Origin: Candidatus Bathyarchaeia archaeon
GTDB taxonomy: Archaea; Thermoproteota; CALKCG01; B24
Assembly: GCA_038870975.1 (NCBI GenBank)
Contig: JAVZJD010000001.1
Location: forward strand, 32,001 to 96,000
Reading direction: 5' to 3'
Length of the DNA stretch: 64,000 bases
Part shown: positions 1 through 64,000 of the stretch, piece by piece
Numbering within the stretch: the first letter of the stretch is position 1
Layout: each line of letters begins with the position of its first letter
Notes under the pieces: model-generated
Database searches by the model: none
What the model was told of the DNA's origin: nothing
The model's input: the letters and a program-made list of their open reading frames with translations, nothing else
Position numbers and translations under genes: made by a program

Positions 1-553
1 CTTCTTCAATAAGTTTTGCAAGTCTATCTCTAGCTTCAAGCACGTTCTTACGGTAGCTACTTAAACCTACGGCTTCTTCAAGCATAGACAGCTTCTCGTG
101 AGACGGAACATATGCGAAGGATGCCACCATGCCTTGATGCATTATGAGAAGCATATTGTCCGGGTTTATTCCGAAGTTTCCGAGGATATCAACAACATCG
201 GCTTTTGAAACAGGCTTATTATTCGCGTAGAAGCGGTATTCTCCGTCAACTCTTAAAACTCTTGAAAGTCTGAAAACGTCAGATTTCCAGCTAGGTATAG
301 GCCGAACCCCTTCCTTGGGAGAATTATCCAAGACAACTGTAACCCTAGCTGTATCTTTCCCTCTGCGGATTAAATCGCTAAGTCTTCTACCGCGCTCTGT
401 ATACGCCTGTCCAAGCGCGATAGAGATTGCGAGTAGAATGCTAGATTTACCTGCTCCATTTGGACCGCAGACTATGTTAAGCCCGGGTTTAAGTCTAACT
501 CTACCATACTCATAACTCATGAAATTTTCAAGTATAACCTCTCTGATTAGCAA
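1..553 (-). CDS. SMC-family ATPase, N-terminal part (Smc5/6-like); runs off the window edge
   Basis: Not in the ORF track. My translation from TTG at 553 (GGAGG SD upstream): MLIREVILENFMSYEYGRVRLKPGLNIVCGPNGAGKSSILLAISIALG...GINPDNMLLIMHQG...KLSMLEEAVG, with Walker A, Q-loop and start of coiled coil. Confidence 0.85.
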   Translation of the reverse strand, partial: MLIREVILENFMSYEYGRVRLKPGLNIVCGPNGAGKSSILLAISIALGQAYTERGRRLSDLIRRGKDTARVTVVLDNSPKEGVRPIPSWKSDVFRLSRVLRVDGEYRFYANNKPVSKADVVDILGNFGINPDNMLLIMHQGMVASFAYVPSHEKLSMLEEAVGLSSYRKNVLEARDRLAKLIEE

Positions 554-938
554 GTATGTTCCTCCGAACAGAGTCTTGGACTGTCAAGTATACAGTCAAG
601 GTAAGATTGTCAACACCTATAAGCATATCTCTAATAAACATTTACTATTCAATAGAGTGAAAATGGGATATTTTCTCTATTTTTGAAGAATTTTAAATGA
701 ACAGTTTTTAATTCTCCACGCCGCTACCATAGATATCTCAAAGGTTATCTTAAGAGTAAGACGTAATAAGTATAGATTTAGGTGGGAGTAGCCCATCAAG
801 TAGAGGAGGTAAAGGGGCATGGTATTTTACCTCAACGCAAGTAACCTAAGTTTAGTTCATATGTTCTAGGCGTTAGAACAGACATTCTAACATTTAGCAT
901 TAAAGGGATGAAGGTGTATCAATTAATTTGATGATTTC

Positions 939-2873
939 ATGGTAAGCTGGAGAATATTTAAACCTCAAACCAAGAAAAAATTGGCTTTAACTCTTCCAAT
1001 TGCTCTTCTACTGAGTGTGTGTCTATCGTCAACATACCTAAACGTGAAAAGTAATACTTCGTCAAGTAATCCATGCCAAGGTGTACAAGCTCACACGGCT
1101 TTGAGAAGATTCTCATCCTATGAAGAATTTATAAACTTCATAAATAGGAGCTTAAGCTTTCCATGGTTTCTGGGAAATGGGGAAAGAATCGTTATACTTC
1201 CAGCTACTGGGATCGAAGCTAAATCTACGGCTATAGGCGTAGACTATTCGAGGACGAATATTCAAGTTGAGGGTGTTGATGAAGATGATGTTGTGAAGAC
1301 TGATGGAGAGTACATATACTTAGCTCTTGGAAGAAGGGTTTTAATAATTAAGGCGTATCCACCTGAAGAAGTGAGTTTTTCGGCGGAGATAAATGTAGAT
1401 GGTGTAATTTCAGGGATCTTCGTGAGCAATAAGAGGCTAATCGTAATTTCTAGTGGTGTTCATAGCTATGTGAAAAACGCGAAGAGCGATTCTATGGAGA
1501 GGAGGGAAATGTTGTTTGTGGAGCCAAGTGTATTGGTGCTTATTTACGATGTGGAAAACGCTGAAACCCCTATACTAGTTAGAAATGTCACAATGAGCGG
1601 TGTATACTTCAGCTCTAGGGTGATCGAAGATTACATCTATGTTCTAACGTTTTTCCCAATATATTTAAGGGATAGGGAGCCTATTCTTCCAGAGGTAGTT
1701 GACGGTAGACGTATAATAAGGGTTGAGCCGACATCGATCTACTACTCAAATAGGTCGGATTTCTATAACACTTTCACCATTATCGCTGCCATAAACATCC
1801 AAGACGTAAGTGAACCCATTACATATGAGACTTTTCTATTTGGATACGCTAGTTGCATATACGTCTCTTTAAACAACATATATGTTGCTATACCAAGCTA
1901 TTCCGAAAGCGGTGGAATTACTGAGATTCATAAAATTCGCATTGAAGGTGGCAAGGTAAGATATGAGGTAAGTAGCTCAGTTCCAGGTATGGTTCTAAAT
2001 CAGTTTTCAATGGATGAATTTGGCGGTTATTTTAGGATAGCCACCACGGTGAATACATGGGTGTTTAAAGGTTTGAAATCTACGATTGCTTTACGTAAAG
2101 ATGAGAATCCAATAATTAGCAATGTCTACGTATTAAACATGAGCTTGGCCGTTATTGGTGGAATTGAAGGGTTGGCACCCGGTGAACAGATGTATTCGGC
2201 TAGATTCATCGGTGATAGATGTTACTTGGTGACCTTCAAAAAAGTTGACCCACTATTCGTCATAAGTCTTGAGAACCCGACTAATCCAAGAGTGCTTGGT
2301 AAGCTTAAAATACCCGGTTACTCGGATTACCTCCACCCCTACGATGAGAACCATTTGATAGGTATAGGTAAGTGGACTATTGAAGCTGGAGAGGGGGATT
2401 TCGCATGGTTTCAAGGTGTGAAAATATCGCTTTTTGATGTAAGCGATGTTGAGCATCCAAAGGAAATAGACAGCATTATAATAGGTGATAGAGGGACAGA
2501 CTCACCAGTTTTACACAATCATAAGGCTCTACTGTTCGATAGAGACCTTAATCTTCTTGCGATGCCAATCCTATTGGCTGAAATAGATGAATCTAAGTAT
2601 CCAAACGGTATTCCTTTGAACACCTATGGAGATTACGTTTGGCAGGGTTTATACGTCTTCAACGTAACTGAGAACAGTATAAGCCTAAGGGGTAGAATCA
2701 CACATATAGAGAATCCAGAGGATTTCTTTAAGAGTGGATACTGGTTCTACTCCGAGTATGCAGTTGAGCGGGCGCTCTATATTGGTGGCACTCTCTACAC
2801 GGTCTCGAATAGGATGATAAAGATGAACGATTTAAGAAGCCTGGAGGAGATAGGTAGCATAAAATTTCCTTAA
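939..2873 (+). CDS. Secreted beta-propeller domain protein (Beta_propel family)
   Basis: N-terminal hydrophobic segment; family motifs YSRTNIQVEGVDEDDVVKTDG, NQFSMDE, VTFKKVDPLFVI, GKLKIPGYSDYLHP. Confidence 0.85.
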   Translation: MVSWRIFKPQTKKKLALTLPIALLLSVCLSSTYLNVKSNTSSSNPCQGVQAHTALRRFSSYEEFINFINRSLSFPWFLGNGERIVILPATGIEAKSTAIGVDYSRTNIQVEGVDEDDVVKTDGEYIYLALGRRVLIIKAYPPEEVSFSAEINVDGVISGIFVSNKRLIVISSGVHSYVKNAKSDSMERREMLFVEPSVLVLIYDVENAETPILVRNVTMSGVYFSSRVIEDYIYVLTFFPIYLRDREPILPEVVDGRRIIRVEPTSIYYSNRSDFYNTFTIIAAINIQDVSEPITYETFLFGYASCIYVSLNNIYVAIPSYSESGGITEIHKIRIEGGKVRYEVSSSVPGMVLNQFSMDEFGGYFRIATTVNTWVFKGLKSTIALRKDENPIISNVYVLNMSLAVIGGIEGLAPGEQMYSARFIGDRCYLVTFKKVDPLFVISLENPTNPRVLGKLKIPGYSDYLHPYDENHLIGIGKWTIEAGEGDFAWFQGVKISLFDVSDVEHPKEIDSIIIGDRGTDSPVLHNHKALLFDRDLNLLAMPILLAEIDESKYPNGIPLNTYGDYVWQGLYVFNVTENSISLRGRITHIENPEDFFKSGYWFYSEYAVERALYIGGTLYTVSNRMIKMNDLRSLEEIGSIKFP

Positions 2874-2961
2874 ACAGCGAATGAAGTAGTCTTTCAGTAC
2901 TACTATTTTTAAAAAAAGTAATATTTATATTTGCGGCTTGCAAATAATTGTAGGGTTTTCT

Positions 2962-3603
2962 ATGCACATACCCGATGGCTTCCTAGACCCCGCAGTGATT
3001 ATACTCACTTATGCTATGCTTGCAGTATATGGATTTTTTGCATTTAAGAGGATTAAAAACTCGTTGAATACTGAGAATACTCCATTGGTATCGGTTTTAT
3101 CCGCCAGTATATTCGCAGCTCAAATGTTAAATTGGCCTCTACCCGGTGGAACTAGTCTTCATTTTGTTGGAGGTGCCTTAGCTGGGATAATGCTTGGCCC
3201 ATGGCTTGGCTTTCTAACAATTTTCATAGTGCTTGTCGTTCAATGTTTGGTTTTTCACGATGGCGGGATAACTGCTCTCGGAGCAAACTCTCTAAATATG
3301 GCTATAATAGACGTCTTAGTTGGTTATGCAATCTATCAGTTTACGGTTAAAACCTTTAAAGCTAAAGATTTCCCTCGCATAGTGGCTGCTTTCCTCGGAG
3401 GCTGGCTGGGAATAACGCTTGCTGGCATAGCATGTGGACTTGAAATAGGGTATTCTCAAACCTTCCCCTATGGTGTGTCTATAACTGTACCGATTATGGC
3501 TGGATGGCATGCAGCACTTGGTGTAATCGAAGGCATTATAACAGCTTTAACAGTAGCCTATTTGAGGAAGAGAGCTCCCCATATAATGTTCATGGAGAGG
3601 TGA
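2962..3603 (+). CDS. cbiM: ECF-type Ni/Co transporter substrate component CbiM/NikM
   Basis: Metal-binding N-terminus MHIPDG (start moved to 2962); GTSLHFVGG, DGGITALGAN motifs. Confidence 0.9.
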   Translation: MHIPDGFLDPAVIILTYAMLAVYGFFAFKRIKNSLNTENTPLVSVLSASIFAAQMLNWPLPGGTSLHFVGGALAGIMLGPWLGFLTIFIVLVVQCLVFHDGGITALGANSLNMAIIDVLVGYAIYQFTVKTFKAKDFPRIVAAFLGGWLGITLAGIACGLEIGYSQTFPYGVSITVPIMAGWHAALGVIEGIITALTVAYLRKRAPHIMFMER

Positions 3604-3609
3604 ATTTTA

Positions 3610-3912
3610 ATGGATTCTTCAAGATGGGTCTTTCATAAGAAGGCTTTGACGTTGATTTTAGCGCTAATAGCGATCAGCCCAATATTTGGAGTGTTATTGG
3701 CAGATATAGTCGGTTACCATGAGCCGCTCGACGTCGCTGCTGAGGCTTTAAATCTCCCAGACTTAACTGAGTTGATAAATTGGACCCCATTCCTAGATTA
3801 CACCATCCCCGGGTTGCCCGCTGAAGTTGGTTATATTATAGCTGGATTTATCGGCGTCTTAATAATATTCGGCTTAGGTGTTTTATTAAGTAGAATGGTA
3901 AGGAGAACTTGA
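3610..3912 (+). CDS. ECF Ni/Co transporter accessory subunit (NikN/PDGLE-like)
   Basis: Two TM helices with EPLD and PFLDYTIPG motifs, located between cbiM and cbiQ. Confidence 0.75.
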   Translation: MDSSRWVFHKKALTLILALIAISPIFGVLLADIVGYHEPLDVAAEALNLPDLTELINWTPFLDYTIPGLPAEVGYIIAGFIGVLIIFGLGVLLSRMVRRT

Positions 3913-4748
3913 AATCTAAAAGTTTAACATTCAGATTTTTAGAGGAACTCGCAGAAGCGTTCAGATCGTTAGACAATGTTCAAAGCGATTTACCGTTTAA
4001 TCCAGCAACTGCTACGCTTTCAGCTTTAATTTTAACTGGGACAGCCGCTCTCAGCTACAACTTAAAAATTCTAATAGTTATACTGGCTGTAAGCACAGTG
4101 TTACTATTCATTTTAAACCGTCAATCTCTAGGCTCGTGGATTAAAACTATACTATTCGTCTTAATCTGGGCCTCTATAGTTTCAGCTCCTCTACCGTTTA
4201 TAACTACTGGGGAGGTTTTAGCGGAACTTACCATCGGGTCGGTGGCTTTAAAAATTAGCTTTGAAGGAGCACGTTTAATGGTATTCTTCACGGCTAGAGT
4301 TGTTACTTCAGTAGCAGTATTTACTAGTTTCATCATAGTCATGGGTTGGAGGGGGATAATCGCTGGGTTTGAGGAGCTACATATACCTAGGGAATTTTCT
4401 TTTATGCTCAACCTGTCGATCATAAGTATACCCGTATTTTTAAGGGAAGCTTTGAACATGCTCTTAGCAAGGGAAGCACGTATGATGAGAAGGAGTAGGA
4501 TAAGGAGTGCTTGGAGTGCACTGGCAACTGTTATTGGAGAACTCATGCTGAGAGGATATGAACGGGCGTGGAGACTCGATAAATCGATAAAAGCTAGAAG
4601 TTTTAATGGAGCAGGAAAGTTTAAAACAGTTTACCCTCATTTAAGGGCTAGGGACGTGGCGCTATTTTCACTTGCCTCAACAGTTCTCCTGTTGACGATT
4701 CTAGAGGGGTGTAACGATGTTGTTAAAATTGGAGGGTATCTACTTTAA
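3909..4748 (+). CDS. cbiQ: ECF transmembrane component T (CbiQ/NikQ)
   Basis: Multi-TM protein with AREAR and IKARSF coupling motifs. Confidence 0.85.
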   Translation: MKSKSLTFRFLEELAEAFRSLDNVQSDLPFNPATATLSALILTGTAALSYNLKILIVILAVSTVLLFILNRQSLGSWIKTILFVLIWASIVSAPLPFITTGEVLAELTIGSVALKISFEGARLMVFFTARVVTSVAVFTSFIIVMGWRGIIAGFEELHIPREFSFMLNLSIISIPVFLREALNMLLAREARMMRRSRIRSAWSALATVIGELMLRGYERAWRLDKSIKARSFNGAGKFKTVYPHLRARDVALFSLASTVLLLTILEGCNDVVKIGGYLL

Positions 4749-5445
4749 ATATCCTGGAGAAGTTGAGGTTTTAAAGGGAGCATCTCTCTCAGTAGACAGA
4801 GGTGAAGCTGTAGCACTCATAGGACCTGTTGGAAGCGGTAAAACCACACTTCTGATGATTGCGGCTGGTCTTCTTGAACCTGAAAGGGGAACAGTTCTTC
4901 TAGACGATAAACCTCTGAAAGACCAGTTGCCAGAGGCCCGTGAGAGGATAGGATTAGTCTTCCAGAACCCTGACGACCAGGTTTTTAATTCAACGGTTTA
5001 CGATGAATTAGCATTTGCCTTACGCCAGATACACGGCTCTACTAGTGAAGTTGATAGGATTGTTAGAAAAGTTGCTGAGAGGTTTAACATGACACATTTG
5101 TTGAATAGACCACCGTATAGGTTGAGTATGGGTGAGAAGCGTATAGTTACATTGGCTTCGATAATAGCCTACAACCCAGATGTTCTACTACTCGATGAGC
5201 CAACTGCTAATGTAAGCTTAAAAATCATAGAAAGTATTAAAAGCGTAGTAGAAGAGTTTAAGCGGTCTAATAAAGCCGTAGTTATAGCCTCACATGACGC
5301 AGAATTTATCGCTGAAACATCCGACCGCATATATGTAATGAATAATGGTGTTACAGTAGGCGGCTTAAATTCCAAAACGATCCTATCCAATGATGAGTTG
5401 CTCACGATGGCCGATCTGAAGGTCAATCCATCTAAAAGGGTTTAA
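4717..5445 (+). CDS. cbiO: ECF ABC ATPase (CbiO/NikO)
   Basis: GPVGSGKTT, FQNPDDQ, LSMGE, LLLDEPT. Confidence 0.9.
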   Translation: MLLKLEGIYFKYPGEVEVLKGASLSVDRGEAVALIGPVGSGKTTLLMIAAGLLEPERGTVLLDDKPLKDQLPEARERIGLVFQNPDDQVFNSTVYDELAFALRQIHGSTSEVDRIVRKVAERFNMTHLLNRPPYRLSMGEKRIVTLASIIAYNPDVLLLDEPTANVSLKIIESIKSVVEEFKRSNKAVVIASHDAEFIAETSDRIYVMNNGVTVGGLNSKTILSNDELLTMADLKVNPSKRV

Positions 5446-7197
5446 TGATGCGCTTATCTAGAAGCGTTAAGTTAGAGGCTGCATCGGTAACACTTCTATC
5501 GTTTATCCTAAGCTTTTACTTGCCTTATTTAAATACGCTTGAGGCAGAATATCCCCCGCTTTCCATTGAATTCCTCCAGCCCACGTTGATTGTTCCTTCC
5601 GTTGGAGGCTTGCCTGTGGCATATCAAAATGGAGTGCCATTCCCCTCGTTTGAAATTCAAGAGTCCAGGATATACTTAGACCTTGGAGGTGTTTGGAAGG
5701 CGTATTATGAGGGGGAAGGTAGTTACTTGTGGAGCTTGTTTCAGAGGACTCCTGAAGTTTTAAGTAAACTTGAAGCCTACGGATTCCATACACTAGAGTT
5801 TAACGATTCTTCCTGGGAGGATGAAAATATACCTTCTAGCAATAACGTTCGAGGGGGTAAGCATGAAGGTTATCAGGGTGTAATTTGGTATCGGAAGCGG
5901 TTCTCCATCCCTGATGGGTTTAAAGGTATGTACGTTGGATTGGTATTTCAAGGTTGCAATTATGTGGCTGACGTGCGGGTTAATGAGGCCTATCTAGGAT
6001 ATCATGAAGGCGGCTTTACACCGTTTGTTTTTGATGTGACTGATAAGCTTAACTATGGCGGTGTAAACCTTATCACGGTTAGAGTCCACAACGTAGCATG
6101 GGATACTACAAACATTAGAGTCCCGTATAGAAGATGTGATTGGTGGAATTATGGAGGCATATACAGAGAGGTTTACCTTGAATTTCTGCCAATAGTGCAT
6201 ATAGCTAGGGTAGATGTGACACCGTTTAAGGTGGAGCCGACTTATGGTTCACCCCCTAACCTATATATACGCAGATAGACTGGGGCTTATGGTTTGGGAG
6301 GAGATACCAGTTTACTGGTTTGACGATGAGGCTTATAGGGTTCAGCTTGAGAGGGGGATAGCCAAACAGATGTTTCTAGAGATGGTTTTAAGAGATTACA
6401 ATAGACCTTCAATTATATTCTGGGGTTTAGGTAATGAAGGGAGTGGATACGATAATAGAGTGAAGTTTCTCAGAGACCTATCTGAAGCGTTAAAACTCAT
6501 AGATGATCATAGACTTAAGTCTCAAGCCCACGTGTGGAATCCATGGGATACGTCTTGGATTGATGGAGGTTTAGATATCCCAGGCTTCAACCTTTACTTC
6601 GGAGTTTTCTACGGTTCATTGAATGACTTAGAGTACGCATTAGATATGTTCCATCAGCTAAACCGTGAAACGGCAATCTTAGTGACGGAGTTCGGTTTAT
6701 GGTCTGGTGGAGGTGTAGGAGAAGAAAGGCAAGCTCGATATTTCGAGGAGGCTTGGGTTAAAATAAGCTCTAAACCATACGTTGCTGGGGTCTGCTGGTG
6801 GACGGCTTTCGACTACGATAGCATGATAAATTTTAACACTTTCGGAGCCGTCGACTGGAGTAGAAGTAACACTAAGCTTTTGTATAAGGCTATCGGTGAG
6901 AGGTATAGAAGATGTAGAACTGTCATTGAATCCAATGAATTCTTAAGGGACTTAAGCGTAAGTTTAGCGTTAGCTTTTACTACAACCCTCATTCTAAGCG
7001 TAGTTTTCCATTTAAAGTTTAGAGTGGAATTACGAGAAAATGGCAGTATTTACTTTTTAATAGCTGGAGTTTATCTTCTCTTAAGCATTGTAAGTCTATC
7101 TTTAGCATTTCTCTCCTTCCTAGCCTCAGCTTGGATTCGTCAACTTGTGATAATAGCTGCAGTTTTTCTGGCAATAGGGGTATCATCCTTATTTTAA
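5445..7197 (+). pseudogene. Membrane-anchored glycoside hydrolase family 2, split into 5445-6278 and 6244-7197 by an apparent internal deletion and frameshift
   Basis: First ORF has the GH2 N-domain (WYRKRF, HEGGFTPF, YGGIYREV). Second has the distal TIM barrel (ADRLGLMVWEE, NRPSIIFWGLGNE, TEFG) and C-terminal TM helices. The Ig-like domain and proximal barrel are missing. Confidence 0.75.
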
Positions 7198-7265
7198 GCC
7201 TCCTAATAATACTTGGAAGAGTCAAACGTAGGAAACATAGCGACCCTACTCCGCTTTTTAAAGCT

Positions 7266-8333
7266 TCATGGAATTACTTCAACTGTATTATTAAAAGCTG
7301 GGTATAGAAGCTTATCCTTATCCACCAGCCCATTGACTACGAGCTTTTCAATAAATGGTTTAACCTCTATAATTCTCCCGACAAGACACTCAGTGGCTTC
7401 GCATATGCCTTTAAACCCATCAATCCCCCATAGCCTCTCAATATGTGTATATAGACATCTACCTCCGCATGCCTGAAAGATGTGGCAACTTGTACAAGGC
7501 TCACCTATGGTTACTTTATTTGGTAAATTCTCAGGCTTTGAATTGTAGATATCCCCAAGTTTAGCCCATGCGACATCTACAGCTATAGGACAGGCTAATA
7601 TGGTGCCGTCGGTTAATATGGAGAAGCTTTCTACGCCTGCACCGCATGGGGGGTTTGAACCGTTTAAAATAAGCCTCTTCAATATTCCTTGGAAAGGTGC
7701 CAGTCCAGGTATTCTACCTTCAGAGAGTTTTTCAATCCAGAGCTTCACTAGAGCGTTTAAACCTGGTTTATAATTCTCCTCTAGCCACCTTCTGAAGTTT
7801 TTCCATCTGGGGCTCCAAACCACGTTGAGTTGCCAGTGTATATGGTCGAATATATCTAAACCTATTAGATGGGTTACCTCCCTGTATATGTCGCTCTGTT
7901 CTGTAACAGTCATTCTCGCAACGATGTCTCCTTTAAATCCAATATCTCTAAGCCATCTAGCAGTTTTTAAAACCCTCCTATAAACACCTCGTCCCCTATA
8001 TGCATCCGTGACACTTTCAACACCGTCTATTGAAAGCAATATGGTGTTAAATTCTCTCCAATAGACTGGATCGAGGCTTTCAGCCAATAAACCGTTGGTT
8101 TGAATAATATAAATTGCATCCAGACGATCCATAAGCTTAACTATGAATTGCCAATTCAATAGCGGCTCTCCACCGTAAAATGCTACTACTGGGCTGGAGT
8201 CTTGAGATAGGAAATCTACAAGTCGTTCAACCCTGTATTTAACCTCCCATGGGACGAGATGTTTCGGAAAGCTCCCTCCACAGTAGGAGCATTTAAGATT
8301 ACAACGACCAGTTGTGAAGACTATGTAAAGCAT
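7266..8333 (-). CDS. Radical SAM/SPASM protein (AF0577/TIGR04084-like)
   Basis: CNLKCSYC, YGGEPL, C-terminal CGAG...ACP...CTSC...CGGRC SPASM cysteines. Confidence 0.85.
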   Translation of the reverse strand: MLYIVFTTGRCNLKCSYCGGSFPKHLVPWEVKYRVERLVDFLSQDSSPVVAFYGGEPLLNWQFIVKLMDRLDAIYIIQTNGLLAESLDPVYWREFNTILLSIDGVESVTDAYRGRGVYRRVLKTARWLRDIGFKGDIVARMTVTEQSDIYREVTHLIGLDIFDHIHWQLNVVWSPRWKNFRRWLEENYKPGLNALVKLWIEKLSEGRIPGLAPFQGILKRLILNGSNPPCGAGVESFSILTDGTILACPIAVDVAWAKLGDIYNSKPENLPNKVTIGEPCTSCHIFQACGGRCLYTHIERLWGIDGFKGICEATECLVGRIIEVKPFIEKLVVNGLVDKDKLLYPAFNNTVEVIP

Positions 8334-8580
8334 CCTAGGGTTTAAATTAAAAAAGACTGAAGTTTAAGGTTTCACTGGCGTTTATAAATGGTCATGTCTG
8401 ATGGATGGTTCCATCTTTGAAACCCATTGGCTACAATGGTGGAGCATAACTTTAAACCATATGAGTAGCCGATATCTACGGGTCGTTTAAGATGGAGTAG
8501 AACAAACCTTCTGAAGAGTTTCGCCTAAATTTTCCCTTGAGGGATACTACTGGGACTGTGAAAGAAGTTTGGAAATCGAA

Positions 8581-9813
8581 TTATACGTATTTCTCCGCAG
8601 CTTGGGAGGTTATCTTTGCCCATTCCCATAGACGTTGAGGCTGATATTTTACAGTGCTTATGTCTTTCATGTGTATTTCCACTATACAGTTGAACTCCCT
8701 AGCCTTCTTCAACTTCCTCTCCATATCCTTTTGTATTTCTTCAGGGTCCCAGTCTGAAGCTGTTAGAACGGCTGGATTCGGCTTCCAAGCGAATACGAAT
8801 TCGTCTCGAACGTTTTCAACAGCTTTATCGAAGTCTATGAATGGGCTCATTGAAATTTTACGTAGCCTGGGAATATTCCTCTTCAGGATATCTACTCTAT
8901 TATGTAGCGGCTCGCAACAACCGTAGTAGTTCAACCCCCACTTCTCATACCAGCGTTTCTCATGTTTTAATGCAAACTCCTCGTGCATAGCTGGAGATGC
9001 AGCTGCGAAAACTTGAGCAGCACCAACACCCCATAAATTCATCGGGTCATCTCTTAAAAGACCGAGCTTTTCATACTGCTCCAATCTATGCAACCAGGCG
9101 TCGATCATTCTATCGACGAGCTTATGTACGTAGTTTGGTCTATGGTATATATCTATGAGTATTTCTTTCACACCAGTCCATTGTACGAGTTCATCCCAGG
9201 GTGCAAACCAGAAGGAGGAGATGCCGCGTCTTTCGACCGGTACAATGTCTTCGAAAATGTCGCATAGTATTTGGAATTCTCTCTCGGCTCTATCGTAGTC
9301 AAACGCTACTTTAGGCATTTTAATCTTCTCAATATCTTCTTCGCTTTTAATCTGTACGTGGAATCTGTGGGAAACCACGGGGTTTCTCTCATCTGTTTTC
9401 ACGACATCCTCCTGCACGTAGATGCCGAAGCCCGTATCGTAGATATAATCTTGCATGGGCTGTACAATTACGGGGTCTAAACCGGGATATTCAAATCTAG
9501 GGTCTTCCACAGGTACGCCAAGCCTATGATTCCACTTGTAGATTATACGTCTAAGCCTCTCTTCATACCTCCGGCATAGGGGATGCTTCGTCTTAAGTTT
9601 GAGTTCACCGTAGACGTCCATCTCATGCCAAGGCATCTCGTAAATGTACACGATCGGTTTAACCAGCTCTAGATTGTTTATCCTCTTCTGCAATTCCACG
9701 TACTCCTCGTTAATGGGTGATGTAGCGATTTCAACGATCTGTCTCCCAAGCCCTCTTAAAACCTCTTTATCACTCTGCGGGATTTCCTCATACTTCTCCC
9801 GGCGATTCACCAA
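8581..9813 (-). CDS. Uroporphyrinogen decarboxylase/methyltransferase-like fold protein
   Basis: SPAMHEEF, YYGCCEPLH, RKISMSP, WKPNP motifs typical of URO-D-like hypothetical proteins. Confidence 0.65.
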   Translation of the reverse strand: MVNRREKYEEIPQSDKEVLRGLGRQIVEIATSPINEEYVELQKRINNLELVKPIVYIYEMPWHEMDVYGELKLKTKHPLCRRYEERLRRIIYKWNHRLGVPVEDPRFEYPGLDPVIVQPMQDYIYDTGFGIYVQEDVVKTDERNPVVSHRFHVQIKSEEDIEKIKMPKVAFDYDRAEREFQILCDIFEDIVPVERRGISSFWFAPWDELVQWTGVKEILIDIYHRPNYVHKLVDRMIDAWLHRLEQYEKLGLLRDDPMNLWGVGAAQVFAAASPAMHEEFALKHEKRWYEKWGLNYYGCCEPLHNRVDILKRNIPRLRKISMSPFIDFDKAVENVRDEFVFAWKPNPAVLTASDWDPEEIQKDMERKLKKAREFNCIVEIHMKDISTVKYQPQRLWEWAKITSQAAEKYV

Positions 9814-9976
9814 AATCCACCTACAATCCTCTACTTTCCTCTGATTTTTAAACTTCCGCTTTGAATCTACCTCTATTAGTGTGAGGAAAATACCGGTAGA
9901 AGTTTACATATTTGGTTGTGAATGGGCCGCGGATTCCGCAAAGCTTACATGCTTCTTGGGAAGAAAGCGAAATTAT

Positions 9977-10482
9977 TCACGTATATGTCTTCTCGATGCT
10001 CGATAAGAGCTTTTTCACCTTTTCTATAAAGCTTTCGGTGTCTTCGATGACACCCTTAACGTGCTTTTCGGTAGCCCAACCTTCATAGAAGTTTACATGC
10101 ATGGAGCTGACTGACCTCCAAAGCCTACCCAGCTCCTCGTCGTGGGTTTCTTCTACGAGCTTACTCACGTATTCCTAAAGCTCCTTATGGCTTGAAAGTC
10201 TTAAACCTTCTCTCTTGTAAGCTAAACTTTTCAATGCAAACGCCGCAACACCCCAAGTCTTTTCTCCAGCCTGCATTAAATCCCCTTTAGCCAATTCATC
10301 CCTGGCCCGCCTCATCAAGTTCTTTGAAGCTTCCCAGTAGGATTCAGCCAGACCTGTTGGATCAACTAATTCGGCTATCAAGTTCAACACGTACCATTCG
10401 ACTGAGACACCTTGTGCTTCAGCTACGTTCCTTAACTTTTCATAGATTTTTCTGGAACGTCTATAGTAACTATTCTACTTAC
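9977..10482 (-). pseudogene. PaREP1 (HEPN-like) family pseudogene
   Basis: QAGEKTWG and MHVNFYEG motifs; in-frame TAG at 10175-10177 (HKEL*EYV) and a 1-nt frameshift at the T5 run 10447-10451. 5' end approximate. Confidence 0.75.
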
Positions 10483-10752
10483 GATGTTAATGAAGCGTAC
10501 TCATGTATCAACTTTTAGAAGAATTCATCCATTTATAATAGAATCGTTTATGGGGGTCAAGTGTATGGGCTTTGTATATAACTCTTATATTTTAATATCC
10601 TCAAGAGGCTACGATGGTGCTGGCATCGTCATATATGTTACTGGGCGGTTGCCTATTGCGTCGATTTCTCTGACATCTAAAATCAAAATATGCACGTCTG
10701 TTAATAAATTCTAAATATACTTTATTATAGATGGTTATGTATAAACTCCTGT

Positions 10753-11910
10753 ATGAGTCAGAATAGCAGTGTGGTTGAACCAGTAGATGTTCTTGAAATC
10801 CTCTGGAAGACGTTAAAAGACAATTATCCGATGATGGAGTACGCTGGTGTTTTAGATGATAGTTGGCTTGACGAATATAGGAGGAAAATCGTGGAAGTGT
10901 CTGACTGGGCTTCGGCGTACAGGCTTATGGAAGAGCTTGTGAATAGGCTGAATGATTATCATACGCGTCTTGAATGGCCTGGGAAGCCGACTCTATTGAC
11001 GCCACCTGTTAAACTTGCATTTGTAAAGGAAGGACTTATAGTTGTCGCTGAAGCTGATTCATCAACATCTCTTAAACCCGGGGATATTGTTTTGGCAGTT
11101 GACGGTATAGATGCTATGGTTTTGTTTCGAACGCTTCTGAAGAGAGCCTTTGGTGCAACGGTTTATGCGAAGAGAAATTGGGCTTTAAACCAGATGTTGA
11201 TAGGTGACCCTGAAAGCCCTGTAGAGCTGACTGTTTGTAGGCATTATGAAGGGGTTTTTAACGTTAGGCTTGTGAGAAGGAAGGAGTTGAGAGAGGATAG
11301 CGTAGTATCCTATAGAATGCTTGATGGAGGAGCTGGCTACATTAGAATCGCTGCTTTCACGGAGGGAGCTGGTTTTATAAAAATTTTTGATGACGCGCTT
11401 GAAAACCTCAGAGAAGCCAAATGTCTAGTGATAGATGTTAGAGATAATGGGGGTGGCTCAGATGGGCTTGCTGAAGCAGCTATAGGTCGGTTCATAGATC
11501 GACCCGTCCTATGCAGTATAAACTTTCAGAGGAGACCTGGAACAGACGTGTATGATAAGTTCATAGCTATTGCCAAGCCTAGAGGACCCTGGCAGTATAA
11601 GGGTAGAGTAGCAGTTCTCATAAACGCTGGTTGCTGTAGTGCATGTGAACATTTTGTCTCAGGTATGAAGGAGGCTGGTGCATTACTCGCTGGAGAACCT
11701 ACTACTGGTGCATGTGGTTGGAGTAGACCTATAGATCTGCCTGGAGGAGCCATATTATACGTCTCTAAGACCTTCCCTATACATGGAAAAACCCCGTCGC
11801 CGTTAAATGGAATAAAACCTCATATAAAAGCTACACCCAGGCTAAAAGACCTTCAAGCAGGTAGAGATGTAGCATTAGAGGCGGCCTTAAAGACGCTGCT
11901 GAGTTCTTAA
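10753..11910 (+). CDS. S41 family peptidase with PDZ-like domain
   Basis: GYIRI, IDVRDNGGG, SACE catalytic region, GEPTTG, GIKPH. Confidence 0.85.
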   Translation: MSQNSSVVEPVDVLEILWKTLKDNYPMMEYAGVLDDSWLDEYRRKIVEVSDWASAYRLMEELVNRLNDYHTRLEWPGKPTLLTPPVKLAFVKEGLIVVAEADSSTSLKPGDIVLAVDGIDAMVLFRTLLKRAFGATVYAKRNWALNQMLIGDPESPVELTVCRHYEGVFNVRLVRRKELREDSVVSYRMLDGGAGYIRIAAFTEGAGFIKIFDDALENLREAKCLVIDVRDNGGGSDGLAEAAIGRFIDRPVLCSINFQRRPGTDVYDKFIAIAKPRGPWQYKGRVAVLINAGCCSACEHFVSGMKEAGALLAGEPTTGACGWSRPIDLPGGAILYVSKTFPIHGKTPSPLNGIKPHIKATPRLKDLQAGRDVALEAALKTLLSS

Positions 11911-12318
11911 AATCCCCGTTTAGATACGTAAGTTTTCTAGTAGTAGTTAGCAAATCTTTAGCCCTTAATGATTTTTTATTAGTATATTGCAAGAGCCCAG
12001 CCTCAGGCTCTCCGTATGACCTCGCTCCCGTTTACTCCCACTTCTTTAGTCTCTCTTTAAACTCAACTGAAATCTTACTGATGACTTTTAACAAGCTTAT
12101 CCATATAGTGACAGCGAAAATAACACCTTGACAACAGTACATATATTTAAAGGAAGTAGACTCTTCCTTCTAAGAAAGATCTTTACGTGGGTAATTTGAG
12201 GTTTCTTCACTTAATATTCAACATGACAAGTTAATAGCATATGAAAAATGTGTAGATGGTTTCTTCAAGTGGGAGTACTTATACAAGTCCGTCCATGTTA
12301 GACTCTTCTAAAGATGTG

Positions 12319-13392
12319 CTATCTTCTGAGGGGTCTGCGACCGTATTTGTTGACGAGTTGAAAGTATGCTTCGAGGTTTTCTATGGGGACGTTGTCTGGG
12401 ATTGAGCCTGATACGTTTATGAAGTATCCTGGGTGTGAGCCGGCTGCTGTTAGACATCGTTTAACCTCCTTCTCTACGTCTTCTACTGTTCCGTATGTGA
12501 GAGTGCTTATATCAACTCCGCCTATTATAACCTTATCGTTACCGTATTTTTCGGCGATGTGTTTTAAGTCGCAGCACTCTTCTATTATGAATCCGTCTGC
12601 ACCTGCTTCAGCGATGTCGTCGACTATACTGGTCATATTTCCATCTGTGCAGAAGAGGATTATAATGCCTTTTGATTTGAGTTCGCTCCAGAGCCTCTTG
12701 TACCATGGGAATATGTGTTTACGCATCCACTCATGTGGGAAAAATGGGCCTTGAGTTCCACATATATCGTCGTGGCTTATGAAGGCTTTTATGTCTGTTT
12801 GAGCCCAGGCTTTTGCTTGAATTAGGCTGAGTTCGCCGAATCTGTCTAGGAGCTTTTTGAATCGTTTGGGTTCGTAGTATGCGGCTTTAATGGTCCATTT
12901 GAGTCCGAATAGCATTATGAGCCACATGAGACATGTGAGGTATGTTCCTCCGGGTACTAGTTGGCTTTTGTATGTGGTTTGCATTCGGCTGTGTGTTTTC
13001 TGGAAGTGTTCAATCAATTCGTTTATGTTGGGTATTTCCCATGTTTCAAAGGGGTTGAACTCTAACACTTCGTCGATGGTTTTGACTGTGAATGTTTCAT
13101 GCCAGGTTGTCGGGAATGCTTTAGACCATGAGTCTGCTCTTACTGTGAAGTGGTCGCCTCTGTTCTTTGCTGAGCTCCATGGGTGGAGTGGGTCGTATGT
13201 GAACCATATCATGTCTAGGTCGAGCTTATGGTAGGTTTTGCTTAAAGCTTCTTCTGGGTGTTTGAGGGGGTTTAAACCGGAGAGTTTGGCGATGAAGTCT
13301 GTATGCTGTATGAATTCGACTTGTGCTACTCTATCGCTCTCTTCGAGGTTTAGGGTTGAGATGGCGCGTTCGTAGCACATGTGTGTAGGCAA
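12319..13392 (-). CDS. Uroporphyrinogen decarboxylase family (MtaA/CmuA-like) protein
   Basis: HDDICG, FCTDGN, IIGGVD, GTVEDVEKEV, VPIENL. Confidence 0.8.
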   Translation of the reverse strand: MPTHMCYERAISTLNLEESDRVAQVEFIQHTDFIAKLSGLNPLKHPEEALSKTYHKLDLDMIWFTYDPLHPWSSAKNRGDHFTVRADSWSKAFPTTWHETFTVKTIDEVLEFNPFETWEIPNINELIEHFQKTHSRMQTTYKSQLVPGGTYLTCLMWLIMLFGLKWTIKAAYYEPKRFKKLLDRFGELSLIQAKAWAQTDIKAFISHDDICGTQGPFFPHEWMRKHIFPWYKRLWSELKSKGIIILFCTDGNMTSIVDDIAEAGADGFIIEECCDLKHIAEKYGNDKVIIGGVDISTLTYGTVEDVEKEVKRCLTAAGSHPGYFINVSGSIPDNVPIENLEAYFQLVNKYGRRPLRR

Positions 13393-13762
13393 TTCTGTTG
13401 GTTTGATTTTATTGTTTATATGTTTTTCCTCGGTTTATGTGTTTGAAGGTTTTGGGTGTGTTAAGCTTCTTTTTTTTCTGTTTTTCTTAGCCTACCCCCT
13501 CTAGTTTTTTCCATTATATATAAGGCTGTTATATCCATTGTGTGTTTTGTAATTTTCTTGTGGGGTATTGTGGTTATTTCAGTTCATTGGCTTGTGATAC
13601 TTGGTATTTTACGCTATCTGGTGGCTGTTGGAGCTTGTACTTAGTGTTCTACGCGGTGTTGAGTTGCTTCGGATTATTTCCGGCCTACTTCGTCTTAAAT
13701 ACTCATAGGTTTAAATTATAAACAATATCTTTATATCGAATGTTTAGAATAGAAACTAAGGA

Positions 13763-14197
13763 ATGTCTGAAGAGGTTTCATGTAAAGCGCCGCAGAAAAT
13801 GCTACCGGTATGCGGGAAAGAGGCGGAAAACCTCTATATAATCTTAGCCTGTGGAGGTGCGGCTAACGTAGGGTTGATAGGCTACCTTGCTGCAGTGGAA
13901 TTGACTAGAGAAGGGGAGGCTAGGATGTGTTGCATTACTCCTGTAGGAGCTGGGATACCATACTATGTAGATATAATGAAGAGGGCGAAGAAGTTGATAG
14001 TTGTAAATGGATGTCAAAATCAATGTGCTAGAAAAGTAGTTGAGCAAGCTGGGATTGATAAAATAGATTACAATTTTACTGTCGCAGATATTATAAAGAA
14101 ATCTCCTACATTTGATATTAATAATGAAGACGTTAAGCTTGTTATGGATAAAATAAGAAAAGAAGCATTACATAATGATGTTAAAAATAATAGCTGA
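13763..14197 (+). CDS. DGC-domain putative zinc-binding protein
   Basis: ACGGAANVG, MCC, VNGCQNQCA. Confidence 0.8.
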   Translation: MSEEVSCKAPQKMLPVCGKEAENLYIILACGGAANVGLIGYLAAVELTREGEARMCCITPVGAGIPYYVDIMKRAKKLIVVNGCQNQCARKVVEQAGIDKIDYNFTVADIIKKSPTFDINNEDVKLVMDKIRKEALHNDVKNNS

Positions 14198-14358
14198 TAT
14201 AAAAACTAAAAGTTAAACATAATATTTTAAATGAATTTCTAAATACAAGTAAAAATTGAAAAATAAAAATATTAGCTCTTAGCAATTTAATTATTAACTT
14301 TGAATTATACATAGCTTACACTTCCAATCACATATTTCTTAAATAGAACTTTCTATCT

Positions 14359-14877
14359 ATGTATTCAGACGGAGCAAAACCTAACACTTATTATTTACCT
14401 AGTGAAAATTGCATTTTGATGCTTGTTTTGCGTTTTCCATGGTCTTATTGGTCTCCACGTAGGGAGGCTGTGGTGCTTATACTGTTATTTGCATTGTTTA
14501 TAGTTGGGCTTAGGTCTTACTTTGCGTTCTGCGACTATGTGTATGATACTTTATACGATGCTCTAGAAGATACGGCGGCTACGCTTAAGGGCTTCTGGCT
14601 CGGCAACTTCACACTACCAGCCGTTACTATGCCTCCAAGATACGGCTTCAACATGACGTACCAATTCCAGGTGAACGAGACTCAGGCGGAAATGCTTAAA
14701 CAGTGGGGCTACAGGGCTAGAGTACTATTCTGGGGCGGCTGCACACTGCAAGGCACGTTTCACTTTCTAGAAAACTACAGAATCAACATCTCAACCAAAC
14801 ACCACTTTTCTCTTGAGTACTTCCCGATAATAGACATAAAAGTAGTCTACGTAGCCTACATATGCTCGGGACCTTAA
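14359..14877 (+). CDS. Hypothetical membrane-anchored protein (possible cargo of the integrated element)
   Basis: 172-aa ORF with one TM segment; true start may be downstream; no recognised domain. Confidence 0.45.
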   Translation: MYSDGAKPNTYYLPSENCILMLVLRFPWSYWSPRREAVVLILLFALFIVGLRSYFAFCDYVYDTLYDALEDTAATLKGFWLGNFTLPAVTMPPRYGFNMTYQFQVNETQAEMLKQWGYRARVLFWGGCTLQGTFHFLENYRINISTKHHFSLEYFPIIDIKVVYVAYICSGP

Positions 14878-15185
14878 AGACGTAAAAGCATAAATCGAGA
14901 ACATAATCGCCCGAGATGAAAATGTGAAAGCACTGGCAGACTACTCGCAGTACACAGACGCGTAGCACCCACTGGCGGAAGCATTAGAATAAACGTGTTC
15001 AGTGATGAACTTTAACAATGTTCAGATAGTTATTTTACTACTCTGATTTTTTACGTTTTGAGGGGGCTCGACGAGCATTGCCTGTTTTCTACAATCTTCT
15101 TCGTCTTCACTTTTGTTTAGTTTCCTTTAACCAGAGCGATGTTGCTTATAAAAAAATGATGAGAAATTCATTTGTTAAAGTGCTT

Positions 15186-15692
15186 CTAAGTTGCATCAGC
15201 AGATGTTTGCTTGAACCTTTCCTCTAACCCATATTTTACTGATGATGGTCCCAGCATTTTATCAAATTTCACGTGCATTACTTGTCCAGGTATCTTGAAG
15301 CCAGCCGCCGATTTCACAATTGCCTCGCCAGGTGGTAGGGCCCCGAGAAGGCTGGCAAAAGTTTCCCCTAAATCTTCAATGATCCTCTTTCTATCAACGT
15401 CTTCAACGTTGAAGCATACAAAGTTCTGCTAAAGCTCTGTTGTTACGGCCTTGCTTACTAAGCTTAACCTTCTTGCCACAAGCCATAGTGGGCAGCCATT
15501 TCTTCCTCCCTCCGTCGCCAATCTCATCCAAACTGGGTCTATTTCCCCTCCATAAAACTTCTCAGGCGCTATTCTATGGGCTTCATCTGAGACAACTATA
15601 CAGCCAAACTCTTTATTCTGCGTTGCCTCCTCCCATATACATTTAGCTAAATATATGCCCATCCTCTTTTTGATTTTCGAGAAACAGTCATA
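15186..15692 (-). pseudogene. HerA/FtsK/VirB4-like ATPase C-terminal remnant
   Basis: Walker B VVSDEAH, TEGGRNG, ARRLSLVS; the frame continues past TAG 15429-15431 to LPPGEAIV. No Walker A present. Confidence 0.7.
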
Positions 15693-16211
15693 CTACAGGC
15701 CCTCTGTGGATTGATGCAGCATATGGATCTGTTTAAGAAACTCATTAACATTATCCGTTGAGAGGACTTTTTCAGATGATATGATAAGGATCAATTGATA
15801 TGGCATCATTGCATTTTGCTGGAACTCTATTTTCAAACCAAATTGCCGTCCAGTTTGCTTCAATTTTTTGATCACTAGATTAAGGTCGTCATAGTTGAAT
15901 ACGTTAAAGGATGTTATAAAAATCATTTTTTCTGCCTCCAATCTTAGATCGCCCTGCACCAGACCCCTATCTATAACAATTTTTATGGCTTTAACAGGTC
16001 CAAGGAACCAGAAATGACCAACATTTGCCGCCCATTCAAGTTGACTCAGGTCAAGTCCATCTCGCCCATATGATCTACCACATGGCGCGATATCTGGATA
16101 ACCCTCCCTCTCGAGTAAAACATTCTCTGGATTTGAGGAAAAAACACCCTTCCGGCAAAGTTCACTAATTACGGAATAAACGACTTTTGGATTCAAACCT
16201 GAAGTGCTCAC
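15693..16211 (-). CDS. Hypothetical protein (integrated element)
   Basis: 172-aa ORF with GGAGG SD before the GTG start. Confidence 0.6.
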   Translation of the reverse strand: MSTSGLNPKVVYSVISELCRKGVFSSNPENVLLEREGYPDIAPCGRSYGRDGLDLSQLEWAANVGHFWFLGPVKAIKIVIDRGLVQGDLRLEAEKMIFITSFNVFNYDDLNLVIKKLKQTGRQFGLKIEFQQNAMMPYQLILIISSEKVLSTDNVNEFLKQIHMLHQSTEGL

Positions 16212-16250
16212 ATGTCCTCCCTACTTTAAACTGTTATTTAAATAAATAAC

Positions 16251-16511
16251 ATGACGCACGGGTGGCAAATGATTGAAAGCAGGTATGTGAATCCCGTGAA
16301 ACTATACATCGTTGATTCAATCGGAGAGAGAAGTTGCGAGCACGAGTTTGACACATCACTTAGCCAGAGAGTTACTAGTGGGATTAAGGAGGTTGACAAT
16401 GGGGTAGATGAAGTACTGCGCTTTAAGAGCTATTATTCGAGAAGATTCTGCATTTTAAATATTCCAGATGTTGGTAAAAGGTCTGATAGTGCCGTGAAAG
16501 AGGCTACTTAA
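16251..16511 (+). CDS. Small hypothetical protein (integrated element)
   Basis: 86-aa ORF upstream of the primase, divergent from 15693-16211. Confidence 0.35.
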   Translation: MTHGWQMIESRYVNPVKLYIVDSIGERSCEHEFDTSLSQRVTSGIKEVDNGVDEVLRFKSYYSRRFCILNIPDVGKRSDSAVKEAT

Positions 16512-16576
16512 GGGTTGCTCTAATAGCGGAGTACGCCTATAAGTATCGTATGAAGAGGTAATGGAGGAGGATTGAC

Positions 16577-17613
16577 GTGAGCCTGTATGAAAAGCTTTTG
16601 TTTAGAAACATGCCGAAGCCTGAAGAATTTATTCTGAAGACTGGTAGAGACTACTGGATCCCAGGTAAGGGGCGTGGAAGTAGCTACAACATGCTTTTGA
16701 CACCTGAAAACTTCAATGAGTGGTATAGCACGGTTAAAGAACGGGGTAGAGCGTGGATATCGGTATGTTACTACGCGGCTGAAACGGACAGCAAGATGAA
16801 TTTGACTTGTAAGCCCAGCACATTTGACACAGTAGTATACGACTTCGATATACCTCTTCCTAAAGAGCAGTGCATAAGGCTTAGAGAGGAAGACCCTGAC
16901 CGCTTCAACAGTCTTCTCGAGAAGGTTAGAATCGAAGCTTTAAGACTATACTGGCACCTCTCTAACAGGTTCAACTGTACGCCTATGCTTGTATTCACGG
17001 GTAATAGGGGATATCAAGTGTGGCTACTACTTGAAAAACTCTACCAGCCATATACTACAAGATGGCCTTCCGCTATTATCTCACGGGTCTAACTTTCGAT
17101 AAAGAGCTTGATACTCAAACCGCAGACCAGGCTAGACTTATTAGAGTCCCATACACTAGGCATGAGCATGGAGGATTGGCCGTACCTTTAAACCCTAAGA
17201 CGTTGAAGCCTCTGAAGCTTGAAGAGGTCGTCTCTGAGCTTAAGCCAGCAACCACACAGACTCTAGAGGAGCTGATAGGTGTAGAGCCTCTCGAAATACC
17301 TAAGCCGATATCGATTGATGTGAAGAGAGGTAGTAAAATACGTCCATGTATTGCATCGGCTTTAAAACAGCCCCTACATGGTGGAAGTGGACATTTAATG
17401 AGACTTGCCATAGCGGTCGAATACCTCAGCATGGGATATCACGTAGATCAGGTCGTTGAACTATTCAAAAGCCAGCCAGACTTCAGTGAGAAACTCACAC
17501 GTTACTACATAGAGCATGCTAAGAAGAAAGGGTATAAACCCTTCAAATGTATGACCATACGTAGACTAGGCTATTGTCTAAGCGAATGCCCAATTGGAAA
17601 GAAGGAGGTGTAA
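16577..17613 (+). pseudogene. Archaeo-eukaryotic primase, PriS catalytic domain fused to PriL-type Fe-S C-terminal domain; frameshifted
   Basis: YDFD (motif I), FTGNRGYQVW (II), ARLIRVPYT (III), then RPCI..GHLMR..PDFSEKLTRYYIEH..KPFKC..GYC..EC. A -1 shift at the A5 run 17034-17038 joins the two ORFs. Confidence 0.75.
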
Positions 17614-17622
17614 AGCTAAGGT

Positions 17623-17808
17623 TTGACGAAGCTCCAATGCTCCAATAGAAGCAGACGAAATAAGAGTTCAAACTACAGGATAGAACTTACCGTAAAGAAG
17701 CTTCTACTTGAAGCCTTGGAGGAAAAAGACCCTGAAAGAGCTGTCGAATTATTTTTAGCGGCTAGACTTATCAAGACATCGCATGAGAATATGACTGGAT
17801 CTTCTTAG
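17623..17808 (+). CDS. Small hypothetical protein
   Basis: 61-aa ORF following the primase, overlapping the integrase 3' end. Confidence 0.3.
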   Translation: MTKLQCSNRSRRNKSSNYRIELTVKKLLLEALEEKDPERAVELFLAARLIKTSHENMTGSS

Positions 17809-18736
17809 TTAATTCCTTCAAGTACCGTGTGTACTTGGGATAATGTTGGTCGGCCTGTTCTCTGAGCCACATGTAGTGTCTACCTCCTATGGTTCTAGGT
17901 TTACGTCCGTTTATGAAGTCTGCAACGGTTTCGGGAATTCCTGAGAGAACCATCTTGTTGTATGCGAATTTCCTTACATATTTCAGTTTCACGAGTTCCA
18001 CATGCCTATGAATGAAACTTTTAACGGTATTTCTGCACGGCACGTTCCCACTTTCAGCTAATTCTCTAACCATTTTAGCTGTTTCATCTCTCATATACAC
18101 ATATAACCCAGACTTAGTACCTCTCTCCAGTCCAAGTGTATACCTCGAAAACCCTCTCAGACTTTCAAGCCTGTCAGGGTTAAATACTCTAAGCATATGC
18201 AATATGTGAGCTTGTCTGAGGCCACTATCAAGCGTAACCTGGTATAAGACGTAATATTTGAACTCATAATTCTTAAGTTTGATAAACGTTTCGATGAGTT
18301 CAGGCTCCTCAATCTCTTTGTAATCCACTCCCGTTCTAATTTTAGGTATAGCTTTCCTTAGTCTATTCAGAAAATCCTCAGGATAACTTTCCACGACTTC
18401 GTAGAAGTTGAATAAGTTTCTAAGAGCTTTATCTAGGTGGTCTCTTCCTCTTTCACATGAGCTGAATAATTTGATTACATCTTCGGGACATGATATGATG
18501 CTCACGTATTTGTCTAGATAGCTCATCATGTCTCTAATGTACTCCCTACTCCTGCCCTTAGATTCCATGAACTTGATAAACCTGTCCTTAACATCCTCAC
18601 CCCATCTAATAGCTAAGTCGGCTTTTAGAGGCAAACCTTTAAGAGCCCTCTCAGCTATCCCATACGCCTTTATCAGCCGCTCCACGGTAAAACCACCGTT
18701 TAAATCGAAGGACGGTCCTAGGACCGTCCCATCCAT
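17771..18736 (-). CDS. SSV1-type tyrosine integrase, C-terminal (IntC) part
   Basis: DSGLR, KYVRKF, DFINGR, GGRHY catalytic motifs; the frame stays open upstream through the tRNA to 18838. Confidence 0.85.
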   Translation of the reverse strand: MDGTVLGPSFDLNGGFTVERLIKAYGIAERALKGLPLKADLAIRWGEDVKDRFIKFMESKGRSREYIRDMMSYLDKYVSIISCPEDVIKLFSSCERGRDHLDKALRNLFNFYEVVESYPEDFLNRLRKAIPKIRTGVDYKEIEEPELIETFIKLKNYEFKYYVLYQVTLDSGLRQAHILHMLRVFNPDRLESLRGFSRYTLGLERGTKSGLYVYMRDETAKMVRELAESGNVPCRNTVKSFIHRHVELVKLKYVRKFAYNKMVLSGIPETVADFINGRKPRTIGGRHYMWLREQADQHYPKYTRYLKELTKKIQSYSHAMS

Positions 18737-18779
18737 AGAGTTAAAATAGCCCAGATTTAAGCTTATTTCGTCAGAAAGA

Positions 18780-18853
18780 TGCGGTGGGCGGGATTCGAAC
18801 CCGCGAACCCCGCCGTGGCAGGGCGGTATCTTACCAGGCTAGACCACCACCGC
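18780..18853 (-). tRNA. tRNA-Gly (GCC), no intron, CCA not encoded
   Basis: GCGGTGG/CCACCGC acceptor stem, CCGCC-CTGCCAC-GGCGG anticodon arm, GGTTCGAATCC T-arm. Confidence 0.97.
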
Positions 18854-18879
18854 ATCTAGAAGGAAGAAAGCTTAGGGGG

Positions 18880-18895
18880 AGATATAAGCTTTAAT
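18880..18895 (-). promoter_or_regulatory. BRE/TATA promoter of tRNA-Gly
   Basis: AAAGCTTATATC on the minus strand ~30 nt upstream of the tRNA. Confidence 0.55.
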
Positions 18896-18903
18896 TTTTA
18901 AGT

Positions 18904-19119
18904 TTATTCAGTTAAAAGCTCCACTTTCATCGTATCTTTCTGATATCTTGTGACTCTGACTATTCCATTTACTTCGAGTTTAAGAAGTATCTTCATAAGC
19001 TGGTTGAAGCTGAGCTCTTCATATTGTTCTTTGAGTTTTTCAAAGAGTTCTTTGTCTGTTAGACCGCCCGGGTTTTTGATTAAAAGCTCTACTACGGCTG
19101 TGTGCAATGGAATCCTCAT
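18904..19119 (-). CDS. Small winged-helix protein downstream of cdc48
   Basis: GLTDKELFEKL...LLKLEVNGIVRV wHTH pattern; starts 4 nt after the cdc48 stop. Confidence 0.7.
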   Translation of the reverse strand: MRIPLHTAVVELLIKNPGGLTDKELFEKLKEQYEELSFNQLMKILLKLEVNGIVRVTRYQKDTMKVELLTE

Positions 19120-19123
19120 GTTT

Positions 19124-21307
19124 TCACGTAACCGGAGTTGCTGGTCTAGTTAGTTTGATTTGCTGCTGGAAGATTGACCTATACCATTTATCTAAGTCTG
19201 GAGTTATTGAGGGCTTGATAACTTCCATAACCTTTCTGAAGTCCTCCATTTTAACTTTCCCACCGGTTTCGGGGTTTCTCCTGATAGCGTTCATAGCAGC
19301 TTCCCTACATATTGCTGCTATATCAGCACCAGTATAACCCTCTGTCATAGCAGCAAGTTTTTCAAGGCTTACATCATCGTCTAGAGGCATGTTCTTAGTA
19401 TGTATTTTTAAAATTTGAAGCCTAGTCTTTTCGTCCGGGGGAGGCACGTATATCAACCTGTCGAATCTACCAGGTCTTAAGATAGCCGGGTCAACCATGT
19501 CAGGCCGGTTAGTAGCAGCTAAGACTACTACGTTCTCAAGTGTTTCAATACCATCGAGTTCTGTTAAAAGTTGGCTTATAACGCGTTCAGTAACCCCTGA
19601 ATCTCCAAATCTAGCCCCTCTCGGAGGGACAAGAGAATCTATTTCGTCGAAGAATATTACGGCTGGAGCAGCCATCCTAGCCTTTCTAAAGATCTCTCTA
19701 ATGGCTCTCTCCGACTCTCCAACCCACTTGCTGAAAACCTCAGGTCCTTTTATACTGATGAAGTTTGCTTCACTTTCAGTGGCTACTGCTTTTGCCAGTA
19801 GTGTCTTACCACATCCTGGAGGACCGTAGAGTAGAACACCCTTAGGAGGCTTAATACCCATGTTTTCGAAAAGTTTAGGATTCTTTAAAGGCCATTCCAC
19901 GCTCTCCCTAAGCTGTTGTTTGACGTCTTCTAAGCCTCCTATTTCATCCCAGTGCACTGTCGGAACTTCAACTTCAACTTCCCTCATCGCTGTAGGAGTT
20001 ATCTCTCTGTATGCCTGCATGAAGTCACTCATGTTTACAACCATCTCCTCTAAAACCTCTGGTGGTATTGTAGGCTCTTCCAAGTTTATTTTTGGGAGAT
20101 ATCTTCGAAGGGCTTTCATAGCTGCTTCTCTACATAATGCTGCTATATCGGCACCAGTGTATCCATGTGTTATTTCAGCCAGTTTATTCAAATCCACGTC
20201 TTCAGCTAGAGGCATTCCTCTAGTGTGTATTTGGAGGATTTCATAGCGGCCGTTCTTATCTGGTATTCCGATTTCAATCTCTCTATCGAATCTACCTGGT
20301 CTTCTCAAAGCAGGGTCTAGTGCATTGACTCTATTCGTAGCACCTATGACTATGACATTTCCACGACTCTCTAAACCGTCCATCAACGCGAGTAGTTGCG
20401 CTACAACCCTACGTTCAACTTCACCTGTGACTTCTTCACGTTTGGGAGCTATAGCGTCGATTTCATCTATGAATATTATGCTAGGCGCATTCTCCTGAGC
20501 TTTTTGAAAGATCTCTCTAAGTCTAGCTTCAGATTCACCGTAAAATTTACTCATGATCTCAGGTCCATTTATACTGAAGAAGTTTGCTTCACTCTCATTT
20601 GCTACTGCTTTTGCCAGTAGTGTCTTACCACATCCTGGAGGACCGTAGAGTAGAACACCCTTAGGAGGCTCTATACCAAGTCTCTGGAAGAGCTCTGGAT
20701 GTCTAAGCGGTAGTTCAACCATCTCCCTAATCTTCTGTATGGCTTCCTTCAATCCACCTATATCTTCATACGTGACCCGTATGAGGCCAGTCTTCTCAGG
20801 AACTGGTTCAGATAGGACTTGAACGTTTGTCCTAGAAGTAATTATAACAATACCATGTGGAATCGTTTTAGTTACACGGAAGTGGACTGCACTTCCGAAT
20901 ATTGAAACTTGAATAGTGTCTCCTGCGACTAATGGCGCTTCGAGAATACGATTTTTAACGAACTCGTAGAAACTCTGGTCTACGCCAGGAATTGTCACAT
21001 TAACGGGTGCGAGGGTTACAGATTGAGCTTCTCTAACAACAGCCTTCCTAACAGATACATACTCATTTATGGAGACCCCTGCGTTCTTCCTGGTTATCCC
21101 ATCCATACGTATTATGTTTTTGCCAGCATCCTCTGGATATGCAGGCCATACAACGGCTGCGGTCGACCTCTTACCCTTAATCTCTACGATATCTCCAGGA
21201 GTCACTTCTAAATACTCCATTGTTTTCGCATCTATCCTAACCTTCCATCTTCCAACATCCCTCTGATGACTTACTTCTGCAACTCTAAGTTTAATCTCCT
21301 TAGCCAT
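19124..21307 (-). CDS. cdc48: CDC48/VAT AAA+ ATPase
   Basis: N-domain plus two AAA modules (GPPGCGKT x2, DEID x2, RPGRFDR x2); start at 21307 or 21334. Confidence 0.95.
19782..20670. repeat. Identical 70-bp direct repeat inside cdc48 (19782-19851 and 20601-20670)
   Basis: gctactgcttttgccagtagtgtcttaccacatcctggaggaccgtagagtagaacacccttaggaggct is present twice, covering both Walker A regions. Confidence 0.9.
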
Positions 21308-21552
21308 AATCTCACTCTTTTTAGGGTTTTCCAAAGCAAAAAGTGCTTTCGAATTATTTAACTCTATCGGAGAGTCCTACATCTAAGACTAGCTGCTAAG
21401 GCTAAGTTGAATCTTCTATAGAATTACGATTGCGTAAAAGCTCTACTATCAATCACCATTTAAGCGTCAAGTACGTTTAAATCTTATGCGGTAGACCATG
21501 TTTACTTTAAAAGTTTTGTGGCTTAAAAGTATATATGGTGTATGCGAAGTGA

Positions 21553-22056
21553 ATGTATAATGTGAAGTCTAAAGTCTTAGTATTGCTCGTTCTTTTGGTC
21601 GCAGGTTTTCCAGTTGGTCTCTACGGTTATGGCTATGTGAAGACAGCTGAAGTCTTGAATAAGTCGCTAGAAACCATGGATGTGACGAGTTTTAAAGTCT
21701 TAGATGTATCACTACTTCCTCCAACGGCAGAGGTTGAAGTGATGCTAACTATTGAAAACCCTACGGATACATCCATCACTCTCAAATCAGTCTACTTTGA
21801 AGTATTTTTAGAAGATGTTAAGCTTGGAGAAGTAGTAACCGTTGGCAAACCTCTCCCGTCCAAAGGCGTTGCAACATTGGAAGGCGTGATGCGTATAAGA
21901 GCAAGTGTAATTCTAACGGCGATTAGAGACTACATGGAGCGTGGAAGTATAACTCTGAGGATTACTGGAAGCGTGACAGCATCTGCGACTTATCTATTCG
22001 TAACCGTAAGTCGTGACGCCTCAGTAAACTTGACGCGCGAATATAAACGTTATTGA
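21553..22056 (+). CDS. LEA type 2/WHy-like membrane-anchored protein
   Basis: N-terminal TM; LTIENPT..ITL...FEVFL..VKLG pattern. Confidence 0.65.
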   Translation: MYNVKSKVLVLLVLLVAGFPVGLYGYGYVKTAEVLNKSLETMDVTSFKVLDVSLLPPTAEVEVMLTIENPTDTSITLKSVYFEVFLEDVKLGEVVTVGKPLPSKGVATLEGVMRIRASVILTAIRDYMERGSITLRITGSVTASATYLFVTVSRDASVNLTREYKRY

Positions 22057-22299
22057 AATGATTCTAAACTAAAGGCACAACCTCCACTTCTCACCTTGAG
22101 AATCGACCATTTTACTTAGGAAGGATGCCACACGGCCTTAGAATACAGCTTTAAGTGTTTGTCTTAAGTTTCTGAAGGTGTTTTCTCGGGTCTATATTAT
22201 ACCTCCTTAGGTTGAGTTTATCCACTACAGTTTACTCTGACAAGTTTATAAGTTGATGACGTGTTATTCGGTTTGATGTCTTAGGAGTGTGTTGAACCT

Positions 22300-22551
22300 A
22301 TGTCTGAAGATAAAATCCCTACATCCGAGAAGTTGAAGGTTTTAGATAGTATTACAATCTATAAGACGGCTAAATGGTGGTCCGCAGTGGTCTTAGTTGA
22401 ATCCTTCGGTAGAAGGCAAATAGCGATGTATGTCTGGTTAAATAGGAACGGCAGGTGGAGGCGTAACCAAAAGTTTACAATTCACAGTAAGGCGGAGTGG
22501 AGTCAGGTTAGAGAAGCCATTGAAAAATTCATTCCTCAATTAGTTATGTAA
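22300..22551 (+). CDS. Small basic, Trp-rich hypothetical protein
   Basis: 83 aa, GGAG SD, upstream TTTATAA box. Confidence 0.7.
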   Translation: MSEDKIPTSEKLKVLDSITIYKTAKWWSAVVLVESFGRRQIAMYVWLNRNGRWRRNQKFTIHSKAEWSQVREAIEKFIPQLVM

Positions 22552-22581
22552 ACTTCTAGCTTCATAGTCATAACCTGTAGA

Positions 22582-22612
22582 AGGGGTTTTGAGGATTTTT
22601 CCTCGAATCCCT
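22582..22612. terminator. Hairpin between convergent genes
   Basis: aggggttttgagga-ttt-tcctcgaatccct imperfect inverted repeat. Confidence 0.3.
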
Positions 22613-22635
22613 GAAGGTGCATCAGAATGGGGGTA

Positions 22636-23352
22636 TTAGCTTAAAAGTTTGGCTACGAATAACACTATGAAGCTACTCAGTGGGACTGTTATGTTGTCGT
22701 CTATTACGTATTCACCGATTTTCTCGAAGTGTTCTATTAGGCTTGCTATTGAGGCTGCCACTAGTCCTGATATTGGGCTACTTATGTTGCTACTTAGGAA
22801 GTAGCCTATTGGAGCACATATTAGAAACATTGCTAGGTTTCCACTCCAATGCTTCGTCCTCTTCTTAAAGAGGAAGTTTCGAACTATTCCTGTTACTCCG
22901 TCACCCCAGCTCATGAAGAGTAGCGGTATTGCTGGTAGCCAGAAGCTTCCACCTGCTAAAACCCAGCCTATACCTATCATTAAAGCCCACATTAAGCTGA
23001 AGTTTACCTCGTATATGTTGCTCGGGTCTTGAAACCAGTACATGAGTTTTCCTGTTTTATGGGGTATGTAGCATAACAGGGCTAGTACTAGTCCTAGGGT
23101 TGATGGGATGATGGGTGTTTTGAAGATGTTAAACATCGGTATTAGGAGCGCTACGAGCCCTCCGGCTAGTATATGTATGATCTTCCTGGCGAAGTATACT
23201 CCGACGTAGTGGGCTTTTTCGTCGATGCCTAATTTTGATTCTGCTTTCCTCTTCACCATTTCATAGGATTTCTTAGATATTACTAGGACTACTGTTAAAA
23301 CCCATGCGAATAGAATTGAAGCGTATAAAATTTCATCTAGCATTTTCCCCAT
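22636..23352 (-). CDS. Dolichol/phytol kinase family membrane protein
   Basis: RKIIH, WGDG, KHWSG, DDNITVP motifs. Confidence 0.85.
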   Translation of the reverse strand: MGKMLDEILYASILFAWVLTVVLVISKKSYEMVKRKAESKLGIDEKAHYVGVYFARKIIHILAGGLVALLIPMFNIFKTPIIPSTLGLVLALLCYIPHKTGKLMYWFQDPSNIYEVNFSLMWALMIGIGWVLAGGSFWLPAIPLLFMSWGDGVTGIVRNFLFKKRTKHWSGNLAMFLICAPIGYFLSSNISSPISGLVAASIASLIEHFEKIGEYVIDDNITVPLSSFIVLFVAKLLS

Positions 23353-23452
23353 CTCTATCTATAGTTTGAACATATTAAAAATTTCTATGGTTGTTTGCCT
23401 GTTTAAAGCGAAATTGTTAAATCTGAGGATATTTACCATTTTCACGGGTTTG

Positions 23453-23848
23453 ATGAGCAACGATGTTTTGGATCGTATAGCTGTGAGGAATCCAGATTTA
23501 GAGTGGAGTATTGAGCCCACTGGTGAAACTGCTGTAACAGTTAAACGGAGGGGTTTCTTTGGAACTAAGGCTAAGAAGTATGTTTTCGATGAAATTGGCT
23601 CCTACGTTTTAAGGCTTATGGACGGGAGGAGGACACTTAGAGAAATCGCTCAAATACTCGCTTCTGAGAAGAATATGGACATTAGACAGGCTGAGGCCAG
23701 CTTGGTAAGTTACGTTAACCAGCTTCAGAGTAGGGGTGTGATAAAACTTCTACCAGCAGGTGGAAACGTTAAAATATGTCGAAGTTGCGGGAGGGAAATA
23801 CCTTTAGAGGCCATCTACTGTCCATACTGCGGTATCAAACAGTTTTAA
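23453..23848 (+). CDS. PqqD-like (RRE) domain protein with C-terminal zinc ribbon
   Basis: FDEIGSYVLRLMDGRRTLREI...LQSRGVI followed by CRSC...CPYC; start adjusted to MSND. Confidence 0.75.
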   Translation: MSNDVLDRIAVRNPDLEWSIEPTGETAVTVKRRGFFGTKAKKYVFDEIGSYVLRLMDGRRTLREIAQILASEKNMDIRQAEASLVSYVNQLQSRGVIKLLPAGGNVKICRSCGREIPLEAIYCPYCGIKQF

Positions 23849-23893
23849 ACAGTTATTAGCCTGTTAATCGGTTTTCATAGTAGAGGCGTATCT

Positions 23894-25504
23894 ATGCCCA
23901 GGCTAGATTGGAGAGAGTACCTTTCTATGCTTGAGAAAAGCCCTTCTTCGCTGAGCAGAACCATTAACAGCTTAATGCCGCGAGACCCACTTAGAATACC
24001 GAGGAGTATTCAAATTTTCAAATTGAACTATTCTCTCTGGAACTTCCAAGAGGAGGTTTTAAACCGTATAGCAGGTTCGACTCTAATACTTGGACTTCCC
24101 ACTGGCCTAGGTAAGACCTATATTGCCGGTGCTTATCTTATGAGAGAGTCTCAAGTTAAACCAATTAGAGTGCTTTTTCTAGTACCTTCAATACCTTTAG
24201 GTGTCCAACAGACTCTTTTCGCGAGAAGTATGCTCGAGGTTAAACACGCATACTTCATATCTGGAGCCATGCCCCCTGAGAAAAGGCTCAAACTTGGTGT
24301 TTGGAATTGGGAGTTCATAGTTTGTACACCTCAAACCGTTTACAACGACCTGCTTACACCGTTTCAAGATTATTTTAATGAGGCTAGGAAGACTAGCGAC
24401 CCAGTGAATTTTCTTAGAGGTGTGTTTCAAAAGCCTCCCCTATCTTTTGATGTGGTCGTTGCAGACGAATGTCAGAATTACATAGGTGAAACCGATGGCT
24501 ACAGCATACTCCTTGCGGCTAAAGCCTGCAACCTTAAAATATTGGCTTTAAGTGCTACGCCCCATTTACACTCGACTAAGAGGCTTGAAGAGCTTAAGAG
24601 GATTTTCGAAAAGATTGAAGTAGTTTCCGTTGAAGAGGATGCCGTAAAAGCCATTATACCTAGAAGGGCTTTAAAAATCATTAGAGTGGATTCTCCTCCA
24701 TCTCTTCTCGAACTTTACAAAGCATTGGGTTCTATTGTTGACTCTTATAGGAGTAGGATTTTGGAAATCTACGGTGAGAATCACCTTAACGAAGTTTGCA
24801 GGAGGCATGGGATATGTTTGAATATGCGTATTCTTGAGAATCTCAGGAAGCGTGTCGTAGAAGATGGAGCTAGTAGTGTTTTGGGCTATAGGGCTTGGAG
24901 GAATACCGACCTGCAGAAGCCTCTTAAGGAGTTTAAGGAGGCTTCTACTGTTGAGCTTTTCAGGAGGGCTTTAATGGAGTGTAGAAATCATAAGCATGAT
25001 GCTGTTTTAACGCTTCTTGAAACCGTAGATTACAGTAAGGCTATAGTATTCACGGAGTCTATAAGGGCTGCTAAACAGCTTGGTTTGAAACTCATCGAAA
25101 AAATGGGTTTTGAAAACGTCTCCATACTTGTCGGTAAGGAGGATATGAGCCCCGAGCATCAAGCTTCAGCTCTACTACATTTCAGTAAAACTGCTAGAGT
25201 GCTTGTAGCTACTTCTGTTGCCGAAGAGGGGCTTGATATTCCATCGGCTGATGTTGAGATTTGGGTTGACCCTCCTAGTAATCCTAAGAAGTGGATTCAA
25301 AGATTTGGTAGAGTACTTAGACAGCCTAAAGGTAAGAAGGAGGCGCGCGTCTATGCTCTAGTTACTAAGGGTACTCATGAAGAGGCTAAGCTACGTAGAG
25401 TCCTTAGAATTTCTGAGAGAGTTTACGGTTTTACCCAGAGAGTTTCAGTTGAAACCCTTAAACTTAGGTCGAATTTTCAAAAGAGTTTAAAAGGATTTAC
25501 GTAA
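23894..25504 (+). CDS. Superfamily 2 helicase, Hef/FANCM/Mph1-like, without nuclease domain
   Basis: PTGLGKT, TPQ, DECQ, SAT, TSVAEEGLD, QRFGRVLR. Confidence 0.85.
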   Translation: MPRLDWREYLSMLEKSPSSLSRTINSLMPRDPLRIPRSIQIFKLNYSLWNFQEEVLNRIAGSTLILGLPTGLGKTYIAGAYLMRESQVKPIRVLFLVPSIPLGVQQTLFARSMLEVKHAYFISGAMPPEKRLKLGVWNWEFIVCTPQTVYNDLLTPFQDYFNEARKTSDPVNFLRGVFQKPPLSFDVVVADECQNYIGETDGYSILLAAKACNLKILALSATPHLHSTKRLEELKRIFEKIEVVSVEEDAVKAIIPRRALKIIRVDSPPSLLELYKALGSIVDSYRSRILEIYGENHLNEVCRRHGICLNMRILENLRKRVVEDGASSVLGYRAWRNTDLQKPLKEFKEASTVELFRRALMECRNHKHDAVLTLLETVDYSKAIVFTESIRAAKQLGLKLIEKMGFENVSILVGKEDMSPEHQASALLHFSKTARVLVATSVAEEGLDIPSADVEIWVDPPSNPKKWIQRFGRVLRQPKGKKEARVYALVTKGTHEEAKLRRVLRISERVYGFTQRVSVETLKLRSNFQKSLKGFT

Positions 25505-25529
25505 TGAATGTTCTTTTAGATGTAATTCA

Positions 25530-26429
25530 ATGTCTATGGACGAGTTTCTCACAGGCGTCTTCAGAAGATTGGAGCCTGAGGATTTTAGAGTTTTAACAGC
25601 TGTTGAACTCGGCATGGTCAGCCACGCTTACACGCCTATTGAAGACATTATAAAGTACTCTTCCCTTCCTAGGGAGGAGGTTTTATACAGGGTTAAGAGG
25701 CTTAACGGATTTAGGCTGATAAGGGGGATCGTCAGCCCGTTTAAAGGTTACGTGTTGAACTACTACGGTTACGATTTCCTAGCTTTAAATGCGCTGGTTA
25801 AAGCTGGGAAGCTTGAGGCTTTAGGTAAGCCAGTTGGAATCGGTAAGGAGGCTGATGTTTTCGAAGGTTTAACACCTAATGGTGAGAGAGTAATAGTTAA
25901 ATTTCACAGAGTTGGTAGAGTGAGTTTTAGACAGACAAGGAGGGTTAGACGCTACATAGCAGATAGAAGACACATATCTTGGCTCTATCAAAGCCGTAAG
26001 GCAGCTGAAAAGGAGTATGAAGCTCTCGAAACGCTCAACTGTATAAACGCTAAAGCCCCTAAGCCTATCGCTCAGAATAGGCATGCAGTCGTTATGGGTT
26101 TTTTCCACGGCGTTGAACTTGTAAACGTTAAATTCATCGATGAGCCTCTACCACTCTTTAAAGACATCGTTGAAGAGGTTAAACGCATATACTTTGAAGC
26201 CGGTTTAATACATGGGGATTTGAGCGAGTACAATATCATCGTCAAAGAAGATGGAGACTTCATGCTCATAGATTGGCCTCAATTCATTAGAAAAAGCGAC
26301 CCAGAGTCTGAACGCTACTTAGAGAGAGACGTAGAGAAAATAGTCGGCTTTTTCAATAAACGCTTCAACCTTAAGTTAAATGCAAACCGTGTTTTAAAAT
26401 TCATTCTCGGTTTGACTAATAGCTTTTAA
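25530..26429 (+). CDS. rio2: RIO2 serine/threonine kinase
   Basis: N-terminal wHTH, GKEADV, HGDLSEYN, IDWPQ. Confidence 0.92.
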   Translation: MSMDEFLTGVFRRLEPEDFRVLTAVELGMVSHAYTPIEDIIKYSSLPREEVLYRVKRLNGFRLIRGIVSPFKGYVLNYYGYDFLALNALVKAGKLEALGKPVGIGKEADVFEGLTPNGERVIVKFHRVGRVSFRQTRRVRRYIADRRHISWLYQSRKAAEKEYEALETLNCINAKAPKPIAQNRHAVVMGFFHGVELVNVKFIDEPLPLFKDIVEEVKRIYFEAGLIHGDLSEYNIIVKEDGDFMLIDWPQFIRKSDPESERYLERDVEKIVGFFNKRFNLKLNANRVLKFILGLTNSF

Positions 26430-26713
26430 CATTTACACTTCAAAACCATTCAATATGCAACTGCTATAGATTAACATCTTTTACATTAAATCTCTGTAGA
26501 TCATAATCTCAGATTGCATAGAGCTTTACAAGACCCAAGAATTCTCACTTATTCACCATCCTCTCATCGCGTTCTCCAATAAACCAAGTATTAATCAATT
26601 GTTTGACCAAGTCTTGACCGGCTCAAACATACTGTTTGAGCTTTACTGGCTTATGCACGAGTGGTTAAAATTTTAAAAGAAGTGGAGACTGCTGAATTTT
26701 CAGCCGCCTCTTT

Positions 26714-27283
26714 TCACGGGGAAATTACCGTCGTTTTGAATTGTGGGTTAAGGTTGGCTGGTTTGCCTGAGGCGGCATTTTCAGCTATTTGGATTTTATC
26801 TACATCTATGTCTATTATGAGTTTTGTAGTTTCGCCTCGTTTAACTTCAAAATGGACTTGTATGTCTATATGTTCAGGTGGGACGTTTAAAAGTATCACA
26901 GTTCCATCATCTAGCGTGGCATTAGCCTCAACTATATGCATTCTAATTTTAGAGTAATTTCCAGGTTCAAGTTCTCCAATAGCTAGAGAAGAGGTAACGT
27001 TTTGAAGCTTTAAAAGGTCGAAAGATGAATTGCATATTTCAAGCTTTATCCAGCCTCCAGCCTCTTTCTGAACTTCAACGTCGTCTATGGATATATTTAA
27101 ATGTGCGAGACTATGGATTGGTGCATCTGTAACCTCCACTATAAGAGTCCCAGTCTTTGGCGGAAATATTAGTCGCTTCAAAGTTGGAAACATGTAAACC
27201 ACCACAACGGTGAAAACCACTACGACCAGTAGTATGGAAGCCATGGTGATAGGCGATACTCCTCTAGCCGCCAAATTCAACAC
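26714..27283 (-). CDS. DUF4382-like secreted protein
   Basis: GTLIVEVTDAP, FDLLKL, PGNYSKIR, IIDID, NLNP; N-terminal RGVSPI followed by a hydrophobic stretch. Confidence 0.75.
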   Translation of the reverse strand: MLNLAARGVSPITMASILLVVVVFTVVVVYMFPTLKRLIFPPKTGTLIVEVTDAPIHSLAHLNISIDDVEVQKEAGGWIKLEICNSSFDLLKLQNVTSSLAIGELEPGNYSKIRMHIVEANATLDDGTVILLNVPPEHIDIQVHFEVKRGETTKLIIDIDVDKIQIAENAASGKPANLNPQFKTTVISP

Positions 27284-27658
27284 CTCTACAAGTTTAGTAG
27301 GGGCTTCAGGCTTATATAGAATGCTAACGGGAAGACTGTTTCAAATTTTGAACTAAATATCTTCTTGAGTTTTCACACGTGTATTTCTTATGAGCCAAAA
27401 AATATTGGTATGCTATGGTTTTCATCTGCATGAAGTTGAACCTCTTACATATCTTTGTTAGAAAACTACATTTACTGAAAACTGTGTTAGCGTTCAAGTG
27501 GATGCACAACTATAAATGACCAGCACGCGGTTTTAAATGGCTTAAACCTCATTTTTGGAGATTGAAATTTTAACTCCAAATCTAAGCCGTAATTCTCTTC
27601 AGCCTTACTTCAATACCTGAAAACTTATCGAAAAAGAAAGAGAGATATACGTATGTCT

Positions 27659-27949
27659 CTACGCTTTAGTTTTCATAAGCATTTCTATAGCTTTTGAACT
27701 ATCAATCAAAGGTACAAACTTGATTTTGAACTCAGGTGTTACGGCAAGTATATAGCTGATTAGTTGCTCCTCATTGTCAGCCTCTAAGATGCTGATGCCT
27801 TTAAACAGCTCACCTATTCCATATGGTGGAAGAATGTATCTAGGATACTTCCCTGGGTTCTTCTTCATTTCTTCAAGCAACTTAAGGAATTTTGGAATTC
27901 CCTTATCCATATCCTCTGGACAGATCTCCCAAAATTTTACAAACTTCAC
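27659..27949 (-). CDS. DUF3303-like small protein
   Basis: MKFVKFWE...KGISILEADNEEQL...FVPL; GGAGG SD. Confidence 0.6.
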   Translation of the reverse strand: MKFVKFWEICPEDMDKGIPKFLKLLEEMKKNPGKYPRYILPPYGIGELFKGISILEADNEEQLISYILAVTPEFKIKFVPLIDSSKAIEMLMKTKA

Positions 27950-28279
27950 ATTTTCGCCTCCTTTAATTTACTGTCCCCAACATCGGAGTAGGGCTTCACT
28001 AGCAAGTAAAGAGAACTACCTTACGCTCGCCTCACAAAACTAGTGAAACTTGATGTATTATAATTCCCCCTCTAATAAGTATTGCTGTAGAGCGAACAAC
28101 AATGACCTCTGTATTCTTATCAGCTTTACATGAACGAAAAAATAATGATTAGTTATTCATGGTTTCTATTTGTCTTCCCTTTTTAGAGGGGATATATGGG
28201 AGAAAGGGCTTGGGGTTAAATTTTTACTTTCCTGCTTAGAACTATTCAGGGGTGTAATTTGGGAATTGGGGGGTTATAG

Positions 28280-29293
28280 ATGACTGTAAGGGTATTGATG
28301 GTTGGATATGCGCATGGACATGCATTAGGCTATACTGAACATCTTTTAAAGAGGAAACTGGAAACTGGAGATGTTGAAGTATTAGGTGTTTATGATGATA
28401 ATGAGGAGAGAGGCAAACACTACGCAAATAGATATCGTCTGAAGTTCTTCGGGAGTATTGAGGAGGCCGTTAGAAAAAGACCAGATGTTTTCGTAATAAA
28501 TACGGAGACTGTGAAACACTTGACGTATGTTAAATTAGCTGCTGAGAACGATATACATTTATTCTGTGAGAAGCCAATAGGTGTAAACCTCAAAGATGCA
28601 TTAAACATAAGAAGTATAGTAAAGAGTAGCAGGGTGAAATTCACAACAGGTTTTAACGCGAGGTTTAGCCCTGAAAATACCAAGGCGAGGGAGATAGTAT
28701 CCAACGGTGAACTCGGTAGAATAAGTATGATTAGAGTTAGAGTTGCCCACTCCGCATCCATAGACCATTGGTTTAAAGGATGGAGCGAGTGGTTTGCTAT
28801 TAAGGAATTGGCTGGAGGTGGAGGCTTCCTCGACCTGTGTATTCACGGAGCCGATTTGCTCAGGTATATCCTCGGGGATGAGCCGCTGGAGGTTACGGGT
28901 TTTGTAGGTAATTTCACCTCGACCTATGAAGTAGACGACCAGGGTGTTGGAATTGCGAGGTTTTCTAGGGGAGCTTTAGGTATACTTGATGGTGGTTGGA
29001 CACAGGTAGTTGAAGGCATCTCCTGGTCTCCGCTAGAGATATATGGAGATAGAGGTTCGTTGATGAACACGCCTGTTGGATTAATCTACTACACTAGGGG
29101 TTTAAAGGGTTGGATTAAACCGAACCTTGAGAGAATAAGCAGAAATTCTCTTGATGAATTGATAGATGCTGTAAAAAGCGGAGGTGAAACCTCTATAACT
29201 GTTGATGACGCTGTTAAAGCACAGGAATTAATTGAAGCTATCTATAAAAGCAGTAACGAAAGAACAACTGTAAAGCTACCGCTGATGGAATAA
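28280..29293 (+). CDS. Gfo/Idh/MocA family oxidoreductase
   Basis: CEKP, GFNARF, GGGFLDLCIH. Confidence 0.9.
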   Translation: MTVRVLMVGYAHGHALGYTEHLLKRKLETGDVEVLGVYDDNEERGKHYANRYRLKFFGSIEEAVRKRPDVFVINTETVKHLTYVKLAAENDIHLFCEKPIGVNLKDALNIRSIVKSSRVKFTTGFNARFSPENTKAREIVSNGELGRISMIRVRVAHSASIDHWFKGWSEWFAIKELAGGGGFLDLCIHGADLLRYILGDEPLEVTGFVGNFTSTYEVDDQGVGIARFSRGALGILDGGWTQVVEGISWSPLEIYGDRGSLMNTPVGLIYYTRGLKGWIKPNLERISRNSLDELIDAVKSGGETSITVDDAVKAQELIEAIYKSSNERTTVKLPLME

Positions 29294-29374
29294 TCTACGC
29301 TGAAGAGACAACACGGCGTAACTTTTCGCAATTAGTGGTAAAAGTTATATTCCATCTACATTTTACTTTCCTCC

Positions 29375-30148
29375 ATGAAAGCCCTAGAGGTTAAAGAGTT
29401 TATAGAGAGGAGTGCTGGAAGTTTTGGGTCTGAAGAGGGTTTTCGATTCGGCAATCCAGATGTAGAAGTTAGAGGCATATTGGTATCTTGGATGGCTACT
29501 TTGGAGGCTGTTAAGAAGGCTGTAGAAGAAGACTGTAATCTTATGGTGGTTCACGAGGACCTTTTCTATCCCTATAGCTTCCAGAGGAGTGTTGAGTTTG
29601 AGACATGTTTAACTTGGAATGTCAACCGCATGAGACTTAAAATGCTTTCAGAACACGATATAACAGTCTTCAGAGCGCATGGAACTCTAGACAGACTATG
29701 CATCTTAGATGATTTTGCTAAAGCTTTAGGATTACCTCAACCTTCAGTAAAGCATGGTTATGTGAGAATTTACGATATACCTGAAACCACTGTAGAAAAG
29801 TTATCCTTAGACATCAAGAGGAGACTCGATTTGAAAACTGTGAGGGTTACAGGTGTGAGAGATGGTAGAGTAGGGAGAGTAGGATTAGCATGGGGCGGTC
29901 TAGGTTTAAGCCTCAACATAGGATTCGTAGAAACCCTCATAAGCTATAGACCTCAGGTTTTAATAGCAGGCGAAATGGATGAATACTCTGAATATTACGT
30001 CTTAGATGCAGGCGTAAATATGATAGAAGTAGGTCATAGCGTGAGCGAGAATATAGGGCTTAAGAACTTCACTAAAATGCTAAATCAACGTTTTCCAGAG
30101 GTTAAAGTGATATTCTTTGAATGTCCAAAACCATGGTTCACATTATGA
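29375..30148 (+). CDS. Nif3-like dinuclear metal protein
   Basis: VVHE, HGTLD, GE, GHSVSE motifs. Confidence 0.85.
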   Translation: MKALEVKEFIERSAGSFGSEEGFRFGNPDVEVRGILVSWMATLEAVKKAVEEDCNLMVVHEDLFYPYSFQRSVEFETCLTWNVNRMRLKMLSEHDITVFRAHGTLDRLCILDDFAKALGLPQPSVKHGYVRIYDIPETTVEKLSLDIKRRLDLKTVRVTGVRDGRVGRVGLAWGGLGLSLNIGFVETLISYRPQVLIAGEMDEYSEYYVLDAGVNMIEVGHSVSENIGLKNFTKMLNQRFPEVKVIFFECPKPWFTL

Positions 30149-30222
30149 ACAACTGGTTATAAAATTAAAAATGATTGAACAGATAAATCTACTCATCTAT
30201 GGAAGATTCATATCCCCGCTGT

Positions 30223-33180
30223 CTAACCCTTAACAACGGCTATTGGAACTAATCTAGCGACCTTCGTAGCTATACCCACTCTATGGCTTACTTCAGCAAC
30301 CAAGTCACATGGTTTGTATGCCCCAGAGGCTTCTTCGCTTAAAACGCTTAAACTTGCCGCTTCAACTACTATGCCTTGACGTTCCATTTCACGTTTAATC
30401 GCTTCTCCTCTCCAACGTTCTTTAGCTTTAGCTCTGGATAGTAGTCTTCCAGCTCCGTGGGCTGTAGAGCCGAATGTAAGCTCCATTGATTTAGGCGTCC
30501 CTACTAAAACCCAGCTTGAGTCTGCCATAGAGCCGGGTAGTAGCACTGGTTGACCTACGTTTCTATACTTGGCTGGAATTTCAGGTCTACCAGCTGGGAA
30601 AGCCCGAGTTGCACCCTTCCTATGTACGTAGACTTTTCTCTTGGTTCCCTTACTGTCCACTAAATGTTCTTCAAGCTTAGCTATGTTGTGTGCTACATCG
30701 TAAATTAAATGCATATCTAAATCCTCTGGGCTTCTCTTGAAAACGCTACTGAAGCTTTCTCTAACCCAGTGCATGATAGCTTGTCTATTAGCAAATGCAT
30801 AGTTTATGCCACATTTCATGGCTTTCACGTAGTCTTCACCTTCTCGGCTTGACGCTGGTACACAAGCTAGCTCTCTGTCTGGAACTCGAATCCCATATTT
30901 ATGCATGGCTCTCTCCATAACTCTAAGGTAGTCTGAACATATCTGATGACCGAACCCTCTAGAACCAGTGTGGATAAGTACCATTATCTGCCCCTCCTGT
31001 TCAATACCGAATACCTTCGCAACCTTAGGGTCCTCTATCCGATCTACGACGTCTATCTCCAAGAAGTGGTTACCAGACCCTAGAGTACCTATCTGAGGCT
31101 CTCCACGACTCCTAGCGGTGTTTGAGACTTTACTCGGGTCAGCACCCTCTATACTACCTCTCTCTTCACAGTACTCTAAATCTTCATCCCAGCCTAAACC
31201 GTGTTTAACAACCCATCCAGCACCTTCAACCATAAGCTCATCCAAATCTCTACTCGTAACCCTCAGGTCCTTCCTACGGCTTCCGAGACCACTTGGAACA
31301 TTCCTGAAAAGCGAAACGGTAAGCTGTTTTAAAACGGGCTTAACATCCTTCACCGTAAGATTTGTTTTAACGAGTCTCACTCCACAGTTATGAACAACTA
31401 TGCCGTTAGCTATGAAATTGTGCGCATCATGGTAAACTCCTATATCGTAGAACCTTGTGTAGCTAGGCTTGATGTATTCAACTCTTACAACTTTGTCGGA
31501 GACAAAACCGCCTTTATGGTAGAATTTTGATGCGAATTCTTCGAATGTTGGAAAGTCTTGGGCTATTCTGACGCCAGATGATGTCCCATATATGTTTCTT
31601 TCGACAAGTCTTCTGTTTATATGTTTCCCGGCAACTGCTTCATATGTTTTACTAATGCTTTCTGTACTCGCGTAGACTTCCATTGCCTTTTCAACCGCCT
31701 CCTCACGCATCTTTTTAACTGCATACTTCCTCTTCAGATATTCGTAAGCGATGGACGCCTGAGTCCTCTTCTTAGGTGAGTATTCGTAGCTAATGTAACC
31801 GAGGAAGTTTCTTATAGAGTCCTCATCTACTATTGAAAGCCTATATGTTATACGCCCTTCGAGAGATTTAACCTTGTAGATTATGCTTTTAACGTTAAAT
31901 TCGCGAAGAATTTTTGAAACTTCTTCGAGGAACAGTGTTAGATTGTCTTCGAGTTCTTTCTTCTTAGACTGAGTGAAATTTATCGGTAGTGGTGTATAAC
32001 CATTGAAGCAGACAATACTTCCATCCGCTCCAAAGAGTCCGGCTAAAAAGTTTCTCTTAATCCAGGATTGAGCATTCTTAATCCACTCGGGGATACGGTA
32101 AGCTTGCTTCGTCTTCTTTCCAATAGGCATTCCAAGCTTATGCATAAGGATTGAGAAGGCTCTAGACGTAACCTTAACCATAGAATCTGTACAGTGACTC
32201 TCATACAAGCTATTCCACGCAGTTTTTATACGAACCCTTCTTTTCCTCATATATATCTTCGACGGTTTAACTCCAAGTTTTTTGAGGTCTTTTATGATCT
32301 CCTTAAGTTCCTCGGCTTCTCCGTGGAAGCTTAAAACTAGTCTCTTTCCTCTTGCTAAGTGTAGAGAACCATCCCCCAAGGCATATCCAAAGAGTCTAGC
32401 GAGTAAACCAACTTTAGGATCGCTAAGTCGCAATGGAATAAGACCCCTCTTTTTAAGATAGGTAAGTATCTGGTGATCGCATTCTCTAAAATCTCCATCA
32501 TCTAGTAGTACATGATCATCTACGCTATATTCTACACCTTCAAAGGGATATACAATAACATGGTCGCCTTCTTTAATCTCCTCCAAGTTTTTATAGCCTT
32601 CAGGTGTAAGGATCGGGTGGTCTCTACTTCCTTCAATCACCCGGCCACCTTCAGTTACTATCTGGATTGCAAATTCTCCAGGTTCAACGCTTCTCTCAGC
32701 GACAAAAGCGATATTAGAGGAGTCGTTATGCCCCTCTTCTACATCATAGACTTTAAGACTTTGATTGCAGATTTTTTTCGAAATTTCCTCTATTCTCAAC
32801 CAGTATCCGTACTCAGTCAAAACTACTGAATTGGGAGCAAGACAATTGATATCGTAGCCGACTCCGCCTGGGCTTACGACTCCCGTCTCAGCGTCGAAGG
32901 CGCCAACTCCTCCTATTGGGAAGCCGTATCCTTCATGTCCGTCTGGTAGGGTGATGCTGTACTTGTAGATGCCTGGCATTGTTGCTACGTTTGCACATTG
33001 GATGAGTGTTCTATCAGAACGCATCTTCTCTAGAAGTTTTTCATCCGCAAGTACTAAACCTGGGACCGACATTTCTGGTTTGAAAGACTCTGGAATACGC
33101 CACATGTATTCGTTTATCCTCTGTAATGGAACACCATATGAAGTTTCACCAGAATATCCTTCTTCGCCCAATTGTAACAC
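30223..33180 (-). CDS. rtcB: tRNA-splicing ligase RtcB with intein
   Basis: PDGHEGYGFPIGG, GYDIN|CG, GSGNHF, HTGSRG, HRKGAT, HGAGR; probable start is TTG at 33171. Confidence 0.95.
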   Translation of the reverse strand: MLQLGEEGYSGETSYGVPLQRINEYMWRIPESFKPEMSVPGLVLADEKLLEKMRSDRTLIQCANVATMPGIYKYSITLPDGHEGYGFPIGGVGAFDAETGVVSPGGVGYDINCLAPNSVVLTEYGYWLRIEEISKKICNQSLKVYDVEEGHNDSSNIAFVAERSVEPGEFAIQIVTEGGRVIEGSRDHPILTPEGYKNLEEIKEGDHVIVYPFEGVEYSVDDHVLLDDGDFRECDHQILTYLKKRGLIPLRLSDPKVGLLARLFGYALGDGSLHLARGKRLVLSFHGEAEELKEIIKDLKKLGVKPSKIYMRKRRVRIKTAWNSLYESHCTDSMVKVTSRAFSILMHKLGMPIGKKTKQAYRIPEWIKNAQSWIKRNFLAGLFGADGSIVCFNGYTPLPINFTQSKKKELEDNLTLFLEEVSKILREFNVKSIIYKVKSLEGRITYRLSIVDEDSIRNFLGYISYEYSPKKRTQASIAYEYLKRKYAVKKMREEAVEKAMEVYASTESISKTYEAVAGKHINRRLVERNIYGTSSGVRIAQDFPTFEEFASKFYHKGGFVSDKVVRVEYIKPSYTRFYDIGVYHDAHNFIANGIVVHNCGVRLVKTNLTVKDVKPVLKQLTVSLFRNVPSGLGSRRKDLRVTSRDLDELMVEGAGWVVKHGLGWDEDLEYCEERGSIEGADPSKVSNTARSRGEPQIGTLGSGNHFLEIDVVDRIEDPKVAKVFGIEQEGQIMVLIHTGSRGFGHQICSDYLRVMERAMHKYGIRVPDRELACVPASSREGEDYVKAMKCGINYAFANRQAIMHWVRESFSSVFKRSPEDLDMHLIYDVAHNIAKLEEHLVDSKGTKRKVYVHRKGATRAFPAGRPEIPAKYRNVGQPVLLPGSMADSSWVLVGTPKSMELTFGSTAHGAGRLLSRAKAKERWRGEAIKREMERQGIVVEAASLSVLSEEASGAYKPCDLVAEVSHRVGIATKVARLVPIAVVKG
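31387..32844 (-). mobile_element. RtcB intein (486 aa) with LAGLIDADG homing endonuclease
   Basis: Starts CLAPNS, block B SRDH, LFGYALGDG and FLAGLFGADG, ends VVHN followed by +1 Cys. Confidence 0.92.
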
Positions 33181-33607
33181 CTCCTAAGGGAGCATCTGTC
33201 GGTCTCCCTCCAGAAGAAGAGAGAGTCCTACATTAGGAGTATTAAAATCACTCTAATAAACGTTTGGACAACACCTGATCCTATAAACCATCAAACTGTT
33301 TTTGTTTAAAGATGGTAGAATGCATTGCGATGAATTCTAACGCATATATGGTTTTCTGTGATATTGTAAGACCTATTTCAGCTGAAATAGGTCTTACATA
33401 AAGACTTGATGAAACTATTAGAATTTCTTCTCCGCCTTTCCAAGCGATTGCTGCAAGTTGACCGTTTTGATAAACTACGGCAGGCTCTAGTGGAATGACC
33501 CCTCTATCACATTGAAAAATGATGTGTCTTTTTCCCACTTGAAGCTTCTAGGTTTTCTTGAGAGAAACTTTAGATTTTAGTTTCTAATTCTAATTTCATG
33601 GTTTAAA

Positions 33608-34282
33608 ATGAAGCTTATTGAGGAAACTACGTTTAGAGAAAGGCTTTACGTGTTTAGAGACAGATACCATGCTGGGGAGCTACTTGCAGAAAAACTCAGA
33701 GAGTATAAGGGTACAGATGCTTATGTTTTGGCTATTCCAGCTGGGGGTGTTCCCGTCGGTTATGTTATCTCTAAACGCTTAGGATTGCCACTCGACGTAA
33801 TCATCGTAAGGAAAATACATATTCCATGGAATCAAGAGGCTGGTTTCGGCGCCGTAACTTTCGATGGAATAGTCATATTTAATGAGCCGTTACTTCGAAT
33901 ACTAGGCTTAACTAGAGAAGAGGTTGATCGATGTATTGAAGTTGAAAAGGAAGCTATTGAGAAAAGGTTAAAATTCATAAGAGGAGATAGGCCTTTTCCC
34001 GACGTAGTAAACAGAACCGTAATTCTCGTTGACGATGGAATTGCTTCAGGATATACCATGCTTTCAGCAGTAAAATCCGTTATGAACCGGAGACCTAATA
34101 AGATTGTTGTAGCTACTCCGACAGGATCTGAAAGTGCTATTGAGCTTTTAAAGCCTTGGGTAGATGAAATCGTTTGCTTAAACGTTCGGACAGGGCCTGT
34201 TTTTGCAGTCGCAGATGCTTACGAAATCTGGTATGATATAACAGATGAAGAAGTTGCGAAGATTTTAAAAGCTATTGACTGA
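33608..34282 (+). CDS. Phosphoribosyltransferase family protein
   Basis: FRDRYHAG, GGVPV, VILVDDGIASG. Confidence 0.88.
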   Translation: MKLIEETTFRERLYVFRDRYHAGELLAEKLREYKGTDAYVLAIPAGGVPVGYVISKRLGLPLDVIIVRKIHIPWNQEAGFGAVTFDGIVIFNEPLLRILGLTREEVDRCIEVEKEAIEKRLKFIRGDRPFPDVVNRTVILVDDGIASGYTMLSAVKSVMNRRPNKIVVATPTGSESAIELLKPWVDEIVCLNVRTGPVFAVADAYEIWYDITDEEVAKILKAID

Positions 34283-34543
34283 GTTTATTTTCTCCTATAG
34301 ACCGTGAAATTTTAAGAGGCGAAAAGCTTGGAATAGGCGTCATAGCTATAAGCCTTTTAACGTAAGAGCCTGTGAGGAGTATAGATTCCCTATGAACCAT
34401 TCTACTATCATTTCCTTACCCACAAGGTAATACTTATCCACAAGTAAATAGTGGGATTGGCGATTGAGGAATGTTGCTAATTCCTTTTAAGCATGCATGT
34501 AGTACTGAAGGAAGCGGTCGAATAATGGTTTAAGCTTGGGTTT

Positions 34544-35563
34544 TCAAAATAAGTGGAAATAGAATTCTCTAGGTTTGAGTTCTTCGAATTCTCCATGGTC
34601 TATGAGGAATCTGCGTATGTCTAAGCATAGGTGACATTTAGAAACGTATCCTTCTTCCGACTCTTTAAAGCCAAGCTTTTTAGCGAATTGAAGCAGTCCT
34701 CTAAAGTCTTGGTTTACTAGGAATTTTAAGATTGGTTTTTCATCTAAGTTTAATCCATCTCTTAAAATCTCATCCAGTTTTCGACAGTCGCCTAGAGATA
34801 TCCCACTGCAGTATCCAGGGAGGAAGTTTCCATAGCAGTCGAAGTGGTTATGCCATTCTCTTAGGAAAGGCGGCCAGCATAATTGGTCTAGGAAGTGGTC
34901 AGCTGGATGCCTAGGGTAGAAGTCTTTAAGCTTATAGACTGCTCTACCCATTAGAAGTATTTCAGCATTTCTCGCCAGATTTTCACCCTTTGACATTTCA
35001 AGATAGTCTTCAAGTTTAAGACGCCCTTTAACTCCAAGTTTCTTAAAAATTAGGTAGTAGTTTAACTGGTAGACCATTACGTTTCTCCCGAATATTTCAC
35101 GGCTAATCCTAATGGCTCTCTCTGTTCTCTCAAAAGGCACATATTCCAAGTAGTACGGATTGACTGAGATCAAAATCCCCTTCAACCCAACTTCCTTTAG
35201 AAGCTTCAGCTTTTCTCTGACAGTTTTATCGTCGAGCGCCCAGTAGCAGTTTGTTTCAACAAATGTTGAAGGGATTTTTAACCGCTCGGCTGTTTCAACT
35301 GCTTTCAATAGTAGTTCGAAGTTTAGAAATGGCTCTCCCCCTGTGAAATGGAGACCGTAGTTTAGACTTACGCTATCTGGTCCGTATGGGCTTGGAGCTA
35401 TCTTACCAGCTAGTTGACGTAGTATCTCCTCGAGAACCTCCTCGGATATCCAATGTCTCCATCTCGGCGAGCAGGCATACATACAGTACCGGCATTCGGC
35501 AGTACACTGATATGAGAGTATTAAGCCTCCAGATATTGGAATGGGTAATTTTACTCTTCCCAA
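34544..35563 (-). CDS. Radical SAM protein
   Basis: CTAECRYC, FTGGEPF, VETN, C-terminal CHLC. Confidence 0.85.
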   Translation of the reverse strand: MGRVKLPIPISGGLILSYQCTAECRYCMYACSPRWRHWISEEVLEEILRQLAGKIAPSPYGPDSVSLNYGLHFTGGEPFLNFELLLKAVETAERLKIPSTFVETNCYWALDDKTVREKLKLLKEVGLKGILISVNPYYLEYVPFERTERAIRISREIFGRNVMVYQLNYYLIFKKLGVKGRLKLEDYLEMSKGENLARNAEILLMGRAVYKLKDFYPRHPADHFLDQLCWPPFLREWHNHFDCYGNFLPGYCSGISLGDCRKLDEILRDGLNLDEKPILKFLVNQDFRGLLQFAKKLGFKESEEGYVSKCHLCLDIRRFLIDHGEFEELKPREFYFHLF

Positions 35564-35696
35564 ATCTTACACCACCGTTTAACCTTCACCTCTATGTACG
35601 AATAGTAGGTGAGGGGGTAATTAAGATGGTGGACTTATTATCGCTATAGTTCACCCGAAAACAATATATTAATGTAGTCGTTATTATCGGAAGGTC

Positions 35697-36119
35697 ATGC
35701 TAAGGGTTATTTCAAAGAGCCGGGTGAAATCTCCTTGGATATTTCACTTGAACACCGGATCGTGCAATGGATGCGATATTGAAATAGTTGCCGCTTTAAC
35801 ACCCCGCTACGACGTTGAACGTTTAGGATGTGTACTTGTCGGCTCACCACGGCATGCAGATGTTCTACTTTTGACTGGACCATTAACTCGTCAGATGTTC
35901 CCCCGAGTCATAAGGGTTTACGAGCAGGTACCAGAGCCTAAAGCTGTTGTCGCAGTGGGAACATGTGCAACATCTGGAGGAGTGTTTAGCGGAAGCTACT
36001 CAATCGAGGGGCCACTAGATAGAGTAATTCCAGTAGATGTTTATGTTGTAGGTTGCCCTCCTAGACCCGAGGCAATAGTTAAAGGGGTTGTTGAAGCCGT
36101 GAAGAAAAAGTTTGGGTGA
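35697..36119 (+). CDS. Group 4 [NiFe] hydrogenase small subunit (NuoB/EchC-like)
   Basis: SCNGCDIE, SPRHAD, GTCA, GCPPRP. Confidence 0.9.
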   Translation: MLRVISKSRVKSPWIFHLNTGSCNGCDIEIVAALTPRYDVERLGCVLVGSPRHADVLLLTGPLTRQMFPRVIRVYEQVPEPKAVVAVGTCATSGGVFSGSYSIEGPLDRVIPVDVYVVGCPPRPEAIVKGVVEAVKKKFG

Positions 36120-36125
36120 AAAATT

Positions 36126-37343
36126 ATGTCTGATGAATTGAAAGAGGTTGAATACAAGGAGTTTACTAGGTTTGCATTACCCGTAGGTCCCGTACATCCG
36201 TCGCTTAAAGAGCCAATTCATCTTAAAGTGGTCGTTAGTAGGGAGGAAATCCTAGATGTCGACTTACGCTTAGGCCATGCGCATAGAGGGGTAGAAGCCT
36301 TAGCTGAAACTAGGAATTTAATTCAAAACCTCTATCTCATAGAGCGTATATGTGGAATATGCTCCCACAGCCATACGACATGCTTCGTTCAAGCCGTTGA
36401 GGAAATAGGGGGAATCAAGCCTTCAGAGAGAGCGCTATACCTTAGAACGTTAATATTTGAGCTGGAACGTATACATAGCCATCTTTTACTGCTCGGTGTT
36501 ATGGCTTATCAAATTGGATTCGACACGCTCTTCATGTATACTTGGACCGTCCGTGAGAAGGTCTTAGACATATTCGAGGAGGTTACTGGCAATAGAATCC
36601 TCCACTCCATGAACATCATCGGAGGGGTACGCTGGGATCTTACCGACAAAATGATGGAGAAGCTTGCGAAAACGATGGATGAAGTAGAAAAGGATGTACA
36701 TAACATTTACAGCTTTTTCAAAGATAAGACCGTTGAAAAAAGGCTTTCAAACGTTGGTTTTCTCAGCTACGATGATGCGAGGGAGCTCTGTTTAGTTGGT
36801 CCCACTGCTAGAGGCTCGGGGTTAACGTTCGACGTCCGTAAAGACGACCCATATGCTGCTTACAGTGATTTAAAAGACAGCTTCTCCGTAATTTCGAGAA
36901 AAGAAGGCGATGCCTATGCCAGGGTAGAAGTTAGAATTTTAGAACTATTTGAAGCATTAAATTTAACACGTACAATCATCGACAGACTTCCAAATGGTCC
37001 AATATCTCCGAAGGAGAGCGCAATAAGACTGATGAGTAAAATACCCGTAGGCGAGGCTGTTTCAAGGGTTGAAGCTCCACGCGGTGAGCTACTCTACTTC
37101 GTCAGAACCGATGGGAGGGGAGGGATTAAACGTCTGAAAGTACGAACGCCAACGCTAGCCAATATAATAGGCTTGAAGAGGATGCTCGTAGGATGTGAGG
37201 TGGCCGATATACCGGTTGTTTTAGCCTCGATAGACCCGTGTATAAGTTGCACTAACCGCGTAACGATAATTGATCAGAGAAGCCCTGATATTAAAGTTGT
37301 TAGTATGGAAGAGTTGCGGAGGTTGAAGCTATGCTCACTCTAA
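36126..37343 (+). CDS. Group 4 [NiFe] hydrogenase large subunit
   Basis: L1 RICGIC and L2 DPCISC Ni-binding motifs intact; EAPRG; C-terminal extension after L2. Confidence 0.92.
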   Translation: MSDELKEVEYKEFTRFALPVGPVHPSLKEPIHLKVVVSREEILDVDLRLGHAHRGVEALAETRNLIQNLYLIERICGICSHSHTTCFVQAVEEIGGIKPSERALYLRTLIFELERIHSHLLLLGVMAYQIGFDTLFMYTWTVREKVLDIFEEVTGNRILHSMNIIGGVRWDLTDKMMEKLAKTMDEVEKDVHNIYSFFKDKTVEKRLSNVGFLSYDDARELCLVGPTARGSGLTFDVRKDDPYAAYSDLKDSFSVISRKEGDAYARVEVRILELFEALNLTRTIIDRLPNGPISPKESAIRLMSKIPVGEAVSRVEAPRGELLYFVRTDGRGGIKRLKVRTPTLANIIGLKRMLVGCEVADIPVVLASIDPCISCTNRVTIIDQRSPDIKVVSMEELRRLKLCSL

Positions 37344-38281
37344 TAGCACTTTTAATAATGCTTCCGTTGGTGTTCTTCTTCAGTCTATTCTTTGAAGGAA
37401 TCGACAGGAAGATCCATGCAAGAATGCAGTGGAGAATAGGTCCTCCAATAATACAACCGTTTTACGATTTTATTAAATTGTTCTGTAAAGAAAGGATAAC
37501 TCCTTCAACTGCGGCTCGTGGAATATTTAGTAGCGCTCCTTTAATCGCTGCGTCTTCCTCAGTACTTGGAGCCTCTATATTGCTAGCCAGCATAATTACC
37601 GAGGCAAATGTTGCTGGCGATTTAATCCTGGTTTTATATCTACTGGCAACTTCTTCCATCCTCATAATGGTGGGAGGCTCATCTTCTGGAAATCCATACG
37701 GAGCTATAGGATTCTCAAGAAAGGCTACATTATTCATCTGTTGCGAACTGCCGATGCTCATATCAATCATGTCAATAAGTGTAAAGTCTAACCTGACCAT
37801 ATCGTATTACGATATTATTCTAACTCAACTGCAAGCTAGATCCTGCTTTGCATTAACCAGCTTAAGCTCATTTATAGCGGCGCTGAGTTTCCTGCTATGC
37901 ATACCTGCCGTAGTTGGAGTTGTACCGTTTGACATTCCAGAGGCGAAGACTGAGATAGTTTATGGTCCATTAATCGAATACGGTGGTCCCTATCTGGCTC
38001 TGCTAAGATTGGCTAAGGATTCTACGAGCTTTCTATTAGCGTTTCTAGCATCCACAATCTTCTTCTACCCTATAGCTTTTCTTGAACATTCGTTTTCGTT
38101 AAGCGGGTGGACAGTATTAGGCATATGCATATTTACTTCTCTAATCGTCATGCTGATAACTATAACAATTCCAAGGACTATATTCGCCCGTTTGAAGATA
38201 GGTCAAGCATTCCGCTTCTACTGCATCTTTCCACTTCCCCTGGCCACTATTTCACTTCTCCTATCTTTCATGGGGATATGA
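37331..38281 (+). CDS. NuoH/EchB-like membrane subunit
   Basis: RKIHARMQWRIGPP, PFDIPEAKTE, EYGG. Confidence 0.9.
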   Translation: MLTLIALLIMLPLVFFFSLFFEGIDRKIHARMQWRIGPPIIQPFYDFIKLFCKERITPSTAARGIFSSAPLIAASSSVLGASILLASIITEANVAGDLILVLYLLATSSILIMVGGSSSGNPYGAIGFSRKATLFICCELPMLISIMSISVKSNLTISYYDIILTQLQARSCFALTSLSSFIAALSFLLCIPAVVGVVPFDIPEAKTEIVYGPLIEYGGPYLALLRLAKDSTSFLLAFLASTIFFYPIAFLEHSFSLSGWTVLGICIFTSLIVMLITITIPRTIFARLKIGQAFRFYCIFPLPLATISLLLSFMGI

Positions 38282-38294
38282 TGGGGGGTCGAGG

Positions 38295-38633
38295 ATGAAA
38301 CTCGGGGAAATTTTGAAAGAGACTTTTAAATCACTCTTTAGGAAGCCAGTTACAGTGCAGTATCTTACTAAGCCTGGCGAGGTGGTTCCAGTTCCAGAGC
38401 GATATAGGGGCAAGATTATCTATGATAAGGATACGTGCATCGGATGTTTGCTCTGCATAAGAACATGTCCGTCTGGTGCTATAACCGTAGCTGAAGAAGG
38501 GAAAGTATCTTTTAACATCGACCGGTGTATCTTCTGCGGACAGTGTGGAGACACGTGCCCTAGAAAAGCTGTGAAGGTCTCTTTAAACTTTGAAATCGTA
38601 GTTTACACGAGAGAGGGTTTAATCGTCAAGTAG
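38295..38633 (+). CDS. NuoI/EchF-like 2[4Fe-4S] subunit
   Basis: CIGCLLCIRTCP and CIFCGQCGDTCP. Confidence 0.9.
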   Translation: MKLGEILKETFKSLFRKPVTVQYLTKPGEVVPVPERYRGKIIYDKDTCIGCLLCIRTCPSGAITVAEEGKVSFNIDRCIFCGQCGDTCPRKAVKVSLNFEIVVYTREGLIVK

Positions 38634-38691
38634 TGAAATACTTAAATGAGGGGGTTGAAATAACATATATTGCTAGATTGGTGGAGCGTTT

Positions 38692-39192
38692 TTGTCTAAG
38701 TGGAAGGAGATTGTAACTTTAACCCTGAAGGACATAATCTATCGGAATACTGAGCTTCCGCTACTTGAAGATCTACTTGTTGAAAAGTATGGGTTTAGAG
38801 TTGTTAGTGATAAAAAACAGGAGCTGTATGAATCGAAGGATGTTTTTCAAATGGATAGAGAGGAGGTTGTTTTTAAGGAGGAGGCTGATGCTTATATACT
38901 TACAGAGGAAGTTGAGAGAAAGTATTCCTTGCTGAAGGTTTTAGAAGGGATGTTCTCGGAGGCAAAAATCTCAATATACATAATGGGTGATGTTCTCTGT
39001 AGAGAAGATATAATAGAGGTTGGTGAGGGAGAGTGGCATCGAATATACACGGCAACGTATCAGATGATTAAATTGGTCAGTGTAAGTGGCTATTCAATAC
39101 AACAATTGATTGAGAGGTTAAAGAGCGACGTTGGGCTTAAAATTGGCTCAACAGAGTGGTCTTTCTATAGACGTATAGAGGCTGAGGCTTAG
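38692..39192 (+). CDS. Hypothetical protein
   Basis: 166-aa acidic ORF with GGAG SD, between the convergent hydrogenase operons. Confidence 0.6.
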   Translation: MSKWKEIVTLTLKDIIYRNTELPLLEDLLVEKYGFRVVSDKKQELYESKDVFQMDREEVVFKEEADAYILTEEVERKYSLLKVLEGMFSEAKISIYIMGDVLCREDIIEVGEGEWHRIYTATYQMIKLVSVSGYSIQQLIERLKSDVGLKIGSTEWSFYRRIEAEA

Positions 39193-39195
39193 GCG

Positions 39196-40674
39196 CTAGG
39201 GCTGTTTGATAAGACTAAAGAGAATATTCGGCTGAATGCCCAATAGAATGGTTATAAGGGCTAGGATTAATGTTGGAAGCCACATTGCCCATGGGATGCC
39301 CTTCAAATTGTTTAAACCTTCTGTAGGCTGTCCCAGAAAAATCTGTTGGAAGGAACGTATTAGAATTACTAAAGAGACTATAGACATGCATATGAGAAGC
39401 ATCAGTATTGATAGTGAGAGCATAATTCCCACATGCGGGTATAGGAAGTTGTAGATTGCAGTATAGAGAATCCACTTAGCGTAGAAGCCGCTTAGAGGAG
39501 GAACCCCTGTTATCGAAAAAGCGCAGACAATGTAACTCCACGCCGTATTTTTCATTTTTCCAATTAAACCTCCGAGTGAATTCATATCACTAGTCTCAGT
39601 GGTTATTAGAACCGAACCGAGACATAGCACTAATCCAGCTTTCATCAACGATGAATTTACTAAGTAAAACTGTCCTGCTGTGAAACCGAAAGACGTAAAC
39701 AATCCAAATGGTAGAATCATATGTCCAAATTCCTCTATCGTACAGTAGGCAAACATACGCATGAAGTCTTTCTGGGGAAATGCCGATAAAACTCCAAAAA
39801 CTATACATATAAGCCCGATGCCTAAGAGCAGTAAGATGATTGTTTGAGACGGGTAGACGACGTAGAATGGATAGATCAACTTATGTAGGGTGAGTATGAA
39901 GGCTATCGGCTCTGCCGTGAAGAAACCGTTGATTGTCGGCGGAGAACCGGGGAGTATGTCGGGAACCCACCCGTGGAATGGAACAAGTCCTATGTCAGCA
40001 CCTAGACCGACGATGAAGCATGCAACAATGAGCATCACTAGACGGGGATTCTCCCTGAATAGTTCAGAGTTATCTACTATGGATGAAATGTGTGAGTTCT
40101 TCGTTAAAATGAAGACTGTGAGGATGCCTAGAAGAACGAATAATGCGCTGACTGCTGTGATGATTAAATATTTAAATGATGCTTCAGGGGACAGTTTACT
40201 TGGATTATGCACCACTAGTACTATTGAAACCCCTATTGTCATTTCAACAAATAAGAAGATTCCAAATATGTCATAGGAGAATAGAAGCCCCAACATACAT
40301 ACGAGGAAGAGAAGGACGAAGAAGTTGTACATGCTGGGTTTTAAACGGCCCCCCTTCTCAGCTTCAACATTGAAGATTGAAACCAAGAGGAAGATTAAGA
40401 CGATCCCCACTGCTCCAGCTATATTCGTCAAATCGACTTTAAGAGAGAATACGGGCGTCTCTAAAGCCTCGCCTGATAGAACGTAGGGAACCATCGTCAT
40501 GACTATCAATAGAGTCAAGCCTGTAGCGAATAGCAATGCTACTTTCTCAATCCTTCTAAAGAACGACTCAAGAAACCTAAATGGATAGGTGAATAAGCAT
40601 AAAAACCCTATGAAAGAAGGGACTACTAGAGATAGCAATGGAAGTAAAGAGTACGTCATCCATTCAACCTCCAC
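39196..40674 (-). CDS. Antiporter-like membrane subunit (MrpD/HyfF/NuoM-N-like)
   Basis: EASFKY, PFHGWVPD, GVPPLSGFYAKW; multi-TM. Confidence 0.88.
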   Translation of the reverse strand: MEVEWMTYSLLPLLSLVVPSFIGFLCLFTYPFRFLESFFRRIEKVALLFATGLTLLIVMTMVPYVLSGEALETPVFSLKVDLTNIAGAVGIVLIFLLVSIFNVEAEKGGRLKPSMYNFFVLLFLVCMLGLLFSYDIFGIFLFVEMTIGVSIVLVVHNPSKLSPEASFKYLIITAVSALFVLLGILTVFILTKNSHISSIVDNSELFRENPRLVMLIVACFIVGLGADIGLVPFHGWVPDILPGSPPTINGFFTAEPIAFILTLHKLIYPFYVVYPSQTIILLLLGIGLICIVFGVLSAFPQKDFMRMFAYCTIEEFGHMILPFGLFTSFGFTAGQFYLVNSSLMKAGLVLCLGSVLITTETSDMNSLGGLIGKMKNTAWSYIVCAFSITGVPPLSGFYAKWILYTAIYNFLYPHVGIMLSLSILMLLICMSIVSLVILIRSFQQIFLGQPTEGLNNLKGIPWAMWLPTLILALITILLGIQPNILFSLIKQP

Positions 40675-41300
40675 TTAGAGACTAGAGTAGCCCCATAATC
40701 ACGATAAGCCTCCATCACTACGAATATCCCTACGAGGTTAACAAAGACCATTAGACCAAGCATAAAGGGAACTAAGCTTATGGGACTTTCAGCAATCAAG
40801 GGATAGAGGGAGTTCTCAGCCATATTCAATCCCACGAGGATTTTCAATGGATCCTTCCTGTAGACTATGGGTATGCTGGAGAGCAAGAGCATGAGAGCTA
40901 CAAATGGAAGAACATTGAGTCCTTCTGGGAAGGTGTTTGAAAACCAATATCCTAACGTTAACCATAAAACTGCCAACACTACAATTGATATGACAACTTT
41001 TCTATCGTGAATTAAGGGTTTCTCCGAGACATCTTCGGTTTTAATCACACCCCAGTAGATGATTAGCGGACTTACAGCAGCAGATGTAAACCATTCAACG
41101 AAAGCCGCGAGAAAACTGATGAGGGCTTCCATATGTAAACCAGTTATCAACCCTAGGAGACAGTATACCAGCTCTACGAAACCTATGCTGGCGGCTTGTA
41201 AAGCTAAGAAAACTATCGCCCTCTTAGACGTATGGCTAAGCGCTCCTAATGCTGTGAAGAATGTAGATACTATTAGAGACGCTAGAATGGTTAATTCCAT
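40656..41300 (-). CDS. HyfE-like small membrane subunit
   Basis: Multi-TM; KILVGLNMAEN motif; overlaps the downstream subunit. Confidence 0.65.
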   Translation of the reverse strand: MELTILASLIVSTFFTALGALSHTSKRAIVFLALQAASIGFVELVYCLLGLITGLHMEALISFLAAFVEWFTSAAVSPLIIYWGVIKTEDVSEKPLIHDRKVVISIVVLAVLWLTLGYWFSNTFPEGLNVLPFVALMLLLSSIPIVYRKDPLKILVGLNMAENSLYPLIAESPISLVPFMLGLMVFVNLVGIFVVMEAYRDYGATLVSKWRLNG

Positions 41301-41304
41301 AATC

Positions 41305-43290
41305 TCACCCCATTAGAACAGCTATTAATATTACGACCGCCGCACCAGCCATAAATGATATAACTGCTGGAAAATACTGCTGTTTTATATCTAAGTGAAG
41401 CATTTTCACGCAGAATTTAGAAAAGCTTCTTGAAAACTTGTAGTAGATATGGTCGACGTCTAAAGCGTTACAGATGTTATCGATTTTCACTAAGTTTGCA
41501 AGTACGTGATATAGATGGTAGCTGGATATATGCTCAAGTAGATTTACATCTTCTCCGCAGAGGAAAGGTTTAAGCATTTCCTCTCTCTTGACGTAAGACC
41601 CACGTGTAACTGCACTTCTAGACAAGATGAAAATAACAGCAACAACGATACATGAATATGTTAAAATAGACGCCGTTACTAGGGTTGGATTCCAAGATCC
41701 AGATGCCGTTACTAGATCACCTAATGCTGATGTCAACTTAGCCTCTAAACCCAATTGGTGTAGTGCAGGCAACACTATAAGGTTGAATACAGACTGAGGG
41801 AAGATTCCTACTATGAAGAGGAGTATTGAAAGAAGCACCATTGGGAGTAGCATTAAAACTGGCGCTTCTCGAAGCTCCCTCCTGTAATCTCGACTTTTAC
41901 CCAGAAAAATTGCATGAAACATTCTCAGAATGACAATACTCTTTAAAACACTGCCTAGAAATACAGAAACGATGAAGAATGTAGCTTTCAGCTCTAAAGC
42001 AGCATGGATTATCAACCATAATGCAGTGAAATAACCGAGAAATGGGAAACCTAACCAAGAAAGAGCACCTATGCCTCCACAAATAGTGGTAATAGGCATG
42101 TAATTATGTAAACCACCCATATCGTTCATAGAAGTACTTCCAATACGGTATATCGCTACGCCAGAAGCGAAAAATAGCAAGCCGCAGAAGAAGACATGAG
42201 GAATCATGGCGAATAAACCTGCACCAGTTCCCAAAGGAGAGCCAAATCCAAGTACCATGACAGTGCCTCCTAATGCAGAGATATGGCAATATGCAATAAC
42301 TCTTTTAGTCTCACTTTCCATTAATCCAAAAATCGGTGCTGAGATAAGCGTGATAGCGCCTACTAGAGAAATTATGAAGTTCCATATGCTAATGTTGCCG
42401 AAAAACACGGCTAATTGCGGAGGAAGTGTGACCGAGGAGTGGATATAGGGTGTGAAGATTTGACCGAAGAACCTTGGAAAAGCGTAGAGCCCCATTAGAA
42501 AACCGACGACGTGAACATAGGCTGTTACAGGGGTTGGTGCTACGGTTGCGTCCGGTAGCCATGTGTGTAAGGGGAATTGAACCGCCTTTGGCAGGATCCC
42601 TATGAAGAGTAGTATCATCGCTATGGTAACGGCTGGGGTTGCGTATATTCTTTGGGTCCACTCGTGGATCTCCCAGGTTGAAACAACTGGATATATCGTT
42701 ATTGCACCTATTAGAAAGCATACTGTGCCTATATGCGTTATGATGAGAGTTTTAAGGGCCGCAGCTCTACACGTTGGGTCTTCATGCCAGAACGCGACGA
42801 GAACGTAAGAGCAGAGGCTTGATATTTCCCAGAAGATTATGATCATTATCATGTTGCTTGAGAAACAGGCTCCAGTCATCGCCCCTAAAAAGATCAGCAT
42901 AAACGCATATGCCCTGTTGAATGTCGGTGAAACTGGTTTATATCTGTTCTCCAAGCTAAGGTATTTGATGGCGAAGGTTTGAGCTAGTGATGCGAATAAT
43001 GCCGATAGGAAAGTGGGTATTAGTGCTAAACAATCGATATATACGCTTAGTGAGATCGCCCCAAGTGGTGTATGAGCAAAGGTTATGGAGCCTGCTACTG
43101 GGCCATTCTCCAATATAGTATACGTCAACCCCAATATCAACAGTAGACATATGTAGGACGTTAAAACACATATGGATTTTGCAACGACGCCTCCATAGCG
43201 TGGAATCGTTGCAATTAGATAAGCTACGATAGCTACTAGAAAGGGTAATAGCTGTACTGTAAACGCCAGTTGAAGCGGGTCAAGCAACAT
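41305..43290 (-). CDS. Antiporter-like membrane subunit (NuoL/MrpA/HyfB-like)
   Basis: FWE, KAVQFPLHTWLPDA..APTPV, PFLCGE. Confidence 0.9.
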   Translation of the reverse strand: MLLDPLQLAFTVQLLPFLVAIVAYLIATIPRYGGVVAKSICVLTSYICLLLILGLTYTILENGPVAGSITFAHTPLGAISLSVYIDCLALIPTFLSALFASLAQTFAIKYLSLENRYKPVSPTFNRAYAFMLIFLGAMTGACFSSNMIMIIIFWEISSLCSYVLVAFWHEDPTCRAAALKTLIITHIGTVCFLIGAITIYPVVSTWEIHEWTQRIYATPAVTIAMILLFIGILPKAVQFPLHTWLPDATVAPTPVTAYVHVVGFLMGLYAFPRFFGQIFTPYIHSSVTLPPQLAVFFGNISIWNFIISLVGAITLISAPIFGLMESETKRVIAYCHISALGGTVMVLGFGSPLGTGAGLFAMIPHVFFCGLLFFASGVAIYRIGSTSMNDMGGLHNYMPITTICGGIGALSWLGFPFLGYFTALWLIIHAALELKATFFIVSVFLGSVLKSIVILRMFHAIFLGKSRDYRRELREAPVLMLLPMVLLSILLFIVGIFPQSVFNLIVLPALHQLGLEAKLTSALGDLVTASGSWNPTLVTASILTYSCIVVAVIFILSRSAVTRGSYVKREEMLKPFLCGEDVNLLEHISSYHLYHVLANLVKIDNICNALDVDHIYYKFSRSFSKFCVKMLHLDIKQQYFPAVISFMAGAAVVILIAVLMG

Positions 43291-43396
43291 TAAACACCTC
43301 GAAAATTCCTCCTTTCCTAAAGGAGAAATGTGTTTATATTATTTGCGCTTACATAGTTTTATCGACTGTTGAAATCTCGGTTGATTAAGATGGGGT

Positions 43397-43834
43397 TTAA
43401 GGCTTCGCACCCTCATGTTTCTGTTTACGTAACGGATGTAAACCCTCTGGCCAGTCGTCAGACAGTATTAAACGCTTTAGCTCTGGATGCCCTTCAAATT
43501 TCACACCGAGTAAATCATGTATCTCACGTTCGTATAATGCGGCTCCAGGAATTATATCTGTAATCGACTGTACCGCTGCAATATTGGAGGGGATTTTAAT
43601 GCTTAAAGTCAGTATTACTCTGCCTTTGCTTAGGTGGTAGAGTAATTCAATTCCATCCTCTACTTCAAGCCCAGTTATTGCAGATAAGTGGGTAAAACCC
43701 TCCTTCTTCAAAGCCATGATAACATCTTTAACTCTACTAGGGTCTACTTTGGCTGAGACACGGCTATTCCTTGCTGAAACCACTATGCTTGAAACATCGG
43801 CTATCTGTTTGAGTAAACTGACTACATCCTCCAT
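43397..43834 (-). CDS. NuoC/EchD-like subunit
   Basis: YEREIHDLLGVKFEGHP, HPLRK. Confidence 0.9.
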   Translation of the reverse strand: MEDVVSLLKQIADVSSIVVSARNSRVSAKVDPSRVKDVIMALKKEGFTHLSAITGLEVEDGIELLYHLSKGRVILTLSIKIPSNIAAVQSITDIIPGAALYEREIHDLLGVKFEGHPELKRLILSDDWPEGLHPLRKQKHEGAKP

Positions 43835-44256
43835 AAACCCTAGGACACCGAGCTTTCTCTTAAAGAGAAACTTTTTTATAAATCTCCCGCTTATTCAGTC
43901 AAAAATGGCTTATCTCAGTAGTAGGAATATAGCGTATAATTTGAAAAAGCTCTAAGGTGGAAGATTTTAGGTTTTCAGGAACTCAAATATTTCCCACTTT
44001 TAAACCTTGTTTTCACCATGCTCTCATAAGGCTTATAGAGGCGTATGGTAGATTGGAGTCAATAGACATACTACTGTCTGAAGGCAATTTGCACATTTCC
44101 TGTAGTCTCAGGTCCAAGTATATGGAGCTGATGATTGCAAACATTGAGTTTACTCAAACCTTTAATAGCAGTGGTTGAAGAGCGTAATAATTATATGCGA
44201 GGGGGAGATTTAATATCTCTACGCGTAAGATGACTTTTGAGTTGAGGTAGCCTACT

Positions 44257-44646
44257 ATGAGCGTTGAATATTTGATTAAAATCTCGGAAGACTTTTACGG
44301 TAGAGCTCGTAAGGAGTTTGAAGATTCTACCGTTAAGAGGGATATATTGGGTATAAGAGATTCTGCTGAGAAGGCTTGGAATGCTGTAGTCCAAGCCGTC
44401 GATGCATTGATATTAAAGTATGTTGGGAAGATACCGTCGAGCCACTTCGAGAGGAGGAGGATTTTGAGAGAGCTTGAGGAAGCTGATAGGCGGATTGAAA
44501 GCTTGGGGATCTTAGACCGATACATGTCTAGGTATAAAGTCTTACATGGAGAGACATTCTACGAAGGCATAATAGACATAGAGCAGTTGAAAGTCGAGAT
44601 GGAGAAAGTCGGAAAACTCATTAAAGATATTAAGAGTCTACTTTGA
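44257..44646 (+). CDS. PaREP1/HEPN-like protein
   Basis: SAEKAWNA, SH, LHGETFYEG. Confidence 0.8.
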   Translation: MSVEYLIKISEDFYGRARKEFEDSTVKRDILGIRDSAEKAWNAVVQAVDALILKYVGKIPSSHFERRRILRELEEADRRIESLGILDRYMSRYKVLHGETFYEGIIDIEQLKVEMEKVGKLIKDIKSLL

Positions 44647-44815
44647 AACGCCGCATAGAGCCCATTATTCTCGTTTTTCAGTTGTAGCGCTTTCATGTAA
44701 AGATAAATTTTCGTTCTTAATCTATGGCTTTTATTTAAGGTTATGTCTTCAACGACAGTAAAGGTTTAAAAAGCATATGTCTAAGAATGATCTCAGAATA
44801 ATTACGATGAAAATT

Positions 44816-45241
44816 TTAGGTTTTCAGAATCCAAATTCTTCCCAATCTTTTATAGTTCGATTTTAAGATGTTTTTAGCCTCGGCTATGGTTCCATTCCTA
44901 TCGTAGATTACAATACCGTCCTCTAATGCATCTAGTATTAAACCCCATCCACCTCTAACAGCGTCTATAAGCTCTTCGGGGGTTATCCATATGTCTTCAA
45001 TTAACAAACAGTCCTCCTTAATCTTTAAAGCCATCATCCTCCTCTCAAAGAGGTCTTTTGGAATGCTTTCAGCTACCACTAAAACATCTATATCGCTTTC
45101 CGGATACGGTTTCTCCAAGCCCTTGGCTAGAGAACCGTAGAGGATTAAGCCTGCGGCTCTACCGTCTCTAAGGACCAGTGTGAGGTACTTTTTAAGGGCT
45201 TCTTCATAGGCTTTAGCCCTTAGTTTCGGAAGATTTAGCAA
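44816..45241 (-). CDS. Minimal nucleotidyltransferase (MNT antitoxin)
   Basis: LYGSLAKG...SDIDVLVV. Confidence 0.85.
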   Translation of the reverse strand: MLNLPKLRAKAYEEALKKYLTLVLRDGRAAGLILYGSLAKGLEKPYPESDIDVLVVAESIPKDLFERRMMALKIKEDCLLIEDIWITPEELIDAVRGGWGLILDALEDGIVIYDRNGTIAEAKNILKSNYKRLGRIWILKT

Positions 45242-45678
45242 TCCATACCACCGATGAGCTTTTTAACTATTTCCAAAACGGCTTTAGCGTTGTTGATGAG
45301 TAGAGCCGTCTTTTCTTCATCGTAGATTTCACTAGGCTTGATTATTCTATCAACCGTCTCCCAGCCGTATCTAGGTAGCGTTCCCTGGTCTTCCAAAGTT
45401 ATTGAGTATGAAATCGCTTTGTTCAACAAATCCATATAGTCCTTTTTTAAATCCACCAGCCCACCAGCTATAAGGGACTTGAGGACTATAGTTGGCTTAT
45501 GGGTTTTACCAGGATCAAAACCTAAGGCTACTATAACGGCTTTGATAACCTTCTGAGCGCATTGCTCAGCGTGGTAGACAGCGCTTGGGTAACGCCCGTC
45601 CCTATAGTCTCTCTCACAGTCTTTAAATTCATCCTCAGCCATTTCCAGCCAGTCCAACGCTTTTCTACTGACGGGCAT
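45235..45678 (-). CDS. HEPN domain protein (HEPN-MNT pair)
   Basis: AVYHAEQCAQKVIKA, KTH, PRYG; overlaps the MNT gene. Confidence 0.85.
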   Translation of the reverse strand: MPVSRKALDWLEMAEDEFKDCERDYRDGRYPSAVYHAEQCAQKVIKAVIVALGFDPGKTHKPTIVLKSLIAGGLVDLKKDYMDLLNKAISYSITLEDQGTLPRYGWETVDRIIKPSEIYDEEKTALLINNAKAVLEIVKKLIGGMDC

Positions 45679-45799
45679 CGATTACTTTATAGGCGGTTTA
45701 GAATTTAAGTTTTCACCAGATTAATAACCGTAGGATGAGCGTTTGCCACATCGGGAGTGGGGAAAAAATGGGGGATTAGCCCTATTATGCCCGGTTTAT

Positions 45800-46861
45800 T
45801 TATGCTACTTTCTTACGCAGTGTTAAGAGTGCATAGATTGCGATTCCTAAGGCTATTATTGCGATAACTATTGCTCCGTATGCTGCTCCGCTTATTCCGC
45901 CTACGGAGCCTTCGACGTTGCTGACTCTTCTGGAGAGTGCATCTATACTATCTCGTAGCGCATTGACCGAGTCCCTTAGACTTCTCACATCGCTCAGTAG
46001 CGATTCTATATTCGTCTCAGCCGTGAGGAGCCTTGAAGTTATGCCTGTGATCGAGCCTTTAATTGCATCCATATCCGTCTTCAACGTTCCAACAGTAGTT
46101 CCGAGGTCTCTGAGTGTTTTGTTGAGAGAATCCAGTGACTTATTGAGTGATTCTATTTCTGAAATTAGCTTTGATAAAGCTGGAGGAGTGTCTACAATAA
46201 CTACTTTAAGCGTTTTACTCACTATGGTGCCGTCTTCACCAGTTGCCGTGATAGTTACCAAATAGGTCCCCTTCGTAGCTTCAAGCGACGCTGTCACTAC
46301 TGCGATTGAGCTGAAGCTTGGCGTACCAGTTGCGTTTATGAATTCTACGGATAAGTTTTCAACGGTCGTAGCGGTTAGAGCCACTTTGTAAGTATATGCA
46401 CCTACTGCGTCGACCTGGATGTTCACGGAGTCGTAGAGACCTATGGGTACTGTTGCTGTCTCAGGAGTCAGCGTCACTGTGAATGTTGGAGCTGATGAAG
46501 CGGTGAACGACGTAGTTTTAGAAACGCCTCCATATACGGCCTTGACCGTGTAGGTTCCTGTAGGTAGGGTTTCAGCGAGTCTGAAGCTCGTCGTGTAGCT
46601 TCCGTCGGTACCTGTTTTAACAACGTCTGCAAACCTTAACGTCCCAGCTGGGTCTCTAACCTCAACGTTCACGTAGACGTTGGCTTTAGCCACGTTGTCT
46701 TCCTTAACCGTGCCGCTTATTGTTACGACTTGACCTAAGAGGTACGATGATTTATCCGTCGTGACTGTTACCGTTATGACTGCTGCTGTCGCTGGAGTCG
46801 CTAAAAGTAGCAAAGCCACTAGAAGTAACGGCAGGATTTTAAGAGCGATACTAGACCTCAT
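45800..46861 (-). CDS. Surface protein with Ig-like domains, coiled-coil stalk and C-terminal TM anchor (SlaB-like architecture)
   Basis: Signal peptide; TDKSSY..GQVVTISG Ig-like start; heptad region; terminal TM followed by RKK. Confidence 0.7.
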   Translation of the reverse strand: MRSSIALKILPLLLVALLLLATPATAAVITVTVTTDKSSYLLGQVVTISGTVKEDNVAKANVYVNVEVRDPAGTLRFADVVKTGTDGSYTTSFRLAETLPTGTYTVKAVYGGVSKTTSFTASSAPTFTVTLTPETATVPIGLYDSVNIQVDAVGAYTYKVALTATTVENLSVEFINATGTPSFSSIAVVTASLEATKGTYLVTITATGEDGTIVSKTLKVVIVDTPPALSKLISEIESLNKSLDSLNKTLRDLGTTVGTLKTDMDAIKGSITGITSRLLTAETNIESLLSDVRSLRDSVNALRDSIDALSRRVSNVEGSVGGISGAAYGAIVIAIIALGIAIYALLTLRKKVA

Positions 46862-46877
46862 TGTCTACTCCTCCCTC

Positions 46878-49346
46878 TTAGACGACCGTTATCGTCAGTG
46901 TTATAGGATCTGCTATGGCTTCACCGGTCACGGCATCTACAACCATTATCTTGGCTGTCCAGGTTCCCTTAGCAGCTCCAGTCAGGTATGTAGCAGTAGG
47001 CGTTATAGACTGGCCTGCTACAAGCGTTACCCTAAGCTCGTATATCGGGTACTGTGGTACGCCTGTTGGGTCTGTAAACGTTATCCTTATGATCACGTCT
47101 TTACTGACCGCCGCTTTGTTCGTTATAGTTGCAGTTATCTTGACTTCTTCACCACTACTGTAGCTGGGTTTATCGGTCTTGGCATCAGTTATCGTAGTAG
47201 GCATAACTGGCACTGGTGGAGCATAGGCAACCGTTATGGTTCTAGTGGCTTTAGCCTCGTAGCCCGCAGAGTCTATAGCGTAGACGGTTACCTTGTATGT
47301 CTTATTCACCTCAAGCGTTAATGAGAAGTTGAAGAATGCCTTACTATCCTCTATACTGACTATCGGAACTGAAACGTTGGCAGCACCGTTAAGGCTATAC
47401 TGGAATAGAGATATGACTGTACCTGTCTCGGCTGCAGGTGAAGGCTTAGCCCACCCTGCTATGTAGACGGTTGTAACGTTCTCAGTCGTAGTGACAGTTG
47501 TGTCTTTAGCTGGCTGTGTAATGTTTATTATAGGCTCTAAGGTTGTGACGAGTATCGTGGCTGATGCCGACGCCAACCCGTACTGCGTTGTCGAAGCCGT
47601 TATAACGTACTTGCCTAAGACCGCTGGAGCAGTCCATCCGACCGTAACGCTAGTATCAAGAGGCCCTATGTCTACAATTTCCTCTTCAAGTACACCACCA
47701 GTAGCAGACAAAGTCACTCTTATGGCCGCTTTGAACGAGTTCTCAGAAACTTCATTATCATACTTATCCGCTAGGTAAACTTTGATGTCAGCCGTACCCT
47801 CAGGCTCAACAGCCTCGGGAGCATCTATACCAAGCTTGTAAATCATACCTGGTGTGGTCTTTATTTCTGCAGATTCTACTTCAAAAGTAGCCGTTGGATC
47901 TGTCGTCACGGGTCTGGATACGATAGCTTTAACCGTCGTCGTTTTATATGCCTCTGTATCTACGTAGAACTTGGTGGTTGCCTTGCCATCTCCATCTGTC
48001 GTCGTAGATACTGGTGAAAATCTACCTGCATAGTCTTCAGCGGTGACCTCAAACCTGACTGGAACGCCCTTCTGAGCAGGAATTAGCGTTACAGTGATGG
48101 TTGCATACCTTCCAGCTTCAACCTCAGTTGAAACATTGGGAGTTATTGTAGTTGTCATTTCGGTTGCGAATGTCGACGTTCTAAGCGATTTAGAAGTACC
48201 ACTGTAAGTTCCAGCATACGTACCTGATGGGACTGAAACCTTGGCAGATATCATTGCATATGTACCATATAGTGGATCAGGCTCGTATACCACGGGTAAT
48301 GATTCAGCGGAACCCGCAGGTATTGTTGTAGTAGTGCTTATAAGTGTACCCTTAGTAGCCGTTAATGTCACAGTAGCTGTTACTCCCGCCTCCATAGCGA
48401 CGGGGTTGTCGTATTTATCTGTAACGGAAACCGTAATCTCGAATGAGTCTTCTGTAAGGTAGGATATTGTATAGCCTTCTTCGTCAAATGGAGTTTTAAC
48501 AACGACCTTAGTCGGAGCAGCAGGTACAACTGTTAAAGGCTTTATACCAGGTGTCAACTGTGCCCCAACTGATTCTGCATCTATAACGGCGTCTGCTTTA
48601 AACGTCCAGCTACCAGCCTTTGTAGGCGTATATGTTGCTGAGGCTTTACCATTAGCATCTGTTACAACTTCAGCTATCTTAACGTTATCACCATCTGGGT
48701 TTACGGCCCAGATGACTAAGGGTAGTCCTTTATCAGCTTTCTCATAACCTTGAGACCATGTTGCAACTTTAATCGTGACTTTGTCGCCAGCCTTTGCAGG
48801 AGCGGTGTACTCAAGCGCCACTACTACCGCATCGGCTAAACCCTCGTAGAGATATACTTTTTTAGTTATGGTGGTGTCGTCTACAAACTTAATCGTAACG
48901 GTTAATTCATACTTGTCTACGACACCCTCGGTGGCCTCAGCATCCTCAGGATCTATCCCAATTTTTACTTTACCTTTTCCACCCTCTGGAAGGATGTAGT
49001 TGAAGCCAGATGGTAGCACACTCGCCACAGTCCACGGACCAGTACCTATTACGGTGAAATTTGTACCGGATACGAAACCTGGACACTCTATGAAGGATAT
49101 ACTTTCAGCCGCCGCCGCTGGCACGTATATCCTAACTTCTTTAATGTCCGGGTTGCCTAATGGGTTCTCAATAGTGATAGTTCTAATGGGGAGAGTAGGA
49201 TAGTCTCCAACAACTATGTATGGGTAGTCTAGGGATACTTTCGGCTCTTTAACAGCCGCCAATACTGGGGTCGTTGGTATTGCGATTAATAGTGGTGCTA
49301 GGGCTAATAGGGCTATAAGGGCTAGACTCAACTTCTTGGTTGACAT
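46878..49346 (-). CDS. Large secreted Thr/Ala/Val-rich multi-Ig surface protein (S-layer candidate)
   Basis: Signal peptide; repeated TDxxGKA and DKYDN Ig motifs; several N-X-T/S sequons; no C-terminal TM. Confidence 0.7.
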   Translation of the reverse strand: MSTKKLSLALIALLALAPLLIAIPTTPVLAAVKEPKVSLDYPYIVVGDYPTLPIRTITIENPLGNPDIKEVRIYVPAAAAESISFIECPGFVSGTNFTVIGTGPWTVASVLPSGFNYILPEGGKGKVKIGIDPEDAEATEGVVDKYELTVTIKFVDDTTITKKVYLYEGLADAVVVALEYTAPAKAGDKVTIKVATWSQGYEKADKGLPLVIWAVNPDGDNVKIAEVVTDANGKASATYTPTKAGSWTFKADAVIDAESVGAQLTPGIKPLTVVPAAPTKVVVKTPFDEEGYTISYLTEDSFEITVSVTDKYDNPVAMEAGVTATVTLTATKGTLISTTTTIPAGSAESLPVVYEPDPLYGTYAMISAKVSVPSGTYAGTYSGTSKSLRTSTFATEMTTTITPNVSTEVEAGRYATITVTLIPAQKGVPVRFEVTAEDYAGRFSPVSTTTDGDGKATTKFYVDTEAYKTTTVKAIVSRPVTTDPTATFEVESAEIKTTPGMIYKLGIDAPEAVEPEGTADIKVYLADKYDNEVSENSFKAAIRVTLSATGGVLEEEIVDIGPLDTSVTVGWTAPAVLGKYVITASTTQYGLASASATILVTTLEPIINITQPAKDTTVTTTENVTTVYIAGWAKPSPAAETGTVISLFQYSLNGAANVSVPIVSIEDSKAFFNFSLTLEVNKTYKVTVYAIDSAGYEAKATRTITVAYAPPVPVMPTTITDAKTDKPSYSSGEEVKITATITNKAAVSKDVIIRITFTDPTGVPQYPIYELRVTLVAGQSITPTATYLTGAAKGTWTAKIMVVDAVTGEAIADPITLTITVV

Positions 49347-49819
49347 GGTAGATCCACCGAAACTTTCGACGTAAGAGGTTACTTCTCAACTGCTTATAAG
49401 GTTAACCTATAATCTTGTAGACGAAACTTTATACTAAACGCTAAGCCTTTTTAAAAGAAAATATCAAAATATACAAATGTAAACAATTGTCAACACAACT
49501 CTGCCCAAGAGTTTTTAAAACAACCCATGAAAAACCCAATCTAAGTAGGATTCTACTCTGAGCTACACAGTCTTTAAGAGACAAACGTAGCCCCTCCCAC
49601 CTATTAATTCACTGGGGTCTAAGGGGGGAATAGCTCCCCGCATCGAAGGTTTGAAGCTACTTACGACAACTCTATCTATTGTTAAGCTATGTTTCCCCCA
49701 TTTCATCAACCTACCTCATAGAAAGCTATGCTCTCTGAGCGGAGGGGTAGATTTTGGAGGAATTTTAGAATTAACGTATTCTAGTCAAGTCGTTCCATTC
49801 CATAAGAAGGGGTGAAAAC

Positions 49820-50140
49820 TCTCAAATTGCTTCAGCCTTAGTGAATAGTGGATTTGAAACTGAAAATTGGCTGAGGCTTTAAGCTTAACGAACTATGGGC
49901 ATCGATAGAGAATTTAAGTGTAGCTGGAGGGGGAGGGTTTCAGGCTATAGACTCGAAGAACGCATAAGCGTAGAACTAATACTGGAGGATGGGAAGCCAG
50001 TGAAAGCAGAAGCAGTAGCAACGATTCTACCGGGAGAAGAGGTTATCATAAGCGACAACCTAACGTCAAACCTAGGAATAGTAATACTTGACCCACATAA
50101 AGGAGTTGTGGTGTCTTAGAGATGAGTTGAATGGAGAGGA
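49820..50140 (+). pseudogene. Decayed clan AA aspartyl-protease-like gene
   Basis: SALVNSGFE.. and ..EVIISDNLTSNLGIVILDPHKG fragments in different frames; boundaries approximate. Confidence 0.5.
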
Positions 50141-50550
50141 AAGAACGACTATACACTCTGAAAAATGGATGTGAAAAATCATTACATTGGTATTCACGTA
50201 GGAGTCAAATTTGGCGTATAAGTAAGATCCATTCATCAAAAGTCTTCACAGCAAAGCAGTTACGCCGCTTAGAAGAGACAATTGATACTTGAAGGAGTAT
50301 TCTGGCTCGTATAATCCCTCTGCAACTTAGAGTCCGGATCCCCGCCTCTCTACGACTTTAACCATACATAGAGGCGTAGGTCATGAGTACAACGTTCTTC
50401 CTTAACCTTTCAGAGTAATTTTTCTCCAAGCTTCTTCAGCTTGTTTAAAACTATATCGATTGTACTACAGCACTCTAAGATTAATCGTTATCTTCAGCTT
50501 CGTTCAATGATGGTATTTTAATTATTTTTAGACTTTAGCCGTGGAGGACG

Positions 50551-50964
50551 TTAAAAGTCGATGTTTGTGTTAAGCCATATTCTCTTAACTTCTTTAACTC
50601 TGTCGAAGTCTTCGTCTTCTGTTACTATATTGCTTATTCCAGTCTTCTCCATGGTGGCTAAGTGTACGGCGTCTGATGGTTTTAAGTTGTATTTTATGAG
50701 GTATTTTTCTGTGGGCTTTAAATCCTCCTCTTCGATGGGTATAACTTCTGTGCAAGGCAGAATGATGTCTCTTAAAAAGTTAAATGTGACATCGTAAGGA
50801 ACTCCATACTTTTTCGATATGTATAGTACTTCATCTACGACTAGCATGTTGATGAATAGTTCTTCTCCAAGAAGCTTTTTGAAAAGTTCTTCCAAAGGCC
50901 TCCTCGCTTCGTCGGTCATCACATTTAGATATATTAGAAAGCAGGAGTCTAGGAATATCTTCAA
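50551..50964 (-). CDS. vapC: VapC PIN-domain toxin
   Basis: IFLDS, VDE, PSDAVH, TEDEDF; start TTG at 50964. Confidence 0.9.
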   Translation of the reverse strand: MKIFLDSCFLIYLNVMTDEARRPLEELFKKLLGEELFINMLVVDEVLYISKKYGVPYDVTFNFLRDIILPCTEVIPIEEEDLKPTEKYLIKYNLKPSDAVHLATMEKTGISNIVTEDEDFDRVKEVKRIWLNTNIDF

Positions 50965-50965
50965 C

Positions 50966-51232
50966 TCACGCCTCCTCGAACTCCATTTCAAGGTAGGCTT
51001 TTTTAAGCTCACCTAGCTTTAGACTTAAAGCCCTGATTTCCCTGAGCTTTTCCACGTGCCTTTCAAGCCTATCCATTATCTCATCTGGCGACGGTCTTCC
51101 CCTTATCAAAAGACCTTCGGGAGCCGGCTCTATTACGACATGCCCTCCCTCCTGTATGCCATATCGATTCCTGAGCATCTTCGGGATGAATATTTGCCCT
51201 TTGTTTCCAACTTTTACTCTAAGTTCAACCAT
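50966..51232 (-). CDS. vapB: AbrB/MazE-type antitoxin
   Basis: KVGNKGQIFIPKMLRNRYGI; directly upstream of vapC. Confidence 0.88.
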   Translation of the reverse strand: MVELRVKVGNKGQIFIPKMLRNRYGIQEGGHVVIEPAPEGLLIRGRPSPDEIMDRLERHVEKLREIRALSLKLGELKKAYLEMEFEEA

Positions 51233-51322
51233 AGCTATCCAAAGCTATACTTAACTTAGAAAAATTTAAACTTTGATATATCGTGATGGGCTCGGAAAAC
51301 TTCTCTGATGGCGTGAATTTAA

Positions 51323-51526
51323 GGTATAGTCCCTCTGAACGGGTCTGATGTAAACCATACCGAGGCTCTTAAAACCATGAAAGACATAGATGGAGGCACG
51401 TATGAAAGCCCTGCAATCGCAGACTTTAGTGGCATGACGCTCTGCAAAGCCGACGAGGCGTCAAATGTGAAGACGTTTGACGAAGACTTCCAAAAGCTAG
51501 AAGGATTCAACATAATTGGAGTCTAA
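51323..51526 (+). pseudogene. PIN/VapC C-terminal remnant
   Basis: My translation: ...IADFSGMTLCKADEASNVKTFDEDFQKLEGFNIIGV*; no N-terminus. Confidence 0.45.
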
Positions 51527-51859
51527 GGCATGAGAAATTATGACGGGTTTCCTCAAAACATAAGCCATCTATACTTGAATCACTTTCAATATAACTCCTG
51601 GGCTAATACTAGCCATATATTATACGTTTAAACCGACCCGACCTTCTTCAGAAGTGTTTGAAATTTATTTGCTAAATGTATGCTTTAGTGGAAGCTTGCA
51701 ATAATCTACTACTCTTACCATGATGCATTCAATTATGAGTCTTTTCCACATCCCTAACGGCATGACCTTCATAGGCATCTTGTAGTTTACGTTCCTCAAT
51801 ATGATGACAGGTTTTATTTATACAACATCATATTCCATGAAGAGTTTAAGTGCATATGA

Positions 51860-52110
51860 GTTGACTTTAAAAGTAGAACTAAGGATAGGGAGAAGTAGAA
51901 GCTTCCTAACCATTCCAGCTCTAATAAAGATAGCCTTGAAGCTGAAGAACCTCAACTAGTCATACCGATAAAACTGGCTGAAGCTTTAAGCTTAACGAAC
52001 TATGGGCATCGATAGAGGATTTAAGCGTAACTGGAGAAGCCTTAGACTATGGACTTGAAGCGTTTATGAACGTAAAACTTCTACTGAGGATAGAGAACAA
52101 GTGAAAATTT
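51860..52110 (+). pseudogene. Second decayed copy of the aspartyl-protease-like gene
   Basis: EAEEPQLVIPIKLAEALSL fragment; nucleotide similarity to 49863-49929. Confidence 0.45.
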
Positions 52111-52181
52111 GAAGTTACCATTAAATAATAACTCGACTTCACATAATAAGGTGGTTGTAATTTTTCAGGAGAAAACAATAG

Positions 52182-53063
52182 TTAGTATCTAAGGAGTAGT
52201 TCCTCTGGTCTGTAAAACTCCTCCGTAGCTTTTAAAAGCCATATTCTCGCTTCTTTAGCCTTCTCTATGAGTTCAACCATTGGTAAGGAGACGTACATCA
52301 CAAGTATGATGTTCTTCCTAAGCTTCTCAGGATGGTTTTCTCTAAGCTTATTCAGCTTGTTTAAAAGCTCGTCTACAAGCCCAGCTCCAGCTCTAACAGT
52401 AGCTTCTCCGATTACACATACATCGTCTGAAACCCCGTAAACGTTCAACTCCAGGTCTGGAAGAATGAGCGAAGTCAAATCGACGTTTATACCGATCTCC
52501 TTAAGCCTATGTTTAACCACGGACTTAGCTTCATCTTCAACATCTATTGTGAGCTTCTCTAAAGTCTTCTCAACTCTGCTGAGCCTAGTGTCCATTCTGC
52601 CGATAATGGCGAGCATTTCATTGAAATCTTCCCTGAGCTTGTTAAAATCTTCCCTAAGCCTTACCTGCTCCTCCCTTAGGTTTTTCTGCTCCTCCCTCAA
52701 CTTCACCTGTTCCTCCCTTAGGTTTTTCTGCTCCTCCCTGATGGACGCTATTTCTCTCCAAATTTTAGTCTGCTCTTCCCTAAGCCTTACCTGCTCCTCC
52801 CTTAGGTTTTTCTGCTCCTCCCTCAACTTCACCTGTTCCTCCCTTAGGTTTTTCTGCTCCTCCCTGATGGACGCTATTTCTCTCCAAATTTTAGTCTGCT
52901 CTTCCCTAAGCCTTACCTGCTCCTCCCTTAGGTTTTTCTGCTCCTCCGCTATTGCGTCAAGCCTTTTGAGAACTTCAGATAGGCCTAAGTACCCCGCCAC
53001 GGCATAGCGGAACTCTAAATCCTTATCTAAAAGCTCTAAAATCTCACGTTTTAAAGACTCCAT
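52182..53063 (-). CDS. Heptad-repeat coiled-coil protein with C-terminal globular, possibly PD-(D/E)xK-like, domain
   Basis: LLDKDLEFRYAVAGYLG N-terminus, LREEQxx repeats, ELNVYG...IGEATVR. Confidence 0.75.
   Translation of the reverse strand: MESLKREILELLDKDLEFRYAVAGYLGLSEVLKRLDAIAEEQKNLREEQVRLREEQTKIWREIASIREEQKNLREEQVKLREEQKNLREEQVRLREEQTKIWREIASIREEQKNLREEQVKLREEQKNLREEQVRLREDFNKLREDFNEMLAIIGRMDTRLSRVEKTLEKLTIDVEDEAKSVVKHRLKEIGINVDLTSLILPDLELNVYGVSDDVCVIGEATVRAGAGLVDELLNKLNKLRENHPEKLRKNIILVMYVSLPMVELIEKAKEARIWLLKATEEFYRPEELLLRY
52648..52947. repeat. Perfect 126-bp tandem repeat (~2.4 copies) built from 21-bp heptad units
   Basis: tccctaagccttacc recurs at 52651, 52777 and 52903. Confidence 0.9.
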
Positions 53064-53242
53064 AGATGTCAGTTAAAGTCTACAGAAGACTCATATTTAA
53101 ACTATGAGCTAAACGGTTTAACTCAAGTTGAATGTAAGATGGTTTAGCTTATGGTATGCGATTTAAACACCGCCAGTATGTTGGGTGTCCCTAGAGGCCT
53201 TCGCAGTGTATCTACGTTAAAAATGATTCACTAGTATCCGCT

Positions 53243-53551
53243 CTAAACAACCATAGTGTCTTTCCCAGTAGGGGGCTTAATCTGTTTAAGCTTCTCTACG
53301 ACCTCTGGATGCTTCTTCTCAAGCTCTTTCAAAGACTTATCTATCAGCCTATTCAACTCGTCCATGTTTTTAGCCCTCTCAAACATCTTAATAGACTTAT
53401 CCATCCAATCTATAAGGATTTTATGCTGTTTCAACTCCTCCTCAAGTCTTTTCATCTCCTCCTTAGCCCTATTATACCTCTCTACTAACTCGTTTAAATT
53501 CTTCTTGAGAAGCGAAATATATGCTTTTATAGTCTCATCCTCTTCACCCAT
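53243..53551 (-). CDS. Small coiled-coil hypothetical protein
   Basis: K/E-rich heptads; start MGEED. Confidence 0.65.
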   Translation of the reverse strand: MGEEDETIKAYISLLKKNLNELVERYNRAKEEMKRLEEELKQHKILIDWMDKSIKMFERAKNMDELNRLIDKSLKELEKKHPEVVEKLKQIKPPTGKDTMVV

Positions 53552-53701
53552 CGCGCGCTCAGCCTTATTGATATATGTCAAATCGAACGTTTAACCTTAT
53601 CTGAAGACTTCAAATTTCAAGGTTTGACTATCTACGTAATGGAGGGGGTCGGTCATTAAGCTTTTATTTGGAAGACGTCTACTATTAATGGGCTTTTAAC
53701 C

Positions 53702-56269
53702 TTGTCCCACATAGCTAAGAGGACTTTAGAGGCTTCAATCGTAATTCTCTTAGTAATGCTTACAACATATGCTTACGTCGTCATCCTAGGCGGTTTACCG
53801 TACGACCTGCTGATGGATGCATATGGACTTTTAAAACGCAACTTTGAACTGGTAAACTACTGCTGGATTTCAGAAGGGCTTGGTAGAGCAAACGATAGAC
53901 TAGCTTTTACGACGTCATACATTCTTCTAGCTCTTCTAAACTCTCTAGGAGTCGATTTGAGCTCAGCCTGCTTAATTTTCCTACTCCTCTTATGGGTTTT
54001 AGGCGGAGGCTCTATGTATCTACTGGTTAAAAGGTTTTCGAGAAGTCGATTAACCGGTTTAACAGCCATGTTTATATACCTTGGAGCAGCTACAGCTTTA
54101 AGAGGTCTATGGCGAAGCTTAGACGCCTCAGCTTTATATGTTTTAATGCCTCTTGTCCTTTTAACGGTAGATGAAGCGCATAAGAGGAGAGACCCCCTTT
54201 ATGGATTCTACACGGCTTTAACATGTACTCTATTTTCAGGAGCATTAGCTAAACTCGGCAACCTAGCCGTTTTAATCCTGACAATCTTAGCGTACTTTAC
54301 CGTTAAAACGTACGGAGAAGATGTAAAGTTGAAGACGGTTATGCTTTTTTTGACGACGGCTGGATTCTCATGGCTCATGATGAACATCTGGTGGATAGCT
54401 ATACCTCCAAGCTTAAACGTTGAAAGCTTTAATCCGATATGTTTAATAGCCTTTCCCGTATCCGCTTTAACGCTTCTACTAGCATCTAGAGTAGACAAAA
54501 TGGATATGATACAAGCTTTAGCGATAATCTCCCCAGCTTTAGTTTTAATGGATCCACGTGAAGTTGTTTCGTTAAACGTCTCTCCTGAGGTTTTAGTCAT
54601 AATCTCAGTAGATGCCACGATTCTAGTGGCTTTAGGTCTTAAAAGATTCTCAGAGGTTTTTAGCAACTATATATCCATATCGCTCGTCCTAGAGGGGGAT
54701 GGTGTTAGAGAATACGACCTTGTAAAACCCGTTGTTTTTCTAATAGCTTCAGGTGTAATCCTCTACCAAGGTTTAACCATTCCACCACTATGGACCAGCA
54801 GTTTAAACATACCTGAGTACTATGGAGAGTTAGCACATCTACTCCCACCCGGAGACTATAGGATTCTAACGATGCCAGTTACATGGGGGGAAGTCTTCTA
54901 TTATTGGAGTGATAGGAAGTATGAGAAGCCAGTCGAAAGCCTAGTACTAGATAAATCAACAGTCTACGGCCGTGAATTCACTGTTCTCAACGATTTAACC
55001 CGAAAAGCAGGGTTCTGGAGGATTCTATCCACTTTAAACGTTAAATTCATACTGCTCCATTACGATGTCAGCCAAGATGATCTTCAAAACGTAGATCCAA
55101 GGCTTATAGAGACGAGGCTTAACTACAGCTTCATAGTGGAGCCGAGCTTAGCCAATGGAATTGTCAATGTAGCATCTGAAGCTGTTAAACCTATTACGAG
55201 GGATTTAGGATTCGTCCAGCTCATCAACTTCAACCCAGAGACATATCATTACATTGAAGCCAGATGCGTAGAGGAAGAGGAAGCACAGTCTGAAATCCAT
55301 CTATTTGCATATGGAGAAGCCTGTGCGAGCGAAGAGCCGAACTTGAATCAAACCTTCAGCTTTGCATACATTCTTCCAAGAGCGATGAACTGGCTTGACT
55401 ACAACTACTTAGAGTTTTGGATTAAGATAAACAGTTCAGACACGATCACGATTCAAGTTCAAGACGTCTTCGGCCATTGGGCTCTATGGCGGTTAAACCT
55501 GAAAGAGCGGGATTGGAACCTCGCAATCATATGGTTGAATGACGCGGATTTAGACGTAGGTCTAGATAGGTCGAAAGTAGCTGCTATTGTTTTCTCAGTG
55601 CATTCCAAGATAGGTAGAATCGTAGAAGTTGAAGTTGGCGGTATTTTCTTAGACGAGGGGGTTGTATTGGGCGCTAAGCCTATAGAACTATTTGGAAAGT
55701 TTAACCATCAGCTTACAGTGTATAGGCTTCTGGATGGGTTTGAAACACCGAATGTTTACGCGGTTGAAGAAGTTTTGAAGAGCGAAGGGGATATTTTTGA
55801 AAACATTCTGAAGGATGAATTTGACCCTAGGAGCAAAGCCTACGTAGATGGTGAAATTCTACAGGTCTCCCACGCCGAATTAGAATACGTAAAGCTGGAG
55901 CCTACGAAATATAGAGTTACAGTTCACAATTTCCAAGATAGGTTTCTAATAGTTCTAAGTGAAAAGTTCGACCCAGGGTGGGCTCTGTATGTCGGTGAAC
56001 CATATTTGATGAACATGTTGATCGAAGCAAAGCATCAAAATGTAAAACACGTGAAAGTTAACGGTTTCTTAAACGGATGGTATATTGAAGCTGAAGAAGT
56101 TAAACCCCTCACATTAACCATAGTATACAGACCTCAGCTTCAGTTAGAAGTGCTTAGAATAGTCTCCACGGTGTTCATGATTCTAAGCATCACTATTATT
56201 CTACTTAGAAAGAAGACTGTCAGTGTGCTAAAGCATATAAAGACATATGGTAGAGAAACTGATAGATAG
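53702..56269 (+). CDS. Large polytopic membrane protein, GT-C/YfhO-like, with extracellular CBM-like domain
   Basis: ~12 TM, IPEYY..YRILTMP, LNVKFILLHYD, LSEKFDPGW, VNGFLNGW, terminal TM. Confidence 0.65.
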   Translation: MSHIAKRTLEASIVILLVMLTTYAYVVILGGLPYDLLMDAYGLLKRNFELVNYCWISEGLGRANDRLAFTTSYILLALLNSLGVDLSSACLIFLLLLWVLGGGSMYLLVKRFSRSRLTGLTAMFIYLGAATALRGLWRSLDASALYVLMPLVLLTVDEAHKRRDPLYGFYTALTCTLFSGALAKLGNLAVLILTILAYFTVKTYGEDVKLKTVMLFLTTAGFSWLMMNIWWIAIPPSLNVESFNPICLIAFPVSALTLLLASRVDKMDMIQALAIISPALVLMDPREVVSLNVSPEVLVIISVDATILVALGLKRFSEVFSNYISISLVLEGDGVREYDLVKPVVFLIASGVILYQGLTIPPLWTSSLNIPEYYGELAHLLPPGDYRILTMPVTWGEVFYYWSDRKYEKPVESLVLDKSTVYGREFTVLNDLTRKAGFWRILSTLNVKFILLHYDVSQDDLQNVDPRLIETRLNYSFIVEPSLANGIVNVASEAVKPITRDLGFVQLINFNPETYHYIEARCVEEEEAQSEIHLFAYGEACASEEPNLNQTFSFAYILPRAMNWLDYNYLEFWIKINSSDTITIQVQDVFGHWALWRLNLKERDWNLAIIWLNDADLDVGLDRSKVAAIVFSVHSKIGRIVEVEVGGIFLDEGVVLGAKPIELFGKFNHQLTVYRLLDGFETPNVYAVEEVLKSEGDIFENILKDEFDPRSKAYVDGEILQVSHAELEYVKLEPTKYRVTVHNFQDRFLIVLSEKFDPGWALYVGEPYLMNMLIEAKHQNVKHVKVNGFLNGWYIEAEEVKPLTLTIVYRPQLQLEVLRIVSTVFMILSITIILLRKKTVSVLKHIKTYGRETDR

Positions 56270-56270
56270 T

Positions 56271-57026
56271 ATGAGCGGGGTTTGCGCCGCCGTACTATGC
56301 GGCGGTGTTGGCAGTAGGCTCAGACCTTTAACATACTACTTCCAGAAGGCTATGATACCTGTGGGCTCTAAACAGAAGCCTCTGCTTGAATACATAATCC
56401 TCTTACTGAGGAAGAACGGCGTTGAGAACGTTAACCTTCTCTGCGGTTACAAGTATCAGCAGATCGTAAACTATTTTGGAAGTGGCGAGAGGTTTAATGT
56501 AAAGATAAACTACATAGTAGATAAGAAGGGGTTTAGAGGAACCGGTTGGGCCATGGTGAACGCTTACGAGCAGGGATACTTCGACGGATTTGGAAATATA
56601 CTTGTATACTATGGAGACATATTAACTAATCTTAACATTAGAGACCTAATAAACTACCATGAAAATTCAAATTCTACAGCCACAGTAGCAGTTTCTAGAG
56701 GATATAGGCTTCCAGTTGGAGTAGCCTACATAGAAGGGGCTAGAATAGTTAGATTTGAAGAGAAGCCCCTAATTAACATACCAGTCTGCATAGGGATTAT
56801 GATCCTGAGAAGAGAAGCTTTCAAAATTATGGCTGAGGTATCTAGAAAATATATCAATGAAGAATACGACTTGATGGGGCATTTAATCCCCGAACTAACG
56901 AATAGAGGAAAACTTGTGTATGCATACGATACGGATGCATCATGGTATGACGTAGGTTCGACTGAAAAATACGAAAAACTCGACAACAGTTTTGCGGATA
57001 GGCTTCTAGAGTTTTTGGAGAGATGA
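56271..57026 (+). CDS. Sugar-phosphate nucleotidyltransferase
   Basis: LCGGVGSRLRPLT..KAMIPV, YGD, WYDVG. Confidence 0.88.
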   Translation: MSGVCAAVLCGGVGSRLRPLTYYFQKAMIPVGSKQKPLLEYIILLLRKNGVENVNLLCGYKYQQIVNYFGSGERFNVKINYIVDKKGFRGTGWAMVNAYEQGYFDGFGNILVYYGDILTNLNIRDLINYHENSNSTATVAVSRGYRLPVGVAYIEGARIVRFEEKPLINIPVCIGIMILRREAFKIMAEVSRKYINEEYDLMGHLIPELTNRGKLVYAYDTDASWYDVGSTEKYEKLDNSFADRLLEFLER

Positions 57027-57050
57027 CTAAAGAGACTATTAAACTACAAA

Positions 57051-57638
57051 CTACGGCTCTCGGTTTGAAGGTAGATTCTCTCTAATCCATACTGCTAGTT
57101 CTCTAAAGGCTTTAGCTCTATGAGAAAACCTATTCTTCTCCTCAGTAGACATTTCAGCAAAAGTTCTCCCATCTCCTTCTAACGGCTGAAATATCGGGTC
57201 AAATCCGAACCCTCCGGAGCCTCTAGGCTCACTGGTTATTAATCCCTCCACTCTACCTTGGAAAACCTTGGCTGGTTTTCCAGGCTCAGCATATGCCACG
57301 ACCGATAGGAAATAGGCATATCGGTCGCTTACACCATTCATAAGTCTTAGAACACCGTTTAAACCTATGGTTTTAAGTATGTAGGACGAGTATGGACCCG
57401 GGAAGCCGTTGAGACCCCTTATGAATAGACCAGCGTCCTCTACAACCACTTTAAAACCTAGACGGCCCGATAATTCCTTAGCGGCGTAAGAGGCTATGTC
57501 TTCTAAGCTATCAGACTGTATTTCAATCTTATCAGCCTCCAGCATGGTCAGTTTTAAACCTAGGCTTTCAAAGATAAGCTTGGCTTCTCTAAACTTCCCC
57601 TTATTTCTAGTAGCAAAGTAGAAGTCCATATCTCCCAC
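57051..57638 (-). CDS. rdgB: XTP/dITP diphosphatase (HAM1 family)
   Basis: ATRNKGK, EDAGL, GFPGPYS, GFGFDPIF, KNRFSHR. Confidence 0.93.
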   Translation of the reverse strand: MGDMDFYFATRNKGKFREAKLIFESLGLKLTMLEADKIEIQSDSLEDIASYAAKELSGRLGFKVVVEDAGLFIRGLNGFPGPYSSYILKTIGLNGVLRLMNGVSDRYAYFLSVVAYAEPGKPAKVFQGRVEGLITSEPRGSGGFGFDPIFQPLEGDGRTFAEMSTEEKNRFSHRAKAFRELAVWIRENLPSNREP

Positions 57639-57872
57639 GCTCTTAATTGACTACGGGCTGAGTACATGATCCCCCAGTAGAGATACTCGTATTTAAACCA
57701 CCTATTCCCTATTCTAAAGAAGGTTAAATTTAACTTACCTTATTAAGTTGAGATTGTAGAGTTTAAAAACGGCATTAGATGGAAAAGCGGTTAGGGGATT
57801 ATAGGATATTTAATATCCTAGATTAAACACTCGCTCCACTGAAATTAGAGTAACGTCTTAATTCGATGAGCT

Positions 57873-58940
57873 TTAGAAGCCTAGTGAATGGGATAAATCT
57901 AAAGAGTAAAGCGTCTGCTCATAGTATTTGGGACCATATGTTAAAGTTATCTGGTAGAACAACTCTTTTAGAGACTCTACTCTCTCAAGCCATCCTTCAA
58001 CGTAAACCCTCTCGCCTTTAAAAGCCTGAAGTCTATATTCCTCCACATACGATACTATACGTTTTATGCCGTCTACTCTAAAGCCTTCCACTACGTCTTC
58101 AACTTCAACATCGTATACAGACGGCATGAAAGCCGCCTCATCGTCTCCGAGTATGGTTGCATAGGCTTTTAACCAGCCGAGTCTAACGATACTTCTTAGA
58201 GAACTATACTCGTTCGCGATTTCACCATAATCTTTAACAGGCTCAAACTCGACTTTGACAGGTCTAGCGTTTAACGGCTTATAAACGCCGTATATCAACT
58301 TCCTCTTTTGATGCGCTATGTATAGTTTGTAAGGGTAGTTTTTAAACTTCCATTTAAAACTTAAATCTTCAGATGGATGTTCAAACTCGTTGAATATAAA
58401 ACCCCCTTTGTAGAGGGCTGCCAGACAGTCTCTAAGCTCTTTCAAATTCTTCAGCCCATATATGACGAAATCTAAATCTGAAAAATTTGGATGGTAGAAT
58501 CCGAGGAGTAGGGAGCCGAAGACTCCAAAGTCCTCTAAATTCAACTTCGAAGAACACAGAATCATGTTGAGGACTTTCTCCAATGCTGTTAAAAGCTCAT
58601 CTTTCGAAGAATCTATCAGCCTAATTAAGGCATCCTTTGGAAGCCTAACCTCACCTATTCGGTTTTTAGGGACCCCTGGAAGGTATGCATTTAAAGGCCT
58701 ATAGTAGACTCTATACTCTGGAAAACGCTTATTTATGAGTTTAAACGGTTCATCTCCGTAGAGTTTGTAGTGGGATATTTTGCTACGTCCTCTTGGAGCC
58801 CTGGGATTATTGGAACTGTAGAGATTTGAAGGCACATATTCAAGGTCGCACAAGTATCCGTCAGGTGGATGAGAATACCCCAACACTCTAAATATTAAGC
58901 CGTTTGAACTTATGATATAATCTCTATCTCTTAGGCTCAT
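57873..58940 (-). CDS. Pol-beta superfamily nucleotidyltransferase (COG1665-like), paralog 2
   Basis: RDRD, GYSHP, GVFGS...SDLDFVIYG, C-terminal OB-like GWLE; start MSLRD. Confidence 0.75.
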   Translation of the reverse strand: MSLRDRDYIISSNGLIFRVLGYSHPPDGYLCDLEYVPSNLYSSNNPRAPRGRSKISHYKLYGDEPFKLINKRFPEYRVYYRPLNAYLPGVPKNRIGEVRLPKDALIRLIDSSKDELLTALEKVLNMILCSSKLNLEDFGVFGSLLLGFYHPNFSDLDFVIYGLKNLKELRDCLAALYKGGFIFNEFEHPSEDLSFKWKFKNYPYKLYIAHQKRKLIYGVYKPLNARPVKVEFEPVKDYGEIANEYSSLRSIVRLGWLKAYATILGDDEAAFMPSVYDVEVEDVVEGFRVDGIKRIVSYVEEYRLQAFKGERVYVEGWLERVESLKELFYQITLTYGPKYYEQTLYSLDLSHSLGF

Positions 58941-58941
58941 T

Positions 58942-59964
58942 TTAGTACAACTTCCTAACTTGAATGTACTCGCCCGGTCTACCTGAGCCGACGACAACCC
59001 TATACTTTTCAATGTTGCTTGAAGTAGATATTTCCCTTTCCAATAGACCTCGAACTTCGAGTAAGTCTCCTTCGGATGCTAAACCCCTATACGTACCATC
59101 CATGACGACAATATCCTTCGGCCTCATTTCAGGAGGCAATCTAGACTCTTCATTAACAGCTCGATAATCTGAAACCCTGTAGATTGCTGGTCTGAAGAAG
59201 GATTCCTCAGCAGATTCAACCATGCATCTAAACCTTACAGTCTTTATAGGCATCCTACGGTATGCTCCATAAACGTCTTTTATTTCATCAGACTTTCTAA
59301 CAGCGTTGAAAACGACTTTGAAACCCTTGTAAGAGATTTTATTTTTACGGAGTCTATCGAACTCATTCTCATACATGTATTTCATAACGTCTTTAGATAC
59401 TAATCCACTCACGGTATTCCTCACTTTTCTAAAGTTTAATCCTCCGTAGATCGCTACGTCAACATCGGGTTTTTCAGACAGCATATCTAAACAGAGAGAG
59501 CCATGTATACCAAAATTCTTCAATTCAATGTCGGAATTGGAGGAAATCAATTCAATCCATTCAACGGCCACATCCTCCACTGGAAGACGATTCTTTTTGC
59601 GTATAAGTCTAAATAGAGCATCCCTAGGTTTGAAAACACACTCTATTTTATCTTTAGGAACAGATGTTAAGACTTTAGAGTTGTATGGACATTCGTAGAC
59701 GTAATGTGGGAAGTTTTCACTGAAAACCCTTAAGATCTCTTGAAGATTCTCAGGACTGTAAAGTTTAACTGGTCTCACATACATCTCACTCTCATGCTTC
59801 CAAACCCACGGTAAAAACTCCATCTTAAATAAACTTTTAAAACGCTCCGGCACATACTTTAAATAGGCAATATAGCGATCATCAGGATGCTCATAACCGA
59901 AGACGTAGAAAATAAAGCCATCCTGAGTTTTAATGATATCTCCATCGACGAGTTTTTCAGACAT
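58942..59964 (-). CDS. Pol-beta superfamily nucleotidyltransferase (COG1665-like), paralog 1
   Basis: GYEHP, YLKY, GIHGS...[13 protein letters not shown]. Confidence 0.75.
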
Positions 59965-60082
59965 GGGTTAATCCAAACCTCTGAAATGCTCTTAGAAAAA
60001 TCTAAGAGTAGAAGTTTAAAAAGGTTTAACCCATAAGCGAACTCAAAGATATATAAACTCACAATACATAGAAAGTTGCTGA

Positions 60083-60349
60083 ATGGTATACGAATCGCAG
60101 GCGTATTTAACATTAATACGTAATGTAGATAGAGGACTTAGAACTAGAACTTTGATAATAAAAGCTCTCAAAAGTGGATGTACGAGTATTGGAGAAGTTT
60201 CAAAAACCACAGGGTTAAAGTACCAGACCATCTTGAAACATATTAAGAAGATGGAGGAAGAAGGTATTGTTGTTAAACGCGGAGAGAAACCTGTAAAATG
60301 GCTTCTGACGGATAGAGGACAGAGAAGTATTTTAATCTACGGAACTTAA
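60083..60349 (+). CDS. ArsR-like winged-helix protein
   Basis: IGEVSKTTGLKYQTILKHIKKMEEEGIV...WLLTDRG. Confidence 0.75.
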   Translation: MVYESQAYLTLIRNVDRGLRTRTLIIKALKSGCTSIGEVSKTTGLKYQTILKHIKKMEEEGIVVKRGEKPVKWLLTDRGQRSILIYGT

Positions 60350-60362
60350 GGAGAATTTGTTT

Positions 60363-60631
60363 GTCAGGTAGCGGGGAGAGGCCGCTCCTCCCACCTCCTA
60401 TAACCAACCCGAAGGCTGGTTATAGGCGTCATTTCTGCAGGTTTAAGCTAACCTTTCGGTTAGCCCGTTTCCAAGCCTTTCGACTTGGAAACACCCTGCA
60501 CGACCTATCTACTCAGTCTCACTCATTGGAATCTGTTACGCAACCTTGAGCCGTCCCGAAGGACGGTCAGGGGAGCGTAACAAACTCCGTTGAGCAAGAC
60601 TTTTCGATTTTAGACGACGCTACCTTTTGAC
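60363..60631 (-). ncRNA. Unassigned large structured non-coding RNA (~270 nt)
   Basis: Terminal helix 60366-60373/60618-60625; four hairpins capped by cUUCGg (x2) and GAAA (x2) on the minus strand; G-U pairs valid only on the minus strand; GC-rich island with an AT-rich upstream flank. Confidence 0.8.
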
Positions 60632-60653
60632 CAAGCTTAGGGTCTTCTAATTA

Positions 60654-60672
60654 TTCTTTTAAGATTAACTGA
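60654..60672 (-). promoter_or_regulatory. Candidate TATA box for the ncRNA
   Basis: GTTAATCTTAAAAG on the minus strand ~25-30 nt upstream of the predicted 5' end. Confidence 0.4.
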
Positions 60673-60809
60673 CTATTTTTCTAAATAAATTAGTCTAGTA
60701 AACTGTAACTAGACCTAAAAAAGGTATAATGTATAAATTCATTAAATAAAAATTACTAAATTTAAAAAAGATGGAAAAAAGGTTTGAATTTCCCTTAAAG
60801 CACTGAGGT

Positions 60810-61913
60810 TTATGTTTTAAAGAACCGGCTTTGAAGCCTCTTCAGTGTTTCAACGATGCCTGTATATTCCAGTTCTTCCATGCCGAGTATTGCAGGAGCT
60901 ATCGGTCCATTTCTCCTTATGAATTCAGCCATCTGGAGAGCTGTTCTTCTAGCGTGGTCGAAAGCCACGTCTTCAAATAAATCAGCAGGTCCTACGAGTC
61001 TGCCGCCTGAAAGCTGGAAGCCTAAAGCTACTACTCTAGGCGGTCCGTCGAAGAACGAGCACCTACTGTCCTTTAAGCCTACTGGCATCAGAGGACCGTA
61101 GTGGGAACCCCTCATCCAGCCAGCTACCATGTGCGGTGTGAAGAATGGTGCTAAAGCTTCACCTACTGCTGGAAGCCCATGCTGACATCTCACGATGCAA
61201 ACCGGGTCGTCTTTACCTACGTATCTGCCAGCTATTAGAGAAAGCCTTGTAACACTGGCGACAGCGGCTATAAGCTTGTCGGAATTTCTCCAGACCCTTT
61301 CAATCACATATCTGCCCGTTGTACCAATGAGCGCCAGTAGACTGTAGATTTCACTTGGAGTAGATAGGTCTATACATTCACCTTTCTGAACATCCATAAC
61401 TCTAAATGTGAACCCGTCGTGCATGACAGGGTCTAGTATTAAGCCTGCCGTATTCCAAGGATCTGCGAAAATCTTGTAGAGTATTAGGTTCCAAGCACCT
61501 GGCTCAGTCTTATCAGCGGCAAAAACAACTATCGGCTCACTTCTACGTTCCTCTATCTCCATTTCAGCTACTCCAGGCCCCATGCCTTTGACGTTTCCAG
61601 AAAATGCTTCTGAAAGCAGGTCTTGACCAGCTGCGTAAAGCTTGAGAGGCCTTGAAACCTTTTCAGTAACTTCTTTAAAAGTATCCCATGCTAAACCATG
61701 TATCTTGGGACTATTCTCCCCCTCTCTATGGGTCATTAGAAGTTCAAGGTCGTCTCCAGCGTTGAAGACGTAGTAGTCGATCAGTAGACCTTTTTCTTTA
61801 GCTTCCTGGAGCTTCTTCTTAGCAAGTTCTATTTGCTCTGAGTGGACAATGTGGTGGCCAGCTAAAGAACCAACGTCTGCTTTTATCAGGGATATAGTTA
61901 TTTTGTCGGGCAT
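60810..61913 (-). CDS. fbp: Fructose-1,6-bisphosphate aldolase/phosphatase (class V)
   Basis: IKADVG, GDD, GQDLL, DKTEPGA, YVGKDDP, GWMRGSH. Confidence 0.95.
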   Translation of the reverse strand: MPDKITISLIKADVGSLAGHHIVHSEQIELAKKKLQEAKEKGLLIDYYVFNAGDDLELLMTHREGENSPKIHGLAWDTFKEVTEKVSRPLKLYAAGQDLLSEAFSGNVKGMGPGVAEMEIEERRSEPIVVFAADKTEPGAWNLILYKIFADPWNTAGLILDPVMHDGFTFRVMDVQKGECIDLSTPSEIYSLLALIGTTGRYVIERVWRNSDKLIAAVASVTRLSLIAGRYVGKDDPVCIVRCQHGLPAVGEALAPFFTPHMVAGWMRGSHYGPLMPVGLKDSRCSFFDGPPRVVALGFQLSGGRLVGPADLFEDVAFDHARRTALQMAEFIRRNGPIAPAILGMEELEYTGIVETLKRLQSRFFKT

Positions 61914-61928
61914 AACTACCCCCTCAAC

Positions 61929-62645
61929 TTAAGGACCCCAAGCTCTCTTAAGTCTTTCGCTTTTAACCCCCTCAAGGTCCAAAACAACAATTCCACCTCT
62001 AGCTGGAAGTGAGACGTTTAAAACATATGTAAACGCCACCCAAGTTTCAAGCCTAGTCGATTTATGTGCATGCCCATGGATCCACACAAGAGGACGCGTC
62101 TCCCTGATAACACTCTCCATCCTCCTACAGCCCATTTCAGGCCAAACGTTTTCATTTTCACCTTCAAGCGTAACATATGTTGGAGCGTAGTGTGTCATTA
62201 CTACGACGTATTCTCCTTTAACCTCTCTAAGCATCCTACTGATCTTTGAAAACCTAGATTCATACCGCCAGTATATGTCTTTGATGTGTGTTCTCTGCCA
62301 AAACGTTGGGCGATCGAGTATGCCTCTTGAACCTATAAAATGAATATTCAAACCTTGAACGTTTACTTTTAGGCTTTCATCGTCCAGCCAAGTTATCTCT
62401 CCAACTTCCCTGTACTTATTTTCATAGCCTTCCCATTCCTCATTACCGAAGCAAGCTAGTAAAGGTGTTTTGGAGAAGACTCTAACGGTTTTTACAAGCT
62501 CAAAAAGCCTTTCATACCCGTTCCTATAGACTAGGTCTCCGGCAAGTAGCATAAGATCTATATTCGTCAGTTTTTGAAGAGACTCTCTGAAAAGTGGAAG
62601 ATACTTAGGCGTATGAACATCTGCAGTTAGAGCAAGCCTAACCAT
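61929..62645 (-). CDS. Metallophosphoesterase (calcineurin-like)
   Basis: DVH, GD, GNE, H, HGHAH. Confidence 0.88.
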   Translation of the reverse strand: MVRLALTADVHTPKYLPLFRESLQKLTNIDLMLLAGDLVYRNGYERLFELVKTVRVFSKTPLLACFGNEEWEGYENKYREVGEITWLDDESLKVNVQGLNIHFIGSRGILDRPTFWQRTHIKDIYWRYESRFSKISRMLREVKGEYVVVMTHYAPTYVTLEGENENVWPEMGCRRMESVIRETRPLVWIHGHAHKSTRLETWVAFTYVLNVSLPARGGIVVLDLEGVKSERLKRAWGP

Positions 62646-62732
62646 ACAACATACACCACTGTATTACGTGTAATTATAATAGTTTTCCTAGGTATTAGAG
62701 TTAAAACTTAAGTATCGACGTAAGCGTCTTCT

Positions 62733-63500
62733 ATGAAGATGGCATCTTTTAAAAGACCTCTAAAACTAGGTTTAACCGCCACATTTACGGCTTTAACGAC
62801 AGTAGCTACCATGGGTTTCACTATATACGTACCAGCTACGAAGGGATACTTCAACCTAGGGGAAGCAATGGTTTACACGACTGCTATTCTACTTGGGCCT
62901 TCCATAGGGGCTGTTGCTGGCGGCTTGGGGTCTATGCTCGCCGATTTAATACTAGGCTACCATATTTACGCTCTAGGAACCCTCATAATAAAAAGCATTG
63001 AGGGGTTTATAGTAGGTCTCCTCGCTCAAAGGCTTAAGTTTAAGGCATCAACATTGAAAGCTATGAGTATAGCGTTGCCAGCTTTTACAGGCTTAACCCT
63101 CGGAATCGTCGGCTCAACTGTATACACTGGTTTCACTGAGGCGTACTTTGGTCCACTTACATTGGTCAAAGGTGAGCTTTCAATGATTGTATGGGCAGTT
63201 TTAGCATGCTTCATATTCATAGTAATGGCTGTATTGTCTCTTAAAGTAGAGCCGAGCTTAACTGTTTACGCAATCTCCATCTTCATCGGAGGCGCGGAAA
63301 TGGTTATAGGCTACTACCTATATGAAAGTCTATTACTAGGCTACTACGCATTAGCGGAAGTTCCAGTAAACATCGGTCAAATGGTCATAGGATTAACCGT
63401 TGCGTTACCACTTATTAAAACCTTGAGTAGAGTAGAAGTTTTTACAAGTTTAAAGCTTTTAGATGGGAAAACGTACGTCAAAACTGATGGTAGTAAGTAG
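62733..63500 (+). CDS. ECF transporter S component
   Basis: GYFNLGE, GSMLAD, IIKSIEG, NIGQ. Confidence 0.85.
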   Translation: MKMASFKRPLKLGLTATFTALTTVATMGFTIYVPATKGYFNLGEAMVYTTAILLGPSIGAVAGGLGSMLADLILGYHIYALGTLIIKSIEGFIVGLLAQRLKFKASTLKAMSIALPAFTGLTLGIVGSTVYTGFTEAYFGPLTLVKGELSMIVWAVLACFIFIVMAVLSLKVEPSLTVYAISIFIGGAEMVIGYYLYESLLLGYYALAEVPVNIGQMVIGLTVALPLIKTLSRVEVFTSLKLLDGKTYVKTDGSK

Positions 63501-64000
63501 AACCGCCTATATGCTCTGCTTGAACCGGAGGAGGAGTAAATTCAAGCCTTTCTAAACCGTGCATCAATTTTAAATCCTCAGAGAAGACTTCCAACTCTTT
63601 CGGAGCATAAATAGTACCTTTTAATGGGGCACTTAATGGTATTCTAAGTCTCTTTTTAAGCTTCCAGATACTACTGTTGAATTCAACCAATATGGATGTA
63701 AGATTTATCAATTTATCATCAACGGGAGCTTTAGTAGGCATTTTCTCAAAGTGGACCGTTCCACCGTAGAGTTCCCTCCAAAGCACGTCAGTTATAAACG
63801 GACAAATGGGCGCTAGGAGCCTCAATACAGTTTTAAGAGTCGTATGAAGTGTGTACCATGCTGAGTGTTGCGCTTCAAGATCGAAAACTCCATTCTTATT
63901 GTAAGCTCTAGGTTTAACCGCCTCCAAGTAGTGATCTGCGAAAATATGCCATAGGAAGAACCTAATGCCATTACTGGCTTCAAAGAAGTCGAAGTTTTCA
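63478..64000 (-). CDS. valS: Valyl-tRNA synthetase, C-terminal part (runs off the window)
   Basis: Frame extends to the edge: FFLWHIFADHYLEAVKPRAY...LLAPICPFITD anticodon-binding domain. Confidence 0.85.
   Translation of the reverse strand, partial: ENFDFFEASNGIRFFLWHIFADHYLEAVKPRAYNKNGVFDLEAQHSAWYTLHTTLKTVLRLLAPICPFITDVLWRELYGGTVHFEKMPTKAPVDDKLINLTSILVEFNSSIWKLKKRLRIPLSAPLKGTIYAPKELEVFSEDLKLMHGLERLEFTPPPVQAEHIGGSTYYHQF

Follow-up and report, generated by a model that had tools for sequence, protein, structure and literature searches.

What is the highly structured segment of approximately 270 nt that lies between the fbp gene and a small winged-helix gene (wHTH) in a Candidatus Bathyarchaeia archaeon of the GTDB order B24? 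This order corresponds to the Bifangarchaeales, a geothermal lineage (PMC10321748), and fbp has its closest named relatives in Ca. Bathyarchaeota QZM_A2_bin_24, B24, SKYB62 and JZ_bin_32. The segment is part of a window of 64,000 nucleotides (contig JAVZJD010000001.1, positions 32,001–96,000), to which coordinates refer unless otherwise indicated. An original prediction, made from sequence alone, had assigned minus-strand positions 60631–60363 to an independently transcribed, stable RNA of a class that could not be named, and had excluded SRP RNA, RNase P RNA, tRNA and rRNA. Both of these statements held: minus-strand transcription is very strong, there is a dedicated TATA box, covarying single-copy homologs were found, no Rfam family matches significantly, and Rfam, ARAGORN and motif tests support the exclusions. 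A match to a known Rfam family, a lack of both minus-strand transcription and covarying homologs, or dispersed copies as expected of a MITE would each have counted against the prediction, and none of the three was observed. The span did not hold as the mature RNA, which is a 265-nt circle (60625–60361), and the prediction had missed the circularity that arises from bulge-helix-bulge (BHB) processing, a pseudoknot, and a short helix (P2) enclosing the long arm and the three-way junction.

We conclude that the locus is very probably a free-standing gene whose product is a stable, circular non-coding RNA, and that this real, expressed and structured RNA in all likelihood represents a family not previously described. 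Its maturation route is of a kind already known and it is the class of RNA that is new. The best explanation taken as a whole – a circular non-coding RNA, matured by EndA and RtcB and acting as a scaffold – could as easily prove wrong as right. The features of the locus are collected in Table 1.

Table 1. Features of the RNA gene and of associated genes, with positions in the 64,000-nucleotide window.
Feature	Position	Strand	Remarks
TATA box	60657-60663	minus	TTAAA core; inferred promoter of the RNA
BHB, 5' half	60625-60634	minus	outer helix UUG 60634-60632, central helix GUCA 60631-60628, bulge AAA 60627-60625
BHB, 3' half	60357-60366	minus	central helix UGAC 60366-60363, bulge AAA 60362-60360, outer helix CAA 60359-60357
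Mature circular RNA, 265 nt	60361-60625	minus	BHB cut prediction and junction reads
P1, 7-bp closing helix	60624-60618 with 60373-60367	minus	two-sided changes at three positions, 15 homologs
P2, 3-4 bp	60615-60613 with 60430-60428	minus	encloses arm and three-way junction; likely register
J2/3, nearly invariant 11-nt single strand	60601-60611	minus	consensus ANARUCGAAAN
P3, long interrupted arm	60515-60600	minus	86 nt in the host; 86-188 nt across homologs
J3/4, invariant single strand RAGUAGAU	60507-60514	minus	runs into the pseudoknot
P4, 6-bp long-range pseudoknot	60506-60501 with 60384-60379	minus	90/90 cells paired, 15 homologs
P5, three-way junction	60436-60500	minus	two capped hairpins, 60492-60467 and 60464-60447
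13-bp UUCG hairpin	60397-60426	minus	amplified to a 28-nt tandem array in family 3
Terminal GGGAG/CUCCC stem	60392-60388 with 60378-60374	minus	with 3-nt linker; pseudoknot strand in loop
wHTH gene	60083-60349	plus	88-aa winged-helix protein; convergent with the RNA and outside it; Pfam HTH_24 and HTH_5
fbp (FBPase_3)	60810-61913	minus	upstream neighbour on the same strand; Pfam; expressed separately
RtcB RNA ligase gene	30223-33180	minus	985 aa; likely ligase for the circle

Transcription and circularization

The RNA is transcribed from the minus strand and accumulates as a 265-nt ring. Raw stranded reads from a hot-spring metatranscriptome (run X8) contain a 265-nt back-joint supported by 2,666 reads from 125 starts, in which 60624 is joined to 60360 with a three-letter ambiguity that includes the predicted joint of 60625 to 60361. 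Contigs from two runs of a second study (X1 and X2) are circular at the same 265-nt joint, so that three runs from two studies agree. Coverage of the RNA interval in X8 is 4,100–4,600x (about 4,500x) on the sense strand and 4–17x on the antisense strand (4,574 and 4.5 by strand), antisense reads amounting to approximately 0.1–0.4% of sense, and read ends do not pile up at any site across the interval. In the same run fbp is covered at 0.7–7x in the same mate orientation as the RNA, and wHTH has no reads. The level of the RNA exceeds that of fbp mRNA several hundredfold, a ratio that is only rough because some of the fbp reads came from other organisms, and it is possible that this abundance simply reflects the stability of the circle. 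The evidence consists of RNA reads only, and the joint was not compared with DNA runs; a further run, X6, has zero reads on the window and gives no information on the RNA. We note that 4–9% of X8 reads have changes at 60411, 60440, 60550, 60558 and 60416, for which there is no matching DNA run. On the RNA strand they read as C-to-U, with two falling on the C of UUCG loops, apart from a single G-to-A that replaces a G-U pair by A-U; either strain variation or deamination in a long-lived RNA could account for them.

The TATA-like box anticipated upstream of the RNA is present, as TTAAAA at 60662–60657. In full-length homologs of families 1–3 (see below) TTAAA is located 27–33 nt upstream of the BHB; the row for genome G007 was scored on a nearer second TTAAA, and alignment shows its TATA box to be in register. 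The box is also kept in family 4, and in genomes G014 and G011 despite their other neighbours. That the RNA uses this promoter of its own is inferred, and is very likely; the spacing of the box suggests a start site a few bases before the BHB.

The short leader and trailer are predicted to fold with the RNA body into a BHB, which is seen in the sequence and covaries. Its form is canonical, with a 4-bp central helix and two 3-nt bulges between the outer and inner helices, and the predicted cuts fall after the second base of each bulge (60626/60625 and 60361/60360). The outer helix covaries among homologs (UA, GC and CG pairs) though it is discarded on processing, and the central helix is mismatched in three imperfect family 2 copies (G008, G014 and L111). 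Among 396 strict BHB pairs in the genome, that of the RNA encloses the most stable segment per base. In the proposed pathway the tRNA splicing endonuclease would cut both bulges and RtcB would join the ends to yield the 265-nt ring, and three criteria for a BHB circle are fulfilled: a canonical BHB, a junction at the second base of each bulge, and both EndA and RtcB encoded. Two EndA-family genes are present (G000 C1:251571-251813 and C1:270239-270493), which is consistent with a two-subunit splicing endonuclease. The EndA/RtcB route is an inference from the presence of both genes and from the agreement of the observed junction with the predicted cuts; we consider it very likely, although there are no assay data for cleavage or ligation by the host enzymes. 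The SRP RNA of Thermoproteus, which is BHB-cut by EndA and circular, provides a precedent (PMC4731332). The rtcB gene is itself interrupted by an intein with a LAGLIDADG domain.

Secondary structure and conservation

The minus strand of a 291-nt region folds with a predicted energy of -146.4 kcal/mol (z = -9.75 relative to dinucleotide shuffles, with none of 200 shuffles as stable), and the plus strand of the same region, at -125.2 kcal/mol (z = -8.4), is 21 kcal/mol weaker. Searches of the locus against Rfam at E values up to 10 give no credible match, a single overlapping match at E = 9.6 being noise, and searches of seven homolog loci at E values up to 5 give only chance matches to microRNAs or cis-elements. 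Neither ARAGORN nor Rfam identifies a tRNA, tmRNA or rRNA fragment in the RNA. The genome contains a single copy of it, and nothing else in the genome, including the TnpB loci, resembles it; rolling-circle reading of the circle yields only short ORFs, none of them conserved, and no description of the RNA was found in the literature searched.

In 15 full-length homologs the elements follow one order: P1, P2, an 11-nt strand (J2/3), the arm (P3), RAGUAGAU (J3/4), a 6-nt pseudoknot strand, P5 with its two or three hairpins, a 4-nt linker, P2', a hairpin, the GGGAG stem holding the other pseudoknot strand in its loop, and P1'. Once the ends are ligated P1 is capped by a 7-nt junction loop. All five of the helices originally predicted are present. 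The closing helix, proposed as 60625–60618 with 60373–60366, held in part, as its terminal pair A60625-U60366 belongs to the BHB. The interrupted arm of approximately 87 nt with a UUCG cap (60601–60515; 86–87 nt), the three-way junction (stem 60500–60495 with 60441–60436) with its 11-bp and 7-bp GAAA hairpins, the 13-bp UUCG hairpin, and two G-U pairs (60407/60416 and 60476/60483) are all confirmed. So is the GGGAG/CUCCC hairpin, but its loop is not free, pairing instead with 60506–60501 as the P4 pseudoknot. The sequences of the extra-stable tetraloops that had been singled out are not conserved, and GAAA, GCAA, GUAA and UUCG interchange among homologs.

Covariation shows a conserved secondary structure of nested multiloops locked by the long-range pseudoknot. 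In the 3' half, an alignment fitted to the model shows two-sided changes at 24 of 42 pairs, a count that none of 500 shuffles reaches; in an unfitted MAFFT alignment of family 1 the count is 16 of 94 pairs, again with 0 of 500 shuffles. The pseudoknot exchanges GC with AU at its third pair, UG, UA and CG at its fourth, and CG with UA at its fifth, and two-sided changes are seen at four of the six P5 pairs and at nine of the 11 pairs of the first P5 hairpin. The GGGAG/CUCCC stem is invariant but for one G-C to G-U change, so that its pairing is consistent, though unproven by covariation. The first three pairs of P2 can form in all 15 homologs and the fourth is U-A, C-G or U-G in eight of them and U.U in the genus of the host; the register of P2 is inferred, and we regard it as likely. 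An alternative in which 60615–60611 pair with 60511–60507 is good in most sequences and was rejected, as it breaks in L111, L127 and G012, where P2 covaries.

The conserved core consists of the covarying pseudoknot and the two invariant single strands, and the arms vary freely. The exact J2/3 pattern occurs in 12 genomes of the class and is missing from 384 further genomes of the phylum. The pseudoknot strand is continuous with the terminal stem and a 3-nt linker spans the 6 bp, which is the geometry of an H-type pseudoknot. Some members of family 2 have three tandem copies of the P5 hairpin, and L104 contains a 27-nt triplication. Readings of the internal and junction loops as K-turns or anticodon loops do not fit, and a pairing between J2/3 and the T-loops of tRNAs was ruled out, since the loop differs in most tRNAs of the host.

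Distribution and genomic context

The class was sampled with 17 genomes that fall into four families, using BLAST and a covariance model (R1) of the 3' half of the RNA. Sequence searches find the RNA in 13 of the 17 B24 (Bifangarchaeales) genomes, with one copy in each: 8/8 in family 1, 3/3 in family 2, 2/2 in family 3 (with breaks at contig ends) and 0/4 in family 4. A pattern scan of metagenomes returned copies only of types already seen in the class genomes. Family 3 has a perfect 28-nt hairpin array of at least 5.8 copies (5.8 in L127, 1109–1271) that resembles a CRISPR-like or minisatellite repeat, and at which assemblies break (the end of L105 and the start of L107 in G012; L110 in G009).

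The four genomes of family 4 have an RNA of 309–310 nt at the fbp/wHTH site (L139, L140, L141 and L143), located behind a TTAAA box, closed by a BHB, and with the same helix order. It has near-perfect long duplex arms, such that 77–84% of it is paired; a near-perfect long duplex arm is found also in G010. The invariant strands and the P4-type pseudoknot are absent, none of the core nucleotides is kept, and R1 does not match it, but two invariant complementary loops, a C-run and a G-run, can form a kissing pseudoknot of 6–7 bp. We consider this RNA a likely positional homolog, an inference drawn from synteny, promoter, BHB ends and helix order and not from sequence, and for which there are no expression data. 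A palindromic hairpin stem in this family could also allow dimers. In an EF-2 tree family 4 is placed outside families 1–3 with weak support (81/74), and gain versus loss of the core is unresolved.

Beyond the class, R1 gives no credible match in 134 further genomes of the phylum (a weak match in G020 is coding), 151 genomes of the BA2 class, 150 genomes of the phylum containing Njordarchaeota, or 66 Hadarchaeota (one weak match is a tRNA), and no copy was found in viral, phage and plasmid sets. No comparable structure was seen downstream of 76 more distant fbp genes or near wHTH in four other lineages. Because R1 misses even family 4, these R1 blanks do not exclude distant relatives.

The RNA is placed between fbp and wHTH in families 1 and 4, and wHTH adjoins it in families 1, 3 and 4 and in genome G008. 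This position, which the original prediction had proposed as a check, is lost in G011 and G014, where the RNA is located elsewhere in the genome away from both genes, and the link to these neighbours is incidental. The wHTH gene of G005 (L006 / L135) contains an in-frame TGA. Divergent from wHTH are tandem uncharacterised nucleotidyltransferase-like genes (57873–59964, minus strand), a pair that is kept in families 1 and 4; one has a weak match to NTP_transf_2 and the other has no Pfam match.

Relationship to known RNAs

The SRP RNA of Thermoproteus tenax and T. uzoniensis, which is circular and permuted (Plagens et al. 2015; PMC4731332), has in common with this RNA a stand-alone gene with a TATA box, a BHB formed by leader and trailer, and a stable circular non-coding product of similar size. 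The RNA described here differs in having no helix-8 motif, and a normal SRP RNA is encoded elsewhere in the host genome (172.7 bits). Circles derived from tRNA introns and from pre-16S/23S rRNA (PMC12558985, PMC12918454) use the same BHB signal and presumably the same enzymes, whereas in this case there is no host RNA, the flanks are only a few bases long, and the circle is the conserved, pseudoknotted product. The circles recorded in surveys of circular RNAs in archaea are of the rRNA, tRNA, C/D, SRP, RNase P and IS-linked kinds, together with a few short circles of unknown function (PMC3326292, PMC12558985). The large bacterial orphan RNAs OLE, ROOL, GOLLD and raiA are, like this RNA, abundant, independently transcribed and intricately folded, with functions that are unclear; this RNA has no Rfam match to any of them, and unlike them it is archaeal, circular and restricted to one class.

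Proposed function and alternatives

We favour a non-catalytic structural RNA or RNP scaffold, although this is a guess inferred without functional data and is slightly more apt to fail than to succeed. It is preferred because all four families share a circular, heavily paired RNA with a long-range pseudoknot and changeable arms. In support, the arms range from 86 to 188 nt, hairpins are triplicated or amplified about sixfold with changing loop sequences, and in family 4 the circle, the order of the helices and a long-range pseudoknot persist although every core nucleotide is gone. The A-rich, invariant J3/4 would probably lie along the GGGAG/CUCCC stem and form minor-groove triples, giving an H-type pseudoknot triple helix, as inferred from geometry. 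The compact core would dock a specific partner, and the heat-stable duplex arms, variable in length and number, would resemble expansion segments. Against a scaffold, no binding partner has been identified, and the invariant single-stranded nucleotides of three families fit a catalytic or ligand site as well as they fit a protein site.

The main rival, which is possible though not likely, is a paralog derived from RNase P, an archaeal counterpart of RNase MRP, in which the topology of the catalytic domain was retained, the tRNA-specificity domain was lost and the substrate is another RNA. The helix order of the RNA was compared with that of the RNase P/MRP C-domain and with the host's own RNase P RNA: the succession of P1, P2, P3, pseudoknot strand, P5 with two hairpins, short purine linker, P2', hairpin, pseudoknot strand and P1' corresponds to it, as does the position of the long-range pseudoknot, in topology only (RF00373; PMC4919922, PMC7351766). 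There is RAG after P3, AG/CU closes the pseudoknot helix as in P4 of RNase P, and the canonical RNase P RNA that coexists with the circular RNA in families 1, 2 and 4 would free a duplicate. However, CR-I and CR-V (conserved regions as in PMC4919922), the bulged U of the pseudoknot helix and the specificity domain are all absent, the place of CR-V is taken by an extra terminal stem, P2 and P3 are set apart by a strand of 11 nt, and the molecule is a circle. No RNase P or MRP model matches at E values up to 5–10, only one Pop5 gene was found in the host, and family 4 lacks the core. We note that RF00373 is found in 11 of the 17 class genomes (0/2 in family 3 and 1/4 in family 4), and that the gaps in the other six are likely to come from incomplete assemblies (79–95%). 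A bolder and still conceivable reading is that the core is an active or docking site that came from a duplicated RNase P RNA, the whole being a circular, MRP-like ribozyme or RNP that acts on a substrate of its own; the RNA might, equally speculatively, belong to a wider class of host-less archaeal BHB circles.

It is unlikely that the RNA is a lineage-fixed selfish or storage RNA, such as a viroid- or retrozyme-like relic or a nucleotide reserve, selected for stability only. Its circularity, the 77–84% pairing of family 4, the runaway hairpin amplification of family 3 and the duplex arm of G010 would fit such an RNA. There is only one chromosomal copy per genome, however, with a conserved promoter and antisense reads under 0.5%; no ribozyme motif, conserved ORF, or viral, phage or plasmid copy was found, and the invariant unpaired nucleotides of three families imply purifying selection beyond stability.

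Less credible still is an RNA that binds or mimics tRNA through an interdigitated double T-loop platform built from J2/3 and J3/4, like that of RNase P, the L1 stalk and T-boxes. Two invariant purine-rich strands do flank a variable helix, as CR-II and CR-III do around P12, J3/4 contains AG..A and J2/3 contains CG..A. The module requires AG..A plus UG..A (PMC3664808), but the second loop here is invariantly CG..A, the final A of AG..A already belongs to the pseudoknot helix, as its first base, and both strands are absent in family 4.

Two further explanations are nearly excluded because the RNA has been relocated in G011 and G014 and is single copy. One is that the RNA acts on fbp or wHTH as a cis-regulator, a terminator or an antisense element, for which there is the position kept in families 1 and 4 and the adjacency of wHTH in family 3 and G008; against it, the RNA has its own promoter, its mature circle overlaps neither ORF, its level is several hundred times that of fbp mRNA, and it has moved away from both genes in those two genomes. 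The other is a MITE or an orphan IS200/IS605 omegaRNA. Circular omegaRNAs do occur in archaea (PMC12558985) and the host genome has TnpB-like genes, but the RNA is vertically conserved with no adjacent transposase and no empty-site alleles seen in close relatives, the circular omegaRNAs described lack a BHB (PMC12558985), and the Rfam omegaRNA, sotRNA and HEARO models do not match.

Several known classes were rejected: SRP RNA, permuted forms included (no helix-8 SRP54 motif, also across the junction, and no Rfam match); box C/D or H/ACA guide RNA (no C box and no ACA tail); an rRNA fragment (no missing piece, the 23S and 5S genes of the host being full-length); and a small self-cleaving ribozyme, group II intron or viroid-like replicon (hammerhead and domain-V patterns absent, and no Rfam match). 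The RNase P RNA, SRP RNA, 23S and 5S genes of the host are separate from the RNA locus and away from it, and the longest complementarity to 23S plus about 2 kb of flank is 10 nt, a chance-level value in a comparison that did not cover the whole of 16S.

Significance

The pseudoknot core of this circular RNA can be synthesised and is directly open to structure, binding and catalysis assays, for which the natural variants in arm length, hairpin arrays and swapped pseudoknot are ready controls. If its RNase P-like topology is a matter of ancestry, the RNA would bear on the origin of RNase MRP-type paralogs. Archaea are thought to run on few abundant stable RNAs – rRNA, tRNA, SRP RNA, RNase P RNA and guide RNAs – and to these is added a highly abundant stable RNA that is apparently present across an entire early-branching hot-spring lineage.
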